Below, piece by piece: positions 1 through 53,419 of a DNA stretch of 53,419 nucleotides. The position numbers were made by a program, and so were the translations under genes. How positions within the stretch are numbered: position 1 is the stretch's first letter; the number at the start of each line of letters is the position of its first letter. Under the pieces are notes generated by a model that was given only the letters and a program-made list of their open reading frames with translations, was not told where the DNA came from and did not search any database. The DNA lies in sequence record SRR20825019_2071. One strand, 5' to 3'.

Positions 1-36
1 TGAATCCAGCGCGTCTACCAGTTCCGCCACCGAGGC
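1..36 (-). tRNA. tRNA-Leu, 5' half only (truncated by the window edge); anticodon begins CA (CAA or CAG)
   Basis: The reverse complement reads GCCTCGGTGGCGGAACTGGTAGACGCGCTGGATTCA: acceptor strand, the Leu-type D-arm GGCGGAAnTGGTAGACGCG, anticodon stem CTGGA and loop TT-CA.. Confidence 0.9.
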
Positions 37-54
37 ATTTGGAATTGGTGGCTG

Positions 55-62
55 CAAAGGTA
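55..62 (-). promoter_or_regulatory. Bacteroidota sigma-A -7 element (TACCTTTG) for the tRNA-Leu
   Basis: Exact TAnnTTTG match 18 nt upstream of the tRNA 5' end. Confidence 0.7.
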
Positions 63-150
63 GCTATTTTATCGAATCTACAAATAGTTGAGGCAAATTA
101 TTTGTTGTTTAGGAATTCAAACCGTTGATTTTGGCTAACATTGTGATGAA

Positions 151-1383
151 ATGGGAAAAGTACTGATCAAAAATATTAAAGGACTCGTTCAATACGGTGA
201 AAATTTACCTGCTATCAGAAAAGGCGCTGAGATGAAACATCTGCCAATTCTAGAAAATGCCTTTTTGGCTATTGAAGACGGGATTATTGTGGCTTATGGA
301 TCTATGGAAGATTGGGGAGGAATCACCGATTGGAGAGAACTAGAAGTAATTGACGCAGACGGAAAATTTGTACTTCCAGCGTTTTGCGATTCACACACAC
401 ATACCGTTTTTGCCAAAAGCAGAGAGGAAGAATTTGTGGATCGAATAAATGGACTTTCGTACGAAGAGGTTGCGCTCAAAGGTGGTGGGATTTTAAATTC
501 AGCGCGTCGACTGCAAGAAATGAGCGAGGACGAACTCTTCGATCAAGCAATGAAACGCATTGATTTGTTGAAATCGTATGGAACGGGCGCACTTGAAATT
601 AAATCTGGTTATGGACTCACAGTAGATGCCGAACTAAAAATGCTTCGCGTAATCAAACGATTGAAAGAAAAAGCGGGAATCGCCATCAAAGCAACTTTTT
701 TAGGAGCGCACGCTTTTCCTCCAGAATTTAAAGAAAATCACCAAGGCTACATCAATCAGATTATTGATGAAATGTTACCCATAATAAAGAAAGAGCAATT
801 AGCTGATTATATCGACGTGTTTTGCGAGCGAAATTATTTTTCAGTGGAAGAAATGGAGCAAATTCTAAGCGCTGGTATCGCTATTGGACTCAAACCCAAG
901 GTGCACGTCAATCAGTTTTCTGCGATGGGCGGAATTGCAAAGGCCGTGGAATTAAATGCACTGTCTGTGGATCATTTGGAAGAGCTGGCGGAAGAAGACA
1001 TTGCAGCGTTGAAAGATTCGAACACCATGCCGACCATTTTGCCTAGCTGCTCTCATTTTTTATCGATTCCCTTCGGAGACGCAAGGAGATTGATGGAAAA
1101 CGATTTACCAGTCGCGCTCGCAAGTGATTTTAATCCTGGATCTACGCCGAGTGGAAACCTGAGTTTTGTTTGGTCACTCGCGTGTGTGAAAATGAAAATG
1201 ACACCCGAAGAAGCATTGAACGCACTTACAATTAACGCGGCGTATGCAATGGAACTCTCCGAAACGCACGGAACGATTTCTCTTGGAAAAAGTACTCCAG
1301 TCATCATCACAAAAGAAATACCTAGCTTAGCATACATTCCGTATGCGTTCGGGGATCAGTTGATCGAACGAATTATTGGCTAA
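151..1383 (+). CDS. hutI: Imidazolonepropionase (amidohydrolase superfamily)
   Basis: DSHTH metal motif, EIKSGYGL, DVFCE, KVHVNQF, SVDHLE, LASDFNPGS. Confidence 0.95.
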   Translation: MGKVLIKNIKGLVQYGENLPAIRKGAEMKHLPILENAFLAIEDGIIVAYGSMEDWGGITDWRELEVIDADGKFVLPAFCDSHTHTVFAKSREEEFVDRINGLSYEEVALKGGGILNSARRLQEMSEDELFDQAMKRIDLLKSYGTGALEIKSGYGLTVDAELKMLRVIKRLKEKAGIAIKATFLGAHAFPPEFKENHQGYINQIIDEMLPIIKKEQLADYIDVFCERNYFSVEEMEQILSAGIAIGLKPKVHVNQFSAMGGIAKAVELNALSVDHLEELAEEDIAALKDSNTMPTILPSCSHFLSIPFGDARRLMENDLPVALASDFNPGSTPSGNLSFVWSLACVKMKMTPEEALNALTINAAYAMELSETHGTISLGKSTPVIITKEIPSLAYIPYAFGDQLIERIIG

Positions 1384-1406
1384 ATTTTTGTTTACTCGAA
1401 TTTACT

Positions 1407-2630
1407 ATGTATAAATACCTCGTGATCTTATTTTTAGCGCAGTCGATGCACGCGCAAACGATCAATGAAAATCATGAATTGCTTTGGGAAATTTCTGGAA
1501 ATGGACTCTCGAAAAAATCGTACTTGTTTGGAAGTTTTCACTCAAACGATAGAAGATTGTTTAATTGGACAGATTCAACGTACATCGCGTTGGGTAATTC
1601 GGAGGGAATAGCACTTGAAACGGATGTTTTTAGTTTATTCGACGAATACGATACCCGCCAAGGAGAAGTTTATCTTAAATATGACAGCCAAGGAAAACCA
1701 TATTCCGCGAATCCAGAGGCAACGCTTACTTCTTATGGCGATGAAGATGGAATGCCTCAGTTTTTGGACGCATACTTGCAACAGTATTGCTTAAATGCGG
1801 GAAAAGCGTTTCATCCTTTGGAGAGCGTTGACCTACAATTGGATGTGTTTGGAAATATAACGCTCCCGAGTTTGTCTGAAATGCGACTTGAGGCCTTGCT
1901 CGTTTCTAGAGAAGATTTGATTGAAACATACCTCAAAGGAGATATCTATGGATTAGATGAATTTTTAAAATTAAACCTGTCGCTTTCGGAAGGGTTGTAT
2001 GAATCTCTAATTATTGAGAGAAATTTTGGAATGACGAACCGATTAGATTCCATTCTGAAAACAAATCAATCTATATTTTGTGCAGTTGGTGGAGGTCACC
2101 TAGCTGGTGGAGGAGGAATGATTAATCTTCTTAGAAGTAAAGGATATAAAGTAAGAAGAGTAGAGGCGACTTGGAGCGATCAGGTTAGTTTGGAAAAGGT
2201 TCAAATCAAAACGGCGAGCTATTACACCTATGAAAACGACACACTTGGATTTAGCGCACAATTCCCAGGGAAACCACAAAGTGTAGTAGAAACATGGGAC
2301 GGAAGTGTGGCTAGACTGATTTACAGAGATTTTGGACAAGGAAACACTTACACGATTGAAGTGTATGAATTGGATCGTGAATTGGGACTGGAAGATTTCG
2401 CGGAAGTGTACATTGCAAGTCCGTCAAATAGCCCTGCAAGAAAAGTAAAACTGAGCAACGGTGGAGAAGGATATGAAGGAATTTCTGACGCATACCCCGA
2501 AGGTTCATCTTGGACAAGAGTGGTCATGGGACAAGATTATTTACTCGTGCTAAAAGCATACGGAGGAAATAAATTTATGAACTCGCCGAGAGCTAAGCGT
2601 TTCTTCGACAACGTTTCGTTTATGCATTAA
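1407..2630 (+). CDS. TraB/GumN family protein with signal peptide and C-terminal extension
   Basis: LLWEISGNGL..KSYLFGSFH start; ERNF..M and FCAVGGGHLAG...INLLRSKGYKV motifs. Confidence 0.8.
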   Translation: MYKYLVILFLAQSMHAQTINENHELLWEISGNGLSKKSYLFGSFHSNDRRLFNWTDSTYIALGNSEGIALETDVFSLFDEYDTRQGEVYLKYDSQGKPYSANPEATLTSYGDEDGMPQFLDAYLQQYCLNAGKAFHPLESVDLQLDVFGNITLPSLSEMRLEALLVSREDLIETYLKGDIYGLDEFLKLNLSLSEGLYESLIIERNFGMTNRLDSILKTNQSIFCAVGGGHLAGGGGMINLLRSKGYKVRRVEATWSDQVSLEKVQIKTASYYTYENDTLGFSAQFPGKPQSVVETWDGSVARLIYRDFGQGNTYTIEVYELDRELGLEDFAEVYIASPSNSPARKVKLSNGGEGYEGISDAYPEGSSWTRVVMGQDYLLVLKAYGGNKFMNSPRAKRFFDNVSFMH

Positions 2631-2637
2631 GGAATTT

Positions 2638-2737
2638 GTTGCACGGATAGAATATCCGCGCTAACAAATAAAATATCGCGCTAATTGAGTTATCGCGGAT
2701 ATTCTATCCGTGATAACGAACACTCTACCGTGATAAC
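2638..2737. repeat. REP-like palindromic doublet (two inverted hairpin units plus two degenerate half copies)
   Basis: CACGGATAGAATATCCGCG (2642-2660) is the exact reverse complement of CGCGGATATTCTATCCGTG (2694-2712). Each unit is itself a hairpin with a GAA/TTC loop. A third copy lies at 53356-53376. Confidence 0.8.
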
Positions 2738-2817
2738 ACCAAAGCCACACCTTTTCGCAAAACTCAGTCTTTTTTCACGATAAATAATACTATTTCGTAT
2801 CTTCGAAAGAAAAAAGA

Positions 2818-3939
2818 ATGATTCCAAGGATTCAAAAAGAGCAGCTAACACAAAAGCTCAAAGAACATAAATTGATCTTGCTTTCCGGACCTAAAAATGC
2901 AGGTAAAATGGAATTGCTCCAAGAGGTGATCGGAGAACTCGGTTGGACTTCAAACACAGTAGATTGTCATGTGAAGAAAACGAGATCGGGTATCGACGAA
3001 GACTTTTCCATACTTAAATCTGACGCGCAAGTGTTGGTGCTAAACGAAGCACAGCACCTCGAATCATTACAAGAAATTCTTGAGGCGATTCTTTCAAATG
3101 AAATTACTTCCACAACCGTTGTTGCTTGTTCTTTTACTCCGCAAGTGGATGAGATTTTGCTCGAAGCGCTAAGAATGCAAGGACTCGAAATCGTTCTTTT
3201 TGCGCCATCTTTTTATGAATCAGCACAGCATTTTGGACTTCCACAAGAAGAAAAACTCTTGGAAGAGCGGTTGATTTATGGGAACTATCCTCAAGTGTTG
3301 GAAGATTTGGAACATGCCGAACTTACATTGCGCGAACTAATTCAAGAAGTGCTCTACACCAAATTAGGAGCTGCAGATCGAATCAATAAAGGAGATAAAA
3401 TGATGCGCGTCTTGCAAATTCTTGCGTTTCATATCGGTGATGCCGTTTCGTACAACGATATCGCGGAGAGAAGCGGATTGGATAATGAAACCGTGGAGCG
3501 ATACATTGATTTACTTGAACAAGCATTTATTCTAATAAAGCTTCCATCATTTCATACAGAAAAGCGTTACGAGCTCAAAAAAACGCACATGATTTATTTC
3601 GTCGACAATGGAATTAGAAATGCGTTGATCAGCAATTTTAATCCAACGTTTTTGCGGAATGATATGAATGAACTGTGGAGAAATTATTTGATCGCAGAGC
3701 GGATTAAATGGATCCGCATGAACAACCTAGAGAAAGGCGTTTATTTCTGGAAAACGCATACAAAGCAGCAATTGGATTTCGTCGAAGTGGAGAATGGAAC
3801 AATCGTATCATACAAAACCGATTGGGAAAAACGTAAGAAAGTTAAGTTTCCAAATTTATTCGAAACCTATTATCCTAAGGCTAAAATGAGTGTTCTCAAT
3901 CGATCCACTTACTGGAGTTTTTTAACGCGAAAAAATTAA
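2818..3939 (+). CDS. AAA+ (AAA_14-type)/DUF4143 family protein with degenerate catalytic motifs
   Basis: GPKNAGKM P-loop, VLNEAQ Walker B, LIYGNYP, wHTH (YNDIAERSGLDNETVERYIDLLE), YFVDNGIRNALI, YFWKT. Confidence 0.8.
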   Translation: MIPRIQKEQLTQKLKEHKLILLSGPKNAGKMELLQEVIGELGWTSNTVDCHVKKTRSGIDEDFSILKSDAQVLVLNEAQHLESLQEILEAILSNEITSTTVVACSFTPQVDEILLEALRMQGLEIVLFAPSFYESAQHFGLPQEEKLLEERLIYGNYPQVLEDLEHAELTLRELIQEVLYTKLGAADRINKGDKMMRVLQILAFHIGDAVSYNDIAERSGLDNETVERYIDLLEQAFILIKLPSFHTEKRYELKKTHMIYFVDNGIRNALISNFNPTFLRNDMNELWRNYLIAERIKWIRMNNLEKGVYFWKTHTKQQLDFVEVENGTIVSYKTDWEKRKKVKFPNLFETYYPKAKMSVLNRSTYWSFLTRKN

Positions 3940-6756
3940 TTGATGACCTTTGTTGATCGAATAGCCGAATACATTCACGAACAGGAATTGCCATTGGAGA
4001 ATCTCACGATTGTCCTTCCTTCTGAACGTGCGAAAAAGTATATCGCGGAGGCACTGTACCGCGTATATCAACGGCCTATTTTTGCTCCAGAAATGGTGAC
4101 AATCGATCGCTGGGTGAAAAGTTATAGTTCTCACGGAGTGATCGATAATACAAGAGCACTTCTAAAACTCTTTGAAATTCAATTAAATTCTGCGAAAACT
4201 GAAGTCGATGAGTCATTTGATGAGTTTTTGTCATGGGGAATTACCTTGCTTTCCGATTTTAATGAGATCGATCGCTACTTACTCGATGCAAAGCAGGTTT
4301 TTAGAAATCTAGCAGACATTAAGGAAATTGAAAACTGGAGTTTTGGGGAAGAAAAACTTTCGGAGAGTCAACAACGTTTCATGGAATTTTGGGATCGCCT
4401 TCCAGGTTATTATTATTCTTTAAATGAATTACTCACGAAGAAAGATACGTGCTATGCGGGGAGAGCATTTCGCGAATTGGCAACCAATCTTAATCGCCTT
4501 TTTGAAAACAAACAAGCTATCTATTTATTTGCGGGATTTAATGCACTTTCCAAATCTGAGTTGAGCATTATCAAGCAATTGGATCAACTCGGTCGAGCGC
4601 ACGTTTTGATGGATGCAGACGCCTATTATTATAGAGATTCTGTCCACGAAGCAGGGAAGTTTTTACGCGCTCTTTCAAAAGAACTGGATGGAAAAAAATT
4701 GCCGTTTGTCTACGATGAACTTTCGACTAAAAAGATGAATGTTCAACTGATTTCATGTGCCCAAAAAACGGGTCAAGCGAAAGTTGCAGCAACCGTTCTC
4801 GAAGGTTTATCGAAAGAAGAAATGAATGAAACACTGCTATTATTAGCAGATGAATCGTTGATCAATTCGGTAATCAAAAATCTTCCCAAAAACGTAGGTA
4901 AGGCGAACATCACGCTTGGACTTCCCATTCGAAATACGGCGGTGCGAACGTGGGTAGAAATTCTTTTTTCGATTCAAGAAAATGCTAAAAGATTCAAAAC
5001 CAACGCGACTTATTTCTACGACCTTCAGGCTTTTTGGAATCATCCGTTTATCCTAGCGGCATTGGATGAAAAAGAGAAGAAAAAGATGCTTCAATTGGAG
5101 CGCGATTTGATTAAACGAAATGCCATTTTTGTAAAACACGATAAATTAGATTTAGGTGAAGGCGCCATGGAGTTGCTCACGAATTTAATGGTGCAATGGT
5201 CTGATTGGACAATCGCCATGACGCAAATTCGTTCCTTAAACCGACTCATTTATCAACAATTAGATTCTTCTTTTGCTTTTGAAAAAGCAGCCTTGGAAGC
5301 GTTCGATTTCTCGTTAATTGATTTTGAAAACATTCTCACCGAAGGAATTCCAACGATGAGCCTTAAAAGTTTCAAGCAACTCTTCAATCAACACTGGGGT
5401 ATGAAAAGTATTGCCTACCACGGAAATCCATTGGATGGACTTCAAATAATGGGATTGCTGGAAACAAGAGCACTCGATTTTAAACGCATTATTTGTGTAG
5501 GAATGAACGAAGGACAACTTCCGCCAACCAATCCTGTCCAAACAATGATTCCGATTGATTTAAGGCGATACCTCGGTTTGCCAACTCCGCGAGAAAAGCA
5601 AGGGTTATTTGCACATCATTTTTACCGTTTGCTGCATCATTGCGAGGATTTAATTGTAACGTATTGCAGCGCCGATGAAACCATAGGAAGTAATGAACCG
5701 AGTCGCTATTTAATGCAGATGGAAATGGAATTGAGTCGTCTAAACCGAAGTATTTCCATCGAAAAAATGGTGTATTCGCTGGAGATGAATCAGCAAAAAT
5801 CCTACAAAGAAATTCAGAAAAGTCCAGAGATTTTGGAGCGAATGGATCAGTTGTTTGAACAGTCAACTTCGGCGTCGATGCTCAAGAAATACATAAGCTG
5901 TCCACTCGATTTTTACTTTCGCTATGTGATGGAATTCGGTGAAGAAGAAAGCATAGAAGAGGACATTGAGCACAGCACTTTCGGAACATTCATCCACGAT
6001 ACGCTCGAAGAATTGTACACGCCTTTTGCGCGCTTCGATAAGCACGGAACGAAGGTAGAACCAGCACCTTCAAATATCACTTCGCTCGACATCGACCGAA
6101 TGATCGCTAACTTTAGAGTGGTGCTCACAAATCAGTTTTTAAGACACTTTAACAACGATAAGAACGCCTTTACCAAGGGGAAAAACTTACTGTCCTATAA
6201 AATGGCGCAAGAACTCACCGAGCGATTTTTAAAGTCTGAAAAGGCGTTTTTAGAGAAGCAGAGCGAACCAGTGTTTATCGAAGCGCTGGAACGCGAATAT
6301 TCTTCCGAAATTGAAGTAAGTGTAAACGGAACAATGAAGAAAGTACTCCTTCGAGGATTCATTGACCGTATCGATAGCATTGGGGATCGGATTCGCATTG
6401 TAGATTACAAAACGGGGAAAGTGAATGATGATGATGTGAAGTTTAAGTCTCGCGGAACTGATCCTGAAGAATTGATTCTAGATAGTCTCAAAAGCCGAAA
6501 GCATACACTTCAATTATTGATGTACTCATTTTTGTACCAGCAAAAACACTCCGTTTTGGCGGAAGCGTACATTATTTCGTTTGTCTCGCGTGAGAATGAG
6601 CCATTTGGACTAGACACAGGTGGGTTGCTAATAAATGAATTAGTAACTGATTTTCCAAAATGGATTGGTAAAGTGCTGGAAGAAATTTACGACGAGGAAG
6701 TTCCGTTTAAACACAATGATGCACAATATTTTAGCTATTGCGATTACTGCGAGTAA
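3940..6756 (+). CDS. AddB/RexB-like protein: inactive helicase-like body plus C-terminal PD-(D/E)XK nuclease (start TTG 3940 or ATG 3943)
   Basis: IVLPSERA, GLQIMGLLETRALDF, FYRLL, EPSRY, CPLDFYFRY, LRGFIDRID...IVDYKTG, terminal CDYC. Confidence 0.85.
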   Translation: MMTFVDRIAEYIHEQELPLENLTIVLPSERAKKYIAEALYRVYQRPIFAPEMVTIDRWVKSYSSHGVIDNTRALLKLFEIQLNSAKTEVDESFDEFLSWGITLLSDFNEIDRYLLDAKQVFRNLADIKEIENWSFGEEKLSESQQRFMEFWDRLPGYYYSLNELLTKKDTCYAGRAFRELATNLNRLFENKQAIYLFAGFNALSKSELSIIKQLDQLGRAHVLMDADAYYYRDSVHEAGKFLRALSKELDGKKLPFVYDELSTKKMNVQLISCAQKTGQAKVAATVLEGLSKEEMNETLLLLADESLINSVIKNLPKNVGKANITLGLPIRNTAVRTWVEILFSIQENAKRFKTNATYFYDLQAFWNHPFILAALDEKEKKKMLQLERDLIKRNAIFVKHDKLDLGEGAMELLTNLMVQWSDWTIAMTQIRSLNRLIYQQLDSSFAFEKAALEAFDFSLIDFENILTEGIPTMSLKSFKQLFNQHWGMKSIAYHGNPLDGLQIMGLLETRALDFKRIICVGMNEGQLPPTNPVQTMIPIDLRRYLGLPTPREKQGLFAHHFYRLLHHCEDLIVTYCSADETIGSNEPSRYLMQMEMELSRLNRSISIEKMVYSLEMNQQKSYKEIQKSPEILERMDQLFEQSTSASMLKKYISCPLDFYFRYVMEFGEEESIEEDIEHSTFGTFIHDTLEELYTPFARFDKHGTKVEPAPSNITSLDIDRMIANFRVVLTNQFLRHFNNDKNAFTKGKNLLSYKMAQELTERFLKSEKAFLEKQSEPVFIEALEREYSSEIEVSVNGTMKKVLLRGFIDRIDSIGDRIRIVDYKTGKVNDDDVKFKSRGTDPEELILDSLKSRKHTLQLLMYSFLYQQKHSVLAEAYIISFVSRENEPFGLDTGGLLINELVTDFPKWIGKVLEEIYDEEVPFKHNDAQYFSYCDYCE

Positions 6757-6786
6757 TCATTAAATGCATAAGTTGATTTCGGTTTG

Positions 6787-7209
6787 TTATCCTGCCGCAT
6801 CAATATGATACAACTTCCAAGAATCAGTTTCTTTTTTGAACGAAAGAATTGTGGCACTTTCGAACTCCCCATCTTCTGTAACCGTTGTTGTAAGAACAAC
6901 GAGCATGTACGCCGTAATTCCTTCATCATTCACAACTACCTGAAAATCTTTGGGAGATTGTTTACGAAGATCTTCGATTACGTCGTCTGTGAAAATATCT
7001 GTCATTGAAGTGCGAAACTCTTCAGAGGAGAGTTTTCCATAAAACGTATTCAGTGGAAAAACAGTCTGATTCAGCATCATTTCATGGTTTTCCTCAATAA
7101 TTGCTGTGATATTCGTTTCCCAAAGAAATTGGGCTTCAACGGAGTCAACTTCCTGACCAATGGACCAACTAGAAACCAAAAGTAGGAGGGTGAGTATTAG
7201 TATTTTCAT
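6787..7209 (-). CDS. Hypothetical secreted protein
   Basis: 140-aa ORF with an N-terminal signal peptide; TATCTTTA promoter-like element upstream. Confidence 0.75.
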   Translation of the reverse strand: MKILILTLLLLVSSWSIGQEVDSVEAQFLWETNITAIIEENHEMMLNQTVFPLNTFYGKLSSEEFRTSMTDIFTDDVIEDLRKQSPKDFQVVVNDEGITAYMLVVLTTTVTEDGEFESATILSFKKETDSWKLYHIDAAG

Positions 7210-7242
7210 AGTGAGAGTTTCTATAAAGATACGAATGGGAAT

Positions 7243-7301
7243 AAAAAAACCTGAAAAGAACTTAGAAGATTATTAAATCTGAGGTAGAAGTTCTTTTCAG
7301 G
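7243..7301 (-). terminator. Long-stem intrinsic terminator closing a small intergenic transcript
   Basis: 14-bp perfect inverted repeat CCTGAAAAGAACTT (7250-7263)/AAGTTCTTTTCAGG (7288-7301), followed by T7 on the minus strand. Confidence 0.65.
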
Positions 7302-7350
7302 CACCTGCAAGGAAAATAAAACCAAATATTGAACAAACCAGAATGTTCAT
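7297..7350 (-). other. Candidate small ORF (MNILVCSIFGFIFLAGA, 17 aa) or sRNA body
   Basis: ATG..TGA in frame between an ECF-like promoter and a terminator; translation not demonstrated. Confidence 0.3.
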
Positions 7351-7400
7351 ATTCAACTTAAAGACGAAGGGGTTAGTGAAAAGGTTGGTAAAAAAGTAAA

Positions 7401-7434
7401 AAAAAATCCCGATGTTGAATTAACAACATCGGGA
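7401..7434 (-). terminator. Intrinsic terminator of 7460..7819
   Basis: TCCCGATGTTG/CAACATCGGGA 11-bp stem followed by a T tract on the minus strand. Confidence 0.85.
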
Positions 7435-7459
7435 CAATCTCTTGAAACGCCTATTAAAT

Positions 7460-7819
7460 CTAGTAAAGCTCTAGTTTTAAAGCGGTTCTATAATCTTTAA
7501 TTTCTTCTCGATTAATTTTATGATCTGCCTTTAAAAGAAGATTCAATAGGTAAAGAAGGTTCTCATTTGCTTCAATTTCTATTGGATATTCATTCTCTTC
7601 TTCGTCTTCTTCAAACTGTGCCTGAACGTCAAAAGATTTGCTTTCTAGCAAAAATTCGTAAGACAAACGCAAGACTTTAGTAACCAAAGGATCTTGTTCT
7701 TTTAGGGCATATTCTCTCAACTCTTTCAAGTCTTCGATTAAGTTTTTCGCCTCAACCCCGTCTTTCTCGACGTTTTTGATTATGCTCTCTAATTTTTTAT
7801 TTGCTGCTGCAAGTTTCAT
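7460..7819 (-). CDS. Conserved-looking acidic helical hypothetical protein
   Basis: 119-aa ORF with its own terminator and an upstream TACATTTG promoter; LKELREYALKEQDPLVTKVLRL motif. Confidence 0.8.
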   Translation of the reverse strand: MKLAAANKKLESIIKNVEKDGVEAKNLIEDLKELREYALKEQDPLVTKVLRLSYEFLLESKSFDVQAQFEEDEEENEYPIEIEANENLLYLLNLLLKADHKINREEIKDYRTALKLELY

Positions 7820-7975
7820 AGCTCAAGAAAATAATTGTCACGCTAAAACGCGTCTAGTTCTAAAATCTTCCTGCAAATGTACACATCTTACACGAAAATC
7901 ATGCGTTTGCTAAAAAAACATTAAATTTTTTTTAATGTTTGAAATGTTATTTTTGTACAACTAATATCGCAAGAC

Positions 7976-8629
7976 TTGATCGAACTAGTATTAAAGGGGA
8001 TTGTAACAGGCTTCATCCTGAGTATCATGATTGGCCCCGTTTTTTTTGTTCTGCTAGAAACCAGTATTCGGAAAGGAATTCGTGCCGCTTTGGCATTCGA
8101 CCTTGGAGTACTTATTAGTGATGTAGTGTATATAGTGATCGCCTATATCTTTTACAAAGAGGTGGAAGATCTTTCTAACGGGAGTGATAATCACATTATT
8201 CGTCTCATCGGAGGAGCTCTATTTACCATTTATGGAATCTACAATTTCTTTAAAAAAGTAAAAGCCATTAACGTTAAAGGTGATTTAAGAGATGTGGCGA
8301 ATGCAAAGGATTATATCTTGCTAGGACTAAAAGGATTCATTCTCAATATCGCAAATCCACTCGTTATTTTTTATTGGTTTAGTGTTATGGCTCTGGGAGC
8401 TTCACACTCGAAAGCTGATAGTTCTTCATGGACAATTTTCTTGTTTTTAATCTGCATCCTTGTTACATTCTTTTCAGTAGATCTATTAAAAATATTTGGA
8501 GCCAAACGTTTACGTCCGCTTGTTACCACTAACTTATTGGTAGGACTTAATAGACTAATAGGAATCGTTTTTCTTGGATTTGGCGTTTTTCTTATTATTC
8601 AAGGAATTATTGGAATGACTGTTGGATAA
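7976..8629 (+). CDS. LysE family translocator
   Basis: IGPVFFVLLETSIRKG and GFILNIANPLVIFYW motifs; ~6 hydrophobic segments. Confidence 0.88.
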   Translation: MIELVLKGIVTGFILSIMIGPVFFVLLETSIRKGIRAALAFDLGVLISDVVYIVIAYIFYKEVEDLSNGSDNHIIRLIGGALFTIYGIYNFFKKVKAINVKGDLRDVANAKDYILLGLKGFILNIANPLVIFYWFSVMALGASHSKADSSSWTIFLFLICILVTFFSVDLLKIFGAKRLRPLVTTNLLVGLNRLIGIVFLGFGVFLIIQGIIGMTVG

Positions 8630-8688
8630 AATAAAGCCAACGAATAGAGTAACATTCGCTCGTTAATCAGTTATATAAATAAATATCA

Positions 8689-10407
8689 ATGACCAGAATC
8701 GGATTAGCCCTAATTGTATCGTTTCTATCTTTTACGGCGCTCTCTCAAGAAATCAAAAAAGAAAACCTCAGTAAAATGACTAGCGTCTACTGGGATTTTA
8801 ATAAACTTCAAATTCAGGCCAAAGGAAAATACTATGTAGACAAACTTGGTGAAACCACCGAGAAACATGGTAAATGGCTTTATTTTGACCGATTGGGAGA
8901 ACTTGAAGAGGAACGAAATTACTATCGAGACATGCTCTATGGTGAAGTGATTCTTTTCTATCCAAACGGGAAAAAGCGTCAGCAAGGATATTTCAAGAAT
9001 GATCGTCAGGATAGCGTTTACCGCGAGTGGTATGAAACTGGGAATCTAAAAACGGAAGGAAACTTCATTAATGGCGTGGAGATCGGACACTGGAAACACT
9101 ATTACGTTGATGGCTCTGTGAAGTCTGTAGAAGAAGTTAAAGGAGAAGACCGCTACGTTTGGGAGTTCTATTTGCGAGATTCGCTACATACTCAGTTGAT
9201 CAAAGACGGAGATGGTGAGTACCTTACATACTTCACTACAGGGCAAGTAAAAGAATGGTATAACTACAAAAATGGACTAAAGAATGGCTCGTTTGAGGAA
9301 TTCAGCATTTATGGGTATAACGTTCTTAAAGGAAATTTTGAAGATGGACAGAAGGACGGAACATGGGAATATTTCTATTACACTGGCGACAAAGAAAAAG
9401 TAAGTAATTACAAGAAAGATGTGCTGGATGGTTCGTATGAATATTTCTACGACAACGGAAAAACGAACGTTAAGGGGCAATACAAGGACGGCAAGAAAAG
9501 TGGTCAATGGACGTGGTACACGAACCAAGGGAATCGGGATATGCAAGGCGGATTTAAAAATGACTTGCAAGATGGCGATTGGACGTATTGGTACCCAACA
9601 GGAGAAGTTTCATATAACGCGAAATTTAAAGAAGGAAAGAAAACAGGACAGTGGACGTATTTCTATCTGAATGGAAAAAAGTTTAAGGAAGGCACGTTTG
9701 CGAATGATGAGAAAAATGGAATGTGGAGAACATGGTATGAAGACGAAACGCTTCTCATGGAAGGAAACTATCTAAACGGTAAAGAGCAGGGAGAATGGCT
9801 CAACTATTGGGAAAGCGGTGAGCTGAAAAACAAAGGGAATTTCTCAAAAGGAATGCTAGACGGTGAATGGAAGTCATACTACCCGAACGGAAAATTAAAG
9901 CTCGATGGAAAGTACCAAGATGAGCTGAAGTCGGGAGAATGGACCGAGTATTTTGACAACGGAAAAGTGAAAGATATTCAAACGTATAAACTCTTCAAGA
10001 AGAAATCAAAGTTAGACTTTGCGCCATTAATGAAAGATCACGTGGTGATGGAAAGTAAACTTCACGGTCATTCTGAGTCCTATTCTGGTGCTGATTATCG
10101 CCTTACGGAAGAAGGTGATTACAAGGAAGGCTTGAAGCACGGTGAGTGGATCGCGTATCATCAAGGAGGGAAAAATCCAGCAGTTATAACTTCCTACAAG
10201 GAAGGAAAACTCGATGGAAGCATGAAAACGTTTAGTAGACGTGGAAAGTTATTGCAAGAAACGGAGTACAAAAACGGATTGAAACACGGTAAATTTGTGA
10301 TCTACGATAGCCGCGGAAAAGTAGTGAAAGAGATGAAGTTCAGCGAAGGAATGCAGATCATTGAAGGAACTACAGGCGGTGGCGGAAGTTTCTCTCCAGG
10401 AAGGTAA
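8689..10407 (+). CDS. Exported MORN-variant (YwqK-like) repeat protein
   Basis: Signal peptide followed by many ~24-aa G.W..YY.NG......G.Y..G repeats. Confidence 0.88.
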   Translation: MTRIGLALIVSFLSFTALSQEIKKENLSKMTSVYWDFNKLQIQAKGKYYVDKLGETTEKHGKWLYFDRLGELEEERNYYRDMLYGEVILFYPNGKKRQQGYFKNDRQDSVYREWYETGNLKTEGNFINGVEIGHWKHYYVDGSVKSVEEVKGEDRYVWEFYLRDSLHTQLIKDGDGEYLTYFTTGQVKEWYNYKNGLKNGSFEEFSIYGYNVLKGNFEDGQKDGTWEYFYYTGDKEKVSNYKKDVLDGSYEYFYDNGKTNVKGQYKDGKKSGQWTWYTNQGNRDMQGGFKNDLQDGDWTYWYPTGEVSYNAKFKEGKKTGQWTYFYLNGKKFKEGTFANDEKNGMWRTWYEDETLLMEGNYLNGKEQGEWLNYWESGELKNKGNFSKGMLDGEWKSYYPNGKLKLDGKYQDELKSGEWTEYFDNGKVKDIQTYKLFKKKSKLDFAPLMKDHVVMESKLHGHSESYSGADYRLTEEGDYKEGLKHGEWIAYHQGGKNPAVITSYKEGKLDGSMKTFSRRGKLLQETEYKNGLKHGKFVIYDSRGKVVKEMKFSEGMQIIEGTTGGGGSFSPGR

Positions 10408-10492
10408 GTAAAATAATTTTACATTTGAAGTTTAACCTATTCGAGTAAATCAATTAAATTTAAGTACGTTTTTTAACCCTAAATTCAACTAA

Positions 10493-10954
10493 ATGTCAAA
10501 ATTCAGAATACTTCCCATCGTTGCGTTATTGCTCGCGATAACCCCGCTTCAAAGTTGTAAGAAAAAAGGATGTACCGATAATCTTGCGGAGAACTACGAA
10601 TCAAAAGCAAAAAAAGACGATGGTTCTTGTACGTATGCAGCAACGAAATTTTTCGGAACATATACAAGTACAAAATCGTGTACGTATGAACCAAATTCTA
10701 CTTTCACAATGACGATCAGTGAAGGTCCTGAAAAAAATCAAGTTCTAATTTCCAACTTCGGTGATTTTGGTCTTACGCTTCGAGCAACTGTAAACGGAGG
10801 AAATTTGACTTTCAAAGATAACGATCAAGATGCAACGTTTGAAGGAACGGGGTACATCGTTGGAAACAATCTTACATTGAATTTTGAGGTGTGCGAGACA
10901 TTTTACTATCCTTGCTCCGACCCAGATGTATGCATCGCGACAGGAACAAAATAA
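10493..10954 (+). CDS. Hypothetical lipoprotein with a GCTD-x-A-x-NY...DDGSC motif
   Basis: Lipobox-like LQSC followed by KKKGCTDNLAENYESKAKKDDGSCTY. Confidence 0.8.
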   Translation: MSKFRILPIVALLLAITPLQSCKKKGCTDNLAENYESKAKKDDGSCTYAATKFFGTYTSTKSCTYEPNSTFTMTISEGPEKNQVLISNFGDFGLTLRATVNGGNLTFKDNDQDATFEGTGYIVGNNLTLNFEVCETFYYPCSDPDVCIATGTK

Positions 10955-10980
10955 AGAAGGCAAAAAAATAAATGATAATC

Positions 10981-11005
10981 AAGGCGGCAATTTGTCGCCT
11001 TTTTT
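10981..11005 (+). terminator. Intrinsic terminator
   Basis: AAGGCGGCAA-T-TTGTCGCCTT stem plus T tract. Confidence 0.75.
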
Positions 11006-11063
11006 GTGATGTAATAACTAAGATAGTATACAGAGTGATCTAATACCGAAGGGAATCCAGTCT

Positions 11064-11669
11064 TTAACCAGCTCCACCATCAAATAGAACGGTCACATTA
11101 CTTGAGAAAAGTTTAATGGCAATAGCCAATAGAATAATTCCGAATACTTTTTTCAAAATCGCAATTCCTCCAGGTCCAAGTGCGCGCTCAATCACTTTAG
11201 TCATTTTCAATACCACTAAAACAATCAAGGCGTTGATCGTAATTGCCAAGACAATATTTATTTCGGCAAACTCCGCCTTTAGAGAAATAATGGAAGTCAT
11301 CGTTCCAGCTCCAGCAATAATTGGAAAAGCAAGTGGAACAATGCTCGCGGTTTTTCCTGAAACTTCATCACGAAACAAGCGAACACCAAGAATCATTTCA
11401 AGTGACATCGCAAAAAGGATAATAGAACCAGCGACCGCAAAAGCTTCAACCGTTACGCCGAATAGTTTTAAAATCTCATCTCCAACGATCAAGAATCCAA
11501 TCATAATCCCAAAGGAAACCGCCGTTGCGCGCAAGGGATGTAAATCTCCAGACTGCTCTTTTAATTTAATAATAATCGGAATCGATCCCACAATGTCAAT
11601 TACAGCAAACAATACCATGCTCGCCTTGAACAGTTCTGAACCGTTAAAAGCATTAAAAAACTCTGTCAT
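11064..11669 (-). CDS. MarC family inner-membrane protein
   Basis: LFAVIDIVGSIP, AFAVAGSIILF, IVPLAFPIIAGAG, KVFGIILLAIA. Confidence 0.92.
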   Translation of the reverse strand: MTEFFNAFNGSELFKASMVLFAVIDIVGSIPIIIKLKEQSGDLHPLRATAVSFGIMIGFLIVGDEILKLFGVTVEAFAVAGSIILFAMSLEMILGVRLFRDEVSGKTASIVPLAFPIIAGAGTMTSIISLKAEFAEINIVLAITINALIVLVVLKMTKVIERALGPGGIAILKKVFGIILLAIAIKLFSSNVTVLFDGGAG

Positions 11670-12244
11670 AATCTATTGTTTATGGTGTGTTCAACTACAC
11701 ATGGAAGATAGCTCTGCTCGAGAATGTGAATTTTCTTCGCTACAGAATCGGCTGTATCTGTGGGGGTAACTTGACAATGAAACTGAGCGATAATCTCTCC
11801 CTTATCGAATTCCTCATTTACATAATGAACCGTAATTCCTGTGCGCGATTCCTTAGCTTCCACAACGGCTTGGTGAACGTTCATTCCGTACATCCCTTTT
11901 CCGCCGAAATGTGGCAATAGAGATGGATGAAGATTAATAATTCGTGAGTTATACGCAGCAATAAACGGGGAAGGAACTTTTCGTAAATATCCTGCAAGCA
12001 TGATCCAATCTACATTTTCGCTTTTGCAAAGATGAATGAGTGTTTCCGATTCTGAAACTTCCTCGTTGGAATAAAAATAGGTTGAAATGCCTTCATCCTT
12101 AGCTGTTTCTAATACTTTTGCATCTGATTTATTGCTCATTACGAATGCAATTTCTATCACAGGATGATTTTTGAAGAATCGAATAAGATTCATCGCGTTA
12201 CTTCCTGTGCCTGATGCAAAAATACCGATCCGCTGTTTTTCCAT
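11666..12244 (-). CDS. purN: Phosphoribosylglycinamide formyltransferase (start reassigned to ATG 12244)
   Basis: FASGTGSN, LAGYL, INLHPSLLP.FGGKGMYG, TGITVHYVNEEFDKG; TACCTTTG promoter at 12249-12256 lies inside the longer ORF call. Confidence 0.95.
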   Translation of the reverse strand: MEKQRIGIFASGTGSNAMNLIRFFKNHPVIEIAFVMSNKSDAKVLETAKDEGISTYFYSNEEVSESETLIHLCKSENVDWIMLAGYLRKVPSPFIAAYNSRIINLHPSLLPHFGGKGMYGMNVHQAVVEAKESRTGITVHYVNEEFDKGEIIAQFHCQVTPTDTADSVAKKIHILEQSYLPCVVEHTINNRL

Positions 12245-12352
12245 GCCGCAAAGGTAGAAAGTATGGCGCAAATCATTGCACTCTAAAACGTGAAATGTAA
12301 TTTTATCAGCTTTAGGTAGTAACTTTTTGCCCTTTGTGCATTTATATCACGT

Positions 12353-13993
12353 ATGCCTATGAAAACGATTTACTTTTTCCTCTTCCTAACGCTAAATAGT
12401 TTCGCTGTTTTTTCTCAAACATCCACGCGAATTGATAGGTTGATTTCGAAGGAACGCCAAACGATGGACAAATTAATTATCGAGAATGGTTCAACGATAA
12501 CTGTATTACCTTCCAAGTTCTCCAACAATCAACTAACATTTTCAAATCAAGTAAATCAACTTCAGGAACTTACGATTGTGAAGGTTTATTACGTTTACAC
12601 CCGCTACCGTCAAAGTGCTTCTTTCGATCAGCGAGCATTGGATAGAACCCGGTTTTCGAGTCTTCAAAAAGCCTTTCCAACTCTCGTTTCTGATCCATTT
12701 ATTGAGTGGGAAATAATTGAACAAACAGGATGCGAATCTGCGGAAGATGGACAGTCATTTTTTCACGGATTCGTACTCGTCCATCGTCCTGAACCGAGCA
12801 GCGACGAATATGCTTCGGAAGCGGAGCGTTTGAAAGAGTACTTGAAAAATCCAACAAACGAATTTGGTGAACCGGAAATTGATAAGGTGAAGTCTCAGTT
12901 GAGTCAATCGCCAACGGCTGAAGTGATAAAAGAAAAGGCCGTTGAGAAGTCATTGTCTGGTCCAACGCGATATAAAGAGGGAAACAAGGCGCTCATGAAT
13001 GATCTGAAAGCGGGTTTTCTAAGCGATAAAGAAATGGTGACTAAAAGAACCGATAAATGGGTAAATGTTCGCTTTGCGGTAACGAAAGACAGTATAATTG
13101 AAAATATTCAGTTTGATCCAAGCACGCCAGCAAATCTTCAAGCAACCGTTGAAAGGACGTTACTTGATCTGAAGAAATGGATTCCAGCAAAAGATTCAGG
13201 AAAGGATAAAGACACAATTATCGCTTTGGAAGTCCGCGTATCTTATTCTCCAGATGTAAGCGGGATGTTCACCATTAATGGGAGTAGACCAATTTTTGAG
13301 TTAGAACAAAATACGGTTGTAGAAGTTCCAAAACCCGATAATTCGTATGCAGAGTTGCAACAGACGCGGCTAAATTCAAGCACGGTTTACAAAGGAATGG
13401 AGCAATTGGATCACTCAACACGGTTTGGGCTTGTGATGGACGTGACGGGAAGTATGTCTGGAAATGTTGCAGCGATGAAAAGATGGATCGAATTTCGAAA
13501 CGATTCAACTACGTTTACAAGTTTAAGTTTCTTCAATGATGGTGATGGAAGGGCTACGAGGTTGAAAAAAATAGGATCAACAGGCGGAATTTACACCACC
13601 CGCTTTGAAAAAGAAATGAATAATACGATCGAATTCGCCATGAAAAAAGGAAGCGGTGGAGAACGTTCGGAAAGTGACTTCGAGGCAATCCTCCATGTGC
13701 AAAAGAATGATTCGCTTTGTACGGAAATTGTGCTTATCGCGGATAATTATTCAGAAGTACGAGACACTGAATTGCTCAACCAAATAAAACTGCCCGTAAC
13801 AATTGTAATCTGCGCTGCGCCAAACGGTGTTCGTGAAGAATATGTCAATCTCGCCCGACATTCAAGAGGAAAAATCATCTACTACGGAGAAGTTATTGAT
13901 GTAAACAGCATCGCTTCAGGGCAGGTGCTTAACATAGGATCAGCGAGTTATTCGTTTAATGGCAAAGTGTTTAAACTAATCGATAAAGATTAA
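12353..13993 (+). CDS. Exported protein with a TonB-C-like middle region and a C-terminal vWA-like domain
   Basis: Signal peptide; VNVRFAVTKD...LKKWIPAK (TonB-C-like); FGLVMDVTGSM MIDAS-like motif, ESDFEAI, IVLIADN. Confidence 0.65.
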   Translation: MPMKTIYFFLFLTLNSFAVFSQTSTRIDRLISKERQTMDKLIIENGSTITVLPSKFSNNQLTFSNQVNQLQELTIVKVYYVYTRYRQSASFDQRALDRTRFSSLQKAFPTLVSDPFIEWEIIEQTGCESAEDGQSFFHGFVLVHRPEPSSDEYASEAERLKEYLKNPTNEFGEPEIDKVKSQLSQSPTAEVIKEKAVEKSLSGPTRYKEGNKALMNDLKAGFLSDKEMVTKRTDKWVNVRFAVTKDSIIENIQFDPSTPANLQATVERTLLDLKKWIPAKDSGKDKDTIIALEVRVSYSPDVSGMFTINGSRPIFELEQNTVVEVPKPDNSYAELQQTRLNSSTVYKGMEQLDHSTRFGLVMDVTGSMSGNVAAMKRWIEFRNDSTTFTSLSFFNDGDGRATRLKKIGSTGGIYTTRFEKEMNNTIEFAMKKGSGGERSESDFEAILHVQKNDSLCTEIVLIADNYSEVRDTELLNQIKLPVTIVICAAPNGVREEYVNLARHSRGKIIYYGEVIDVNSIASGQVLNIGSASYSFNGKVFKLIDKD

Positions 13994-14123
13994 TCAAATA
14001 GGTCATTTCAGTATTTTTTAGGACGCACATTTTTTGTCGTTCGTTTTTTCTATAAAATAATTAACGGCTGCGAAGGTTAGTTAAAAAGATGTCGTCAAAT
14101 GATTAAATAAATCATACTGTATT

Positions 14124-16394
14124 ATGAATAAACTATTAATTGGCGCTTTAATGTTCTTTTTCTGCCAAAACTCTTTTGCTCAGTCGTTCTACGATGAGTC
14201 TACAATTCAAACCATAGAAATCACATTTGCACAAAACAATTGGGATCAGCTCTTGGACAACGCATACGCATCTACGGGTGATTATATTATGGCCACGAGC
14301 GTTACAATTAACGGGACTGTGTTCGACAGTGTAGGAGTTAAGTACAAAGGAAACAGTACATATACAGCGAATCAAGTAAAAAATCCCTTTCACATAGAAT
14401 TGGATACCTACAAGGAACAAGATTATCAAGGTTATGCCGACATCAAACTAAGCAATGTTAAAAATGATCCATCCTTCGTTCGAGAAGTATTGTCTTACAA
14501 AATTGGACGTCAATATATGGACGCGCCATTATCGAACTACGCTACTGTGCGCGTAAATGGAACATTGATCGGCTTGTATGTTAGTTCAGAATCAGTTTCA
14601 AAGACCTTCTTAAAAAGTCATTTCGACAGCAAGAACAACACATTTGTAAAGTGTAATCCACCAGCAGGGGCAGGACCAGGAACGAATGATTATCCGAACC
14701 TCGTTTATTTGGGAACAGATAGTCTCCTTTATTATGATGCCTATGAGTTGAAGTCTGATTTCGGTTGGAACGAACTCATTAATTTATGCGATACCCTCAA
14801 AAACAATACAGCCGTTGTTTCAGAAATTTTGGATGTAGACCGTGCATTGTGGATGCTCGCATTTGACAATGTGTTGGTGAATTTGGACAGCTATCTTGGT
14901 GCGTTTGCCCAGAATTATTACCTGTATCGTGACGATTTTGACCGCTTCATTCCAATTATTTGGGATCTAAATGAGTCATTCGGAAAATTCTCAATGTTGG
15001 GCTCAGGAAGCTTAAACAGTACAGCGCAAAAGCAACAAATGAGTCATCTTTTAAACGCAACAGATGCCAATTATCCACTTGTTTCCAAATTATTAGACAA
15101 TCCAATGTATAAACGAATGTACTTGGCACACGTCAAGACCATTTTATTGGAAAATTTCAGCAATAATTCATACTTCACTTCAGCACAAGCGATGCAAACA
15201 ACCATTGATGCAGCCGTACAAGCCGATCCGAACAAGTTTTATACGTATGCTAATTTCACCTCGAACTTAACTACCGATATTGGCGGTGGACCTGGCCCAG
15301 GCGGTGCATCAACTCCAGGAATTACGAATTTAATGAATGCGCGATCAACTTATTTGTTGAGTCAAAGCGATTTTACACAAACGGAGCCAACTATTTCTAA
15401 TATCGTTGTGTCTAATTCAACACCAAACTTAAATGAGGTTATTGATTTTACGACAGATGTTGCTAATGGTCCTACCGTTTATTTTGGATATAGAACTCAG
15501 GCTTATGCGCCATTCGAAAGAATTGTAATGTTCGATGACGGCTTACATAACGATGGAGCTGCAAACGACGGAAAATTTGGTGTTAGTGCAACGATGTCTA
15601 CGGCCTTTTTCCAATACTACATCTATGCTGAAAACACAGGGATTGGTAAGTTCTCTCCAGTTCGAGCAGAGCATGAGTATTACAGTTTAAGCTTGGCTGT
15701 TGTTCCAGCAGGAGATATAGTAATTAATGAGTTACTTGCTTCAAATAGCACAATTCAAGTCGATCAGGACGGAGAATTCGATGATTGGATTGAAATTCAT
15801 AATAACACAAGCAACTCGGTTGATTTATCAAACTATTATTTAACGGATGACGCAACAAATTTAACGCAGTGGCAATTTCCTTCTGGAACGTCTATCCCTG
15901 CAAATGGCTACTTGATCGTTTGGGCAGATAATGATCTATTGCAAACTGGATTACATGCCAACTTCAAACTTTCAGCATCTGGAGAAACACTTTATCTGAT
16001 GAACGGTACAGCCATTGCCGATCAAATTACGTTTGGTGTCCAAACTACAGATATCTCGTATGGTCGATATCCAAATGGAACGGGATCCTTCGCAACAATG
16101 ATTCCAACGTATTCCGCATTAAATAATAACGCATTGTCAACTCCAAATGTTGAAGCAGAGGAGTATACGATTGTTTTGTTTCCAAACCCAACTTCAACTA
16201 GTTTTGAATTGAAAGGCTGTCCAATAGAATGGTCAGGTAAAAACCTTTCAGTGTATAGTGCCGATGGGCGGGAAGTATACAGTAACCAATACCAAGACAA
16301 TTTAGTGATCGATGTTCAAGAATGGAATCAAGGGATTTACTTTTTGAAATTGGAAGATTACAGCACGAAAATTCGCGTGATCAACGGAATGTAA
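14124..16394 (+). CDS. CotH kinase family protein with lamin-tail domain and T9SS type-A CTD
   Basis: VGVKYKGNST, DPSFVREVLSY, NYYLY..IIWDLNESFG; VINELLASN...DWIEIHN (LTD); LFPNPT...GIYFLK. Confidence 0.9.
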   Translation: MNKLLIGALMFFFCQNSFAQSFYDESTIQTIEITFAQNNWDQLLDNAYASTGDYIMATSVTINGTVFDSVGVKYKGNSTYTANQVKNPFHIELDTYKEQDYQGYADIKLSNVKNDPSFVREVLSYKIGRQYMDAPLSNYATVRVNGTLIGLYVSSESVSKTFLKSHFDSKNNTFVKCNPPAGAGPGTNDYPNLVYLGTDSLLYYDAYELKSDFGWNELINLCDTLKNNTAVVSEILDVDRALWMLAFDNVLVNLDSYLGAFAQNYYLYRDDFDRFIPIIWDLNESFGKFSMLGSGSLNSTAQKQQMSHLLNATDANYPLVSKLLDNPMYKRMYLAHVKTILLENFSNNSYFTSAQAMQTTIDAAVQADPNKFYTYANFTSNLTTDIGGGPGPGGASTPGITNLMNARSTYLLSQSDFTQTEPTISNIVVSNSTPNLNEVIDFTTDVANGPTVYFGYRTQAYAPFERIVMFDDGLHNDGAANDGKFGVSATMSTAFFQYYIYAENTGIGKFSPVRAEHEYYSLSLAVVPAGDIVINELLASNSTIQVDQDGEFDDWIEIHNNTSNSVDLSNYYLTDDATNLTQWQFPSGTSIPANGYLIVWADNDLLQTGLHANFKLSASGETLYLMNGTAIADQITFGVQTTDISYGRYPNGTGSFATMIPTYSALNNNALSTPNVEAEEYTIVLFPNPTSTSFELKGCPIEWSGKNLSVYSADGREVYSNQYQDNLVIDVQEWNQGIYFLKLEDYSTKIRVINGM

Positions 16395-16419
16395 TAGAAA
16401 AAGCATAATACAGTGATAG

Positions 16420-16454
16420 AACGGGCATGCGTCAATTGACAATTGCCCGTTTTT
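16420..16454 (+). terminator. Intrinsic terminator
   Basis: AACGGGCA/TGCCCGTT stem plus T tract downstream of the CotH gene. Confidence 0.7.
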
Positions 16455-16669
16455 CGTTTAAGAGCCTTCTAAGGACGTAAAACTATTCAAACCATAAATT
16501 TACTGTGTGGAGCAATTTCGTCAGTACAAGCGCTCGTATGAGTCGAAATTGACTCTTATTTCAACCTATTACGTCTGGAAATTCATTTGATTACTCTTCT
16601 CGTTTGGTGCAATACGCCAGAAAACCGACCGTTTCATTATCTTAGAACCCTCAACAGCAAGATGTAGAT

Positions 16670-17344
16670 ATGTCAGAAACGAAGCACCCATTCATCAAGT
16701 ACCATAGAGAAATGTATTCCGATCACGAAATGATTCGGCGATCTGAGGAATTTTATACTTGGGCAGATGAGCGAAGATCTGTGCGGGATTTCTCAGACAA
16801 ACCCGTTCCGAAGGAAGTGATGGAGAATATTTTAATGACCGCTTCAACAGCACCCTCGGGAGCGCACAAACAACCTTGGACGTTTTGTTTGATTTCGAAC
16901 ACGGAATTAAAGAAGAGATTGCGCGCACTGGCAGAAGAGGAAGAGAAAAAATCCTACGATGGTAGAATGAGTGAAGAATGGTTGAAAGACCTAGAGCCGC
17001 TCGGAACTGATTGGCAAAAAGAGTTTATCGACATTGCTCCTTGGATTGTTGTAGTCATGAAAAGAGCCTACGAAATAGGAGAGAATGGTGAGAAAAGAAA
17101 CAATTATTACGTTTCAGAGTCCGTTGGTTTAGCTTCAGGATTTCTATTAATGGCTGTTCATAATGCTGGCTTAGTAGCACTAACGCATACTCCAAGTCCA
17201 ATGAATTTCATCGCAAAAGCCCTTGAAAGACCTGATAATGAACGTCCATTTTTATTAATTCCAGTGGGTCATCCCTCTGAAAGTGCCGAAGTTCCTGACA
17301 TTTATAGGAAATCTAAGGATGAGGTAATTCAATATTATGACTAA
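16670..17344 (+). CDS. Nitroreductase-family flavoprotein, iodotyrosine deiodinase (IYD) subgroup
   Basis: RRSVRDF, APSGAHKQPW, lid EEEEKKSYDGRM..EW..DL..LGTDWQKEF...AP, Y..ESVG, LTHTPSPM. Confidence 0.85.
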   Translation: MSETKHPFIKYHREMYSDHEMIRRSEEFYTWADERRSVRDFSDKPVPKEVMENILMTASTAPSGAHKQPWTFCLISNTELKKRLRALAEEEEKKSYDGRMSEEWLKDLEPLGTDWQKEFIDIAPWIVVVMKRAYEIGENGEKRNNYYVSESVGLASGFLLMAVHNAGLVALTHTPSPMNFIAKALERPDNERPFLLIPVGHPSESAEVPDIYRKSKDEVIQYYD

Positions 17345-17409
17345 TAATTTTGTTTTTTGATAGTTTGTGATTTTCTTTGCGGCTGAATTAACCCTTTAAA
17401 AAAGAAGAA

Positions 17410-17646
17410 ATGTCTGACATTAAATCAAAAGTGATATCTATTATAGTAGATAAGTTGGGTGTTGAAGAAAGTGAAGTAAACAACACTGCTAGCTTCACAA
17501 ACGATCTAGGAGCGGATTCTCTTGACACCGTAGAATTGATTATGGAATTCGAAAAAGAATTCAACATTGCAATTCCAGACGATCAAGCAGAAAACATTCA
17601 AACGGTTGGAGACGCTATCTCGTACATAGAGGCAAACGCGAACTAA
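17410..17646 (+). CDS. acpP: Acyl carrier protein
   Basis: [14 protein letters not shown] phosphopantetheine site. Confidence 0.98.
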
Positions 17647-17682
17647 TCAACATCGAATTCATAGCGAACTAACGAAGCACTT

Positions 17683-18936
17683 ATGGAGCTGAAAAGAGTA
17701 GTAGTTACAGGTTTGGGAGCCCTTACGCCCATAGGAAATAATCTTTCAGAATTTTGGGAGGGACTCATCAATGGTACCAGTGGAGCTGCGCCTATTACTC
17801 GCTTTGATTCTTCGTTGTTCAAGACTCAATTCGCATGTGAGGTCAAAGATTTTGACATTAACGATCACATGGACCGAAAAGAGGCAAGGAAATTAGATCC
17901 TTTCGCACAGTATGCCATGGTTTCGGCTACCGAAGCTATGGCAGACTCTGCGTTGTTGGAGGCTAGTCCAAATTTAGATCGTATTGGAGTTATTTGGGGC
18001 TCAGGAATTGGAGGTTTAACTTCATTCCAAAATGAAGCTAGAGATTTTTATCAAGGTGATGGAACGCCGAGAATGAATCCTTTCTTTATTCCAAAAATGA
18101 TCGCTGATATCGCAGCAGGTCATATTTCAATTAAGTTCGGACTGAGAGGTCCAAACTATGTTACCGTTTCTGCATGTGCTTCTTCAACAAATGCAATTAT
18201 TGACGCGTTCAATATGATTCGTTTAGGAAAAGCAGACGCCATTGTAACAGGTGGTTCTGAAGCATGTGTAAACGAAATGGGAATTGGTGGTTTTAACGCA
18301 TTGAAAGCTCTTTCAACAAGAAATGACGACCCAACAACGGCTTCTAGACCTTTCGATTTGGACCGTGAAGGTTTTGTACTTGGAGAAGGTAGTGGCGCAC
18401 TTATTCTTGAGGAATATGAGCACGCTATCAAACGTGGAGCAAAAATTTATGCAGAAGTAATCGGAGGCGGAATGTCTGGCGATGCTTACCACATGACTGC
18501 ACCACATCCAGAAGGATTGGGAGCAAAGAACACCATGATAGCAGCTTTAGAGGATGCCGAAATTGATCCATCACAAGTTGACTACGTGAATGTTCATGGA
18601 ACATCAACTCCATTAGGAGATGTTGCCGAAGTAAAAGCAATTCAACAAGTGTTTGGAGATCATGCGTACAACTTGAATATCAGTTCTACGAAATCGATGA
18701 CAGGTCACTTGCTTGGAGCCGCAGGAGCCATTGAGGCAATTGCATGCGTTTTGGCAGTGAAACATGACATTATCCCTCCAACAATTAATCACTTCACAGA
18801 TGATCCTGCTTTGGATCAAAAACTGAATTTCACTTTTGACAAAGCGCAAAAGCGAACGGTGAATATCGCATTGTCCAATACATTTGGCTTTGGAGGACAC
18901 AATACAAGTGTGATTGTAAAAAAATTCAACGCATAA
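17683..18936 (+). CDS. fabF: 3-oxoacyl-ACP synthase II
   Basis: VSACASS, NVHGTST, KSMTGHLLGAAG, SNTFGFGGHN. Confidence 0.97.
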   Translation: MELKRVVVTGLGALTPIGNNLSEFWEGLINGTSGAAPITRFDSSLFKTQFACEVKDFDINDHMDRKEARKLDPFAQYAMVSATEAMADSALLEASPNLDRIGVIWGSGIGGLTSFQNEARDFYQGDGTPRMNPFFIPKMIADIAAGHISIKFGLRGPNYVTVSACASSTNAIIDAFNMIRLGKADAIVTGGSEACVNEMGIGGFNALKALSTRNDDPTTASRPFDLDREGFVLGEGSGALILEEYEHAIKRGAKIYAEVIGGGMSGDAYHMTAPHPEGLGAKNTMIAALEDAEIDPSQVDYVNVHGTSTPLGDVAEVKAIQQVFGDHAYNLNISSTKSMTGHLLGAAGAIEAIACVLAVKHDIIPPTINHFTDDPALDQKLNFTFDKAQKRTVNIALSNTFGFGGHNTSVIVKKFNA

Positions 18937-19662
18937 TTGCGATTTAATTTAAAGTTATTTTCGAAAAAAAGAACTAAAGAGGAAGATGAAATTTTTCATT
19001 TTATAGTTCAACGCTTTGGTTATCGACCGATTGATACGGAAGTATTTCGAAAAGCGCTCACTCATAAATCGATCTCAAACAATTCCGAAGAGGACCATTC
19101 TAACGAACGTTTAGAATATCTCGGTGATGCAATTCTTGATGCCGTAGTGGCAGATTTTCTATTTACTAGATTTCCGGAAGAAGATGAAGGATATCTCACC
19201 AAGATTAAGTCAAAAATGGTGAGCAGAAGAACCCTTGGAATGATTGGAAGCGAAATGGAAATCAAGGATGTTTTGCGTTACAACAAAGGACGGGCAATCA
19301 AACTTGAAACGGTGGAAGGAAATGCCTTCGAAGCGTTAATTGGAGCCGTTTATCTCGATGGCGGATATGAAAGTGTTAAACGCAGTGTTTTTGATCATAT
19401 CTTTAAAAAATACGTCGATCTCAACCAAATTCTAGAAGAAGAAATCGACTTTAAGTCTACATTATTTATTTGGAGTCAAAAAAATCGACTGGCAATTAAT
19501 TTTGAAGTGCTGGAGGAAACGAACAACGGCACATCCTGGACTTACGTAGTAATGGTCGTTATCAACGAGCGCGAATACGGAAGAGGAACAGGATCATCTA
19601 AAAAGAAGGCCGAACAAGCTGCCGCAAAAGAAGCATTAGAATTAATCGGTTTCGATCAGTAA
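18937..19662 (+). CDS. rnc: Ribonuclease III
   Basis: NERLEYLGDAIL, NAFEALIGAVYLDGG, C-terminal dsRBD G.GSSKKKAEQ.AA. Confidence 0.96.
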   Translation: MRFNLKLFSKKRTKEEDEIFHFIVQRFGYRPIDTEVFRKALTHKSISNNSEEDHSNERLEYLGDAILDAVVADFLFTRFPEEDEGYLTKIKSKMVSRRTLGMIGSEMEIKDVLRYNKGRAIKLETVEGNAFEALIGAVYLDGGYESVKRSVFDHIFKKYVDLNQILEEEIDFKSTLFIWSQKNRLAINFEVLEETNNGTSWTYVVMVVINEREYGRGTGSSKKKAEQAAAKEALELIGFDQ

Positions 19663-19724
19663 ATCAAGCTCTGTTAAAAGTCGTTAATGAGATACTAAAA
19701 GTGTTTTACTTTCGTAAATCGTTG

Positions 19725-20423
19725 ATGGAACAACTACAAAAAAACCAGAAACTTCTACTTATCGCGATGACTGTTTTCAGTATCTCGTGGTTGATCGTTC
19801 GAATCATCTTAACAGGAAGAATTCATTATACATTTTTGAATTGGAATTTATTTCTCGCTTTTCTACCGCTCATATTCACGCAAATGCTGGATTGGGACGG
19901 AGCATTTTTCAAGAATAAATGGGTGCGATATGGAATTGTGGGAACTTGGTTGCTATTCTTCCCTAATGCACCATACATTTTAACCGATCTGTTCCACTTA
20001 TCAAAAAACTCGTCAGTTCCTGTTTGGTTTGATCTCATTTTGATTCTCAGCTATGCGTGGACAGGATTAATTGCAGGGTTTATTAGTCTCAGACGTATTG
20101 AAGTAAACGTTTTTGCATCCTTAAAACCTCGCATTATTATTATGCTATCAACCGTGTTGATTTTTGCGTCGGCTTTTGGAATCTATCTAGGGCGTTTCCT
20201 GCGATTTAATTCGTGGGACGTTTTGCATCGACCTTCCGTGTTGTTCGGTGAAATTGTAGATCGCTTTGTGAGTCCGTTTGAACATCCTAGAACTTGGGGA
20301 GTAACTATTGGAATGGGCGCACTACTCAGCATCATGTATTGGAGCTTACGTCTCTTCTCAGATCAGAACCGTGCGGGAGAAATGACTACTTCCACTGAAA
20401 AGCTTGTGCTCAGGAATAAATAA
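19725..20423 (+). CDS. DUF1361-type membrane protein (ATG start preferred over GTG 19701)
   Basis: WNLFLA, WLLFFPNAPYILTDLFH, GIYLGRFLRFNSWD. Confidence 0.88.
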   Translation: MEQLQKNQKLLLIAMTVFSISWLIVRIILTGRIHYTFLNWNLFLAFLPLIFTQMLDWDGAFFKNKWVRYGIVGTWLLFFPNAPYILTDLFHLSKNSSVPVWFDLILILSYAWTGLIAGFISLRRIEVNVFASLKPRIIIMLSTVLIFASAFGIYLGRFLRFNSWDVLHRPSVLFGEIVDRFVSPFEHPRTWGVTIGMGALLSIMYWSLRLFSDQNRAGEMTTSTEKLVLRNK

Positions 20424-20477
20424 AACTATTCACTATATTCGCTCGATTATCAAGCACCAAACCCTTAAGGAAAGCAA

Positions 20478-21893
20478 GTGTTATTTTCGAGTGGTATTTT
20501 TCTCATTTATTTTCTGCCGATTGTACTCGCGGGGTATTGGTTTGTTCCTGGAAAACTAAAGAACGCTTACCTTCTTATTGCAAGTTTATTCTTTTACTGG
20601 TGGGGAGCGCCAACGTTTTCTATAATTGTTCTGCTCACGAGTAGCGTCAATTTTTTTATTGCACGTCAACTAACAGACTCACCTAAGAAAAAACTGTTCT
20701 TGTGGCTCTATGTCATCATTAATTTGGGATTACTGAGCTACTTCAAGTACATGAATTTCTTCATCGAAAATGTAAATGAATTGCTCGATTTCGCAGGTTA
20801 CTCGTCTGTTGAGTGGACTAAAATTGTTCTTCCAGTTGGAATCTCATTCTTTACGTTTCAATCGATCACGTATGGAGTAGATGTCTACAGAAAGAACGCC
20901 GAGCCTCAGAAGTTTATTCTCAATTATCTGCTGTATATCCTGTTCTTTCCGCAGTTGATTGCTGGACCGATTGTAACGTATCGGAGCATCGCGAATCAAT
21001 TAACCAATCGGACTCATTCGCTTGATAATTTCATGAATGGGTTTACCCGCTTCGTGATTGGATTGTCGAAGAAAGTGCTGATTGCCAATGTTCTTGCAGA
21101 ATATTCTGACCTTCTTTTGGCACAGGATGCGTGGTATGAACCCGATTCAACATTAATAGCATGGTTGACGGCGCTCGCGTACACGTTTGAAATTTACTTT
21201 GATTTTTCTGGTTACTCTGACATGGCAATTGGTTTAGGCCGGATGTTCGGATTTAGTTTTCCAGAAAATTTCGATCGTCCTTATCTGTCTAAATCCATTA
21301 CAGAATTTTGGAGAAGGTGGCACATGACTCTTGGCGATTTCATGAAGAACTACCTCTATATTCCATTGGGAGGAAACCGCGTTACAGTGGGAAGGATGTA
21401 CGCTAATTTGCTCACCGTTTTTACCTTGAGCGGTCTGTGGCACGGAGCTTCATGGAATTTCTTAGCGTGGGGATTATTTCACGGGTTATGGCTTGTAATT
21501 GAAAGGATCTCACCATGGAGGAATAGCACAAAATTTGGTGGACTTAAAATGTTATTTACGTTCATAATTGTATTGCATGGCTGGGTTTTATTTGACGCCA
21601 CTTCAATGCAAGAAGCGATGAATCACCTGAGTGCGATGTACAGTTTTGAAAATTCAGAATACCTGGCGGACAAAAATGCACTTTATTTTGAAGTTCACAT
21701 AGCAATCGCGGCAATCGTTGCGCTTTTGGGAATTTCAGGGAAATTGAATAGCATTTATTTTATCCGTTTAAGCGACTTAAATTCAATCGGAGTGAAAATA
21801 ATAGGATGCGTCACAATTTCAATTCTTTTTGTTCTGTGTCTTTCTCACATCGTGGTTGGAAGTTTTAATCCATTCATTTATTTTCAATTCTAA
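20478..21893 (+). CDS. MBOAT O-acyltransferase, AlgI/PatA/DltB type
   Basis: LPVGISFFTFQ, FFPQLIAGPI, YFDFSGYSDMAIG, EFWRRWHM, LSGLWHGA. Confidence 0.93.
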   Translation: MLFSSGIFLIYFLPIVLAGYWFVPGKLKNAYLLIASLFFYWWGAPTFSIIVLLTSSVNFFIARQLTDSPKKKLFLWLYVIINLGLLSYFKYMNFFIENVNELLDFAGYSSVEWTKIVLPVGISFFTFQSITYGVDVYRKNAEPQKFILNYLLYILFFPQLIAGPIVTYRSIANQLTNRTHSLDNFMNGFTRFVIGLSKKVLIANVLAEYSDLLLAQDAWYEPDSTLIAWLTALAYTFEIYFDFSGYSDMAIGLGRMFGFSFPENFDRPYLSKSITEFWRRWHMTLGDFMKNYLYIPLGGNRVTVGRMYANLLTVFTLSGLWHGASWNFLAWGLFHGLWLVIERISPWRNSTKFGGLKMLFTFIIVLHGWVLFDATSMQEAMNHLSAMYSFENSEYLADKNALYFEVHIAIAAIVALLGISGKLNSIYFIRLSDLNSIGVKIIGCVTISILFVLCLSHIVVGSFNPFIYFQF

Positions 21894-22993
21894 TGAATAA
21901 GCGATTAGTAAATAGCATTTTGTCTCTTGGTCTGCTCTTGTTGCTTTTCATCCCAATGGTTGTGAATCACTCTAAACTATTCGAACCACTTACGGTTTAC
22001 GGTGTAGAAGCGGGCATAAATACTGACACAGTGAGTTGGTGGGACGGTTCAGCTCAGAAGCAATTTGACGAAAACTTAATGTCTTCTTCGATTTCTAGGA
22101 GCTATTACATTCGCATTCGAAATCAGTATCAATATTCGCTTTTCAACAAAATTAATGCGAAGGATATTTACAAATACGAAGAACAATTTTTTAGATTTTA
22201 TTCATTTACGTTTAACGAAGAACACAACTTTATTGGTGAAGATAAGGTGAAAGAGAAAGTGCGACTTTTGAAAACAATTCAGGAGGATTTGGGAGATGAA
22301 ATTCCAATTATTACAGTTATTGCTCCGAGCAAAGCGCAGTATTACAGAGACAGACTTCCAGCGAAGCATCACACAAATTCTACGCAAACCAACTACGTTC
22401 ATTTCTTGAAAGAACTAAAGGCAAACAACTTACCAGTAGTTGATTTCAACCAATATTTTCTAGAGAATCGTTCAACGACGCCTGCCATTTTTGGAGCTGG
22501 AGGAATTCACTGGTCTGAGTATGCCTGTGCTAAATCAATGGATAGTTTGGTGAAGTTTGTCAGTAATCGCAAGGGAATTGAGTTTAGTCGATATGAAACA
22601 ACTCCGTGGTTTAATAATGGATTCAGTGAGCAAGACTTGGACATCTCATTGATGCTAAATCTGGTTAAAAAACCAGTGGACAATAATCTCAGGGCGGTTA
22701 AATTGACACCAATTCCCAATAAGCGAAAAATCAAAGCAGTAATAATTACCGATAGTTTTTGTTTTGCCATTTTCACCACAGGAGTGGGAGAACAGATTTT
22801 TACTTCTGACACTTATTTTCATTATTATTTTGGAACTACCTATACGGGAAATTGGCAACCCGTTGATTGGAATTCAAGTCAGCTAACAAAAGACCTCTCT
22901 GAAGCCGATTGTGTAATAATTCTCACGGATGTCGTTAACATGGAAAATTTCGGCTTTGGATTTATTGAAGAAGCGACGAAGGCGAAAGAATAA
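21893..22993 (+). CDS. AlgJ/AlgX-like periplasmic O-acetyltransferase partner
   Basis: N-terminal anchor, VIAPSK, GIHWS, ITDSF; overlaps the MBOAT stop codon (TAATG). Confidence 0.75.
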   Translation: MNKRLVNSILSLGLLLLLFIPMVVNHSKLFEPLTVYGVEAGINTDTVSWWDGSAQKQFDENLMSSSISRSYYIRIRNQYQYSLFNKINAKDIYKYEEQFFRFYSFTFNEEHNFIGEDKVKEKVRLLKTIQEDLGDEIPIITVIAPSKAQYYRDRLPAKHHTNSTQTNYVHFLKELKANNLPVVDFNQYFLENRSTTPAIFGAGGIHWSEYACAKSMDSLVKFVSNRKGIEFSRYETTPWFNNGFSEQDLDISLMLNLVKKPVDNNLRAVKLTPIPNKRKIKAVIITDSFCFAIFTTGVGEQIFTSDTYFHYYFGTTYTGNWQPVDWNSSQLTKDLSEADCVIILTDVVNMENFGFGFIEEATKAKE

Positions 22994-23182
22994 ATGATTA
23001 CATCAGTCTGTCTGGAATGGTTGAAAATGTAATGCAAACGCCAGTTTGAAATGCGGTGGTTTATGTGTTTGGATATAGAAAAATACCAAGCCAAGCGTTA
23101 GTTGTTAATTTAGTTTAACACTTATTCTCTTGTAAACGAATTATTTAATCGTAAATTTGCCGCCTCTAATTGAACCAAGTTT

Positions 23183-24550
23183 ATGAGTAAGTTATCTTTT
23201 TTCGGTAGTTTTTTGGCTATTGCTATAACATTTTTTGATACAGAAGTTAGTTATTCTCAATCAGTCGTGAGTAGAATTTATACGGATCACAACGGATTCT
23301 TTACAAGTTCCACGAATGCACCAGTAACGTTTGATGTTAGCACGCAGCATTTAATTGCATTCAATTCTGGAGGAACCGTTTGGTCCACTGGAGTGAATGA
23401 TTCAGTTCTCACTGCAAATGGAGTTTCTTTTATTCCGCAAAATTTTATGGCTATGCCAGCGTCTGTTAATGGAGCAAATGCAGGTGCGGTAATTGGGATT
23501 GGACGTCAGTTTGGCGGGTTTACTTCTGGGAACGGATGCCTCCCGGCAGTTTCTCCTCCTCAGGGAAACAATCTTTCTGCCTACCTCACGGATGGAATTA
23601 ATGGTTTAGATATATCTACGGCAATTTTCAATATCGGTGGACGAATAGAATACGCAGTCACAAACATTAATCCAGTCAATATTGGTGATGGGATTCCAGA
23701 TATCGTAGTTACTCAAACGGGCGAAATTAATGGTTCTCTGTGGGATAGTTTTAGGTTCTTAAATACAACGGGCAGTGTAGTTGGTTCTACGATGAATGTG
23801 AATTTTTCAACGGTGACTCCTGTCGCTAGACCAATGTGGAAGTTCTATAATGCTCAAACTCTATCTTGTGGTGCCAGTAATGCAGGCCTAAGAGAACTAC
23901 GGTTGCTTGCTTTCGATTTTGCTGATTTGGGAATAAACTTGGGGAATTATTCAAGCGTGACTTCTTTTGAACATACTTTAACTCCAAATAGTGATGTGGC
24001 GTTCGTTGCATACAATAGTGCTTCAATTTCCTTGCTACCTGTTACTCTCGCTAACTTTGATGCCGAATTGATCGGTAGAGAAGTAGTTCTTTCTTGGGCT
24101 ACCAATTCTGAGCAGGACAATGATTATTTTACGATTGAACGAAGTTCTAATGGAGTTGATTGGGAAGAAGTTCTTACGAAAAAAGGAGCTGGAAATTCTC
24201 AGGATATGATTCACTATGATGGAATTGACAGAAATCCACTACTCGGAATCTCATATTATAGATTAAAACAAACAGATTATAGTGGAGCACACTCTTATTC
24301 GAGTGTTGTAGCTGTGAACCTTCTTGGACAATTGTACATTTATCCAAATCCCGCGGATAATCTTTTAACCATTCGCGGTGAAGCTTTGGGAGAGATTACG
24401 CTGATCAATGCTCTTGGTCAAAATGTCATGGATAAGGTAGAATATCTGAATCAATCGAATAATGTTGTTCAGTGGAATGTGAGTCGACTAGAAGATGGTT
24501 ATTACTACGTAGCGATTGGCGAGAGCGTATACCCGATCGTAATCAACTAG
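23183..24550 (+). CDS. T9SS type-A CTD protein with an N-terminal domain of unknown function
   Basis: Signal peptide; LPVTL.NF...LSWAT.SE.DNDYF.IERS...YYRLKQTD; IYPNPA CTD. Confidence 0.88.
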   Translation: MSKLSFFGSFLAIAITFFDTEVSYSQSVVSRIYTDHNGFFTSSTNAPVTFDVSTQHLIAFNSGGTVWSTGVNDSVLTANGVSFIPQNFMAMPASVNGANAGAVIGIGRQFGGFTSGNGCLPAVSPPQGNNLSAYLTDGINGLDISTAIFNIGGRIEYAVTNINPVNIGDGIPDIVVTQTGEINGSLWDSFRFLNTTGSVVGSTMNVNFSTVTPVARPMWKFYNAQTLSCGASNAGLRELRLLAFDFADLGINLGNYSSVTSFEHTLTPNSDVAFVAYNSASISLLPVTLANFDAELIGREVVLSWATNSEQDNDYFTIERSSNGVDWEEVLTKKGAGNSQDMIHYDGIDRNPLLGISYYRLKQTDYSGAHSYSSVVAVNLLGQLYIYPNPADNLLTIRGEALGEITLINALGQNVMDKVEYLNQSNNVVQWNVSRLEDGYYYVAIGESVYPIVIN

Positions 24551-24572
24551 TATTTTAACTTCAAGAATCGGA

Positions 24573-25193
24573 TTAATCAACCGTTTTATTTAGAAATGAA
24601 ATAAAGGCGTATAGCATTTGATCGGTGATTTCATTCCGAGAGCCACAATAAAAACGAGAGTACCCTCCGTCTATGATCACTCTGCCTGATCCAATGTTTC
24701 CAGAGAGAATCAATGGTTCATCTTCTACCCAAGCTTCCACATTTAGGCGATAATCCATTGGAAAGGCGACTGTGGTGTTTCCCGCAGGAATATACGCTAG
24801 TGTATCGAGAGAAAGATTTCCAGACGCACCTGCACTTTCCGCGTTGGATTGATTATAACTGCCAAAACTTTGCTTCTTGTAAACTTCTTCAGTAAACTGA
24901 TTAGATTCTGCTTGCAAGGGCCAGTTTTCGGATCCACAATAAAGCCCGCCGCCATTCTCGACAAAAAGAAGTAATCGGTTCACCTCGCTTTTGTTGAGTT
25001 TACTTTCAGCATTTGAAAATAGAAGGATAATTTTGAAAGAATCCAGTTCTTTTGGCAGTAAATCTCGATATTCTGCTGTGCTGTCGATGCCACATACGCT
25101 CTTGTGATTTCCCAAAACAAGAATTTGACGAGAACTCGTTTGAGCAATTCCTTGAAAAGAGATCATAAATAGAATAAAGACAATCATTCGCAT
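24573..25193 (-). CDS. Hypothetical exported protein, possibly class-I glutamine amidotransferase-like fold
   Basis: Signal peptide; L..FVENGGGLY and GSGRVII segments. Confidence 0.6.
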   Translation of the reverse strand: MRMIVFILFMISFQGIAQTSSRQILVLGNHKSVCGIDSTAEYRDLLPKELDSFKIILLFSNAESKLNKSEVNRLLLFVENGGGLYCGSENWPLQAESNQFTEEVYKKQSFGSYNQSNAESAGASGNLSLDTLAYIPAGNTTVAFPMDYRLNVEAWVEDEPLILSGNIGSGRVIIDGGYSRFYCGSRNEITDQMLYAFISFLNKTVD

Positions 25194-25232
25194 ACTAGTT
25201 AGTACACGAATAGGAATGTTTGGTTCAAAAAA

Positions 25233-26996
25233 CTATCGGATTAACGAAATAAATCCCGTTTTATGCTCTGAAGTTCCATCTGGAAACTTGATGATTAAAT
25301 TGTAGAAATAGGTTCCCTCGCTCACTGGAATGTTGGCAATGTTTTTTCCATTCCAAGGAGTGTTCAAATTTGAAGTGGTAAAAACCACGTTGCCCCATCG
25401 ATTCACAATGGAAACCTCGCCTTTCACATTTTCAAAATGTCCAAAAGAAAGCAAGTCATTAACACCATCTCCGTTAGGCGTAAAAACATTTGGGTTTGAA
25501 AAACCAACAAAAGGTGGTGCACTCGGCGTTCCTCCAGGTGGAGTTGGGGGTGGATATCCAGAGCATCCTTCTTTAATTCGAGCAATAAAAATGTCTTTGG
25601 TTCCATTTGTAGATGTCGAGGAAAGTCCACCAAAAGTGACAGTTTCGGAGTAGTATCCGGTGACATACACGTTACAGTTTTCGTCACAACCGATGGAAGC
25701 TCCACGATCAAAGTCTGGACCGCCGCCTGTGAGTACCCATTTCCATTTCCCGAGCGTGTCAATAGAAGCTACGAATACTTGCACGCTATCTCCGTTTGAT
25801 GAAACATCATGACTTCCGAATTTTGCATCGCTGCTAAACTGTCCAGTCACAAAAATGTTACCTTTCTTATTCGCCGTGATTCCGCATCCGCGATCCTTCC
25901 CTTTGTTAGACCCAGCTTTAGACGCCCATTTCCATGTTCCATCCTTTGAAAGTCGTGACACAAAAACATCTCGACCCGTTGGATTTCCATTGTTATTAAT
26001 GCTGTCGTTTCCAAATCCTACTTTGCCACGGAATTCACCTGTAACATACATGTGTCCATCATTTCCATAAACAATCCCATCCGCTCGGTCGTCCAATGTA
26101 TCGCCAGCACTTACGACATAAATGAAATTTCCGTTTTTGTCATATTTGACCACATAAATATCCTCACTTCCATTATTACTCACTAATGTTTCTGTTCCAA
26201 ATGTTCGGGTTCCAGTGAATCCTCCTGCAACATAAACATTGTCTTCATCGTCGATTCCAATCGCATTGTCTCGATGCTGCCAAATTCCATCAAACGTATT
26301 TACCCACAACCAGTTTCCAGCGTTGGATAGCTTCGCAAGAAAAGCAAGTGAATCATTCGGTTGCAATGGGATCGCGAAAGCATCAAAATTTGCGTTGTGA
26401 ATCTGCGAGTCGTTATTGGAAATAAATCCAGTTACGTAGATATTTCCTTCACTGTCCGAAATCAAATCTTGACCGTGATCATCGTTGTATGGATATCCTC
26501 CTTGATCAACTCCAGCATTTTTCATCCAGATTTCGTTGCCGTTATTGTCTAATTTGATTACAAAAATTTGATCTGTGTAGGAAGAACTATTGTAAACAGA
26601 GAGCGAGCCAAAAGTTAATCCTCCCCAACAAGTGCCTGTTACATACACATTTCCCATTGGATCAAGGCAAAGTCCAAGCCCGCGATCATCGAAATAATTC
26701 AAACCATTTTTTACCCAAACATAATTACCGAGTGAATCGATTTTTGCTACAAAAACTTCCTTGCTGCTGGCGAAAGAGAAACCTGTGTTAAAAGGACCAA
26801 AGTCTGCTTCTTCATTATAGTAACCAGTAATGTAACTGTTCCCATCATTATCAACAACAATGGTCGTAGCCTTATCCGATTTTAGTCCACCACCGGAAAT
26901 CAACCAGTCCCAAGATTGCCCAATTCCAGAAAAAGAAATGAGAAGTGAAAGGATTGAAGTTGCGAGCAGTTGTTTTATGTAGAAAGTAGATTGCAT
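25233..26996 (-). CDS. SBBP beta-propeller repeat protein with gliding-motility-associated (type-B, CHU_C) CTD
   Basis: Repeated D..GNVYVTG.F / DVFV.K.D..G.W.W units; Pro-rich linker; PNVFTPNGDGVND...NRWG...GTYFY...GFISLIR. Confidence 0.9.
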   Translation of the reverse strand: MQSTFYIKQLLATSILSLLISFSGIGQSWDWLISGGGLKSDKATTIVVDNDGNSYITGYYNEEADFGPFNTGFSFASSKEVFVAKIDSLGNYVWVKNGLNYFDDRGLGLCLDPMGNVYVTGTCWGGLTFGSLSVYNSSSYTDQIFVIKLDNNGNEIWMKNAGVDQGGYPYNDDHGQDLISDSEGNIYVTGFISNNDSQIHNANFDAFAIPLQPNDSLAFLAKLSNAGNWLWVNTFDGIWQHRDNAIGIDDEDNVYVAGGFTGTRTFGTETLVSNNGSEDIYVVKYDKNGNFIYVVSAGDTLDDRADGIVYGNDGHMYVTGEFRGKVGFGNDSINNNGNPTGRDVFVSRLSKDGTWKWASKAGSNKGKDRGCGITANKKGNIFVTGQFSSDAKFGSHDVSSNGDSVQVFVASIDTLGKWKWVLTGGGPDFDRGASIGCDENCNVYVTGYYSETVTFGGLSSTSTNGTKDIFIARIKEGCSGYPPPTPPGGTPSAPPFVGFSNPNVFTPNGDGVNDLLSFGHFENVKGEVSIVNRWGNVVFTTSNLNTPWNGKNIANIPVSEGTYFYNLIIKFPDGTSEHKTGFISLIR

Positions 26997-27110
26997 AGTC
27001 TCGCTGAAGGATTAGTTCACAAATATTTAATATATTAATAATACGAAAAATAGCAGTGAATAGTTGTCACATACGACACATTTGTTGCAAACTAACCTAA
27101 CAACCAACCA

Positions 27111-27470
27111 ATGAAACCACAAGAACTTGGAGTTTTTGGAGAAAAACTCGCTGTCAAATTACTGATAGACAAAAAACACAAAATTATTGCTCAAAATTAT
27201 CGGAAAGGAAAAGGAGAAATAGATATTGTTTCCTCCGATGGAGACGTACTCGTGATTACCGAAGTTAAAACAAGAAATAGTGAGGCTCTAGGTGCGCCCT
27301 ATCACTCAGTTTCGAGAAAAAAGCAATCACAATTAGTTAAACTTACAAATGCTTATGTTCGGGAACATAACATAAAAGAGGAGATCCGTTTTGACATTAT
27401 TTCCATTGTTCACAATCAGTATCGAACTTCTATTGAGCATATTGAGCGTGCTTTTTACCCTATTGCTTGA
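27111..27470 (+). CDS. yraN: YraN/UPF0102 family putative endonuclease
   Basis: G..GE..A, GEIDIV, EVKTR, RFDII. Confidence 0.92.
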   Translation: MKPQELGVFGEKLAVKLLIDKKHKIIAQNYRKGKGEIDIVSSDGDVLVITEVKTRNSEALGAPYHSVSRKKQSQLVKLTNAYVREHNIKEEIRFDIISIVHNQYRTSIEHIERAFYPIA

Positions 27471-27521
27471 GTGTATGGTATTATACTCACTTGGATTTAT
27501 TCTATCTTTGCACAAATAATT

Positions 27522-28466
27522 ATGCTCGAGATGAACACAAGATCAACGAAAGGTGGTGGTAGATCCAACCGACCTTCAGGAAAAGTGACAAAAACAACTT
27601 CGGATAAAGCGAAGTATAGTAAGTCGAAATCGCCTAAGAAAAAAGGCCCAGTAACAAATGCTTCAGAGGACAAGAAAGTTGCTCCAAAGGAAGTTAAAAA
27701 GCACGGAAGGTTTAAGGAGAAGGTACAGAAGGGAGATCCCCTTCCAACCTTTAATACGGACGCAATCCGACTAAATAAATACCTTTCGAACGCAGGAATT
27801 TGTTCTCGTCGCGAAGCGGATGTCTTAATCTCAACAGGACTTGTTTCCGTGAATGGAGAAATAGTGTTGGAGATGGGGTACAAAGTAGCTCCTGAAGACG
27901 TGATTCGTTACGACGGTGGAACAATTAGTGCTGAGAAAAAGCGCTATGTGTTGCTTAATAAGCCAAAAGGGTTTGTGACTACAATGAACGATCCAATGGG
28001 ACGTAAAACAGTTATGGGCTTGGTTAGAAAGGCGTGTAAAGAGCGCGTTTATCCCGTAGGAAGACTTGACAAAGATACCACAGGGTTACTGCTGTTCACG
28101 AATGATGGTGACCTCGCGAAAAAACTCACGCACCCTCTTCACAGAGCTTCGAAAATTTATCAAGTAGAACTAAATAGAAAAGTAAAATCGGAGGATTTGG
28201 CAAAATTGGTCGCTGGAATTGAATTGGAAGATGGAATTTCGCGCTTCGATAAAGCAGAATTTGCTGATGAACATGATGCACATGTTATTGGTGTTGAACT
28301 TCATTCTGGAAAAAACAGAGTGGTAAGAAGATCGTTTGAAGCACTTGGATATGTTGTAACAAAGCTTGATCGTGTAACGTTTGCGGGATTAACGAAAAAA
28401 GATCTTCCAAGAGGAATGTATAGACTTTTGACAGAAAAAGAAGTCGCGTTTTTAAAAATGAAATAG
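27522..28466 (+). CDS. rluB: S4-domain pseudouridine synthase, RluB/RsuA family (start 27522 or 27531)
   Basis: RLNKYLSNAGICSRREAD, LLNKPKG, PVGRLDKDTTGLLLFTNDG; TATCTTTG promoter at 27503-27510 argues against the GTG at 27471. Confidence 0.85.
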   Translation: MLEMNTRSTKGGGRSNRPSGKVTKTTSDKAKYSKSKSPKKKGPVTNASEDKKVAPKEVKKHGRFKEKVQKGDPLPTFNTDAIRLNKYLSNAGICSRREADVLISTGLVSVNGEIVLEMGYKVAPEDVIRYDGGTISAEKKRYVLLNKPKGFVTTMNDPMGRKTVMGLVRKACKERVYPVGRLDKDTTGLLLFTNDGDLAKKLTHPLHRASKIYQVELNRKVKSEDLAKLVAGIELEDGISRFDKAEFADEHDAHVIGVELHSGKNRVVRRSFEALGYVVTKLDRVTFAGLTKKDLPRGMYRLLTEKEVAFLKMK

Positions 28467-29156
28467 ATGAAGTTATTGATATTCATAGCGTTGGGAGTTA
28501 TTGCACTAAGTTCGTGTGGTGAAAAATCGGAAATGTCTGACAATGAATTTTTTGACTATTTCTACGCTTATGACACTATTCCAAAGGTTTACGTGTATAG
28601 AAATATTTCAAATGGTCTAGAAGAGGAATTTCACCGAGTTTTTGCTATCAATGATTCCGAAGGAAAACATGTGATCGTTGAAATATACGCTGAAGATGGT
28701 CGGATTTTGGAAGCGTTGAATTACAATATTGATAGTTTGGACATCGCTGATCACATGGTCGTGAATCTTGAGCAGGAAAATACACAAGCAATTGTTTCTG
28801 AGAACCAGATCATGCCAATGTCGAAAAAAGACAAAGGAATTTTCGCTACAAACTTCCCAGGTGTTATGGATTCCACATTTTTCTTAAAATACATTGAAAG
28901 ATCCTTCGTTAAAGAAGGTAAGGCTGATGTTTTAGGGAAGAACGTTGCAACTGTTGAATTCATGGACGACATCATGCTTAAACTTTACAATCCATGGAAG
29001 AAATTGGAAGATGTAAGAGAAGGAAAAGCAACTCAGATTTTTGCGAAAGGTTATGGCTTGATAGAATGGTCTTCTGAAAATAAGGAAGTACATTACAAGC
29101 TAGAAAAAGTGATCTCTCAAAGTGAATTTGTAAAATTAATGGCAAGAAACAAATGA
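28467..29156 (+). CDS. Hypothetical lipoprotein
   Basis: LSSC lipobox; C-terminal FAKGYGLIEW; abuts rluB. Confidence 0.78.
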   Translation: MKLLIFIALGVIALSSCGEKSEMSDNEFFDYFYAYDTIPKVYVYRNISNGLEEEFHRVFAINDSEGKHVIVEIYAEDGRILEALNYNIDSLDIADHMVVNLEQENTQAIVSENQIMPMSKKDKGIFATNFPGVMDSTFFLKYIERSFVKEGKADVLGKNVATVEFMDDIMLKLYNPWKKLEDVREGKATQIFAKGYGLIEWSSENKEVHYKLEKVISQSEFVKLMARNK

Positions 29157-30028
29157 TAAGAATCGTAATCATAGCATGCTTATTTTTAATTCCAGTCACC
29201 GCATCAGCGCAGAGTAGGAAAAAACAGAAAATATCGCATGCGAAGGGAACGCTTTTTGGTTATTGGGGCTACAACCGCAGTGGATACACAAAAAGTGACA
29301 TTCGTTTTCAAGGTCCAGGATATGATTTCACATTGGGTGGGTCAGTGGCACATGACAATCAATCGCGATTTAGCGCAGATTCTTATTTGAATCCGCGTAA
29401 CATAACAGTACCTCAATTCAACGCTAGAATCGGATATTATTTTGCGCATCACTGGGCGATTTCCTTCGGGTACGATCACATGAAATACATCTTTAAGGAT
29501 GGAAATCAAGTGTTGTTAAGCGGGACTATTGCGCCAGGTGTAGATCAGGAAACAAATTGGTCGGGAATCTATAATTCGGAGCCAGTAACAACAAACAGAG
29601 AGCAATTTCACTACGAAAACTCAAATGGGTTGAACTACTTGAGATTTGAATTAACTAGAACGGATTTACTTTTCGCTACTGGATCAAAAGATCAATTTGC
29701 CATTTCTTCTAATTTGGGAGTCTCAACAGGTTCTCTTTTATCTTTCAACGATTTTACGTTTGCTGGACAAAAGGATGTTACTACGGTTTCAATGTCGGGA
29801 TACGGCGTTTCAGCACATGCTGGACTCAGATTTGAATTTTTCAGACATGCTTTTATTGGAACAAACTTTAGCGGAGGATTCAATCATCAGTTGAAAGTAA
29901 GAACCCGTCAAAATGATCCTTCGTCATTTGCTCGTCACAAATATGGGTACTACGAATACAACGCCGTTGTAGGATTTCTGTTCTATATCCGCCCAACGAA
30001 TTCCTGCGATAGCTGCCCAATTTGGTAA
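29153..30028 (+). CDS. Putative outer-membrane beta-barrel protein
   Basis: Signal peptide; YWGYNR..Y.KSDI.F.G..YDFTL, PQFNARIGY, DHMKY; alternating aromatic strands. Confidence 0.72.
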   Translation: MIRIVIIACLFLIPVTASAQSRKKQKISHAKGTLFGYWGYNRSGYTKSDIRFQGPGYDFTLGGSVAHDNQSRFSADSYLNPRNITVPQFNARIGYYFAHHWAISFGYDHMKYIFKDGNQVLLSGTIAPGVDQETNWSGIYNSEPVTTNREQFHYENSNGLNYLRFELTRTDLLFATGSKDQFAISSNLGVSTGSLLSFNDFTFAGQKDVTTVSMSGYGVSAHAGLRFEFFRHAFIGTNFSGGFNHQLKVRTRQNDPSSFARHKYGYYEYNAVVGFLFYIRPTNSCDSCPIW

Positions 30029-30041
30029 TAAAGCTCAAGCG

Positions 30042-32477
30042 TTACTCTTTAACACTTACCTTTCTTCCTCGGACTTTAAAATCAATTCGGTAATAGAAAA
30101 TTGGCAAGAATCCGAGTTGTAATCGCTCTGCGGTTGGCTCTTGTGTCGGATCGAATAAGTTTGGAGCGTACGTCAAACTGAGCAAGTTTCGCTGTGCGGT
30201 AATGTTTACCAAATCCAATCCGATTTCATGCGTTACGTTGCTTGTGTTTAGCTTCCAATTGATTTTCGCGTCCAATCTAAAGTAATCTCTAAATTGCCTT
30301 TCATTGAAAAGTGAATCTTTGAACACAATTTCTTGCTGATAGTTGGTTTCATCAACATCCACATATCCGTAGCGCTTACCACCAGCAAAGGTTGTTTTAA
30401 ATCCTACAGAGATCGACTGACGTGCGTTCAATTTAAATTCTTTTCCTCCAAGTAGATTGGCAATGTAATTTCCGTTATATGAAGTGTTTCTTTCAATTCC
30501 GTCGCTTCCTGTATATCTTGAGTCATAAATCGTTCCAGTGAATAGGAAGAAGAATGATTTATCAAAAAATTTCTGAAGGGTGATTTCTGCTCCATAATTA
30601 ACTCCTGTGCCTTTATTCTCAAGGGGTTCAGGGAAGAATCGTGCGAAGCCACTTCCCATATTGATGAGTGAAAATGAAGAAGGTTGAATAGTAACCGGGA
30701 TGTTGTAGAGGTATTGATAATACGCCTCAAACTTTAGATTCAAACTCTTTTTAAACGCTTTTTCGTAGCCAACTCCACTGTGCAGACTGCGAGAAAAATC
30801 CATGTCCTTATTGTGATACACTTTGTTTCCTAAAGAGTCTAACTGATGATAGAGGTAGGTATACATCGGTTGCGTTTGACTATGCGCACCTGCTCCTGCA
30901 AAAATGGCTTGTCCTTTTGGCAAACTCATTTTCCATCCAACGCGTGGCTCAACAGGGCTCAAGCTGTTGCTTAGACTAAAATACTGACTGTGCAATCCAG
31001 CGGTAAACGCCATTTTTTCAGTTATTCTCCATTTCATCTGAACGAAAGGCTGAACCAGTGCCGCACCGCCTTGATAATCCCAACGGTTCACAAAGGAAGA
31101 ATGATCCGGTTGAAGAACAGAATCGATCATATTGTAATAATACGCGTCTAGATTGATCCCTGCTTTTATCAAGAACTGACGGCTAATTTTGTGGTTCCAA
31201 CCAAAAAAACCTGAAACCTTTGAAGTTTTATAGGCATAACCCATCAGCGGGTAGATGCTATCAATTGTAATGGATGAGTCAGCAGGATTAACAGAGCGTG
31301 CTAAGAAATCGTGGTGCGAGTGTTGATCTTCGTACGAATAAGCAAGTGTTGCAGCAATGTACGTGTTTTCGTTTAGTGGCTTTTTGTATGAAAGTCCTAC
31401 GACACCCATAGCGGTTCCAAAATATTGATCTCTGTCTCCTTCACCATACAATTCAGTAGAACTAGGATCTTGTTTGGAAATTTCTATCGCAATACTACTC
31501 GCGCCGCCAATGGCAAAAAGGGATAGAGAGCCTCCTTTTTTTAGTTGCCAGTTAAACTTAAATGCACCGTCTCCATAAACAGGGATGGCATCTGTTCCTA
31601 GTTGAATTCCCATGGCTTTGAAGAGACTCAAGGTGGAATATCTTCCCATTGCGAGATAACTTGCTTTTCCGTCTTTTTTTAACGGTCCTTCGGCCATGAA
31701 TTCCGTACCAAGAAATCCAAATTGTCCTGTAAATTCGTGTTGATTATTGTTTCCGTTTCTTAGCTTCAAATCAAACACGCCAGAAGTTGAGTTCCCATAT
31801 TCTGCTGGAAATGCACTCATGAAGAAATCAGAATTCGCTAAAATTTTATTGTTGAGAATAGAAACAGGGCCTCCAGTACTTCCTGAAATTGCGAAATGAG
31901 AAGGGTTTGGAATGTCGATTCCTTCCACTTTCCAGACAACGCCCAATGGAGAATTTCCACGGATAACGATATCATTTCTAGAGTCATCCGCGCCACCTAC
32001 ACCCGCGAAGTTAGACACCATTCGAGCTGGGTCAGAGCGAGATCCTGGGTACCTGTCTGTTTCAGCAACGCTAAATTCTTGAGCCGAAATCAGCGCCATT
32101 TCATTAATCACCTGACCTTGTTTGCGTGAACGAACCGTAACCTCTTCTTGGGTTACAACTTTTTCTTGCATAGGAATATTTACAACGGTTTCTTTTCCAG
32201 AATTTACTTCAACCGTAATTTCTTTGATCTGATAAGTGAGGTAACTGCACACGAGTTGATGTTTTCCAACGGTAATCTCTGGCAAGAGGAAGTTTCCATC
32301 TACATCCGATTTGGTGATATAGCGTTTTGTAGAATCCGTCGTGAAAAGCTGAACTTTCACATCAAAAAGAGGGAACTGTGTTTCAGAATCAACGACCTTT
32401 CCACGAACATTTTGCGTTGGTTGAGCAAGTGCAATTAGGGAGAATACGCTAAAAGCGAGTGAAAGTAGTGTTTTCAT
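30042..32477 (-). CDS. TonB-dependent receptor with carboxypeptidase-regulatory-like N-terminal domain
   Basis: VRGKVVDSET, DPARMVSNFAGV..DD.RNDIVIRGNSP plug, FPAEYGN, C-terminal YYRIDF. Confidence 0.92.
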   Translation of the reverse strand: MKTLLSLAFSVFSLIALAQPTQNVRGKVVDSETQFPLFDVKVQLFTTDSTKRYITKSDVDGNFLLPEITVGKHQLVCSYLTYQIKEITVEVNSGKETVVNIPMQEKVVTQEEVTVRSRKQGQVINEMALISAQEFSVAETDRYPGSRSDPARMVSNFAGVGGADDSRNDIVIRGNSPLGVVWKVEGIDIPNPSHFAISGSTGGPVSILNNKILANSDFFMSAFPAEYGNSTSGVFDLKLRNGNNNQHEFTGQFGFLGTEFMAEGPLKKDGKASYLAMGRYSTLSLFKAMGIQLGTDAIPVYGDGAFKFNWQLKKGGSLSLFAIGGASSIAIEISKQDPSSTELYGEGDRDQYFGTAMGVVGLSYKKPLNENTYIAATLAYSYEDQHSHHDFLARSVNPADSSITIDSIYPLMGYAYKTSKVSGFFGWNHKISRQFLIKAGINLDAYYYNMIDSVLQPDHSSFVNRWDYQGGAALVQPFVQMKWRITEKMAFTAGLHSQYFSLSNSLSPVEPRVGWKMSLPKGQAIFAGAGAHSQTQPMYTYLYHQLDSLGNKVYHNKDMDFSRSLHSGVGYEKAFKKSLNLKFEAYYQYLYNIPVTIQPSSFSLINMGSGFARFFPEPLENKGTGVNYGAEITLQKFFDKSFFFLFTGTIYDSRYTGSDGIERNTSYNGNYIANLLGGKEFKLNARQSISVGFKTTFAGGKRYGYVDVDETNYQQEIVFKDSLFNERQFRDYFRLDAKINWKLNTSNVTHEIGLDLVNITAQRNLLSLTYAPNLFDPTQEPTAERLQLGFLPIFYYRIDFKVRGRKVSVKE

Positions 32478-32487
32478 AAAGGTGCGT

Positions 32488-34230
32488 TTATTGCTTTACG
32501 GCAAGTTGCTCTTGATATTCCGCAGCAGTCCATTCTTTCAAATACACACGTGTAAAATCGTAGGTATTTAGAGCGTTAAAATGGAAATCTCGAATGTATG
32601 AGTACGTAATCTCAATATCTCCAGTATACCAAAGAGGAATGATTGGAGGGTCTTCCATTAGAGCAATTTCGGCTTTAGAAAAGTTAATCATCTGATCGGT
32701 TTTCTTCGGCGCTGCTTTACCAGCTTCGTAAAATTGATCAAATATTGGATTCTTATAGCGAGAATAATTTAGTTTCGATGGCTCATTTGGATCGTCGGGA
32801 ACGAATTTTCCGTAGAAATTCATGAGAAACGATTCTGGACTAGGATAATCTGCGCTCCATCCCATTCGGAAAATATCCCCGTTTCCTGTCTCCCAGTCTT
32901 TCTGAAGTTGCTCGAATGTGGATCCGTCGATATTAATATTGATTCCAAGGACTTGAGAGATTTGCTTTGAAAACTCATCCGCCACTGTAGAGTGGATGTC
33001 GTTGATGTTAAAACGAAGTTCAACAGAGCCAAATCCTTCACCATTTGGATAGCCAGCTTCGGCCAGTAATTTCCGTGCTTTTTCAGGATTGTAATCGTAT
33101 CCTGTTTTTCGAATGCTCTTAAAGTCATACCCTCTAAGTGCTTTAGATACAGGTGGCGTAATTCCGTAGTAACCAAGATCATAGTATTGATTCCGAAGGA
33201 TTTCTCGACCGATAACTTCCTTGTTAATGGCGTAGTTAAATGCTCTACGAACACGAGGGTCTTTAAAACGCTCGTCTTTTAAGTTGAAAAAGTAAAAGTT
33301 GGCCTCCAAAAGCGGATTGTTGGCAAGGACTAACTTAGGAGGTTTTGAGTTAAAATCTTTGATTCTACCCTCTAGCATGAGAGTGATTCTACTGGTGGGC
33401 AACCCGGCAATTAGATCAATTTGTTTCGCTTCAAACATATCTAGTTGCTCCAATTTCTTGCTTTGAACCACAAATACGAGGCTATCCAAATAAGGAAGAG
33501 CGTTTCCTTCATCATCCTTTAGATAGTAATCATTGTTTTTAACAAGTACAATTCTAGGCACTTCACCCTGCTCATATTTTGAAAAAACAAACGGCCCTGT
33601 ACCTACTACGTTAAAGTCTGATTCCTTTCCTATCAAGGATTTCGGAGTGATTGCGGCATTCACGTTAGTTAATTTGTGAAGGAAGTTGTTATCTTCATTT
33701 AGTAGCTCAAAACTGATCGTATTTCCTTTGACGGTTAGTCCACTGATAGAAGTTGCTTTGCGTGCATTGAATTCATCTGCTCCCTTCAGCAAACCTTGAA
33801 AAATATAAGAGTATGTGGAAGCAGTATTTCCAGTTTTATCCGAAGTACAAGCAATTTCAATAGAACTTACGACATCTTCAGCAGTGAATTTTCGCTGTGC
33901 TTCTGAAAGCAAATCAGATTGATGAAACAAAACATCCTCTCTCAGTGTGAACGTATAAGTAAGACCATCTGCGCTCTTTGTCCACGATTCTGCAAGCTTG
34001 GGAATAACGGTTGAATTCTTTGGATCGAGAGAAACTAAACCTTCTACCAATTGAGAAAGAACAGTGGCAGAGTAATAATCAGTAACATTTCGCGCAACAT
34101 ACGTAGAAGGCTCGTGCTCTAATGCCATAGTAAGAGTACCTCCGCTAAATTCAAATTGTTTGGAGTCTTTCCTACCGCAACTTGCGAAGAAAAGGGTAGT
34201 TAGCAGTATGTTGAATATCCATATTCTCAT
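32488..34230 (-). CDS. Family-5 (OppA/DppA-like) solute-binding lipoprotein
   Basis: FASC lipobox; P.LAESW..S.DG.TYTF.LR, VGTGPF, VRRAFNYAINK, YNPEKARKLLAEAGY, W.ADYP. Confidence 0.92.
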   Translation of the reverse strand: MRIWIFNILLTTLFFASCGRKDSKQFEFSGGTLTMALEHEPSTYVARNVTDYYSATVLSQLVEGLVSLDPKNSTVIPKLAESWTKSADGLTYTFTLREDVLFHQSDLLSEAQRKFTAEDVVSSIEIACTSDKTGNTASTYSYIFQGLLKGADEFNARKATSISGLTVKGNTISFELLNEDNNFLHKLTNVNAAITPKSLIGKESDFNVVGTGPFVFSKYEQGEVPRIVLVKNNDYYLKDDEGNALPYLDSLVFVVQSKKLEQLDMFEAKQIDLIAGLPTSRITLMLEGRIKDFNSKPPKLVLANNPLLEANFYFFNLKDERFKDPRVRRAFNYAINKEVIGREILRNQYYDLGYYGITPPVSKALRGYDFKSIRKTGYDYNPEKARKLLAEAGYPNGEGFGSVELRFNINDIHSTVADEFSKQISQVLGININIDGSTFEQLQKDWETGNGDIFRMGWSADYPSPESFLMNFYGKFVPDDPNEPSKLNYSRYKNPIFDQFYEAGKAAPKKTDQMINFSKAEIALMEDPPIIPLWYTGDIEITYSYIRDFHFNALNTYDFTRVYLKEWTAAEYQEQLAVKQ

Positions 34231-34470
34231 CGAGAGTAGCTTTACATGTATCTACAAGAATAATAAAAAACTAGGAAAGCTTGGGTATAAACTTATTCGT
34301 TTCGAACAAAAATGTTTGTCATCTCGGAGTCTTGACGAATCAAAATAATGTTGAAATGTCTTCTTGTGAATTATTCATTCAAAAACTATGTTAATCTCAT
34401 AAAACATATTATATTTGTCCGTTACGGGTAATCTATAGCTGAATCGTCACTATATACTTTGATACACAGA

Positions 34471-35268
34471 ATGAGAAATTTCATATTGATTGTACTACTG
34501 GTATTCCTTGCCACATCTGTTGATGCGGCTTTATCTGTTGAGGGAACTTACCAAGGTAAAAACTTGTATATTCAAAATCCAATGGATGACGAAGGTTTTG
34601 GATATTGCGCAACCAAGGTTACGGTAAATGGCGATATCATGCCTGGGGGAACCAGCATGGGAGCTTTCGAAATAGACTTCGCTCAGTTTAATATTGAGAT
34701 AGGAGAGCCTGTATTTATTGTCATTGAACACAATGATGGTTGTAAGCCTAAAATTTTAAATCCAGAAGTTTTACTTCCAAGATCTACTTTTGTTGTAAAG
34801 AATATGACAGTTACTGCTGATGGAGTGGTTAAATGGTCTACAACAGGAGAGCAAGGTAAGTTGCCTTTCGTGATTGAACAATACAGATGGAATAAATGGG
34901 TTCCAGTTGGAGAAGTTCAAGGAAAGGGTTCTGCTGGGGAGAACAAATACGAAACTAAAGTTGTTCCTCACTCTGGAGAGAATATTGTCAGAATCGTTCA
35001 GGTAGATCATTCTGGAACTAAACGACCTTCACAAGAGGTTAAGTTTGTATCCACCGTTGAAAAGGTAACGAAAACACCTGCAAAAGTGAAGGACGAAATT
35101 AAGTTCTTGGCGAATGGAAAAGATGTTGAAACGCGTTATGAGATTTATGACGCCTACGGAAACATCGTTAAGAAAGGAGTTGGATCAAAAGTAAATTGTA
35201 CGAACTTACTGAAAGGTGTTTACTACATTAACTTTGATAATGTCAACGAAAAGTTCATTAAGAATTAG
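34471..35268 (+). CDS. Exported hypothetical protein with a CTD-like C-terminus
   Basis: Signal peptide MRNF..AALS; C-terminal YEIYDAYGNIVK.G...KGVYYI...KFIK resembles a T9SS sorting tail. Confidence 0.75.
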   Translation: MRNFILIVLLVFLATSVDAALSVEGTYQGKNLYIQNPMDDEGFGYCATKVTVNGDIMPGGTSMGAFEIDFAQFNIEIGEPVFIVIEHNDGCKPKILNPEVLLPRSTFVVKNMTVTADGVVKWSTTGEQGKLPFVIEQYRWNKWVPVGEVQGKGSAGENKYETKVVPHSGENIVRIVQVDHSGTKRPSQEVKFVSTVEKVTKTPAKVKDEIKFLANGKDVETRYEIYDAYGNIVKKGVGSKVNCTNLLKGVYYINFDNVNEKFIKN

Positions 35269-35288
35269 AGATTAACTTTATATATACG

Positions 35289-35317
35289 AACCCTGATCTA
35301 ACAATCAGGGTTTTTTT
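35289..35317 (+). terminator. Intrinsic terminator
   Basis: AACCCTGAT-CTAACA-ATCAGGGTT stem plus T tract. Confidence 0.8.
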
Positions 35318-35322
35318 ATGCC

Positions 35323-35742
35323 ATGGTAAAGAGGATAGAACATTTGGGAATTGCGGTTGAGAGTATTGAGAAGTCGTTAGAAGTCTTCGAGAAACTTCTT
35401 GGAACAAACTGCTACAAAGAAGAAATGGTGGAGTCTGAAGGTGTGAAAACGGCATTCTTGCAAGTTGGAGAGTCGAAGATAGAACTCTTGGAAGCGACAA
35501 ACCCGGAATCACCGATCGCGAAATTTCTTGAGAAGAGGGGGAGTGGATTTCACCACGTAGCATTTGAGGTGGATGATATTGATTCGGAATTGGTGCGTTT
35601 AGAAAAGGAAGGGTTTGTGCTTATTCATCAAAGCCCAAAGAATGGAGCGGATAATAAACGTATAGCGTTCCTCCATCCAAAATCAACCGATGGACTCTTG
35701 GTTGAGTTGTGTCAAGAAAAAAGCTCAGAAAGTAATTCTTGA
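35323..35742 (+). CDS. mce: Methylmalonyl-CoA epimerase
   Basis: IEHLGIAV, KIELLE, GFHHVAF, AFLHPKST.G.LVELCQ. Confidence 0.93.
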   Translation: MVKRIEHLGIAVESIEKSLEVFEKLLGTNCYKEEMVESEGVKTAFLQVGESKIELLEATNPESPIAKFLEKRGSGFHHVAFEVDDIDSELVRLEKEGFVLIHQSPKNGADNKRIAFLHPKSTDGLLVELCQEKSSESNS

Positions 35743-36329
35743 GAAGTCAAATGAAGGGTTTTTAGACCAATTTGTTTTGCTCCTTCAATGTGCTGAAGAG
35801 AATCGTCAATGAAAAGAGTCTTAGAAGGATTCAAACCTTGTTCATCGCACACGAACTGGAATGTTTCAGGGTGAGGTTTTCTTTTTCCAAGTGTGTGAGA
35901 CAAATACACTTTTTCAAATAAATCATCAGGCATTAATTCCGAAGTCTTCGCCCATTCTGTATATGCTTTTGGAATGTGGATCTCGTTTGTGTTACTCAAC
36001 ATGAATAAACGATGGTTTTTACCAAGATGTTGAAGTAAATCAATGGAGGATTGAGGAACATTGAGAATCATTGCATTCCATGCTGAAACTACTTTATTTG
36101 GCGAAGTTCCAGAAGGTAGAAAATCCAGCATGCCGTTGATGAAGCGTTGTGCAGAAATCTTTCCCGTTTCTAAATCATCGAAGAGATTCGATTGTTTCGC
36201 CTGTGAATAAAGCCCCTCAAAGTCTTCAATCCCAAGTTGCTTGAAGCGTTCAATGGTTAATTGATAATCGAGGTTTATTAAAACTCCTCCGAAATCAAAT
36301 ATTATGGCCTCAATTTGTGTAAGATTCAT
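35712..36329 (-). CDS. HAD family phosphatase (YihX-like)
   Basis: IFDFGGVL, LSNTN.IH, RKP, FIDDS. Confidence 0.9.
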   Translation of the reverse strand: MNLTQIEAIIFDFGGVLINLDYQLTIERFKQLGIEDFEGLYSQAKQSNLFDDLETGKISAQRFINGMLDFLPSGTSPNKVVSAWNAMILNVPQSSIDLLQHLGKNHRLFMLSNTNEIHIPKAYTEWAKTSELMPDDLFEKVYLSHTLGKRKPHPETFQFVCDEQGLNPSKTLFIDDSLQHIEGAKQIGLKTLHLTSQELLSELFS

Positions 36330-36342
36330 CCCTCAAAGAAAC

Positions 36343-36376
36343 AAAAAAGCCCGATTTCCATAATGAAAACCGGGCT
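36343..36376 (-). terminator. Intrinsic terminator of the YceI gene
   Basis: AGCCCG.TTTC stem followed by a T tract on the minus strand. Confidence 0.75.
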
Positions 36377-36393
36377 CTTTCTTTTCTAGTTTA

Positions 36394-37008
36394 TTATTTC
36401 GTCAATGCAATGTTGATATCGAATTCAACCATTGGACTAATTCCTTCTCCTGTATCTGGGTTCGCTTGGAAACCTGGAATATTCAAAGATGTAAAGTCAA
36501 ACTTAAATTTACCTGTGATCTTCGCTCCGTTATCGTCAGTTGTAATATCTGCTTTAACATCTTGCGTAACTTTCTGACCAAGAATGTCTAACGTAGTTGA
36601 TAGCATTCCGTTTTTATATTCACCCAATGTTACCGTAACCGTTGGATGCTTTGGCACTTGGAAAAACATGTTTTCTGGATGATCTGCATCTACCATTGTT
36701 CCCATTAAGTGACCTTCCAAATAGTTTCCTTTTTCTTCAACTAGGTCAGTATTTGAAATAGTTGTCATGTCTACTACAAACGATCCAGATGTAAGTTCAC
36801 CGTTCGTCATTGTAATTGTTCCTTCAGAAAGTTTCACCGTTCCCGTGTGGAAGTACTCAGGACTCATCATTCCCATCCAATTGATTGTTGAATTGTCCTT
36901 ATCTAGTGAGTAATTCAGTACGATAACTTCTTCTTCTATCGTTTCTGGAGTTGAGCAAGAAGCAGAAAGTAATGCTGTTGCCGCCATTAATAATCCAAAT
37001 GTTTTCAT
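36394..37008 (-). CDS. YceI family lipoprotein
   Basis: SASC lipobox; S.INW.G, HTGTV.L.EG, G.F.VDMTTI, L.GHL...FF.V..HP. Confidence 0.85.
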   Translation of the reverse strand: MKTFGLLMAATALLSASCSTPETIEEEVIVLNYSLDKDNSTINWMGMMSPEYFHTGTVKLSEGTITMTNGELTSGSFVVDMTTISNTDLVEEKGNYLEGHLMGTMVDADHPENMFFQVPKHPTVTVTLGEYKNGMLSTTLDILGQKVTQDVKADITTDDNGAKITGKFKFDFTSLNIPGFQANPDTGEGISPMVEFDINIALTK

Positions 37009-37113
37009 GTTTGTTTCTTTTTTTTAGCAAATATATGAAAAAATATACCATGGTAAATAAATTAACAAAATTTATTTGTTCGCTTACTTTTTTGAATTAA
37101 TTATCTTTCAAGA

Positions 37114-37875
37114 ATGAAACTATATCTCGACTCAGAAACATACATCGAAACAGCTCAGCCTATTGATCTTTCCATTGGATTGTCGAATACGTTGGAGAAT
37201 CCTAGAGCGTGGTATGTTGACCCTCCCGTTTTCGAACCAGTTCGGACGGAGCATTACGTAGGGTCTGTAGCTGAAGGTGGAGTGGTTAATTTCAGAAATA
37301 TCGCGTTCAATCCTCATGGACATGGAACGCACACTGAATGTTTGGGACATATTACCGAAAATGTATATTCTGTGAATGCTTCAATGAAGGAATTCATGAT
37401 GAAGGCGAGAGTCGTCACTATTGAACCAAGGGAAATTAAAGGTTCAGCTGGGGAAATGGATCTTGTAATTTATAAAGATCAACTGATTTTAGAAGGTTTT
37501 TCTGGAGATGCATTGGTGATTCGCACTTCACCAAACGATCTATCTAAGAAAACAATGAATTATTCCGAGAGCAATCCACCGTATTTGGATTATACATGCG
37601 CAGAGCATCTCGTAAGTCTTGGAGTCAAACATCTTTTAATCGACCTCCCCTCAGTAGATAAGGAAAACGATGGAGGCGCTTTGGCATTTCATCACGGTTT
37701 TTGGGAAGTTCCTGAGAATCCCAATTTTGAGCGAACGATTACGGAATTGATTTACGTCCCAAATAGCGTTGAAGACGGGGATTATATTTTAGAATTACAA
37801 GTGGCGCCATTCGAAAACGATGCTGCGCCTAGCAGACCTGTTCTTTACACTATACAAAAAGAGAGGACTCAATGA
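37114..37875 (+). CDS. Cyclase family metal-dependent hydrolase (kynurenine formamidase-like)
   Basis: NPHGHGTHTECLGH (HxGTHxE/D..H), LIDLPSVD, ITELIY, DAAPSRP. Confidence 0.85.
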   Translation: MKLYLDSETYIETAQPIDLSIGLSNTLENPRAWYVDPPVFEPVRTEHYVGSVAEGGVVNFRNIAFNPHGHGTHTECLGHITENVYSVNASMKEFMMKARVVTIEPREIKGSAGEMDLVIYKDQLILEGFSGDALVIRTSPNDLSKKTMNYSESNPPYLDYTCAEHLVSLGVKHLLIDLPSVDKENDGGALAFHHGFWEVPENPNFERTITELIYVPNSVEDGDYILELQVAPFENDAAPSRPVLYTIQKERTQ

Positions 37876-37884
37876 ATCCTCTCT
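37856..37884 (-). terminator. Minus-strand intrinsic terminator overlapping the cyclase stop codon
   Basis: Minus strand AGAGAGGATTC-ATT-GAGTCCTCTCT-TTTT; the single imperfection is a G-U pair only on the minus strand. Confidence 0.8.
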
Positions 37885-38139
37885 AATGTGTTAGTAGTAA
37901 ATTAATCAATAAGTAGTAGTAAACAACAATATCTTCAATAGAAGAATAAACCTAATCAATCGGTTAAAAAAATCAGGAATTTTCTCTAAGCTCTGTGTTT
38001 CCACATTGAACTATTGAATTCACTAAGAACTGTTATACTCTTTAATCAAACTAGAAAATGAAGCTGCCTCTCCAAGCAGCGTGAATCCAATATTTCAAAT
38101 AACTATGAGAAAATTTCCTGATATTTCTCCTTATTTCTT
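37856..38139 (-). ncRNA. Candidate structured sRNA downstream of the LytTR regulator
   Basis: No ORF; long-range 15-bp stem, GGAG-loop hairpin, repeated motifs, terminator, upstream promoter-like element. Confidence 0.45.
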
Positions 38140-38143
38140 GAAA

Positions 38144-38212
38144 CTAATATAGATTCTTTTTTTGGTTCGAATGGTGACAAATGAATATCGAGGTTAGTTA
38201 ACTGATCAGATG
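38144..38212 (-). promoter_or_regulatory. Putative LytTR-binding direct repeats plus a weak -7 element
   Basis: Minus strand CAGTT (38204), CATTT (38183), CATTC (38173), i.e. 21- and 10-bp offsets, then TATATTAG (38151-38144). Confidence 0.45.
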
Positions 38213-38235
38213 CACCAATCCACTTATTTTTTAAT

Positions 38236-38979
38236 TTACAGATTCTCTAAACGAGCAAAAAACAGGTCACGTTTCGCAGGCGACAAAGGAACTTCTGATC
38301 CATCTTTCATTACAACGGCACCCCCATTTTTTTTGTCGTAGCGATCTACGTATGCAATATTTATCAAATGCGATTGTTGTACACGCAGAAAATTGTGTCC
38401 GCTTAACAGTGTCTCGTATTCTTTGAGAGTTTTTGAAACGAGAATTTTTTTACTGTCTTTCAAGAAGAAAGAGGTATAGTTTCTATCTGCTTCGCAACGA
38501 ATGATTTGATCCAGTTCCACTACATGGACACTCTCTTGCGTTTTGAGAACAAGTCTTCGTTTCTCATTTGGTTGAATGTTTGAACTTAAGGCATCATATT
38601 GTGATCCACCTTTATGTTCTTCTAGTGTTTCCAATGCTCTATCCAACGCAGATTTTAACTCTGCAGAATCAACAGGTTTTAGAAGGTAATCCAGCGCACT
38701 GAACTTTATAGCTTTAATGGCGAATTCCTCATGTGCTGTAATGAAAATTACTTCAAATGTTTTTTCAGGAATCGAACGGATTACGTCAAATCCAGTCCCG
38801 TCAGGCATTTGGATATCCAAAAAGACAATATCTGGTTGATGTCTTTCTATTGCTTTTATACCAGATTGCACGTTTTCACCTTCAGGAATTGTAACGAGAT
38901 CGTATCCGAAAGAGTCGATCATCTTTGCAATTAAGTTTCGTGTTCTGTTCTCATCATCGATGATTAGTACTTTTTTCAT
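38236..38979 (-). CDS. LytTR family response regulator
   Basis: IIDDE, FLDIQMPDGTGF, DYLLKP; IIRCEADRNYT, SKTLKEYE..L, FLRV.QSHLIN. Confidence 0.95.
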   Translation of the reverse strand: MKKVLIIDDENRTRNLIAKMIDSFGYDLVTIPEGENVQSGIKAIERHQPDIVFLDIQMPDGTGFDVIRSIPEKTFEVIFITAHEEFAIKAIKFSALDYLLKPVDSAELKSALDRALETLEEHKGGSQYDALSSNIQPNEKRRLVLKTQESVHVVELDQIIRCEADRNYTSFFLKDSKKILVSKTLKEYETLLSGHNFLRVQQSHLINIAYVDRYDKKNGGAVVMKDGSEVPLSPAKRDLFFARLENL

Positions 38980-38987
38980 TCTAGTCT

Positions 38988-41213
38988 TTAGTTTAGTGGA
39001 TTTGTTTCAACAATGTAAGGTAATGAAATTAATACATTCGTACCTGTCTTATTTTTGGTGTCAAAGTCTTTAAGTTCTAAAAAACCTTCTGTCTTATTTT
39101 TCTTATTCAAGTTGTCAATGCGCTCACGGGTGATCTCCATTGCCATACTTTTATGTGCTGAGCTTTTCTTGTTTTTCTTGGAGGCTTCTCGTCCTACACC
39201 ATTGTCAATAATGGAGATATTAAGCATTCCGTCTATTTTCGCAAATTTTATTTTAATGAACCCGCCCTCAATCGTATGAAGCTGTCCGTGCTCGATGGAG
39301 TTCTCAATAAATGGTTGCGTGATCATCGGTGGAATAATCGCATGCTCATCCAATAGTGCATCTTCTGCTTCAATGTAAAATTCAAATCGCTCTTCGAAAC
39401 GCAATTTCTGAGTCTCTAAATACTTTTGTAGAATTTCAATTTCTGTACGAATAGGAATGTTCTCCTTGGGAGAATTCTCTAAAATCAAGCGCATTAGTCG
39501 CGAGAAATTGACCAGGAATTTGGTTGAATTCTCTGTATCATTTTCGTAGATATAACTTTGAATTACCGACATGGCATTGAAGACAAAATGCGGATTCATC
39601 TGCGTACGCAACAGCGTTTGAGACATTTCTGCTTCTTTTCTTTCTTGCTTAATTTTTGTTTGATTCCACCTGTAGAAGATAATAATTCCAGCAAGGGCAA
39701 TTATGATCAAAAACGCGACAATGATATAGGTCTGGAAATTGTTTCTAAGTTGACTATTCTCTAATTGCGTTGCGGTAATAAATCGTTCTTGCCGCTCCCG
39801 TTCAATAGAATCGGCCTGAGAGTTAATGAGTCGCTCACGTTGCTCCGAACGGTATGACTCGCTGAGTTCGGCAATTTTGGTTGCGGCTTGTAGCGTTGTG
39901 TTGCTATCTACATAGTCAAGATAGAGTTTGAGGTATTCAAGCGACTTCGGAGCGTTATTAATTCCATCATATACCTCTGCAATAACACGATATGTATGGT
40001 AAATCTGATTTTTCGCTCCAAATCGTTCTCGAATTTCAATGGAACGATTCAGGTAATTTAGTGCGTTTGAGTATTTCTCTTGCGCTAAGAAAACGGTTCC
40101 TACATTGTGGTAGACGCCTGCAATTTTTTCTTTGTTATTTGTGGATTCATAATACACCAACGCTTTATTGAAATTGAGTGATGCTTTGTCGTAGATTCCT
40201 TGGTCTTTGTAGACCATTCCTAAAATATTATGTGTTTCCCCGAGTCCGTTGACATCGTGCAAGCGATTCAAGAGCGCGATTGACTGATTGGCATTATCGG
40301 TCGCAGATTGAAACTGTTTTCGTTTAAGTTGAACCGCCGCCAAATTGGTAAGAGCAAAAGCCATCTGTCGATAATCGAAGATTTGTTGTGCATAATCGTG
40401 TGAGCGTTTGAAGTAGTATTCTGCGTCATCGAGGTTGAGAATCAATGTTTGCGATTGACCTATTTCTCTTGAAAATTGAGCCATTAGGAAAATATCCTGA
40501 ACTTCCTCCGCGAGTTGTAAGCTGATCAAATTTTTGGCAACACTCAATTCTACTTGCCCAAAAAAGTCGTAGATCTCCGCTTGCGTGCTAAATGCTCTTG
40601 CCAAGGTTGCTTTATCCGCACTCCTTCTACCAAAACTAATTCCACGATCGGCATAGACCAACGCAGAATCTTTCATGTTCGCATTCATGAAATTATACGC
40701 CAATACAGAATGAACGTCAGAAAGTTTTAAGTTGTCTCTTCTTTTTTTGGCAATTTTAAGCGCCATTCGAAGGTAAAATTCAGCAGTTTCAATTTCTAAT
40801 ACGGTGCTGTGGTAATATCCCAAGTGGCGATATACTTTAAACAATGCATCGTCCGAATTTAATTTATTCACAAAGGGCTGACAGTCGAGAATCTGCCCAA
40901 AATACTTTTCCTGATCTCCCTGAATTTCGGCAATTTCCGCACTAAATAGTAAGGCACTAAATCGGATAGAGTCTTCAAAATTACGGCTCGCATCCAAGAT
41001 TACGGCCTGGAGAGAATCGGCTCGGTAAATATTGTGCTCTTTGTAGTACTCACCGAGTGCCATTAATCTCCTAAACTTCTTTTTTGGCTGTTTTTCAGAG
41101 CTGTATGACTGAATCAATTGCTGCTCACGGATGCTTTGAGCATGAGTATTTGAACTAATTCCAATAAGAAATAGCAAAAGGAGATTAAAACTGAAGCGAT
41201 GAATCAACGTCAT
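38988..41213 (-). CDS. TPR-repeat LytS/YehU-type sensor histidine kinase
   Basis: Periplasmic TPRs, one TM segment, LRTQMNPHFVFNA, QPFIENSIEHG, IIDNGVGR, GT.V. Confidence 0.95.
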   Translation of the reverse strand: MTLIHRFSFNLLLLFLIGISSNTHAQSIREQQLIQSYSSEKQPKKKFRRLMALGEYYKEHNIYRADSLQAVILDASRNFEDSIRFSALLFSAEIAEIQGDQEKYFGQILDCQPFVNKLNSDDALFKVYRHLGYYHSTVLEIETAEFYLRMALKIAKKRRDNLKLSDVHSVLAYNFMNANMKDSALVYADRGISFGRRSADKATLARAFSTQAEIYDFFGQVELSVAKNLISLQLAEEVQDIFLMAQFSREIGQSQTLILNLDDAEYYFKRSHDYAQQIFDYRQMAFALTNLAAVQLKRKQFQSATDNANQSIALLNRLHDVNGLGETHNILGMVYKDQGIYDKASLNFNKALVYYESTNNKEKIAGVYHNVGTVFLAQEKYSNALNYLNRSIEIRERFGAKNQIYHTYRVIAEVYDGINNAPKSLEYLKLYLDYVDSNTTLQAATKIAELSESYRSEQRERLINSQADSIERERQERFITATQLENSQLRNNFQTYIIVAFLIIIALAGIIIFYRWNQTKIKQERKEAEMSQTLLRTQMNPHFVFNAMSVIQSYIYENDTENSTKFLVNFSRLMRLILENSPKENIPIRTEIEILQKYLETQKLRFEERFEFYIEAEDALLDEHAIIPPMITQPFIENSIEHGQLHTIEGGFIKIKFAKIDGMLNISIIDNGVGREASKKNKKSSAHKSMAMEITRERIDNLNKKNKTEGFLELKDFDTKNKTGTNVLISLPYIVETNPLN

Positions 41214-41327
41214 TGGAGGTAAAAATAAGATATTTAGTGATCTTTTGACCTTAGAAAGGGAGATTTCGTTCCTTCAAATTGCTTCATTTCTCTATCTTTG
41301 CGCATTCATTTGTTGAGCAGTAGAATC

Positions 41328-44237
41328 ATGGAGTATAACTTTGTAGAAATAGAGAAAAGTTGGAGAAAATTTTGGGCTGAGAATAAAACATTCAAAGCAG
41401 AGGAAATTTCCACTAAACCAAAATATTATGTGCTAGACATGTTTCCATACCCTTCAGGGGCAGGATTGCACGTTGGTCACCCGCTCGGATATATCGCTTC
41501 GGATATTTTTTCTCGTTACAAACGTCTCCAAGGGTTTAATGTTTTGCACCCAATGGGATATGATTCTTTCGGATTACCGGCAGAGCAATATGCTATTCAA
41601 ACGGGTCAACATCCTGCAGTTACAACAAAAACGAACATTGAAGGCGGTGTTGATAATCAGGGAAATAAAATTTCAGGGTATAGAAATCAACTAGACATCA
41701 TGGGATTCTCATTCGATTGGGACCGTGAAGTTAGAACGTCATCTAAAGAATACTACAAATGGACGCAATGGATTTTTAAGCAAATTTTTGATTGCTGGTA
41801 CAATAATTCCACAGACAAAGCGGAGCGAATAAATGAGTTAGTTGCCATTTTTGAAAAAGAAGGAAATACTACCGTGAATGCGGTTCATGATTGCGAAATC
41901 ACTTTTTCTGGAGCTGAATGGAATGCATTTTCGGAAGCTGAACAGCAGAAAATATTAATGAATTACCGATTGACCTACTTGGCAGATTCATGGGTGAACT
42001 GGTGTCCTGCGTTGGGAACCGTATTAGCGAATGACGAAGTAGTCAACGGTGTTTCTGAGCGAGGTGGACACCCTGTAGTTCAAAAACTAATGCGCCAATG
42101 GTCGATGCGAATCAAAGCATACGCAGAACGATTATTAACCGGTCTAGAAACGGTTGATTGGACGGATTCGATTAAAGATATGCAACGCAACTGGATCGGG
42201 AAATCTGTTGGAGCAAGCGTGAAATTCAAGGTTGACTTCGAATCTGGTCTATCGAATGTTGACTTCGACTCCGCTCAGTCAACAGATGGAAGTGAGTTGA
42301 GCGCAGTAAACGGTGGGTTGAGCGGAGTCGAAACCCACGAAATCGAAGTATTCACAACACGCCCAGACACGATCTACGGTGTTTCTTTCATGGTGCTCGC
42401 ACCAGAGCATCCACTTGTAGATCTCATCACTACACCAGAGCAAAAAGAAGCAGTTGAGGCATATAAAAAAGAAGCCTCGTTGAAATCAGAACGAGATCGC
42501 CAAGCGGACGTGAAAAATATTTCGGGTCAGTTTATTGGTGCGTACGCCATTCACCCGTTTACAGGAGAAAAAGTTCAAATCTGGATCGGAGACTACGTTT
42601 TGGCTTCCTACGGAACAGGCGCTGTAATGGCAGTTCCATGTGGAGATCAACGCGATTGGGATTTTGCGAAGCATTTCAACATAGAAATCAAAAACATTTT
42701 CAAGGACATTGATATTTCTGAAGCAGCATACACGGAGAAAGACGCTGTGATCACGAATTCAGATTTCCTAAACGATCTTCCAGCAAAAAAGGCCATTAAA
42801 TTGGCTGTTTTCGAAATCGAAAAACGCGGAATCGGGAAAGGACAAACGAATTACCGTTTGAGAGATGCGGTGTTCTCACGTCAGCGTTACTGGGGAGAAC
42901 CATTTCCTGTGTATTACAAAAACGAGATTCCATATTTGGTAGCGGATGAACATTTGCCGATCACGCTTCCAGAAGTAGATAAATACTTGCCGACAGAAGA
43001 TGGTGAGCCGCCGTTAGCACGCGCAGAAAAAGACGCTTGGAATTACCACGAAGGAGACCGAATGGAGTTCAATACGATGCCTGGTTGGGCAGGAAGTTCT
43101 TGGTATTTCTTGCGTTACATGGATCCAACGAACGACAATGAATTCGTTTCCAAGGAAAAAGTAGATTACTGGCAAAACGTGGATTTATACATTGGTGGTT
43201 CTGAACACGCTACGGGGCATTTATTGTACTCGCGTTTTTGGACAAAATTCTTGTATGATTTAGGATATATTCCGTTTGAAGAGCCGTTCAAGAAAATGAT
43301 CAACCAAGGGATGATTTTGGGGAGGTCGGCAATCGCATTTTTGGATGAAGAAGGATCGCTCCATTCTTATGACCTAATAAAAGACAAAGTCTCTGACGGA
43401 GGATTTAGAGAAGTTAGAATCCTTATTGATCTGATAAATGATGATGAAAGTATCAGGATTGATGATCTCATGGCGTGGCAACCCCAGTTCAAAGAAATTA
43501 ATATTGTTTCTAATTCAGAAGGAAAGGTAATCGTAAAAAGAGAGGTTGACAAAATGTCCAAACGATGGTTCAATGTTGTAACTCCTGATGATCTTTGTGA
43601 AAAATTCGGTGCAGACACATTACGTATGTACGAAATGTTCTTGGGACCATTGGAGCAAAGCAAACCTTGGGACACTAAAGGAATCAACGGAGTGCACAAC
43701 TTCTTGCGTAAACTGTGGCGTTTATTCTTCGATAAAGACGGCAACAAAGTTCTCGAGAACGGTGAACCGACAAAAGACGCATTGAAAACATTGCACAAAA
43801 CGATCAAGAAAATCGGTGACGATTTGGAACGTTTCTCGTTTAATACTGGAGTTTCGAACTTCATGATTTGCGTAAACGAGTTGACAGAGCAAAAATGTCA
43901 CAACGCTTCTATTTTGAAGGAATTAGTGGTGTTGCTTTCACCGTATGCGCCACATATCGCAGAAGAACTGTGGGTGATTTTAGGAAACGAGCCAGGTACG
44001 GTTGGAGTTCAATCTTTCCCTACGTTTAACGAAGCCTTTTTGATCGAAGCAAATCACGCTTACCCTGTTTCTTTTAATGGTAAAATGCGCTTTAAACTTG
44101 AACTTCCTGCTACTTTAACGAAAGAAGAAGTGGAGAAAGAAGTGCTTGCGAACGCACAGACACATAAGTATTTGGATGGAAATGCAGCGAAAAAGGTAAT
44201 CGTTGTACCCGGAAAAATTGTGAATGTGGTGATGTAG
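41328..44237 (+). CDS. leuS: Leucine--tRNA ligase (start reassigned to ATG 41328)
   Basis: MFPYPSGAGLHVGH, FTTRPDT, GTGAVMAVP, FSRQRYWGEP, KMSKR; TATCTTTG promoter at 41293-41300. Confidence 0.98.
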   Translation: MEYNFVEIEKSWRKFWAENKTFKAEEISTKPKYYVLDMFPYPSGAGLHVGHPLGYIASDIFSRYKRLQGFNVLHPMGYDSFGLPAEQYAIQTGQHPAVTTKTNIEGGVDNQGNKISGYRNQLDIMGFSFDWDREVRTSSKEYYKWTQWIFKQIFDCWYNNSTDKAERINELVAIFEKEGNTTVNAVHDCEITFSGAEWNAFSEAEQQKILMNYRLTYLADSWVNWCPALGTVLANDEVVNGVSERGGHPVVQKLMRQWSMRIKAYAERLLTGLETVDWTDSIKDMQRNWIGKSVGASVKFKVDFESGLSNVDFDSAQSTDGSELSAVNGGLSGVETHEIEVFTTRPDTIYGVSFMVLAPEHPLVDLITTPEQKEAVEAYKKEASLKSERDRQADVKNISGQFIGAYAIHPFTGEKVQIWIGDYVLASYGTGAVMAVPCGDQRDWDFAKHFNIEIKNIFKDIDISEAAYTEKDAVITNSDFLNDLPAKKAIKLAVFEIEKRGIGKGQTNYRLRDAVFSRQRYWGEPFPVYYKNEIPYLVADEHLPITLPEVDKYLPTEDGEPPLARAEKDAWNYHEGDRMEFNTMPGWAGSSWYFLRYMDPTNDNEFVSKEKVDYWQNVDLYIGGSEHATGHLLYSRFWTKFLYDLGYIPFEEPFKKMINQGMILGRSAIAFLDEEGSLHSYDLIKDKVSDGGFREVRILIDLINDDESIRIDDLMAWQPQFKEINIVSNSEGKVIVKREVDKMSKRWFNVVTPDDLCEKFGADTLRMYEMFLGPLEQSKPWDTKGINGVHNFLRKLWRLFFDKDGNKVLENGEPTKDALKTLHKTIKKIGDDLERFSFNTGVSNFMICVNELTEQKCHNASILKELVVLLSPYAPHIAEELWVILGNEPGTVGVQSFPTFNEAFLIEANHAYPVSFNGKMRFKLELPATLTKEEVEKEVLANAQTHKYLDGNAAKKVIVVPGKIVNVVM
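42231..42338. repeat. Palindromic REP-like element embedded in frame in leuS
   Basis: Hairpins TGTTGACT-TCGACTCCGCTC-AGTCAACA (42257-42284) and GTGGGTT-GAGCGGAGTCGA-AACCCAC (42313-42338) with mutually complementary 12-nt loops. Confidence 0.85.
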
Positions 44238-44311
44238 ATTCTTGGCGAATCCAAGTCGGATTATGGATAAGTTTTTTTCGTAGGTTTATGGTTCACTTTT
44301 AACCAATTCTT

Positions 44312-44662
44312 ATGAAAAATCTTGACGTAGTTTCAAAACGCATTTTAGCAGTTGGACTGTCAGTTGTTGCAATTATTTTGGCATTGACTCTGTTCATGGC
44401 AACCACATCTACAGCCAGTGCAGGAAATATGAATATCGACAATTTCGATCCAAACAGTGGTATTTCTATGCCAGCAGCTGGAAATGGAAAAATCATGATG
44501 GATTACACATCGGTGCACGTTCCGTCGCAAGATAAAACCTATTATGAAGTATTGGTTTGGAACTCTGAAACGGGGGAAAGCAAACTTTACTTCTACAGCT
44601 ACGATTCTAAAAAATTCAAACCGTATGAAGATAATGTACAACTTCCTGCGAATCCACTTTAG
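44312..44662 (+). CDS. Hypothetical exported/membrane-anchored protein
   Basis: 116-aa ORF with an N-terminal hydrophobic segment, LVWNSETGESK motif and its own terminator. Confidence 0.75.
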   Translation: MKNLDVVSKRILAVGLSVVAIILALTLFMATTSTASAGNMNIDNFDPNSGISMPAAGNGKIMMDYTSVHVPSQDKTYYEVLVWNSETGESKLYFYSYDSKKFKPYEDNVQLPANPL

Positions 44663-44681
44663 AAAATAAATGAACCCCATG

Positions 44682-44712
44682 AAAGAGATTGTTATTGACA
44701 ATCTCTTTTTTT
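44682..44712 (+). terminator. Intrinsic terminator
   Basis: AAAGAGATTGT/ACAATCTCTTT stem plus T tract. Confidence 0.8.
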
Positions 44713-44781
44713 ATGCAGCTATTTTAGCCTTTTCGATTTGCGAAAGAATGGACTAAGAACTCAGACAGAGTTAATGTAAAT

Positions 44782-44816
44782 AAAAATGAGGAAATCGATT
44801 TGATTCCCCCATTTTT
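44782..44816 (-). terminator. Intrinsic terminator of 44833..46155
   Basis: Minus strand AAAAATGGGGGAATC/GATTTCCTCATTTTT with G-U pairs. Confidence 0.7.
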
Positions 44817-44832
44817 AAATAATTGATTAAAA

Positions 44833-46155
44833 TTAGTTCACAACGAACTGCTTTGAAGAAGTTAAATCTCCCTTTCTAATATTTAGCATGTACAATCCTG
44901 ATTCAAATTTGGAAACATCGATCGTTGTTCTCTCCGATTTCAAAGTAATCGTTTTAACGAGTACACCAGAAGTTGTATAAATCGTTAACTCACCATTTGA
45001 TAAAGCTGTGTTCTTCACTTGAACTTCTATCTCAGTGCTCGCTGGATTTGGTTTGATAGTGAGATCATTTTCTCCCATGTGATCATTATAGACGTTTGAA
45101 GATTTGATCGCATTGTTGTCTGTTGGACTGTTAGAAGTCGTTTTTGGTTGAGCAGACGAATAAGGACACACTGTATATTCGCATACCGTACAGTCTGGCT
45201 TTCTAATCGTAACATCTAAGCAGTAATCCACTTTGTTTTTACAACAACTCAAGGCCAATACAGGAGGGAATAACATATCCAACTGAACACCTTGATTGAC
45301 GACGGTAGGAGTGGTGAATGTCCAACAGATTTTACGTGAGTAACCTAATCCAAGAGGATCGTATAAAACAGCGGAAGTTCCTGCAATTGGCTGTCCACCT
45401 AAGAAAGTACCAAATCTTTCCTGATTGGCAACATCACATTTGAGACAAGCGTCATCTACCGTTGAAACATAGAAAGGTAAATCAACGCAGATAGAGCTAA
45501 CAGCCTCACCCAAGGTGTTGATTCCAAGATTAATGTATTGACTTCCGTTTGTATTGACATTCCCAATAGAGTTAACCAATATTTTATGGTTACAGACACA
45601 GTTATTGCAGCAATCAAAAGCGACAGAATCAATGGACAATCCAAAACCTGCTCCAGGTCGGTTGTACGTAAAATTAAGACTCGTAATAGATCCAGTCCAA
45701 GTTACCCAACCCGTTGCGTCGTCTACGGTTGCATCTACGCTATTCATAAAGCCAGTTGGATCAAAAAATGTTCCAGTCAAACCTGAATATGTCGGCGCAA
45801 TGCCCGAGATAGATTCCCCTAAAAGACCATCCAAATCAACAAAGCGAATTCGAAGATTACAGACAGGATCTGAGAACGTAAAGTTCATCGGGATGCTCGG
45901 TGTATTCACACCAGTGTTGGCAGGGAAAATAATCCCGTTTACAAGACCGCCTCCACCAGCAGTTACATTAATGAAGCGATCTTGATTCGTTGCCGTAATC
46001 GTGTAATTGACCGTACTGCCATCGCATAATGTAAATGTTGGACTGGTATCAGTGCTTGTTGCTGTAGTTGAAGACCAAGAAAGGTCATCGGATACTTGCG
46101 CATTACCGAAGAACGCACATGTGGCTAGCCCGAAGGCAAAAAGTATTCTTTTCAT
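44833..46155 (-). CDS. Cysteine-rich T9SS type-A CTD protein
   Basis: Signal peptide; CC..C.C and C..C clusters; IKPNPAS...SGLYML.I...KQFVVN. Confidence 0.88.
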   Translation of the reverse strand: MKRILFAFGLATCAFFGNAQVSDDLSWSSTTATSTDTSPTFTLCDGSTVNYTITATNQDRFINVTAGGGGLVNGIIFPANTGVNTPSIPMNFTFSDPVCNLRIRFVDLDGLLGESISGIAPTYSGLTGTFFDPTGFMNSVDATVDDATGWVTWTGSITSLNFTYNRPGAGFGLSIDSVAFDCCNNCVCNHKILVNSIGNVNTNGSQYINLGINTLGEAVSSICVDLPFYVSTVDDACLKCDVANQERFGTFLGGQPIAGTSAVLYDPLGLGYSRKICWTFTTPTVVNQGVQLDMLFPPVLALSCCKNKVDYCLDVTIRKPDCTVCEYTVCPYSSAQPKTTSNSPTDNNAIKSSNVYNDHMGENDLTIKPNPASTEIEVQVKNTALSNGELTIYTTSGVLVKTITLKSERTTIDVSKFESGLYMLNIRKGDLTSSKQFVVN

Positions 46156-46318
46156 GAGAATAGTGGTTTATGTGATTAAAAATTTATTTCAGCCATAATA
46201 TAGTAATTTATTATTAAAAGGAAGATTATCAGTTAATTAACCTTTTCCAGATGAAAAAATGCGTGTACGTGTAACAGAAGAGCTACTTCTTCGTTAACAT
46301 CTACATAACTCATGTAGG

Positions 46319-46993
46319 ATGAAAATAATTTTTCTGTGTATCTTTTCTTTGTGGGGATTGTTCTCCATTAGTCAAGAGCAACAAGCTTCCATTCATGTAA
46401 CGGTAATGAACAAACAACGGCGTGGAATTCCGAACGATAAAATCACGTTTATTGGACAAAACTCTGGGAAGCAATTTGTTGGAATTTCTGATGCTCGAGG
46501 ACAGTTTCTAGTGAAACTTCCTCCAGGAGATTCGTATGCAATAAAAGTAGAAGTGATTGGAGATGAAATCGATTACCAAACATTTGAAGTTCCCTCGCCA
46601 CCGCCAGGCGCAATATTCAAAACAGTAGAAATGGAAGTGATCTATGAACTGCCCGTTTCTGTTACGTTGAAGAATGTCAATTTTTCCAGTGGATCGCATG
46701 AGTTAAAAACGTCCAGCTATGCGACATTGAACACACTTGTAGACTATCTTTTGCGAAAAAAGGACGTTAGAATCAGATTAGAAGGTCATACGGATAGTGA
46801 CGGAGATGAAGCGTCGAACTTAAAATTGTCTGAAGAAAGAGCATTTGAGATTAAAAAATACTTAGTAAAAAAGGGAATTGACGAACAGCGAATTGAAACA
46901 AAAGGCTACGGTGAACTCAAGCCGATCGCTGAGAATACATCAGCAGAAAACAAGGCAAAAAATAGAAGGACAGAAGTTCATATTTTGAATTAA
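46319..46993 (+). CDS. OmpA family peptidoglycan-binding protein
   Basis: LEGHTDSDG...NLKLSEERA, GYGE.KP, NRRTE. Confidence 0.93.
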   Translation: MKIIFLCIFSLWGLFSISQEQQASIHVTVMNKQRRGIPNDKITFIGQNSGKQFVGISDARGQFLVKLPPGDSYAIKVEVIGDEIDYQTFEVPSPPPGAIFKTVEMEVIYELPVSVTLKNVNFSSGSHELKTSSYATLNTLVDYLLRKKDVRIRLEGHTDSDGDEASNLKLSEERAFEIKKYLVKKGIDEQRIETKGYGELKPIAENTSAENKAKNRRTEVHILN

Positions 46994-47067
46994 ATAAGAT
47001 CAATCCCTAACCCAAACTATTACTGCAAATTGAAGGCGTCGATCAATTTATTATGTAATTTGGCGAC

Positions 47068-48147
47068 ATGTTTCGATGGATAATTTTCTGCTCATTTCTT
47101 TATTCTTATGGCTGTTTTAGCCAAGCCAATTCTATAGTTACACTTCTCAATAGTTCGTTGAGCGAAACATCTGGATTGATTCATCTTAACAATCGTTTGA
47201 TCACCCATTTAGATTCTGGAGGAGGAGCAAAACTCTATGAAATCGATTCGGTTTCAGGAACGATTTCGAGAACAGTCACCGTTTTGCAAGCAACAAATGT
47301 TGATTGGGAAGATCTTTGTTTCGACGATAACTACATTTATATTGGCGATATAGGAAATAATGCAGGTACCCGAACCAATCTTGGTATTTACCGAATTTCT
47401 CGAGCGGATTATTTTTCAACTCCAAACGACACCGTAACAGCAGAATGGATTTCTTTCGCATACGAGGATCAAACGAGTTTTAACTCGGCTGTTTTTTCCA
47501 CAAATTTTGATGCGGAAGCATTTTTATCGCTTGGAGATAGTCTCTATATTTTCACGAAAAACTGGGGAAATGCCTACACCAATATTTATTCACTTCCAAA
47601 GGTTCCAGGAAGTTATTCTGCAAATCGAGTGGACAGCGTATTAATTGGAGCATGGATTACTGGCGCAACAGTGAATCCGATGATGGACACAATAGTATTA
47701 GTTGGCTACTCCATTCAAAGTTCATTTCTATTTAGAATCACCAATTTTGGAATGAATGATTTTTCGTCAGGAAATACCGAATACATAACGGTGCCCGTAA
47801 CGGAATCATATCAAACGGAATCGATAGCAGAAGATGGAGATCATTTTTTAATCACCGCTGAACAACACTCCAGTGGCTCCGCGGCGATGTATCGGGTAAA
47901 AATTAACTCTGGACTTGGACTGACGGCATTTTCACAAGATGAGTCTGCAATAGCTCCAAATCCGGCATCCACAGAATTGGTGTTTCCAGCGGGTGCAAAA
48001 TACATTCAATTGTTTGATGTAACTGGGGCGGTTGTACTTGAATCTGATGAATCAACAATTAATGTCACTGAGCTTCCACGCGGAATGTATCTGGTGAAAT
48101 ATTCTTTGCACAATGAACATCTTTCGGAACGAATAATACTTAAATAA
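47068..48147 (+). CDS. T9SS type-A CTD protein with a beta-propeller-like N-terminal domain
   Basis: ETSGL, DSG, DWED, YIGDIGNN.G.R, DAEA; IAPNPAS...GMYLV. Confidence 0.85.
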   Translation: MFRWIIFCSFLYSYGCFSQANSIVTLLNSSLSETSGLIHLNNRLITHLDSGGGAKLYEIDSVSGTISRTVTVLQATNVDWEDLCFDDNYIYIGDIGNNAGTRTNLGIYRISRADYFSTPNDTVTAEWISFAYEDQTSFNSAVFSTNFDAEAFLSLGDSLYIFTKNWGNAYTNIYSLPKVPGSYSANRVDSVLIGAWITGATVNPMMDTIVLVGYSIQSSFLFRITNFGMNDFSSGNTEYITVPVTESYQTESIAEDGDHFLITAEQHSSGSAAMYRVKINSGLGLTAFSQDESAIAPNPASTELVFPAGAKYIQLFDVTGAVVLESDESTINVTELPRGMYLVKYSLHNEHLSERIILK

Positions 48148-48245
48148 AGAGTGATAAACACGTAAAAACACGTGATTTAAGCATTGACATTTTTTTGCAT
48201 GGGCTTGATTCCCTATCTTTAGGCGGTTACTACTAAACTAAAAAT

Positions 48246-50561
48246 ATGAAAAAAACAGTACTTACGTCAATCGCCGTATTGGGCGCATTCTGTGCTACAA
48301 GCCAGATGAGACAAACAAATCAGCCGACTAGTTTAATCGACTATCAACCATATCAGGTACAAAGTCAAGAGGTGATTACACCTAATCCAGCTGGTCAAGA
48401 AGTTCGTCTTCAGAATAATTGGATCTCTTCTCAAAGAGCACCATGTATAGACACACTTTTGTACGAAGATTTCCAAACACAAGTGATTCCAGCTGCATGG
48501 GGAAACCTTGATTTAGACGGAGCAACAGATGCAAACGGACGTGCTGCCAACTGGTTTTCTTTCGTAGATCTTCAGACAACTGTTCCTGGTGACACAAACT
48601 GGGTAGCTGCCTCATCTTCTTGGTTCTCACCGGCAGGTACAGCGGCAAACTGGCTCATTTTAGACGCAGTGGCTCCATGTGCAACAACAGTTTTACAATG
48701 GAAATCAGCACCGTTTGAAGGTCCAACTTACATGGACGGTTACGAAGTTAGATTGTCGACAACTGGAACGAACATTGGTGATTTCACCACAACTTTGTTT
48801 ACAGCAGCTCAAGGAATCGGCGGAACGGCAACTCCAAGTGCGGGAACTGTTCACTCGTCTTATGTTGGAAACAATGGAGTGTTGCAGCAGTGGGAAGTAA
48901 ATCTAGGAGCATACGATAATCAAACAATTTATATCGCATTCTTCCATAACTCAAACGATGATAACCTCATTATGATTGATGATATTTTTATGGGAACACT
49001 TGTAGCCTATGATCTATCTTTAGAGTCAATTGGCACAGATCCTTATTTTTCAACACCATTGGCGCAAGTTACACCGCGTAGCTTTAACGCGGTACTTGGT
49101 TTAACAGGAGGTGCTGATGTTACTAATCCAACTTCCAATGTAGAAGTGTTTCAAGGAGCAACAAGTGTATTCACAGATGCATCATCAGCGGCGACGTTGA
49201 GTTCAGGAAACACGGTTTCTCTTACTTCAACGGTTGCTTATTTACCAGTTGCAGTTGATACATTTACGACAGTTTTCACGGCAAGCGCTTTAGAAACAGA
49301 CCCGAATTTGAATGACAATGTTGACACGTTAACTTTTGTTGTAAGCGATTCTGTTTATTCACGCAACGATGGAAATCTAACTGGAGCATTGAGCATCGGT
49401 GCAGGAAGTTCAGGAATACTTGGAAATCTGTTCGATGTAGTTGCTACAGGTGAAATTACGAGTATTACATTTACAGTAACGGCTCCAGCACTCGGAGATA
49501 CAATTGTTGGTGTAGTATATGATATGGTGGCAGGAGCGCCAAATCAAATCGTTGCTACAACAGATACGTTGTTTGTTACAAATATTGCTCAGGCTGAATA
49601 TACATTGCCAATTTTATCTGGAGGTGTAGTTCTCAACCCTGGAGCTTATGTTGTTGGAGTTCAAGAATCTCAGTCTGGAGCTGTTACGTTGGCAACAGAA
49701 ACGGATTATTTTCTTCCGAATACAGCATGGGTGTTCTTTAATGGAACATGGTCAACAGCGGAAACGTTTAACTTCTCGATTTCATACTTGGTAAATGCAA
49801 ACTTTAACAATGCTTGCTCGGATCCAGTAGCTGCATTTACGGGAATAGAAACAGGAACAACAGTTGATTTTACAGACAATTCAACAACGGGCGGATCTAC
49901 AGGATGGTTCTGGGACTTCGGAGATGGAAACACATCAACTCAGCAAAACCCATCACATACGTATGGAGCTGACGGATCTTACACAGTATGTTTAATTGTA
50001 ACAGATCTTTGTGGAGCGGATACCCTTTGTTCTGTAATTGATATTACGAGCTGTATTACACCAACAGCAGATTATACGTATGTGTTAAACGGATTATCGT
50101 CAGTTGATTTTACAAGTACGTCTACTACAAGCGGAACAACGACTTATTTATGGGATTTCGGAGATGGAAATACTGCAACTACGGCAACGGCATCTAATGA
50201 TTATTCGAATTCAGGACCTGGGACATATACTGTTTGTCTTACTGTTACTGATTCATGTGGAACAGATTCTACATGTACGGCTATCGTTGTGAATTGGGGA
50301 GGAATCGATGAGGTGAGTATTTTAGATCAAATCTCGGTTTATCCAGTTCCAACAACAAACGAACTAAACTTAGCAAAACTTCCAGCGGACATGAAATTGT
50401 CTTTTGAAATTGTAAACAGTTTGGGTCAAGTGATTTTAACACAGAATTCAAACGGAACTGCAGCGGCAAGTATTGATCTTTCAAGCGTTGCTTCTGGATA
50501 TTATCATTTGAGAATTTCAAGTGAAGAACTTATAAATACAAGAACAATTATTAAGAAATAG
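48246..50561 (+). CDS. Surface protein: cleaved-adhesin/choice-of-anchor J domain, two PKD domains, T9SS CTD
   Basis: NWLI, YEVRLSTTG, IYIAFFH...IDDI; WFWDFGDG and YLWDFGDG; VYPVPT...SGYY. Confidence 0.9.
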   Translation: MKKTVLTSIAVLGAFCATSQMRQTNQPTSLIDYQPYQVQSQEVITPNPAGQEVRLQNNWISSQRAPCIDTLLYEDFQTQVIPAAWGNLDLDGATDANGRAANWFSFVDLQTTVPGDTNWVAASSSWFSPAGTAANWLILDAVAPCATTVLQWKSAPFEGPTYMDGYEVRLSTTGTNIGDFTTTLFTAAQGIGGTATPSAGTVHSSYVGNNGVLQQWEVNLGAYDNQTIYIAFFHNSNDDNLIMIDDIFMGTLVAYDLSLESIGTDPYFSTPLAQVTPRSFNAVLGLTGGADVTNPTSNVEVFQGATSVFTDASSAATLSSGNTVSLTSTVAYLPVAVDTFTTVFTASALETDPNLNDNVDTLTFVVSDSVYSRNDGNLTGALSIGAGSSGILGNLFDVVATGEITSITFTVTAPALGDTIVGVVYDMVAGAPNQIVATTDTLFVTNIAQAEYTLPILSGGVVLNPGAYVVGVQESQSGAVTLATETDYFLPNTAWVFFNGTWSTAETFNFSISYLVNANFNNACSDPVAAFTGIETGTTVDFTDNSTTGGSTGWFWDFGDGNTSTQQNPSHTYGADGSYTVCLIVTDLCGADTLCSVIDITSCITPTADYTYVLNGLSSVDFTSTSTTSGTTTYLWDFGDGNTATTATASNDYSNSGPGTYTVCLTVTDSCGTDSTCTAIVVNWGGIDEVSILDQISVYPVPTTNELNLAKLPADMKLSFEIVNSLGQVILTQNSNGTAAASIDLSSVASGYYHLRISSEELINTRTIIKK

Positions 50562-50583
50562 CATAAAGATTACCCGTAAAACG

Positions 50584-50612
50584 AAAGGTGTTCCAATGGG
50601 ACACCTTTTTTT
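50584..50612 (+). terminator. Intrinsic terminator
   Basis: AAAGGTGTTCC-AAT-GGGACACCTTT plus T tract. Confidence 0.85.
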
Positions 50613-50741
50613 GTGACTGATTTCAGCACAATTTTTTGTAGTAAAGTGGGCAATAATCTATTTTGGCATATCGTTTGTATTCTACTGAGCAATACTGAAT
50701 AAACTCACACAAGAGCAAATTCGTTTTAAACAATAAAGACC

Positions 50742-51527
50742 ATGAAAAAATTACTTTACTTCTTTAGTTTAATTGGACTCATCGGAGTTACGACGAGTTC
50801 TACATCGATTACTTACCCAACAGTAACGAACAAATCCTTCAAGGAAGGAGAAAAATTGCGATACAGAGTTACATACGGCTTTGTAGATGCTGGCGAGGCA
50901 GTGCTTGAAGTTAAACCAACCTCTAAAACGGGCGGTGGAAGATCGTTGCACCATGTAGTTGCAACAGGAAAGACCTTGGCTGGATTCAATGCATTCTTCA
51001 AAGTACGCGACGTTTACGAAAGTTATATCGATCAAAAAGCCATGATGCCGTGGTTCTTCAACCGGGATGTTGATGAAGGTGGATACAAAATCAACCAGTA
51101 TTATACATTCAAGCAGAATGCAAACAAAGTGCATAACGGAACCAAAGACTTTGATTCAAAAATAGGCGTTCAAGATATGATCTCCTCATTTTACAAAGCG
51201 CGAACCTTGAATTTCGACGGGATGAAAAAAGGAAAAACGTTTTCTTTCCAATGTTTCATGGATGATGAATTCTACACTTTGAAAATCAAATACGTAGGTG
51301 ATGAAGAAATCAAAATCCGAAAAGGGAAATTCAAATGTCACAAGTTTGTTCCAGTTGTTCAAACAGGACGTTATTTCGAAAACGAAGAAGACGTACAATT
51401 TTGGGTAACAGCAGATGACAATAAAATCCCAGTGCTCGTGAAAGCAAAAATTCCAGTAGGACAAATTAAAATGCACCTTGTGGAATGGAGTGGATTGAAA
51501 AATGATTTATCAAGTAAAATAGACTAA
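50742..51527 (+). CDS. DUF3108 domain protein
   Basis: F..GEKL.YRV.YG...AG.A, FFKVRD.YES.ID, QDM.SS.Y, W.T.D.NKIP. Confidence 0.88.
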   Translation: MKKLLYFFSLIGLIGVTTSSTSITYPTVTNKSFKEGEKLRYRVTYGFVDAGEAVLEVKPTSKTGGGRSLHHVVATGKTLAGFNAFFKVRDVYESYIDQKAMMPWFFNRDVDEGGYKINQYYTFKQNANKVHNGTKDFDSKIGVQDMISSFYKARTLNFDGMKKGKTFSFQCFMDDEFYTLKIKYVGDEEIKIRKGKFKCHKFVPVVQTGRYFENEEDVQFWVTADDNKIPVLVKAKIPVGQIKMHLVEWSGLKNDLSSKID

Positions 51528-51543
51528 GCATAACAACAACCAG

Positions 51544-51570
51544 AAAAGACGGCCGAGGTCGTCTTTTTTT
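51544..51570 (+). terminator. Intrinsic terminator
   Basis: AAAAGACGGC-CGAG-GTCGTCTTTT plus T tract. Confidence 0.8.
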
Positions 51571-51586
51571 ATGTAAACCAAAGATT

Positions 51587-51946
51587 ATGAAAACATACTT
51601 CTTCATTTTTATGACGACCCTTTTGAGTTTTGGATCAACTGCACAAGTGGAAGTTGACGGAACTTCAATTAACGATTTAGATATTCAATACATTGAACTC
51701 ATCGGCAAAAATCAAACATTTGGCTTAAAGATGAACGTCTGGGTTGATTTTGGTCAGGAGCCAACGTTTAGATTACAGAACATTCAGAACGCAGATGGGA
51801 AGCCTCAAAAGTTCAATAGCATAATAGACGCATTAAATTTCATGGAGAAGAATGGCTGGGAATACGTTAATAATTATATCGTAGGAACGGGAGACACTCA
51901 AGAAAATAGATACCTCATGAGACGAAAAGCCGTCGCATCAGAGTAG
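51587..51946 (+). CDS. Hypothetical exported protein
   Basis: Signal peptide; VDFGQ and FNSIIDALNFMEKNGWE motif. Confidence 0.8.
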   Translation: MKTYFFIFMTTLLSFGSTAQVEVDGTSINDLDIQYIELIGKNQTFGLKMNVWVDFGQEPTFRLQNIQNADGKPQKFNSIIDALNFMEKNGWEYVNNYIVGTGDTQENRYLMRRKAVASE

Positions 51947-52033
51947 TTGTGCGATAAGGCGAATAATGCCTAAACATTTCTATCTTTAACGCTGCACTTT
52001 AAGTAAGGTGTGATGAAAAAGAACGTTCGCTAA

Positions 52034-53347
52034 ATGAAATTCAAATGGTCTCCGTCGCATAGTTCTATTGCGGTTATTATGCTCATAATGACCTTGGTTT
52101 CATCGAATCTAAATTGGGGGAAGGAATACTGGAAAGGAATCCTTGAGGCAGACGCAAAAGGATATTATGCCTACTTGCCAGCAGTATTTATCTATGATGA
52201 CTTAAATTTCTCTTTTTTTCATGAAATAGATGAAGTTAAGTACTACGATCAGAATTTATTCTATGATTACCGATCTGTTGCGGAAGGGAAAATAATCAAT
52301 AAATATTACTGCGGAACAGCAGTTGCAACAGCTCCGTTTTTTCTAGTTGCACATGGAATTACAAAGCTTACGGGAGGCGATGCTGACGGCTTTTCGAAAT
52401 TATATCCCATTTTTATTAATCTTGCCGCGCTCTTTTATTTACTCGCGGGATTGATTTATTTGCGTTTACTTCTCGGTCAATTTGAAATTAAGGAATGGCA
52501 CAAAGCAATTGTCTTAGTTGCCACCGTTTTTGGAACAAACTTATTCTATTACACGGTCGTTGAACCAGGTATGTCTCACATCTATTCGTTCACGTTTGTG
52601 ACCATGTTCTTCTATTATGCGAGACGTTACTTCTCTACGTTCAATCAAAAATACCTTGTCGTTTTAGGAATTGTAATAGGAATGATTATTCTCATTCGTC
52701 CAGTGAATGGATTGGTTATTTTTTCGCTGCCGTTCCTTGCTGGAAATTATAGCGTATTGAAAGAAGGAATTAGTGTTGCTCTGAAGAAATTTTGGCCTTT
52801 TGCAATCGGAAGTGTTGCAGCAGTGACGATCGTATTTATTCAGTTAATCATCTACAAACTATCTACAGGGAATTTCATCGTGTATTCCTATTCTGAAGAA
52901 GGATTTAACTTTCTTTCACCGCATATTTTAGACATTCTTTTCAGCTATCGAAAAGGATTGTTTTTGTACACTCCGTTGCTGCTCCTAGCGTGTTCGGGAT
53001 TGTATTTTGTATGGAAATCTTCGCGCTTTCAGTTTTTAGCATGGATACTTTTTTTCTTCCTCATTACCTACGTTTTTGCTTCTTGGTGGATGTGGTATTA
53101 CGGAGGGAGCTTCTCTTCTCGCGTGTATGTGGAATACATCTCGTTTTTTATGATTCTTCTCGCACTTGCATTAAAGGGAATTCAACATAAACTACGCTAC
53201 CGTTTGTTTGTTTCAACCATTATCGCGTTAATTGTTGTTTGCCAAATTCAAACATTTCAATACAGGTATTTTGAAATCCATTGGTCTGACATGACCAAAG
53301 AAAAGTATTGGGAGGTGTTTTTAAGAGTGGATAGATTGGTGAAGTAG
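52034..53347 (+). CDS. Polytopic membrane protein, probable GT-C fold glycosyltransferase
   Basis: DAKGYYAYLPA early loop, NKY..G.A, MSH.YSF, IRP.N, KGLF.YTP, W.YGGSFS.R; many TM segments. Confidence 0.72.
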   Translation: MKFKWSPSHSSIAVIMLIMTLVSSNLNWGKEYWKGILEADAKGYYAYLPAVFIYDDLNFSFFHEIDEVKYYDQNLFYDYRSVAEGKIINKYYCGTAVATAPFFLVAHGITKLTGGDADGFSKLYPIFINLAALFYLLAGLIYLRLLLGQFEIKEWHKAIVLVATVFGTNLFYYTVVEPGMSHIYSFTFVTMFFYYARRYFSTFNQKYLVVLGIVIGMIILIRPVNGLVIFSLPFLAGNYSVLKEGISVALKKFWPFAIGSVAAVTIVFIQLIIYKLSTGNFIVYSYSEEGFNFLSPHILDILFSYRKGLFLYTPLLLLACSGLYFVWKSSRFQFLAWILFFFLITYVFASWWMWYYGGSFSSRVYVEYISFFMILLALALKGIQHKLRYRLFVSTIIALIVVCQIQTFQYRYFEIHWSDMTKEKYWEVFLRVDRLVK

Positions 53348-53355
53348 ATTTGTCT

Positions 53356-53376
53356 GCACGGATAAAATATCCGCGC
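53356..53376. repeat. Third copy of the REP-like hairpin seen at 2641
   Basis: GCACGGATAAAATATCCGCGC versus GCACGGATAGAATATCCGCGC (20/21 identical), also just downstream of a stop codon. Confidence 0.8.
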
Positions 53377-53419
53377 GCACTGATAGTGCTTTCAACGCGC
53401 TGATTTATTCCTCCCTTGA

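Follow-up and report, generated by a model that had tools for sequence, protein, structure and literature searches.

A candidate LytTR-controlled structured RNA gene downstream of a two-component system in Fluviicola-like bacteria

The gene of a LytTR response regulator is followed, in a 53,419-nt stretch of DNA (sequence record SRR20825019_2071; the window hereafter), by a gap which raises the question of what it encodes, the 3' untranslated end of an operon or a gene of its own. A preliminary description had read the gap as a structured RNA of ~285 nt under the control of the neighbouring regulator, and had listed six features in this respect; all six were found in place, on the minus strand. 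The analysis leads to a reading to which we assign a probability of about 0.65: the gap would contain an autonomous regulatory RNA gene of ~284 nt, driven by the local LytTR regulator, the product of which acts in trans. The features of the locus are listed in Table 1.

Table 1. Coordinates of genes, promoter elements and RNA parts at the locus (positions in the window)
Feature	Coordinates	Strand	Remarks
Sensor kinase gene	38988..41213	minus	His_kinase PF06580; domain search and hydropathy
LytTR response regulator gene (receiver and LytTR domains)	38236..38979	minus	PF00072 4e-23, PF04397 2e-16; proposed activator
Gap downstream of LytTR gene	37876-38235 (360 bp)	minus	no ORF of at least 20 aa over conserved core
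Distal direct repeat CTGATCAGT	38201..38209	minus	5/9 to ATATTCATT; at exactly -21 bp from proximal repeat
Proximal direct repeat ATATTCATT	38180..38188	minus	centre ~-45 from predicted start
-7 promoter box TATATTAG	38144..38151	minus	Bacteroidota sigma-A type, TAnnTTTG
Non-coding RNA gene, ~284 nt	38139 (predicted start) to 37856 (end of terminator)	minus	
RNA core as modelled	37964..38142	minus	closing stems P0/P1/P2, then P3, P4
Near-invariant unpaired 5' end AAGAAAUAAGGAGA	38126..38139	minus	Shine-Dalgarno-like AAGGAG, no ORF behind; from alignments
P1, 5' arm AUCAGGAAAUUUUCUC	38107..38122	minus	pairs with 37972..37986
P5 hairpin	38063..38080	minus	GGAG exposed in loop; core CUGC...GCAG
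Near-invariant unpaired linker UUCAUUUUCUAGUUUGAUUA	38043..38062	minus	most conserved stretch; core common to all 15 first relatives
P6 hairpin AAGAG-UAUAACAG-UUCUU	38025..38042	minus	helix 9
P7 variable hairpin UGUG-GAAA-CACA	37994..38005	minus	helix 10
P1, 3' arm GAGAAAAUUCCUGAU	37972..37986	minus	followed by U-run 37972-37966
3' tail	37885..37963	minus	small hairpin 37945-37932, UUGUUGUU, ACUACUAC (37920-37913), UUUACUACUAA (37901-37891)
Intrinsic terminator	37856..37884	minus	11-bp stem, 3-nt loop, U-run
Cyclase-family gene	37114-37875	plus	convergent to RNA; stop codon overlapped by RNA terminator

The view that the gap holds a conserved, folded, non-coding RNA gene is strongly supported by sequence comparison. 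Relatives were gathered from related loci, and 42 distinct sequences entered the comparison. The fold has a z-score of -5.6, and none of 200 shuffles was equally stable. In alignments which had been fitted to the RNA model, 86.5% of the cells pair in a set of 15 sequences and 88.3% in the 42 distinct ones, versus at most 52% and 56.6%, respectively, with slid partners; 41 (15 sequences) and 43 (42 sequences) of the 57 pairs change on both sides, a level reached by 0/500 shuffles in either set. The stem P1 covaries in a plain MAFFT alignment too (4 pairs). The strand is marked by 81 G-U cells versus 19 A-C cells, and the RNA model scores ~20 bits on the reverse strand versus ~200. The preliminary description had seen no ORF in the gap, and a coding reading was discarded: no ORF of at least 20 aa runs across the conserved core, none is conserved across 15 members, 3 of the 15 cores lack any ATG, the remaining ORFs vary in position and length, and the indels of the core are not in multiples of three. 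The combination of compensatory changes and no conserved ORF is that of structured non-coding RNAs in general. Searches of Rfam 15, which includes 6S RNA and Bacteroidota motifs, gave two matches, at the level of chance (E 8.9 and 9.4) and far below the gathering scores, one outside the gap and the other on the opposite strand over tail and terminator. By fold and covariation, the ~285-nt structured RNA proposed for the minus strand is strongly supported, and its 42 distinct members, with their strong covariation, are well supported as a new RNA family.

Comparison shows a conserved multi-helix fold, modelled as a long closing stem around two three-way junctions. P3 and P4 enclose P5, the linker and P6, and P7 branches between P3 and P2. 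The long-range stem with a T-run noticed earlier corresponds to P1 (helix 2), and is real: 14 of its 15 pairs change on both sides, and 92.5% of the cells are paired in the model-fitted alignment of 42 sequences. The hairpin said to carry a GGAG loop is also present, as P5 (helix 8); 5 of its 7 modelled pairs never vary in the 42 sequences. Pairs of P6 (helix 9) are invariant in 3 cases out of 5, and a G-U pair is kept in 42/42. All four pairs of P7 (helix 10) change on both sides, and relatives feature other stems, with GAAA, UUCG or GUAA loops. Three segments are unpaired and near-invariant, AAUAAGGAG at the 5' end, the linker UUCAUUUUCUAGUUUGAUUA, and UUACUACUAA at the 3' end, immediately before the terminator.

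The tail is marked by the motif ACTACT, conserved in 32/36 tails and persisting in reduced variants devoid of the core, and AAUUAACUUACUACUAA recurs in tails immediately 5' of the terminator. The repeats pointed out earlier are all present. TTGATTA is found in the gap in 3 copies versus 0.07 expected, and both copies of TTTACTACTA in the whole window fall in the gap; ACTACT is conserved, but the extra TTGATTA copies are not, being absent from the closest relative. The terminator is of the rho-independent type, as a hairpin (37884-37860) and a T-run are formed on the minus strand only, as had been claimed; the stem includes a U-G pair. Hairpin and T-run are discernible in the tails of the relatives read.

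A promoter of the -7 type belonging to the RNA itself, near 38151-38144, is strongly supported by comparison with the relatives. The -7-like sequence of the preliminary description aligns with a box, TA..[TC]T[TAC][GAC], kept in 41/42 relatives at 36-37 bp after the start of the proximal repeat. The box of the window matches 7 of the 8 consensus positions (nn being free), with A for T at -6. The element TAnnTTTG sits at -12 to -5 from the start of transcription (PMC6847099, PMC9723704), and the predicted RNA start was derived from the position of the box.

Phased direct repeats, with the geometry used by LytTR regulators, are also strongly supported. The proximal box is matched at 8-9 of 9 positions in 42/42 distinct relatives, and lies at -43 to -47 from the start of the RNA model. 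A second box, with at least 6/9 matches, is found at -21 bp in 35/42; at offsets -20, -22, -31, -32 and -10 it is found in 0/42 each. In 7 relatives the distal box is weak, the window (5/9) being among them. The three boxes listed earlier, CAGTT (38204-38200), CATTT (38183-38179) and CATTC (38173-38169), were located on the minus strand; their 21-bp phasing is retained in relatives, but the third box, at a 10-bp offset, is not conserved. LytTR sites consist of a pair of repeats, direct or inverted, each of 9-11 nt and with 11-13 nt in between (PMC4847170); here, 9-nt boxes with a period of 21 bp leave a spacer of 12 nt, and the position of the proximal box upstream of the promoter is fixed (41/42). 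Counts made within the window alone were set aside, as they exhibit no excess over chance: TTCAT-N15-17-TTCAT has 4 matches versus 1.96 expected, and ATATTCATT with one mismatch 37 versus 36.2.

Of 151 genomes sampled from the family, which is Fluviicola-like, 62 carry the RNA, with 63 matches, once in 61 genomes and twice in one. In a sample of the order it was found in 19/151 genomes, 15 of which were already in the family sample; a full-sensitivity search of 3 genomes gave one match each. The RNA is flanked by the LytTR and cyclase genes at 24 of the 63 loci, by the LytTR gene only at 14, by the cyclase gene only at 13, by neither at 12. An ortholog of the regulator is present in 60/62 RNA-bearing genomes, a signal confounded by shared ancestry; 2 genomes carry the RNA without the regulator, 25 the regulator without detected RNA. 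Where RNA and LytTR gene are unlinked, identity is 71-76% for the ortholog but does not exceed 44% for the next paralog (5/5 genomes). In one clade, two small genes reside 3' of the RNA on the same strand, and no Pfam family was found for the two proteins.

Transcripts were sought in the assembled contigs of sequencing runs, which carry neither transcript boundaries nor strand nor abundance. Short contigs limited to the RNA measure 194 nt (a metatranscriptome), 208 and 234 nt (runs only guessed as RNA), and provide a weak hint that the RNA is expressed. A contig of 1867 nt, from a DNA run, extends into the flanks of the RNA.

The RNA could be real, and still be constitutive or a processed 3' UTR of the operon, the repeats being no activator site for the neighbouring regulator. 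Downstream of the LytTR stop codon no terminator precedes the RNA, so that read-through could feed the RNA too; a contig of run X8 extends past the -7 box to 38163, 24 nt 5' of the predicted start, and the distal box is weak in the window. Yet 25 of the 63 loci have the RNA apart from the LytTR gene, and six of these, when read, all keep the proximal and the -7 box, and five the distal box, degenerate at the unlinked locus L108. Since RNA and promoter are retained away from the LytTR gene, the RNA is more than the 3' UTR of an operon, the case that the preliminary description had set against its own proposal. The fixed spacing of the -7 box (41/42) and the restriction of the distal box to exactly 21 bp (35/42 versus 0/42 at neighbouring offsets) point the same way, and this explanation is held to be quite unlikely. 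Adjacency could alternatively reflect inherited gene order, the RNA being driven through the repeats by one of the other LytTR paralogs or by some other protein that binds direct repeats. Genomes encode 4-11 LytTR paralogs each and ATTCAT-N15-ATTCAT sites exceed the control genome-wide (e.g., 7 vs 0 and 6 vs 0), so another paralog could be the activator. The 25 genomes with an ortholog and no detected RNA fit this view, as does the finding that the RNA adjoins a core cyclase gene (37/63) about as often as the LytTR gene (38/63). The cyclase gene, however, is present in 145/151 genomes, and its adjacency carries no specific signal; reduced or divergent RNAs are located 3' of the ortholog in L014, L134 and L136, all scored RNA-less, and the ortholog accompanies the RNA in nearly all genomes (60/62). 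We regard control by another protein as unlikely.

A cis-acting leader, be it riboswitch or attenuator, and a small-peptide gene are both very improbable readings of the element. P5 with its U-rich run and P1 with U7 resemble terminators, the 5' end features a strong Shine-Dalgarno-like AAGGAG, and the two small genes found in one clade lie 3' of the RNA on its own strand. The next gene is nevertheless convergent in the window and at 37/63 loci, the terminator closes the RNA in the tails read, and a peptide is opposed by the ATG-less cores (3/15), by ORFs differing in position and length, and by indels not in threes.

Control of the RNA by a LytTR protein, argued for by promoter boxes, autonomy of the RNA and co-occurrence of the ortholog, thus appears well supported, although not proven. 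The earlier claim of such control stands on circumstantial grounds only, namely a LytTR regulator encoded adjacent to the RNA (38/63) or co-occurring with it (60/62), and the geometry of the repeats. On these grounds the neighbouring protein is the putative activator. A real, conserved small-RNA gene with its own promoter and docking repeats suggests that the sensor system acts through an RNA. The kinase features, in order, a signal peptide, a TPR region of ~470 aa, one membrane helix (~495-515) and the His_kinase domain (PF06580). It would sense an extracytoplasmic signal through the TPR region and phosphorylate the LytTR regulator; a dimer of the latter would bind the pair of ATATTCATT-type repeats, whose centres fall near -45 and -66, and bring RNA polymerase to a promoter in which the -7 box is slightly off-consensus and a -33 box is not conserved. 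The system would thus have the RNA as its main, perhaps its only, local output. Autoregulation was dismissed, as none of the 12 loci read has a box pair in front of the kinase operon.

The least certain step concerns what the RNA does. It may act in trans, by way of its invariant unpaired segments; pairing to mRNAs, perhaps aided by an RRM-type protein, is the most plausible mode, and sequestering of a protein the alternative. RRM_1 proteins were found in 5/5 relatives. As the preliminary description had anticipated, CsrA (PF02599) was found in 0/5 relatives, while control genomes score; Hfq was above the family cut-off in 0/5. A Csr/Rsm-type sponge was rejected, as only two GGAG motifs are conserved and exposed and CsrA was not found in the five relatives, and so was an Hfq-dependent small RNA. 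The protein sponge envisaged earlier did not gain support. Searches by complementarity or duplex formation gave no conserved target. A 16-nt anti-linker pattern occurs in five genomes 30, 31, 22, 42 and 10 times versus 21, 18, 17, 23 and 6 for the reversed control; the excess is modest, the best sites lie at starts of unrelated genes and differ between genomes, and these candidates were discarded. When 52 start regions of the window were scanned for duplexes, one outlier emerged, the gene at 21893-22993 (-22.9 kcal/mol). It was discarded too, as its conservation is poor (identity of 54% in the closest relative, at most 33% in three others, not found in G002) and its pairing in the closest relative (-20.0 kcal/mol) falls within the background. 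The complement of the tail motif has one exact site in five genomes, the RNA gene itself aside, a depletion due to the pattern reading as three consecutive stop codons.

There is a small chance that the RNA captures a global factor rather than pairing to mRNAs in the ordinary way, in a phylum lacking CsrA and Hfq. The factor could be an RRM-type RNA-binding protein, or the unused anti-Shine-Dalgarno tail of the ribosome. To our knowledge, mRNAs of Bacteroidota lack Shine-Dalgarno-like sequences. The features behind this idea are the exposed, invariant UAAGGAG at the 5' end and the GGAGAGG loop, both unusual in that light, and the repeated ACUAC(U) motifs in the tail. If true, titration of such a factor would make the RNA the Bacteroidota counterpart of the Gac/Rsm circuit, wired via a LytTR regulator.

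Whichever way the RNA may act, we know of almost no LytS/LytTR-type system with an established output in Bacteroidota, where these systems are very numerous. For the one described here there is one sharply defined candidate, the conserved structured RNA, which makes the system directly testable; the level of the RNA could report on the signal sensed by the TPR domain. Since no LytTR-to-small-RNA cascade in Bacteroidota was found in the literature searched, the system adds a candidate; likewise, no account of the present RNA was found in the literature on LytTR, small RNAs, Fluviicola and Flavobacterium. The RNA family is new in a phylum in which regulatory RNAs do without the customary protein partners (CsrA and Hfq, 0/5 relatives each).

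The arrangement resembles AgrC/AgrA-RNAIII of Staphylococcus aureus, in which an RNA gene, transcribed from the P3 promoter, lies beside two-component genes. The two RNAs share neither sequence nor fold, the present one having no Rfam match, and RNAIII is divergent from the two-component genes, whereas the RNA described here is downstream on the same strand. RNAIII encodes delta-hemolysin, this RNA no peptide. The kinase has a large TPR sensor in place of a peptide receptor, the promoter has a Bacteroidota-type -7 box and, unlike in Agr, a box pair in front of the kinase operon (12 loci) is missing. A PF06580 kinase and a LytTR-domain regulator are shared with YpdA/YpdB and BtsS/BtsR of Escherichia coli, which have a LytS-type kinase and activate transporter genes, not an RNA. 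The present kinase has a single membrane helix and, as its sensor, a TPR domain lying outside the membrane. The YpdB operator is a direct repeat, GGCATTTCAT twice, and shares TTCAT with the box identified here (PMC4847170).

The output proposed here is of a kind found in VirS/VirR and GacS/GacA. VirS/VirR-VR-RNA of Clostridium perfringens and GacS/GacA-RsmY/RsmZ are two-component systems in which a regulatory RNA is the main output. Rsm RNAs titrate CsrA/RsmA by many GGA loops, whereas two exposed GGAG motifs are conserved here and CsrA was found in 0/5 relatives; homology to VR-RNA or RsmY/RsmZ is lacking. VirR binds imperfect direct repeats, as the title of a paper in the reference list of PMC4847170 states. 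Rfp18 of Flavobacterium psychrophilum is a base-pairing RNA which, like the present one, is independent, strongly folded, transcribed from a TAnnTTTG promoter, and conserved beyond one species in Flavobacteriales (PMC9723704). It differs in sequence, its targets are known, and no link to LytTR emerges from the main text of PMC9723704, where the term occurs 0 times. The RNA described here appears to be a new family of a regulatory kind already known, in which a two-component system leads to an RNA.

The gap beside the LytTR response regulator gene hosts a predicted non-coding RNA gene of ~284 nt (see the table), and each feature listed for the gap in the preliminary description was found at its coordinates. 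Counts confined to the window show no excess of the short boxes over chance expectation. TTGATTA occurs three times in the gap (0.07 copies expected), and the two copies of TTTACTACTA in the 53-kb window both reside inside it. The fold of the segment 38142-37856 has an energy of -79.6 kcal/mol, vs -55.7 ± 4.3 kcal/mol for shuffled sequences (z = -5.6). The search of Rfam 15 gave two matches only, at chance level (E ~9), and no paper on the RNA of 38139-37856 was found in the literature search.

Features of the RNA locus in the window
Feature	Position	Strand	Remarks
Cyclase-family gene	37114-37875	plus	PF04199
Intergenic gap, 360 bp	37876-38235		between two convergent genes
Terminator	37856-37884	minus	
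Tail	37885-37963	minus	
Linker	38043-38062	minus	near-invariant, unpaired
Long stem	38107-38122 with 37972-37986	minus	
-7 box	38151-38144	minus	
Proximal box	38188-38180	minus	
Distal box	38209-38201	minus	
LytTR response regulator gene	38236-38979	minus	Response_reg 4e-23, LytTR 2e-16
Sensor kinase gene	38988-41213	minus	upstream of regulator gene; TPR repeats, His_kinase PF06580

Relatives retrieved with the regulator protein as query are metagenome-assembled genomes of the Fluviicola/Crocinitomicaceae type. The segment 38139-37966 is common to 15 orthologous loci (DNA identity 73-87%), and its conservation equals that of the surrounding coding DNA. In the alignment of these loci two ATTCAT-type boxes are followed by the box TAnnTTnG, the invariant AAGAAAUAAGGAG, the long stem, the arms of which covary between clades (AAAUUUUC/GAAAAUU vs UUGUUUUC/GAAACAA), the invariant hairpin CUGC-UUGGAGAG-GCAG, the invariant and unpaired UUUCAUUUUCUAGUUUGAUUA, the hairpin AAGAG-UAUAACAG-UUCUU, and a variable hairpin capped by a GAAA, UUCG or GUAA loop. 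The same architecture was obtained from single-sequence folds of all 15 loci. No conserved ORF was found in the 15 cores, three of which lack ATG altogether.

A covariance model was made from four sequences and the window fold, the 15 sequences were realigned to it, and the model was then rebuilt. Alignments fitted in this way are biased towards the model, and in these terms the 15 sequences have 86.5% paired cells (39-52% with partners slid) and both-side changes in 41 of 57 pairs, any measure being matched by 0/500 shuffles, and the 45 matches (42 distinct) have 88.3% paired cells (43-57% with partners slid), 43 of 57 pairs changed on both sides, and a covariation score of 0.415 vs 0.156 ± 0.007. 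Covariation of the long stem is present even in a plain MAFFT alignment. The excess of G-U cells (81, vs 19 A-C cells) and the low model score of the opposite strand (~20 bits vs ~200 bits) assign the RNA to the minus strand.

Searches at full sensitivity gave one match per genome in three relatives, and no match in two with visibly divergent versions. The family sample contained 63 matches in 62/151 genomes, the order sample matches in 19/151 (15 of the 19 already in the family sample); filters were stricter in these large samples, so that divergent members may escape, and many sampled genomes are incomplete. Altered versions lie behind the same promoter in some genomes scored RNA-negative. 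Locus L014 (genome G004) keeps the long stem, with G-C replacing A-U. L134 (G049) is reduced to the hairpin, some of the linker and the tail, and in L136 (G140), whose boxes are 42 bp apart, nothing but the tail motif is left; all three lie behind the regulator gene. Also behind the regulator gene, L028 (G005) differs in its 5' part and features three ACUAC motifs, and L135 (G082) has a mutated motif and no visible boxes. A shorter variant of ~150 nt (L127 and L128, in G106 and G032) has three boxes at 21-bp phasing; here UCCUUAUU, located after the long stem, is able to pair with the 5' AAUAAGGA, a pairing that would hide the Shine-Dalgarno-like end. In one clade (L007:5201-5855; also L004, L006, L008-L011, L014) two small same-strand genes lie beyond the RNA terminator. 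A separate conserved region, with TAATTTTG at its end, precedes them, and they encode products of 97 aa and 118 aa, the latter with a very acidic tail; no Pfam family was found for either.

Upstream sequences of all 42 distinct members were analyzed for promoter elements. In 42/42 a proximal box is placed 43-47 nt ahead of the start of the model and matches ATATTCATT at 8-9 of 9 positions. The distal box, exactly 21 bp upstream, has at least 6/9 matches in 35 members (5/9 in the window, where it is weak); none of the 42 reaches this level at offsets -20, -22, -31, -32 or -10. A third, weaker box at -42 was found in 16, and a -7-type box at +36/37 in 41. According to two reports on flavobacteria, TAnnTTTG sits -12 to -5 from the start (PMC6847099, PMC9723704); this placement predicts a start at 38139, the position proposed in the preliminary description. 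ATTCAT-N15-ATTCAT sites and a reversed-pattern control were counted in five genomes (G001, G003, G064, G131, G152; 7 vs 0, 8 vs 3, 6 vs 0, 6 vs 2), and in G131 a 7-nt tandem repeat supplies most matches. The excess suggests that more promoters with the same box pair exist in these genomes.

Combining the coordinates of RNA, regulator ortholog and cyclase gene, the RNA is flanked by the regulator upstream and the cyclase gene downstream in 24 of 63 loci, by the regulator only in 14, by the cyclase gene only in 13, and by neither in 12. Adjacency to the cyclase gene carries no specific signal, because this is a core gene (145/151). That the RNA is a mere 3' UTR is ruled out by six unlinked loci, in which the proximal and -7 boxes are kept in all and the distal box in five. 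The regulator ortholog is present in 60 and absent in 2 genomes with the RNA, and present in 25 and absent in 64 without it (151 genomes), an association that is partly a clade effect and not an independent statistic. Identification of the ortholog leaves no doubt in five unlinked genomes, where it shows 71-76% identity and the next paralog at most 44%. Expression evidence consists of assembled contigs only, and hints weakly at a discrete transcript. In a metatranscriptome, the RNA of a relative is matched over 37962-38087 by a 194-nt contig. Two runs whose RNA type is a guess contributed one contig each, of 208 nt (37957-38163) and 234 nt (37908-38129), and a 1867-nt contig from a DNA-type run extends into the flanks. 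If its source run is RNA, the 208-nt contig, which starts 24 nt 5' of the predicted start, counts against 38139 as a unique start.

The tail, 3' of the long stem and U-run, features a variable small hairpin with a loop often reading ACUAC, then UUGUUGUU and one to four ACUAC(U) motifs; ACTACT is its most frequent 6-mer (32/36 tails), and AAUUAACUUACUACUAA recurs directly before the terminator. Given this make-up, the RNA most likely measures ~284 nt, with its end at 37856; it may possibly stop earlier, past the U-run near 37966, as a shorter form. The terminator shares sequence with the end of the convergent cyclase-family gene (its last codons and the stop codon, 37873-37875), and thus the RNA 3' end is antisense to the 3' end of that gene where the two are neighbours (37/63 loci). 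Read on the opposite strand, the tail motif (window 37891-37901, also in the tails of relatives) gives TAG TAG TAA, three stop codons in succession, and this reverse complement is 3- to 10-fold rarer genome-wide than the reversed control in five genomes.

The kinase features a signal peptide, a TPR region of ~470 residues, a single hydrophobic helix near 495-515 and the kinase part last; its sensor part is therefore placed outside the cytoplasmic membrane. Of 12 loci read, most have a conserved TATTTTTA-type -7 box just a few bases 5' of the start codon of the kinase gene (window 41214-41240, minus strand), so that the operon leader would be very short or absent. Upstream of this operon no box pair was seen in the 12 loci, which leaves the RNA promoter as the sole local candidate target of the regulator. 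We favour a reading in which the two-component system would induce the RNA, and this would regulate in trans. Pairing to mRNAs via the invariant unpaired segments is more likely than the alternative, sequestration of a factor. Among five relatives CsrA was found in none, Hfq above cut-off in none, and RRM_1 proteins in all; no conserved targets complementary to linker or tail were found. Almost all LytTR regulators are described as using two repeats of 9-11 nt with an 11-13 nt spacer (PMC4847170), and AgrA binds in dimeric form to repeats of this kind that precede the RNAIII promoter (PMC4227749).

Follow-up and report, generated by a model that had tools for sequence, protein, structure and literature searches.

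How did the leucyl-tRNA synthetase (LeuRS) gene leuS of the DNA stretch analysed here (the window, 53,419 nt) come to carry 36 hairpin-forming codons directly upstream of a TTRPDT motif, which we take to be the Thr-rich editing motif of the CP1 domain? A first, sequence-only reading had described this segment as a palindromic repeat element inserted into the editing domain, and its position, in frame and next to TTRPDT, was borne out. We consider it highly probable that the segment is a doublet, in frame and translated, of a hairpin repeat dispersed in Bacteroidota, lodged in a surface loop of the LeuRS editing domain. LeuRS homologues contain the Pfam domains PF00133, PF09334, PF13603, and PF08264, the LeuRS of the window matches LeuRS chains in the PDB up to E 1e-45, and TTRPDT aligns with residues 247-252 of Thermus thermophilus LeuRS. 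In the list of open reading frames, the leuS frame stretches further 5′ to a TTG at 41298. The features discussed below are collected in Table 1.

Table 1. Positions in the window of leuS and of the elements within its extra segment.
Feature	Position	Strand	Remarks
leuS (leucyl-tRNA synthetase)	41328-44237	+	969 aa from ATG at 41328
Extra segment	42231-42338	+	36 codons, VDFESGLSNVDFDSAQSTDGSELSAVNGGLSGVETH; in frame within leuS
A′	42231-42257	+	decayed tandem copy of hairpin A, 27-nt period; encodes VDFESGLSN
Hairpin A	42257-42284	+	8-bp stem TGTTGACT/AGTCAACA; encodes (N)VDFDSAQST
Loop of hairpin A	42265-42276		TCGACTCCGCTC, 12 nt; sense orientation
B′	42292-42312	+	decayed tandem copy of hairpin B, 21-nt period, stem gone; encodes SELSAVN
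Hairpin B	42313-42338	+	7-bp stem GTGGGTT/AACCCAC; encodes GGLSGVETH
Loop of hairpin B	42320-42331		GAGCGGAGTCGA; hairpin A unit in inverted orientation
TTRPDT codons (Thr-rich CP1 motif)	42354-42371	+	15 nt 3′ of the extra segment

The peptide between SVKFKV and HEIEVFTTRPDT matches the one quoted earlier, and the two perfect hairpins, with stems of 8 and 7 bp and exactly complementary 12-nt loops, were confirmed. Together with their closing bases, the loops form a 14-nt inverted repeat that is 100% complementary (42264-42277/42319-42332), and a perfect pair of this length at a distance of 41 nt is far beyond chance. With up to two mismatches allowed, the 14-mer is found at exactly these two sites in the 53,419-base window (0.33 expected; 4 of 100 shuffles reach two). 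The short internal duplications are likewise real, and longer than had been claimed: one direct repeat has a 27-nt period (42228-42249 vs. 42255-42276, 82% over 22 nt) and another a 21-nt period (42292-42307 vs. 42313-42328, 88% over 16 nt), and by our own count on the sequence A′ is identical to 42258-42284 at 19 of 27 positions. The leuS segment would then consist of two inverted hairpin copies, each accompanied by a decayed tandem duplicate. Five sequencing runs contain the whole stretch, and none of the runs listed as carrying it is an RNA data set. In contigs of four runs covering 41900-42700 the insert was unchanged wherever it was covered, apart from one low-depth difference at 42273, and no form with the insert deleted was seen, although contigs are blind to rare variants. 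A second LeuRS insert specific to the window, of 11 residues, contains no inverted repeat.

Comparison with other LeuRS identifies the segment as an insertion. Aligned by phmmer with T. thermophilus LeuRS (1h3n/2v0c), the protein is interrupted exactly at the segment (aligned blocks: query 14-103 with chain 147-237, query 138-219 with chain 242-323), leaving 34 residues here against 4 in T. thermophilus, as expected from the earlier statement that this loop is much shorter in typical LeuRS. Among 76 LeuRS that evenly sample the family (Crocinitomicaceae), 45 keep a basal distance of 16-18 residues from WIGKS.G to TTRPDT vs. 47 in the window LeuRS, and six carry the 12-nt-loop hairpin family. 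Rather than being conserved in distant LeuRS that lack the palindrome, the segment shows the opposite pattern. Compared with the basal loop, about 30 of the 36 codons are extra, and the outermost Val-Asp and His may be native residues. The closest genome, G069 (LeuRS 81% identical over 220 aa), shares the layout of A′, A, spacer, and B. Across lineages, the hairpin DNA within LeuRS is read in three frames (FDSAQ, STPLS, and LRLRS; LSGVE and SERSRR), the insert peptide of relatives is hypervariable in sequence and length (22-70 residues), and the LeuRS of the relatives seen range from 924 to 1276 aa. For annotation, such differences in LeuRS length are largely due to mobile DNA rather than to new domains. 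Many members of a Fluviicola-like clade have retained the insert.

Such retention, together with a position five residues upstream of the TTRPDT editing motif, could be taken to mean that the extra loop was co-opted at the protein level and alters LeuRS editing or tRNA handling. We regard this as very improbable, given the hypervariable peptide, the three reading frames, and the presence of unrelated elements in the same loop in other lineages. The insert is also of low complexity and predicted to be unstructured: in a structural model of low confidence overall, residues 107-133 are without structure (pLDDT 28-30) between strands 96-103 and 138-143. Under the repeat-doublet explanation, the doublet would have landed in the turn linking two beta-strands where the CP1 domain starts, and would add about 30 residues, rich in Ser, Gly, and Asp, that probably form no ordered structure and are tolerated without being useful. 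The open frame suggests that the insert is translated, and it is presumably neutral.

The core of the hairpin had been described as an intergenic repeat dispersed in Bacteroidota, and in genomes of relatives this holds, most copies lying between genes. The pattern TCGACTSCRCTC has 56, 18, 14, 14, and 0 copies in the genomes of five relatives, its reversed control 0. In 11 of 81 Crocinitomicaceae genomes (reversed control at most 2) and in 28 of 301 Bacteroidota genomes (reversed control at most 4) the 12-mer is present ten or more times, with a maximum of 130 in a 2.6-Mb genome. Moreover, the exact 26-nt hairpin A is found at six other loci in metagenome contigs, all intergenic-looking. As the 53-kb window has no further hairpin copy outside leuS, we infer dispersal in this genome from relatives. 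The unit is about 27 nt long and has a variable stem of 4-9 bp and a near-invariant 12-nt loop, TCGACTCCGCTC, with its 3′ side better kept than its 5′ side. Intergenic copies usually lie a few bases past a stop codon in sense orientation, often as convergent pairs; within 40 nt past a gene end, 19 copies were in sense and about five in the opposite orientation, by crude ORF calls. Measured against intrinsic terminators, hairpins with a T-run shortly past a gene end, many of these copies end in CCTTTT and lie 2-20 nt after stop codons, and the leuS copies are without the T-run. In G001, half of the 20 fetched copies form plus-then-minus doublets, spaced 51-62 or about 110 nt from start to start. 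The leuS doublet has the architecture of these intergenic doublets and, at 55 nt, their spacing, and by its sequence the leuS segment belongs to the dispersed family. Residence within genes extends beyond leuS: in G069, FDSAQ and STPLS occur twice, in frame, in a MenD-like TPP enzyme, and a PKD-domain protein carries one in-frame hairpin copy. An apparent replication-strand bias in another genome, G140, was an artefact, as a run of 28 plus copies came from a list with 63 of 63 forward and 37 of 67 reverse matches; GC skew in twenty 20-kb samples gave no clear replichore pattern.

The proposal of a conserved loop with variable stems holds over 91 distinct copies. In these, 72% of stem cells pair, vs. 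49% after shuffling (0 of 500 shuffles reach 72%) and 20-43% in slid controls. All nine stem pairs vary on both sides, the third from the loop for example being AU in 29 copies, CG in 21, GC in 10, and UA in 9, and the stems thus covary strongly. Conversely, when a search was anchored on the stem (GTGRYT-N12-ARYCAC), 15 of 17 sites in G001 and 12 of 19 in G041 turned out to have the family loop. Some stem variants recur and form subfamilies, such as ACACT/AGTGTCC. These features define a phylum-wide repeat family in which the loop, and not the stem, is the conserved part.

Maintained stems might instead reflect a cis element selected in the leuS mRNA or DNA, acting through ribosome pausing, message stability, or a loop-binding factor, rather than passive selfish DNA. 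Hairpins A and B have remained perfect in the window, although identity of the flanking protein to its nearest relatives is no more than about 80%, and hairpin A in the leuS of G012 shows a compensated difference in one pair (TGTTGGCT/AGCCAACA), which could mean selection on structure and not neutral decay. The loop is kept across the phylum, the stems covary strongly, and in the minimum-free-energy fold of 42225-42345 (-40 kcal/mol) both loops are paired in one long stem. However, the z-score of this fold is only -2.1, with equal folding in 8 of 200 shuffles, and an Rfam search of 41900-42700 gave no match above noise. In addition, decay has left 1-4 bp of one stem or of both in the LeuRS of G069, G025, and G049, and the 45 family LeuRS with a basal loop have no insert at all. 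Since the same hairpin stands at dozens of unrelated places per genome, it is not specific to leuS, and we think a cis function there quite improbable.

The best-known cases of palindromic selfish DNA translated as part of a protein come from Rickettsia and proteobacterial REPs; the present case would add free-living Bacteroidota. Rickettsia palindromic elements (RPEs), of which the units RPE-1 to RPE-8 measure about 100-150 bp, reportedly lie in frame inside essential genes and are read as an extra surface peptide. The earlier comparison of the leuS segment with these elements stands for behaviour, since both are palindromic selfish DNA in frame in essential genes and the hairpin resides in frame in leuS and in the MenD-like and PKD-domain genes, but not for membership: the lineage differs, and the leuS unit is much smaller (27 nt, or about 100 nt for the doublet with its duplicates). 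For RPE-1 translation was shown (as cited in PMC3733652), while for the leuS doublet it is deduced from the reading frame. REPs, according to that survey, are short palindromes that mostly lie in intergenic DNA past the ends of genes and frequently form inverted pairs; some lie in frame in genes, with tRNA synthetases among the hosts, where a dimer codes for 20-30 residues (Di Nocera, De Gregorio & Rocco 2013, BMC Genomics 14:522, PMC3733652). Palindromic structure, placement after genes, inverted pairs, and some in-frame copies are common to both families. In contrast, neither a GTAG nor a CGTC tag stands within 9 nt of the loop in the per-genome consensus of our 91 copies, its 3′ tails being CACC, AACC, or TGAC, and its most conserved part is a long 12-nt loop, whereas the survey lists mostly very short ones. 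Bacteroidota, the phylum of the hosts here, receive a single mention in the survey. The event is of a known type; for this 12-nt-loop hairpin family no description was found in the literature listings and passages covered here.

In the REPIN/RAYT system, REP doublets are said to be moved by Y1 HUH transposases. Inverted hairpin doublets at tens of copies per genome are found there and, in relatives' genomes, in the leuS family as well, and Bacteroidetes have a TnpA-REP subclass of their own, 2.6, described with "atypical secondary structures" (Quentin et al. 2018, PMC6006769). For the leuS family a link with RAYTs was nevertheless not supported, as no REPtron arrangement was seen among the RAYT-like genes examined: of nine RAYT-like Y1 ORFs from seven repeat-rich genomes (G001, G041, G033, G078, G060, G074, and G054; 167-197 aa where complete), none had a core-like hairpin in the surrounding 1 kb or so, and in two repeat-rich genomes the Y1 search found nothing. 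Four DUF559 genes were flanked by a different palindrome family, and only 2 of 10 GIY-YIG genes, both in G140, were flanked by the hairpin. Among the RAYT-like Y1, DUF559, and GIY-YIG genes, then, no mobilising enzyme was found for the hairpin; a candidate enzyme might recognise the unit as a folded single strand.

Orthologous sites give a view of how copies arrive. At the intergenic locus L097, G001 has a clean 27-nt hairpin that is absent from G041, with no evident target-site duplication of the kind expected of an IS-derived MITE with its terminal inverted repeats (four loci compared). In two of these four comparisons (L085 and L090) the hairpin of G001 starts exactly after the gene end TGGTGA; relatives without the element also have TGGTGA, and the 5′ arm is therefore target sequence. 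At the other two (L094 and L097) both arms arrived with the element and no matching target existed beforehand, which contradicts copying of the stem from the target at every insertion. Copies would thus seem to arrive as whole hairpin units, and the leuS doublet may then have grown by slippage at its hairpins.

Whether the leuS site is merely permissive or is specifically targeted, an element or enzyme recognising DNA in the LeuRS loop and so causing recurrent insertion, bears on the same observations. Possibly, the 3′ arm of the element pairs with a few target bases, for instance GGTGA or GTTGA: besides L085 and L090, the 5′ arm GTTGA in leuS coincides with the native Val-Asp codons of basal relatives, and in 7/7 genomes examined conservation is higher in the 3′ arm than in the 5′ arm. 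Core-encoded peptide motifs occur 41 times in 121 LeuRS proteins, all 41 at this one site and nowhere else in LeuRS, so chance landing alone is insufficient, although the 120 homologues were retrieved with an insert-containing query and are consequently enriched for the insert. Furthermore, a tree needs six changes for the six core-bearing LeuRS, at least four of them forced by well-supported branches, and 14 for basal vs. inserted loops, at least 10 forced, but it was built on only 180 flanking residues. L094 and L097 speak against targeting, as do stem variants that recur as subfamilies, and a microhomology, TCGAAGT at the IEVF codons, is not decisive (4 of 6 core-bearing vs. 11 of 45 basal genes). 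We therefore hold specific targeting to be possible but doubtful.

A bolder version would have several kinds of mobile DNA truly home to the turn before TTRPDT in Bacteroidota, with hairpin-guided single-strand insertion in which the loop serves as the handle for the enzyme and the 3′ arm pairs with, or is copied from, the target. This would explain stems that are variable yet complementary; we think it rather unlikely. That the loop is a recurrent landing site follows from its occupants in other lineages, namely complete DUF559 nuclease genes and palindromes of a second family. At least three unrelated mobile elements have thus entered one loop of an essential enzyme, and this loop offers a natural test bed for target choice by such elements and for the extra peptide that an editing domain can tolerate. 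The DUF559 insertions occupy the same loop as the leuS doublet and are likewise in frame, but they bring a gene with them, between palindromes of a different, G/C-run family, whereas the doublet has no gene and unrelated ends. DUF559 (PF04480) genes lie in exactly this loop at 3 of 80 fetched LeuRS loci (two labelled Polaribacter and one Arenicella), and also in five Crocinitomicaceae genomes.

The segment at 42231-42338 lies in frame in leuS, and its peptide, quoted in a sequence-only reading, was confirmed between SVKFKV and HEIEVFTTRPDT in the window LeuRS. The paired hairpins A and B that this reading had described are real, and are two mutually inverted units of one repeat. Their loops are exact complements, which gives the segment a perfect inverted repeat of 14 nt with 41 nt between its arms. 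A diverged tandem copy (A' or B') stands 5' of each hairpin (period 27 nt for A, 21 nt for B), and we read the layout as A'-A-spacer-B'-B. Both loops pair with each other in the minimum-free-energy RNA fold of the segment, which has a modest edge over shuffles (z = -2.1). Rfam gave no match at the segment, and contigs of four sequencing runs carry the insert unchanged wherever they cover it. A second lineage-specific insert in the window LeuRS, 11 residues in the catalytic domain (about IEGGVDNQGNK, residues 104-114, 41637-41669), is without an inverted repeat.

Positions of leuS, its hairpins and related elements at other loci (L, fetched locus; G140, a compared genome)
Feature	Location	Strand	Remarks
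leuS (LeuRS) ORF	41298/41328-44237	+	ORF and homology
Hairpin A	42257-42284	+	8-bp stem, 12-nt loop
Hairpin B	42313-42338	+	7-bp stem, 12-nt loop
DUF559 (PF04480) domain in frame in LeuRS loop	L040:2867-3313		labelled Polaribacter
DUF559 (PF04480) domain in frame in LeuRS loop	L062:3856-4299		labelled Polaribacter
DUF559 (PF04480) domain in frame in LeuRS loop	L077:1232-		labelled Arenicella
DUF559 (PF04480) domain in frame in LeuRS loop	L190:235-720	-	Crocinitomicaceae
DUF559 (PF04480) domain in frame in LeuRS loop	L173:1066-1524	-	Crocinitomicaceae
DUF559 (PF04480) domain in frame in LeuRS loop	L223, L224, L226		Crocinitomicaceae
Hairpin-bracketed GIY-YIG gene	L240:1479-1861 and L281 = G140:C1:171980-172340 and 322504-322913		two genes

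That the segment is inserted relative to typical LeuRS was borne out. Alignment to Thermus thermophilus LeuRS breaks here, with 34 residues in the window against 4 (238-241), and the longer stretch ends five residues ahead of TTRPDT, the Thr-rich motif of the CP1 editing domain. Among LeuRS loci sampled widely in Bacteroidota and outside the phylum, 48 of the 79 with recognizable flanking motifs (80 fetched, L045 being without them) have 17 residues from WIGKS.G to TTRPDT, and the window has 47. An evenly drawn Crocinitomicaceae sample (81 genomes, 78 with a match, 75 usable sites; 76 rows with the window) had a basal loop of 16-18 residues in 45 rows, the 12-nt-loop hairpin repeat in 6 (window included), a G/C-run palindrome in 10, a whole DUF559 nuclease domain (153-241 residues) in 5 and other inserts in 10. 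The loop reached at least 22 residues in 105 of the 120 closest database proteins, a fraction biased upwards since the query contained the insert. AlphaFold modeling of residues 201-420, of low overall confidence (mean pLDDT 62), placed the insert as an unstructured stretch between two strands (pLDDT about 28-30), which fits a predicted floppy surface loop.

The core was also proposed to be a dispersed Bacteroidota repeat with a conserved loop and variable stems, and both points held. Five relatives' genomes contained 56, 18, 14, 14 and 0 copies of the core pattern, TCGACTSCRCTC (reversed control, 0); at least 10 copies occurred in 11/81 Crocinitomicaceae genomes (control at most 2) and in 28/301 Bacteroidota genomes (maximum 130; control at most 4). 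Copies from seven genomes form hairpins with a common loop and differing stems (GGTGACT/AGTCACC, GCAGGCT/AGCCTGC, ggyNNC/GNNaacc). Across 91 distinct copies, 72% of cells in the 9-bp stem pair, compared with 49% after shuffling (0/500 shuffles reach 72%) and 20-43% in slid-stem controls, with double changes at every stem pair. As this set had been collected by loop, a stem-anchored search was added, and it recovered the family loop at 15/17 sites in genome G001 and 12/19 in G041. Metagenome contigs carry the exact 26-nt hairpin A at six further loci, all outside open frames, and at some of these an inverted partner accompanies it; the 53,419-nt window had no further copy.

By crude ORF calls, copies most commonly lie between convergent gene pairs, and within 40 nt past a gene end 19 are in sense orientation and about 5 opposite. 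Di Nocera et al. describe this placement for REPs (PMC3733652). In G001, plus-then-minus doublets make up 10 of 20 fetched copies, spaced 51-62 (or about 110) nt, a range that includes the window's 55 nt. In G259, G319 and G140 the doublets have the reverse order, minus-then-plus, only 19-30 nt apart, and the two 12-mers could there pair with each other as the stem of a bigger hairpin. Two other G069 genes also have the unit in frame, one for a MenD-like enzyme (three copies in two frames) and one for a PKD-domain protein. In-frame palindromic repeats, including in tRNA synthetase genes, are established in Rickettsia and among REPs (PMC3733652). Literature searches returned no description of the 12-nt-loop hairpin family or of a LeuRS insertion hotspot. 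The observation is real, and its original interpretation essentially right.

G069, the closest genome (81% identity over 220 residues), matches the window in layout: decayed copy, hairpin, spacer, hairpin. G012 LeuRS has both hairpins, with A in another frame (STPLS) and one compensated pair differing; hairpin B of G025 is read as SERSRR; some hairpins in G049, G025 and G069 have decayed stems. On a tree of 180 flanking residues, short and with a poorly resolved backbone, the six carriers need 6 changes (at least 4 forced by supported branches), and basal versus inserted needs 14 (at least 10 forced). Core-encoded peptide motifs occurred 41 times at the CP1 loop and nowhere else in 121 LeuRS proteins. 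Given these repeated changes and this confinement, the loop has served repeatedly as a landing site, either because it is targeted or because few other parts of the enzyme tolerate insertion. Three LeuRS proteins (P0037, P0011, P0004) carry 3-5 tandem FDSAQST-type units in loops of up to 70 residues, which suggests slippage-driven expansion at the hairpins.

Regarding mobilization, the 3' arm is better conserved than the 5' arm in 7/7 genomes. At two sites, orthologous comparison showed the hairpin beginning directly behind TGGTGA, a gene end that was already in place, which makes the 5' arm there host sequence; at two others both arms arrived with the element, once as a clean 27-nt indel. Together with the difference between the arms, these four loci, too small a sample for a firm claim, would fit an element with the loop and 3' side as conserved core that may favor targets similar to its own stem. 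RAYT-like genes were flanked by the hairpin at 0/9 loci. GIY-YIG genes were flanked in 2/3 cases in G140, the most repeat-rich genome, and 0/7 in three other genomes. The two bracketed genes (106 aa, 70% identical mutually) have inverted hairpin copies at matching distances; the third G140 copy is without brackets.

Whole DUF559 domains sit at exactly the LeuRS insert site in 3/80 fetched loci and five Crocinitomicaceae genomes (Pfam E 1e-27 to 6e-36), with short G/C-run palindromes at their borders (encoded peptides include LPPSLSTGKGE ... LPTGKEAGW). Free-standing DUF559 genes (L116-L119; G069, G001, G041) have inverted CCCCCTT..GGGGG-type palindromes at their flanks; DUF559 was rejected as a partner of the 12-nt-loop hairpin because its flanks (4 loci) belong to this other family. 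In other relatives' LeuRS loops (10/76) the CCCCCTT..GGGGG-type family encodes PLWRG, FPPSEGDKGGG and HPPLSPFKGGE. Another palindromic doublet, with arms TGAACTTGTTTCAG / CTGAAACAAGTTCA and peptides PELVSGS ... MLKQVQHD, occupies the loop at L037:3991- (labelled Psychroserpens) and L042:3856- (an unclassified Bacteroidetes MAG).
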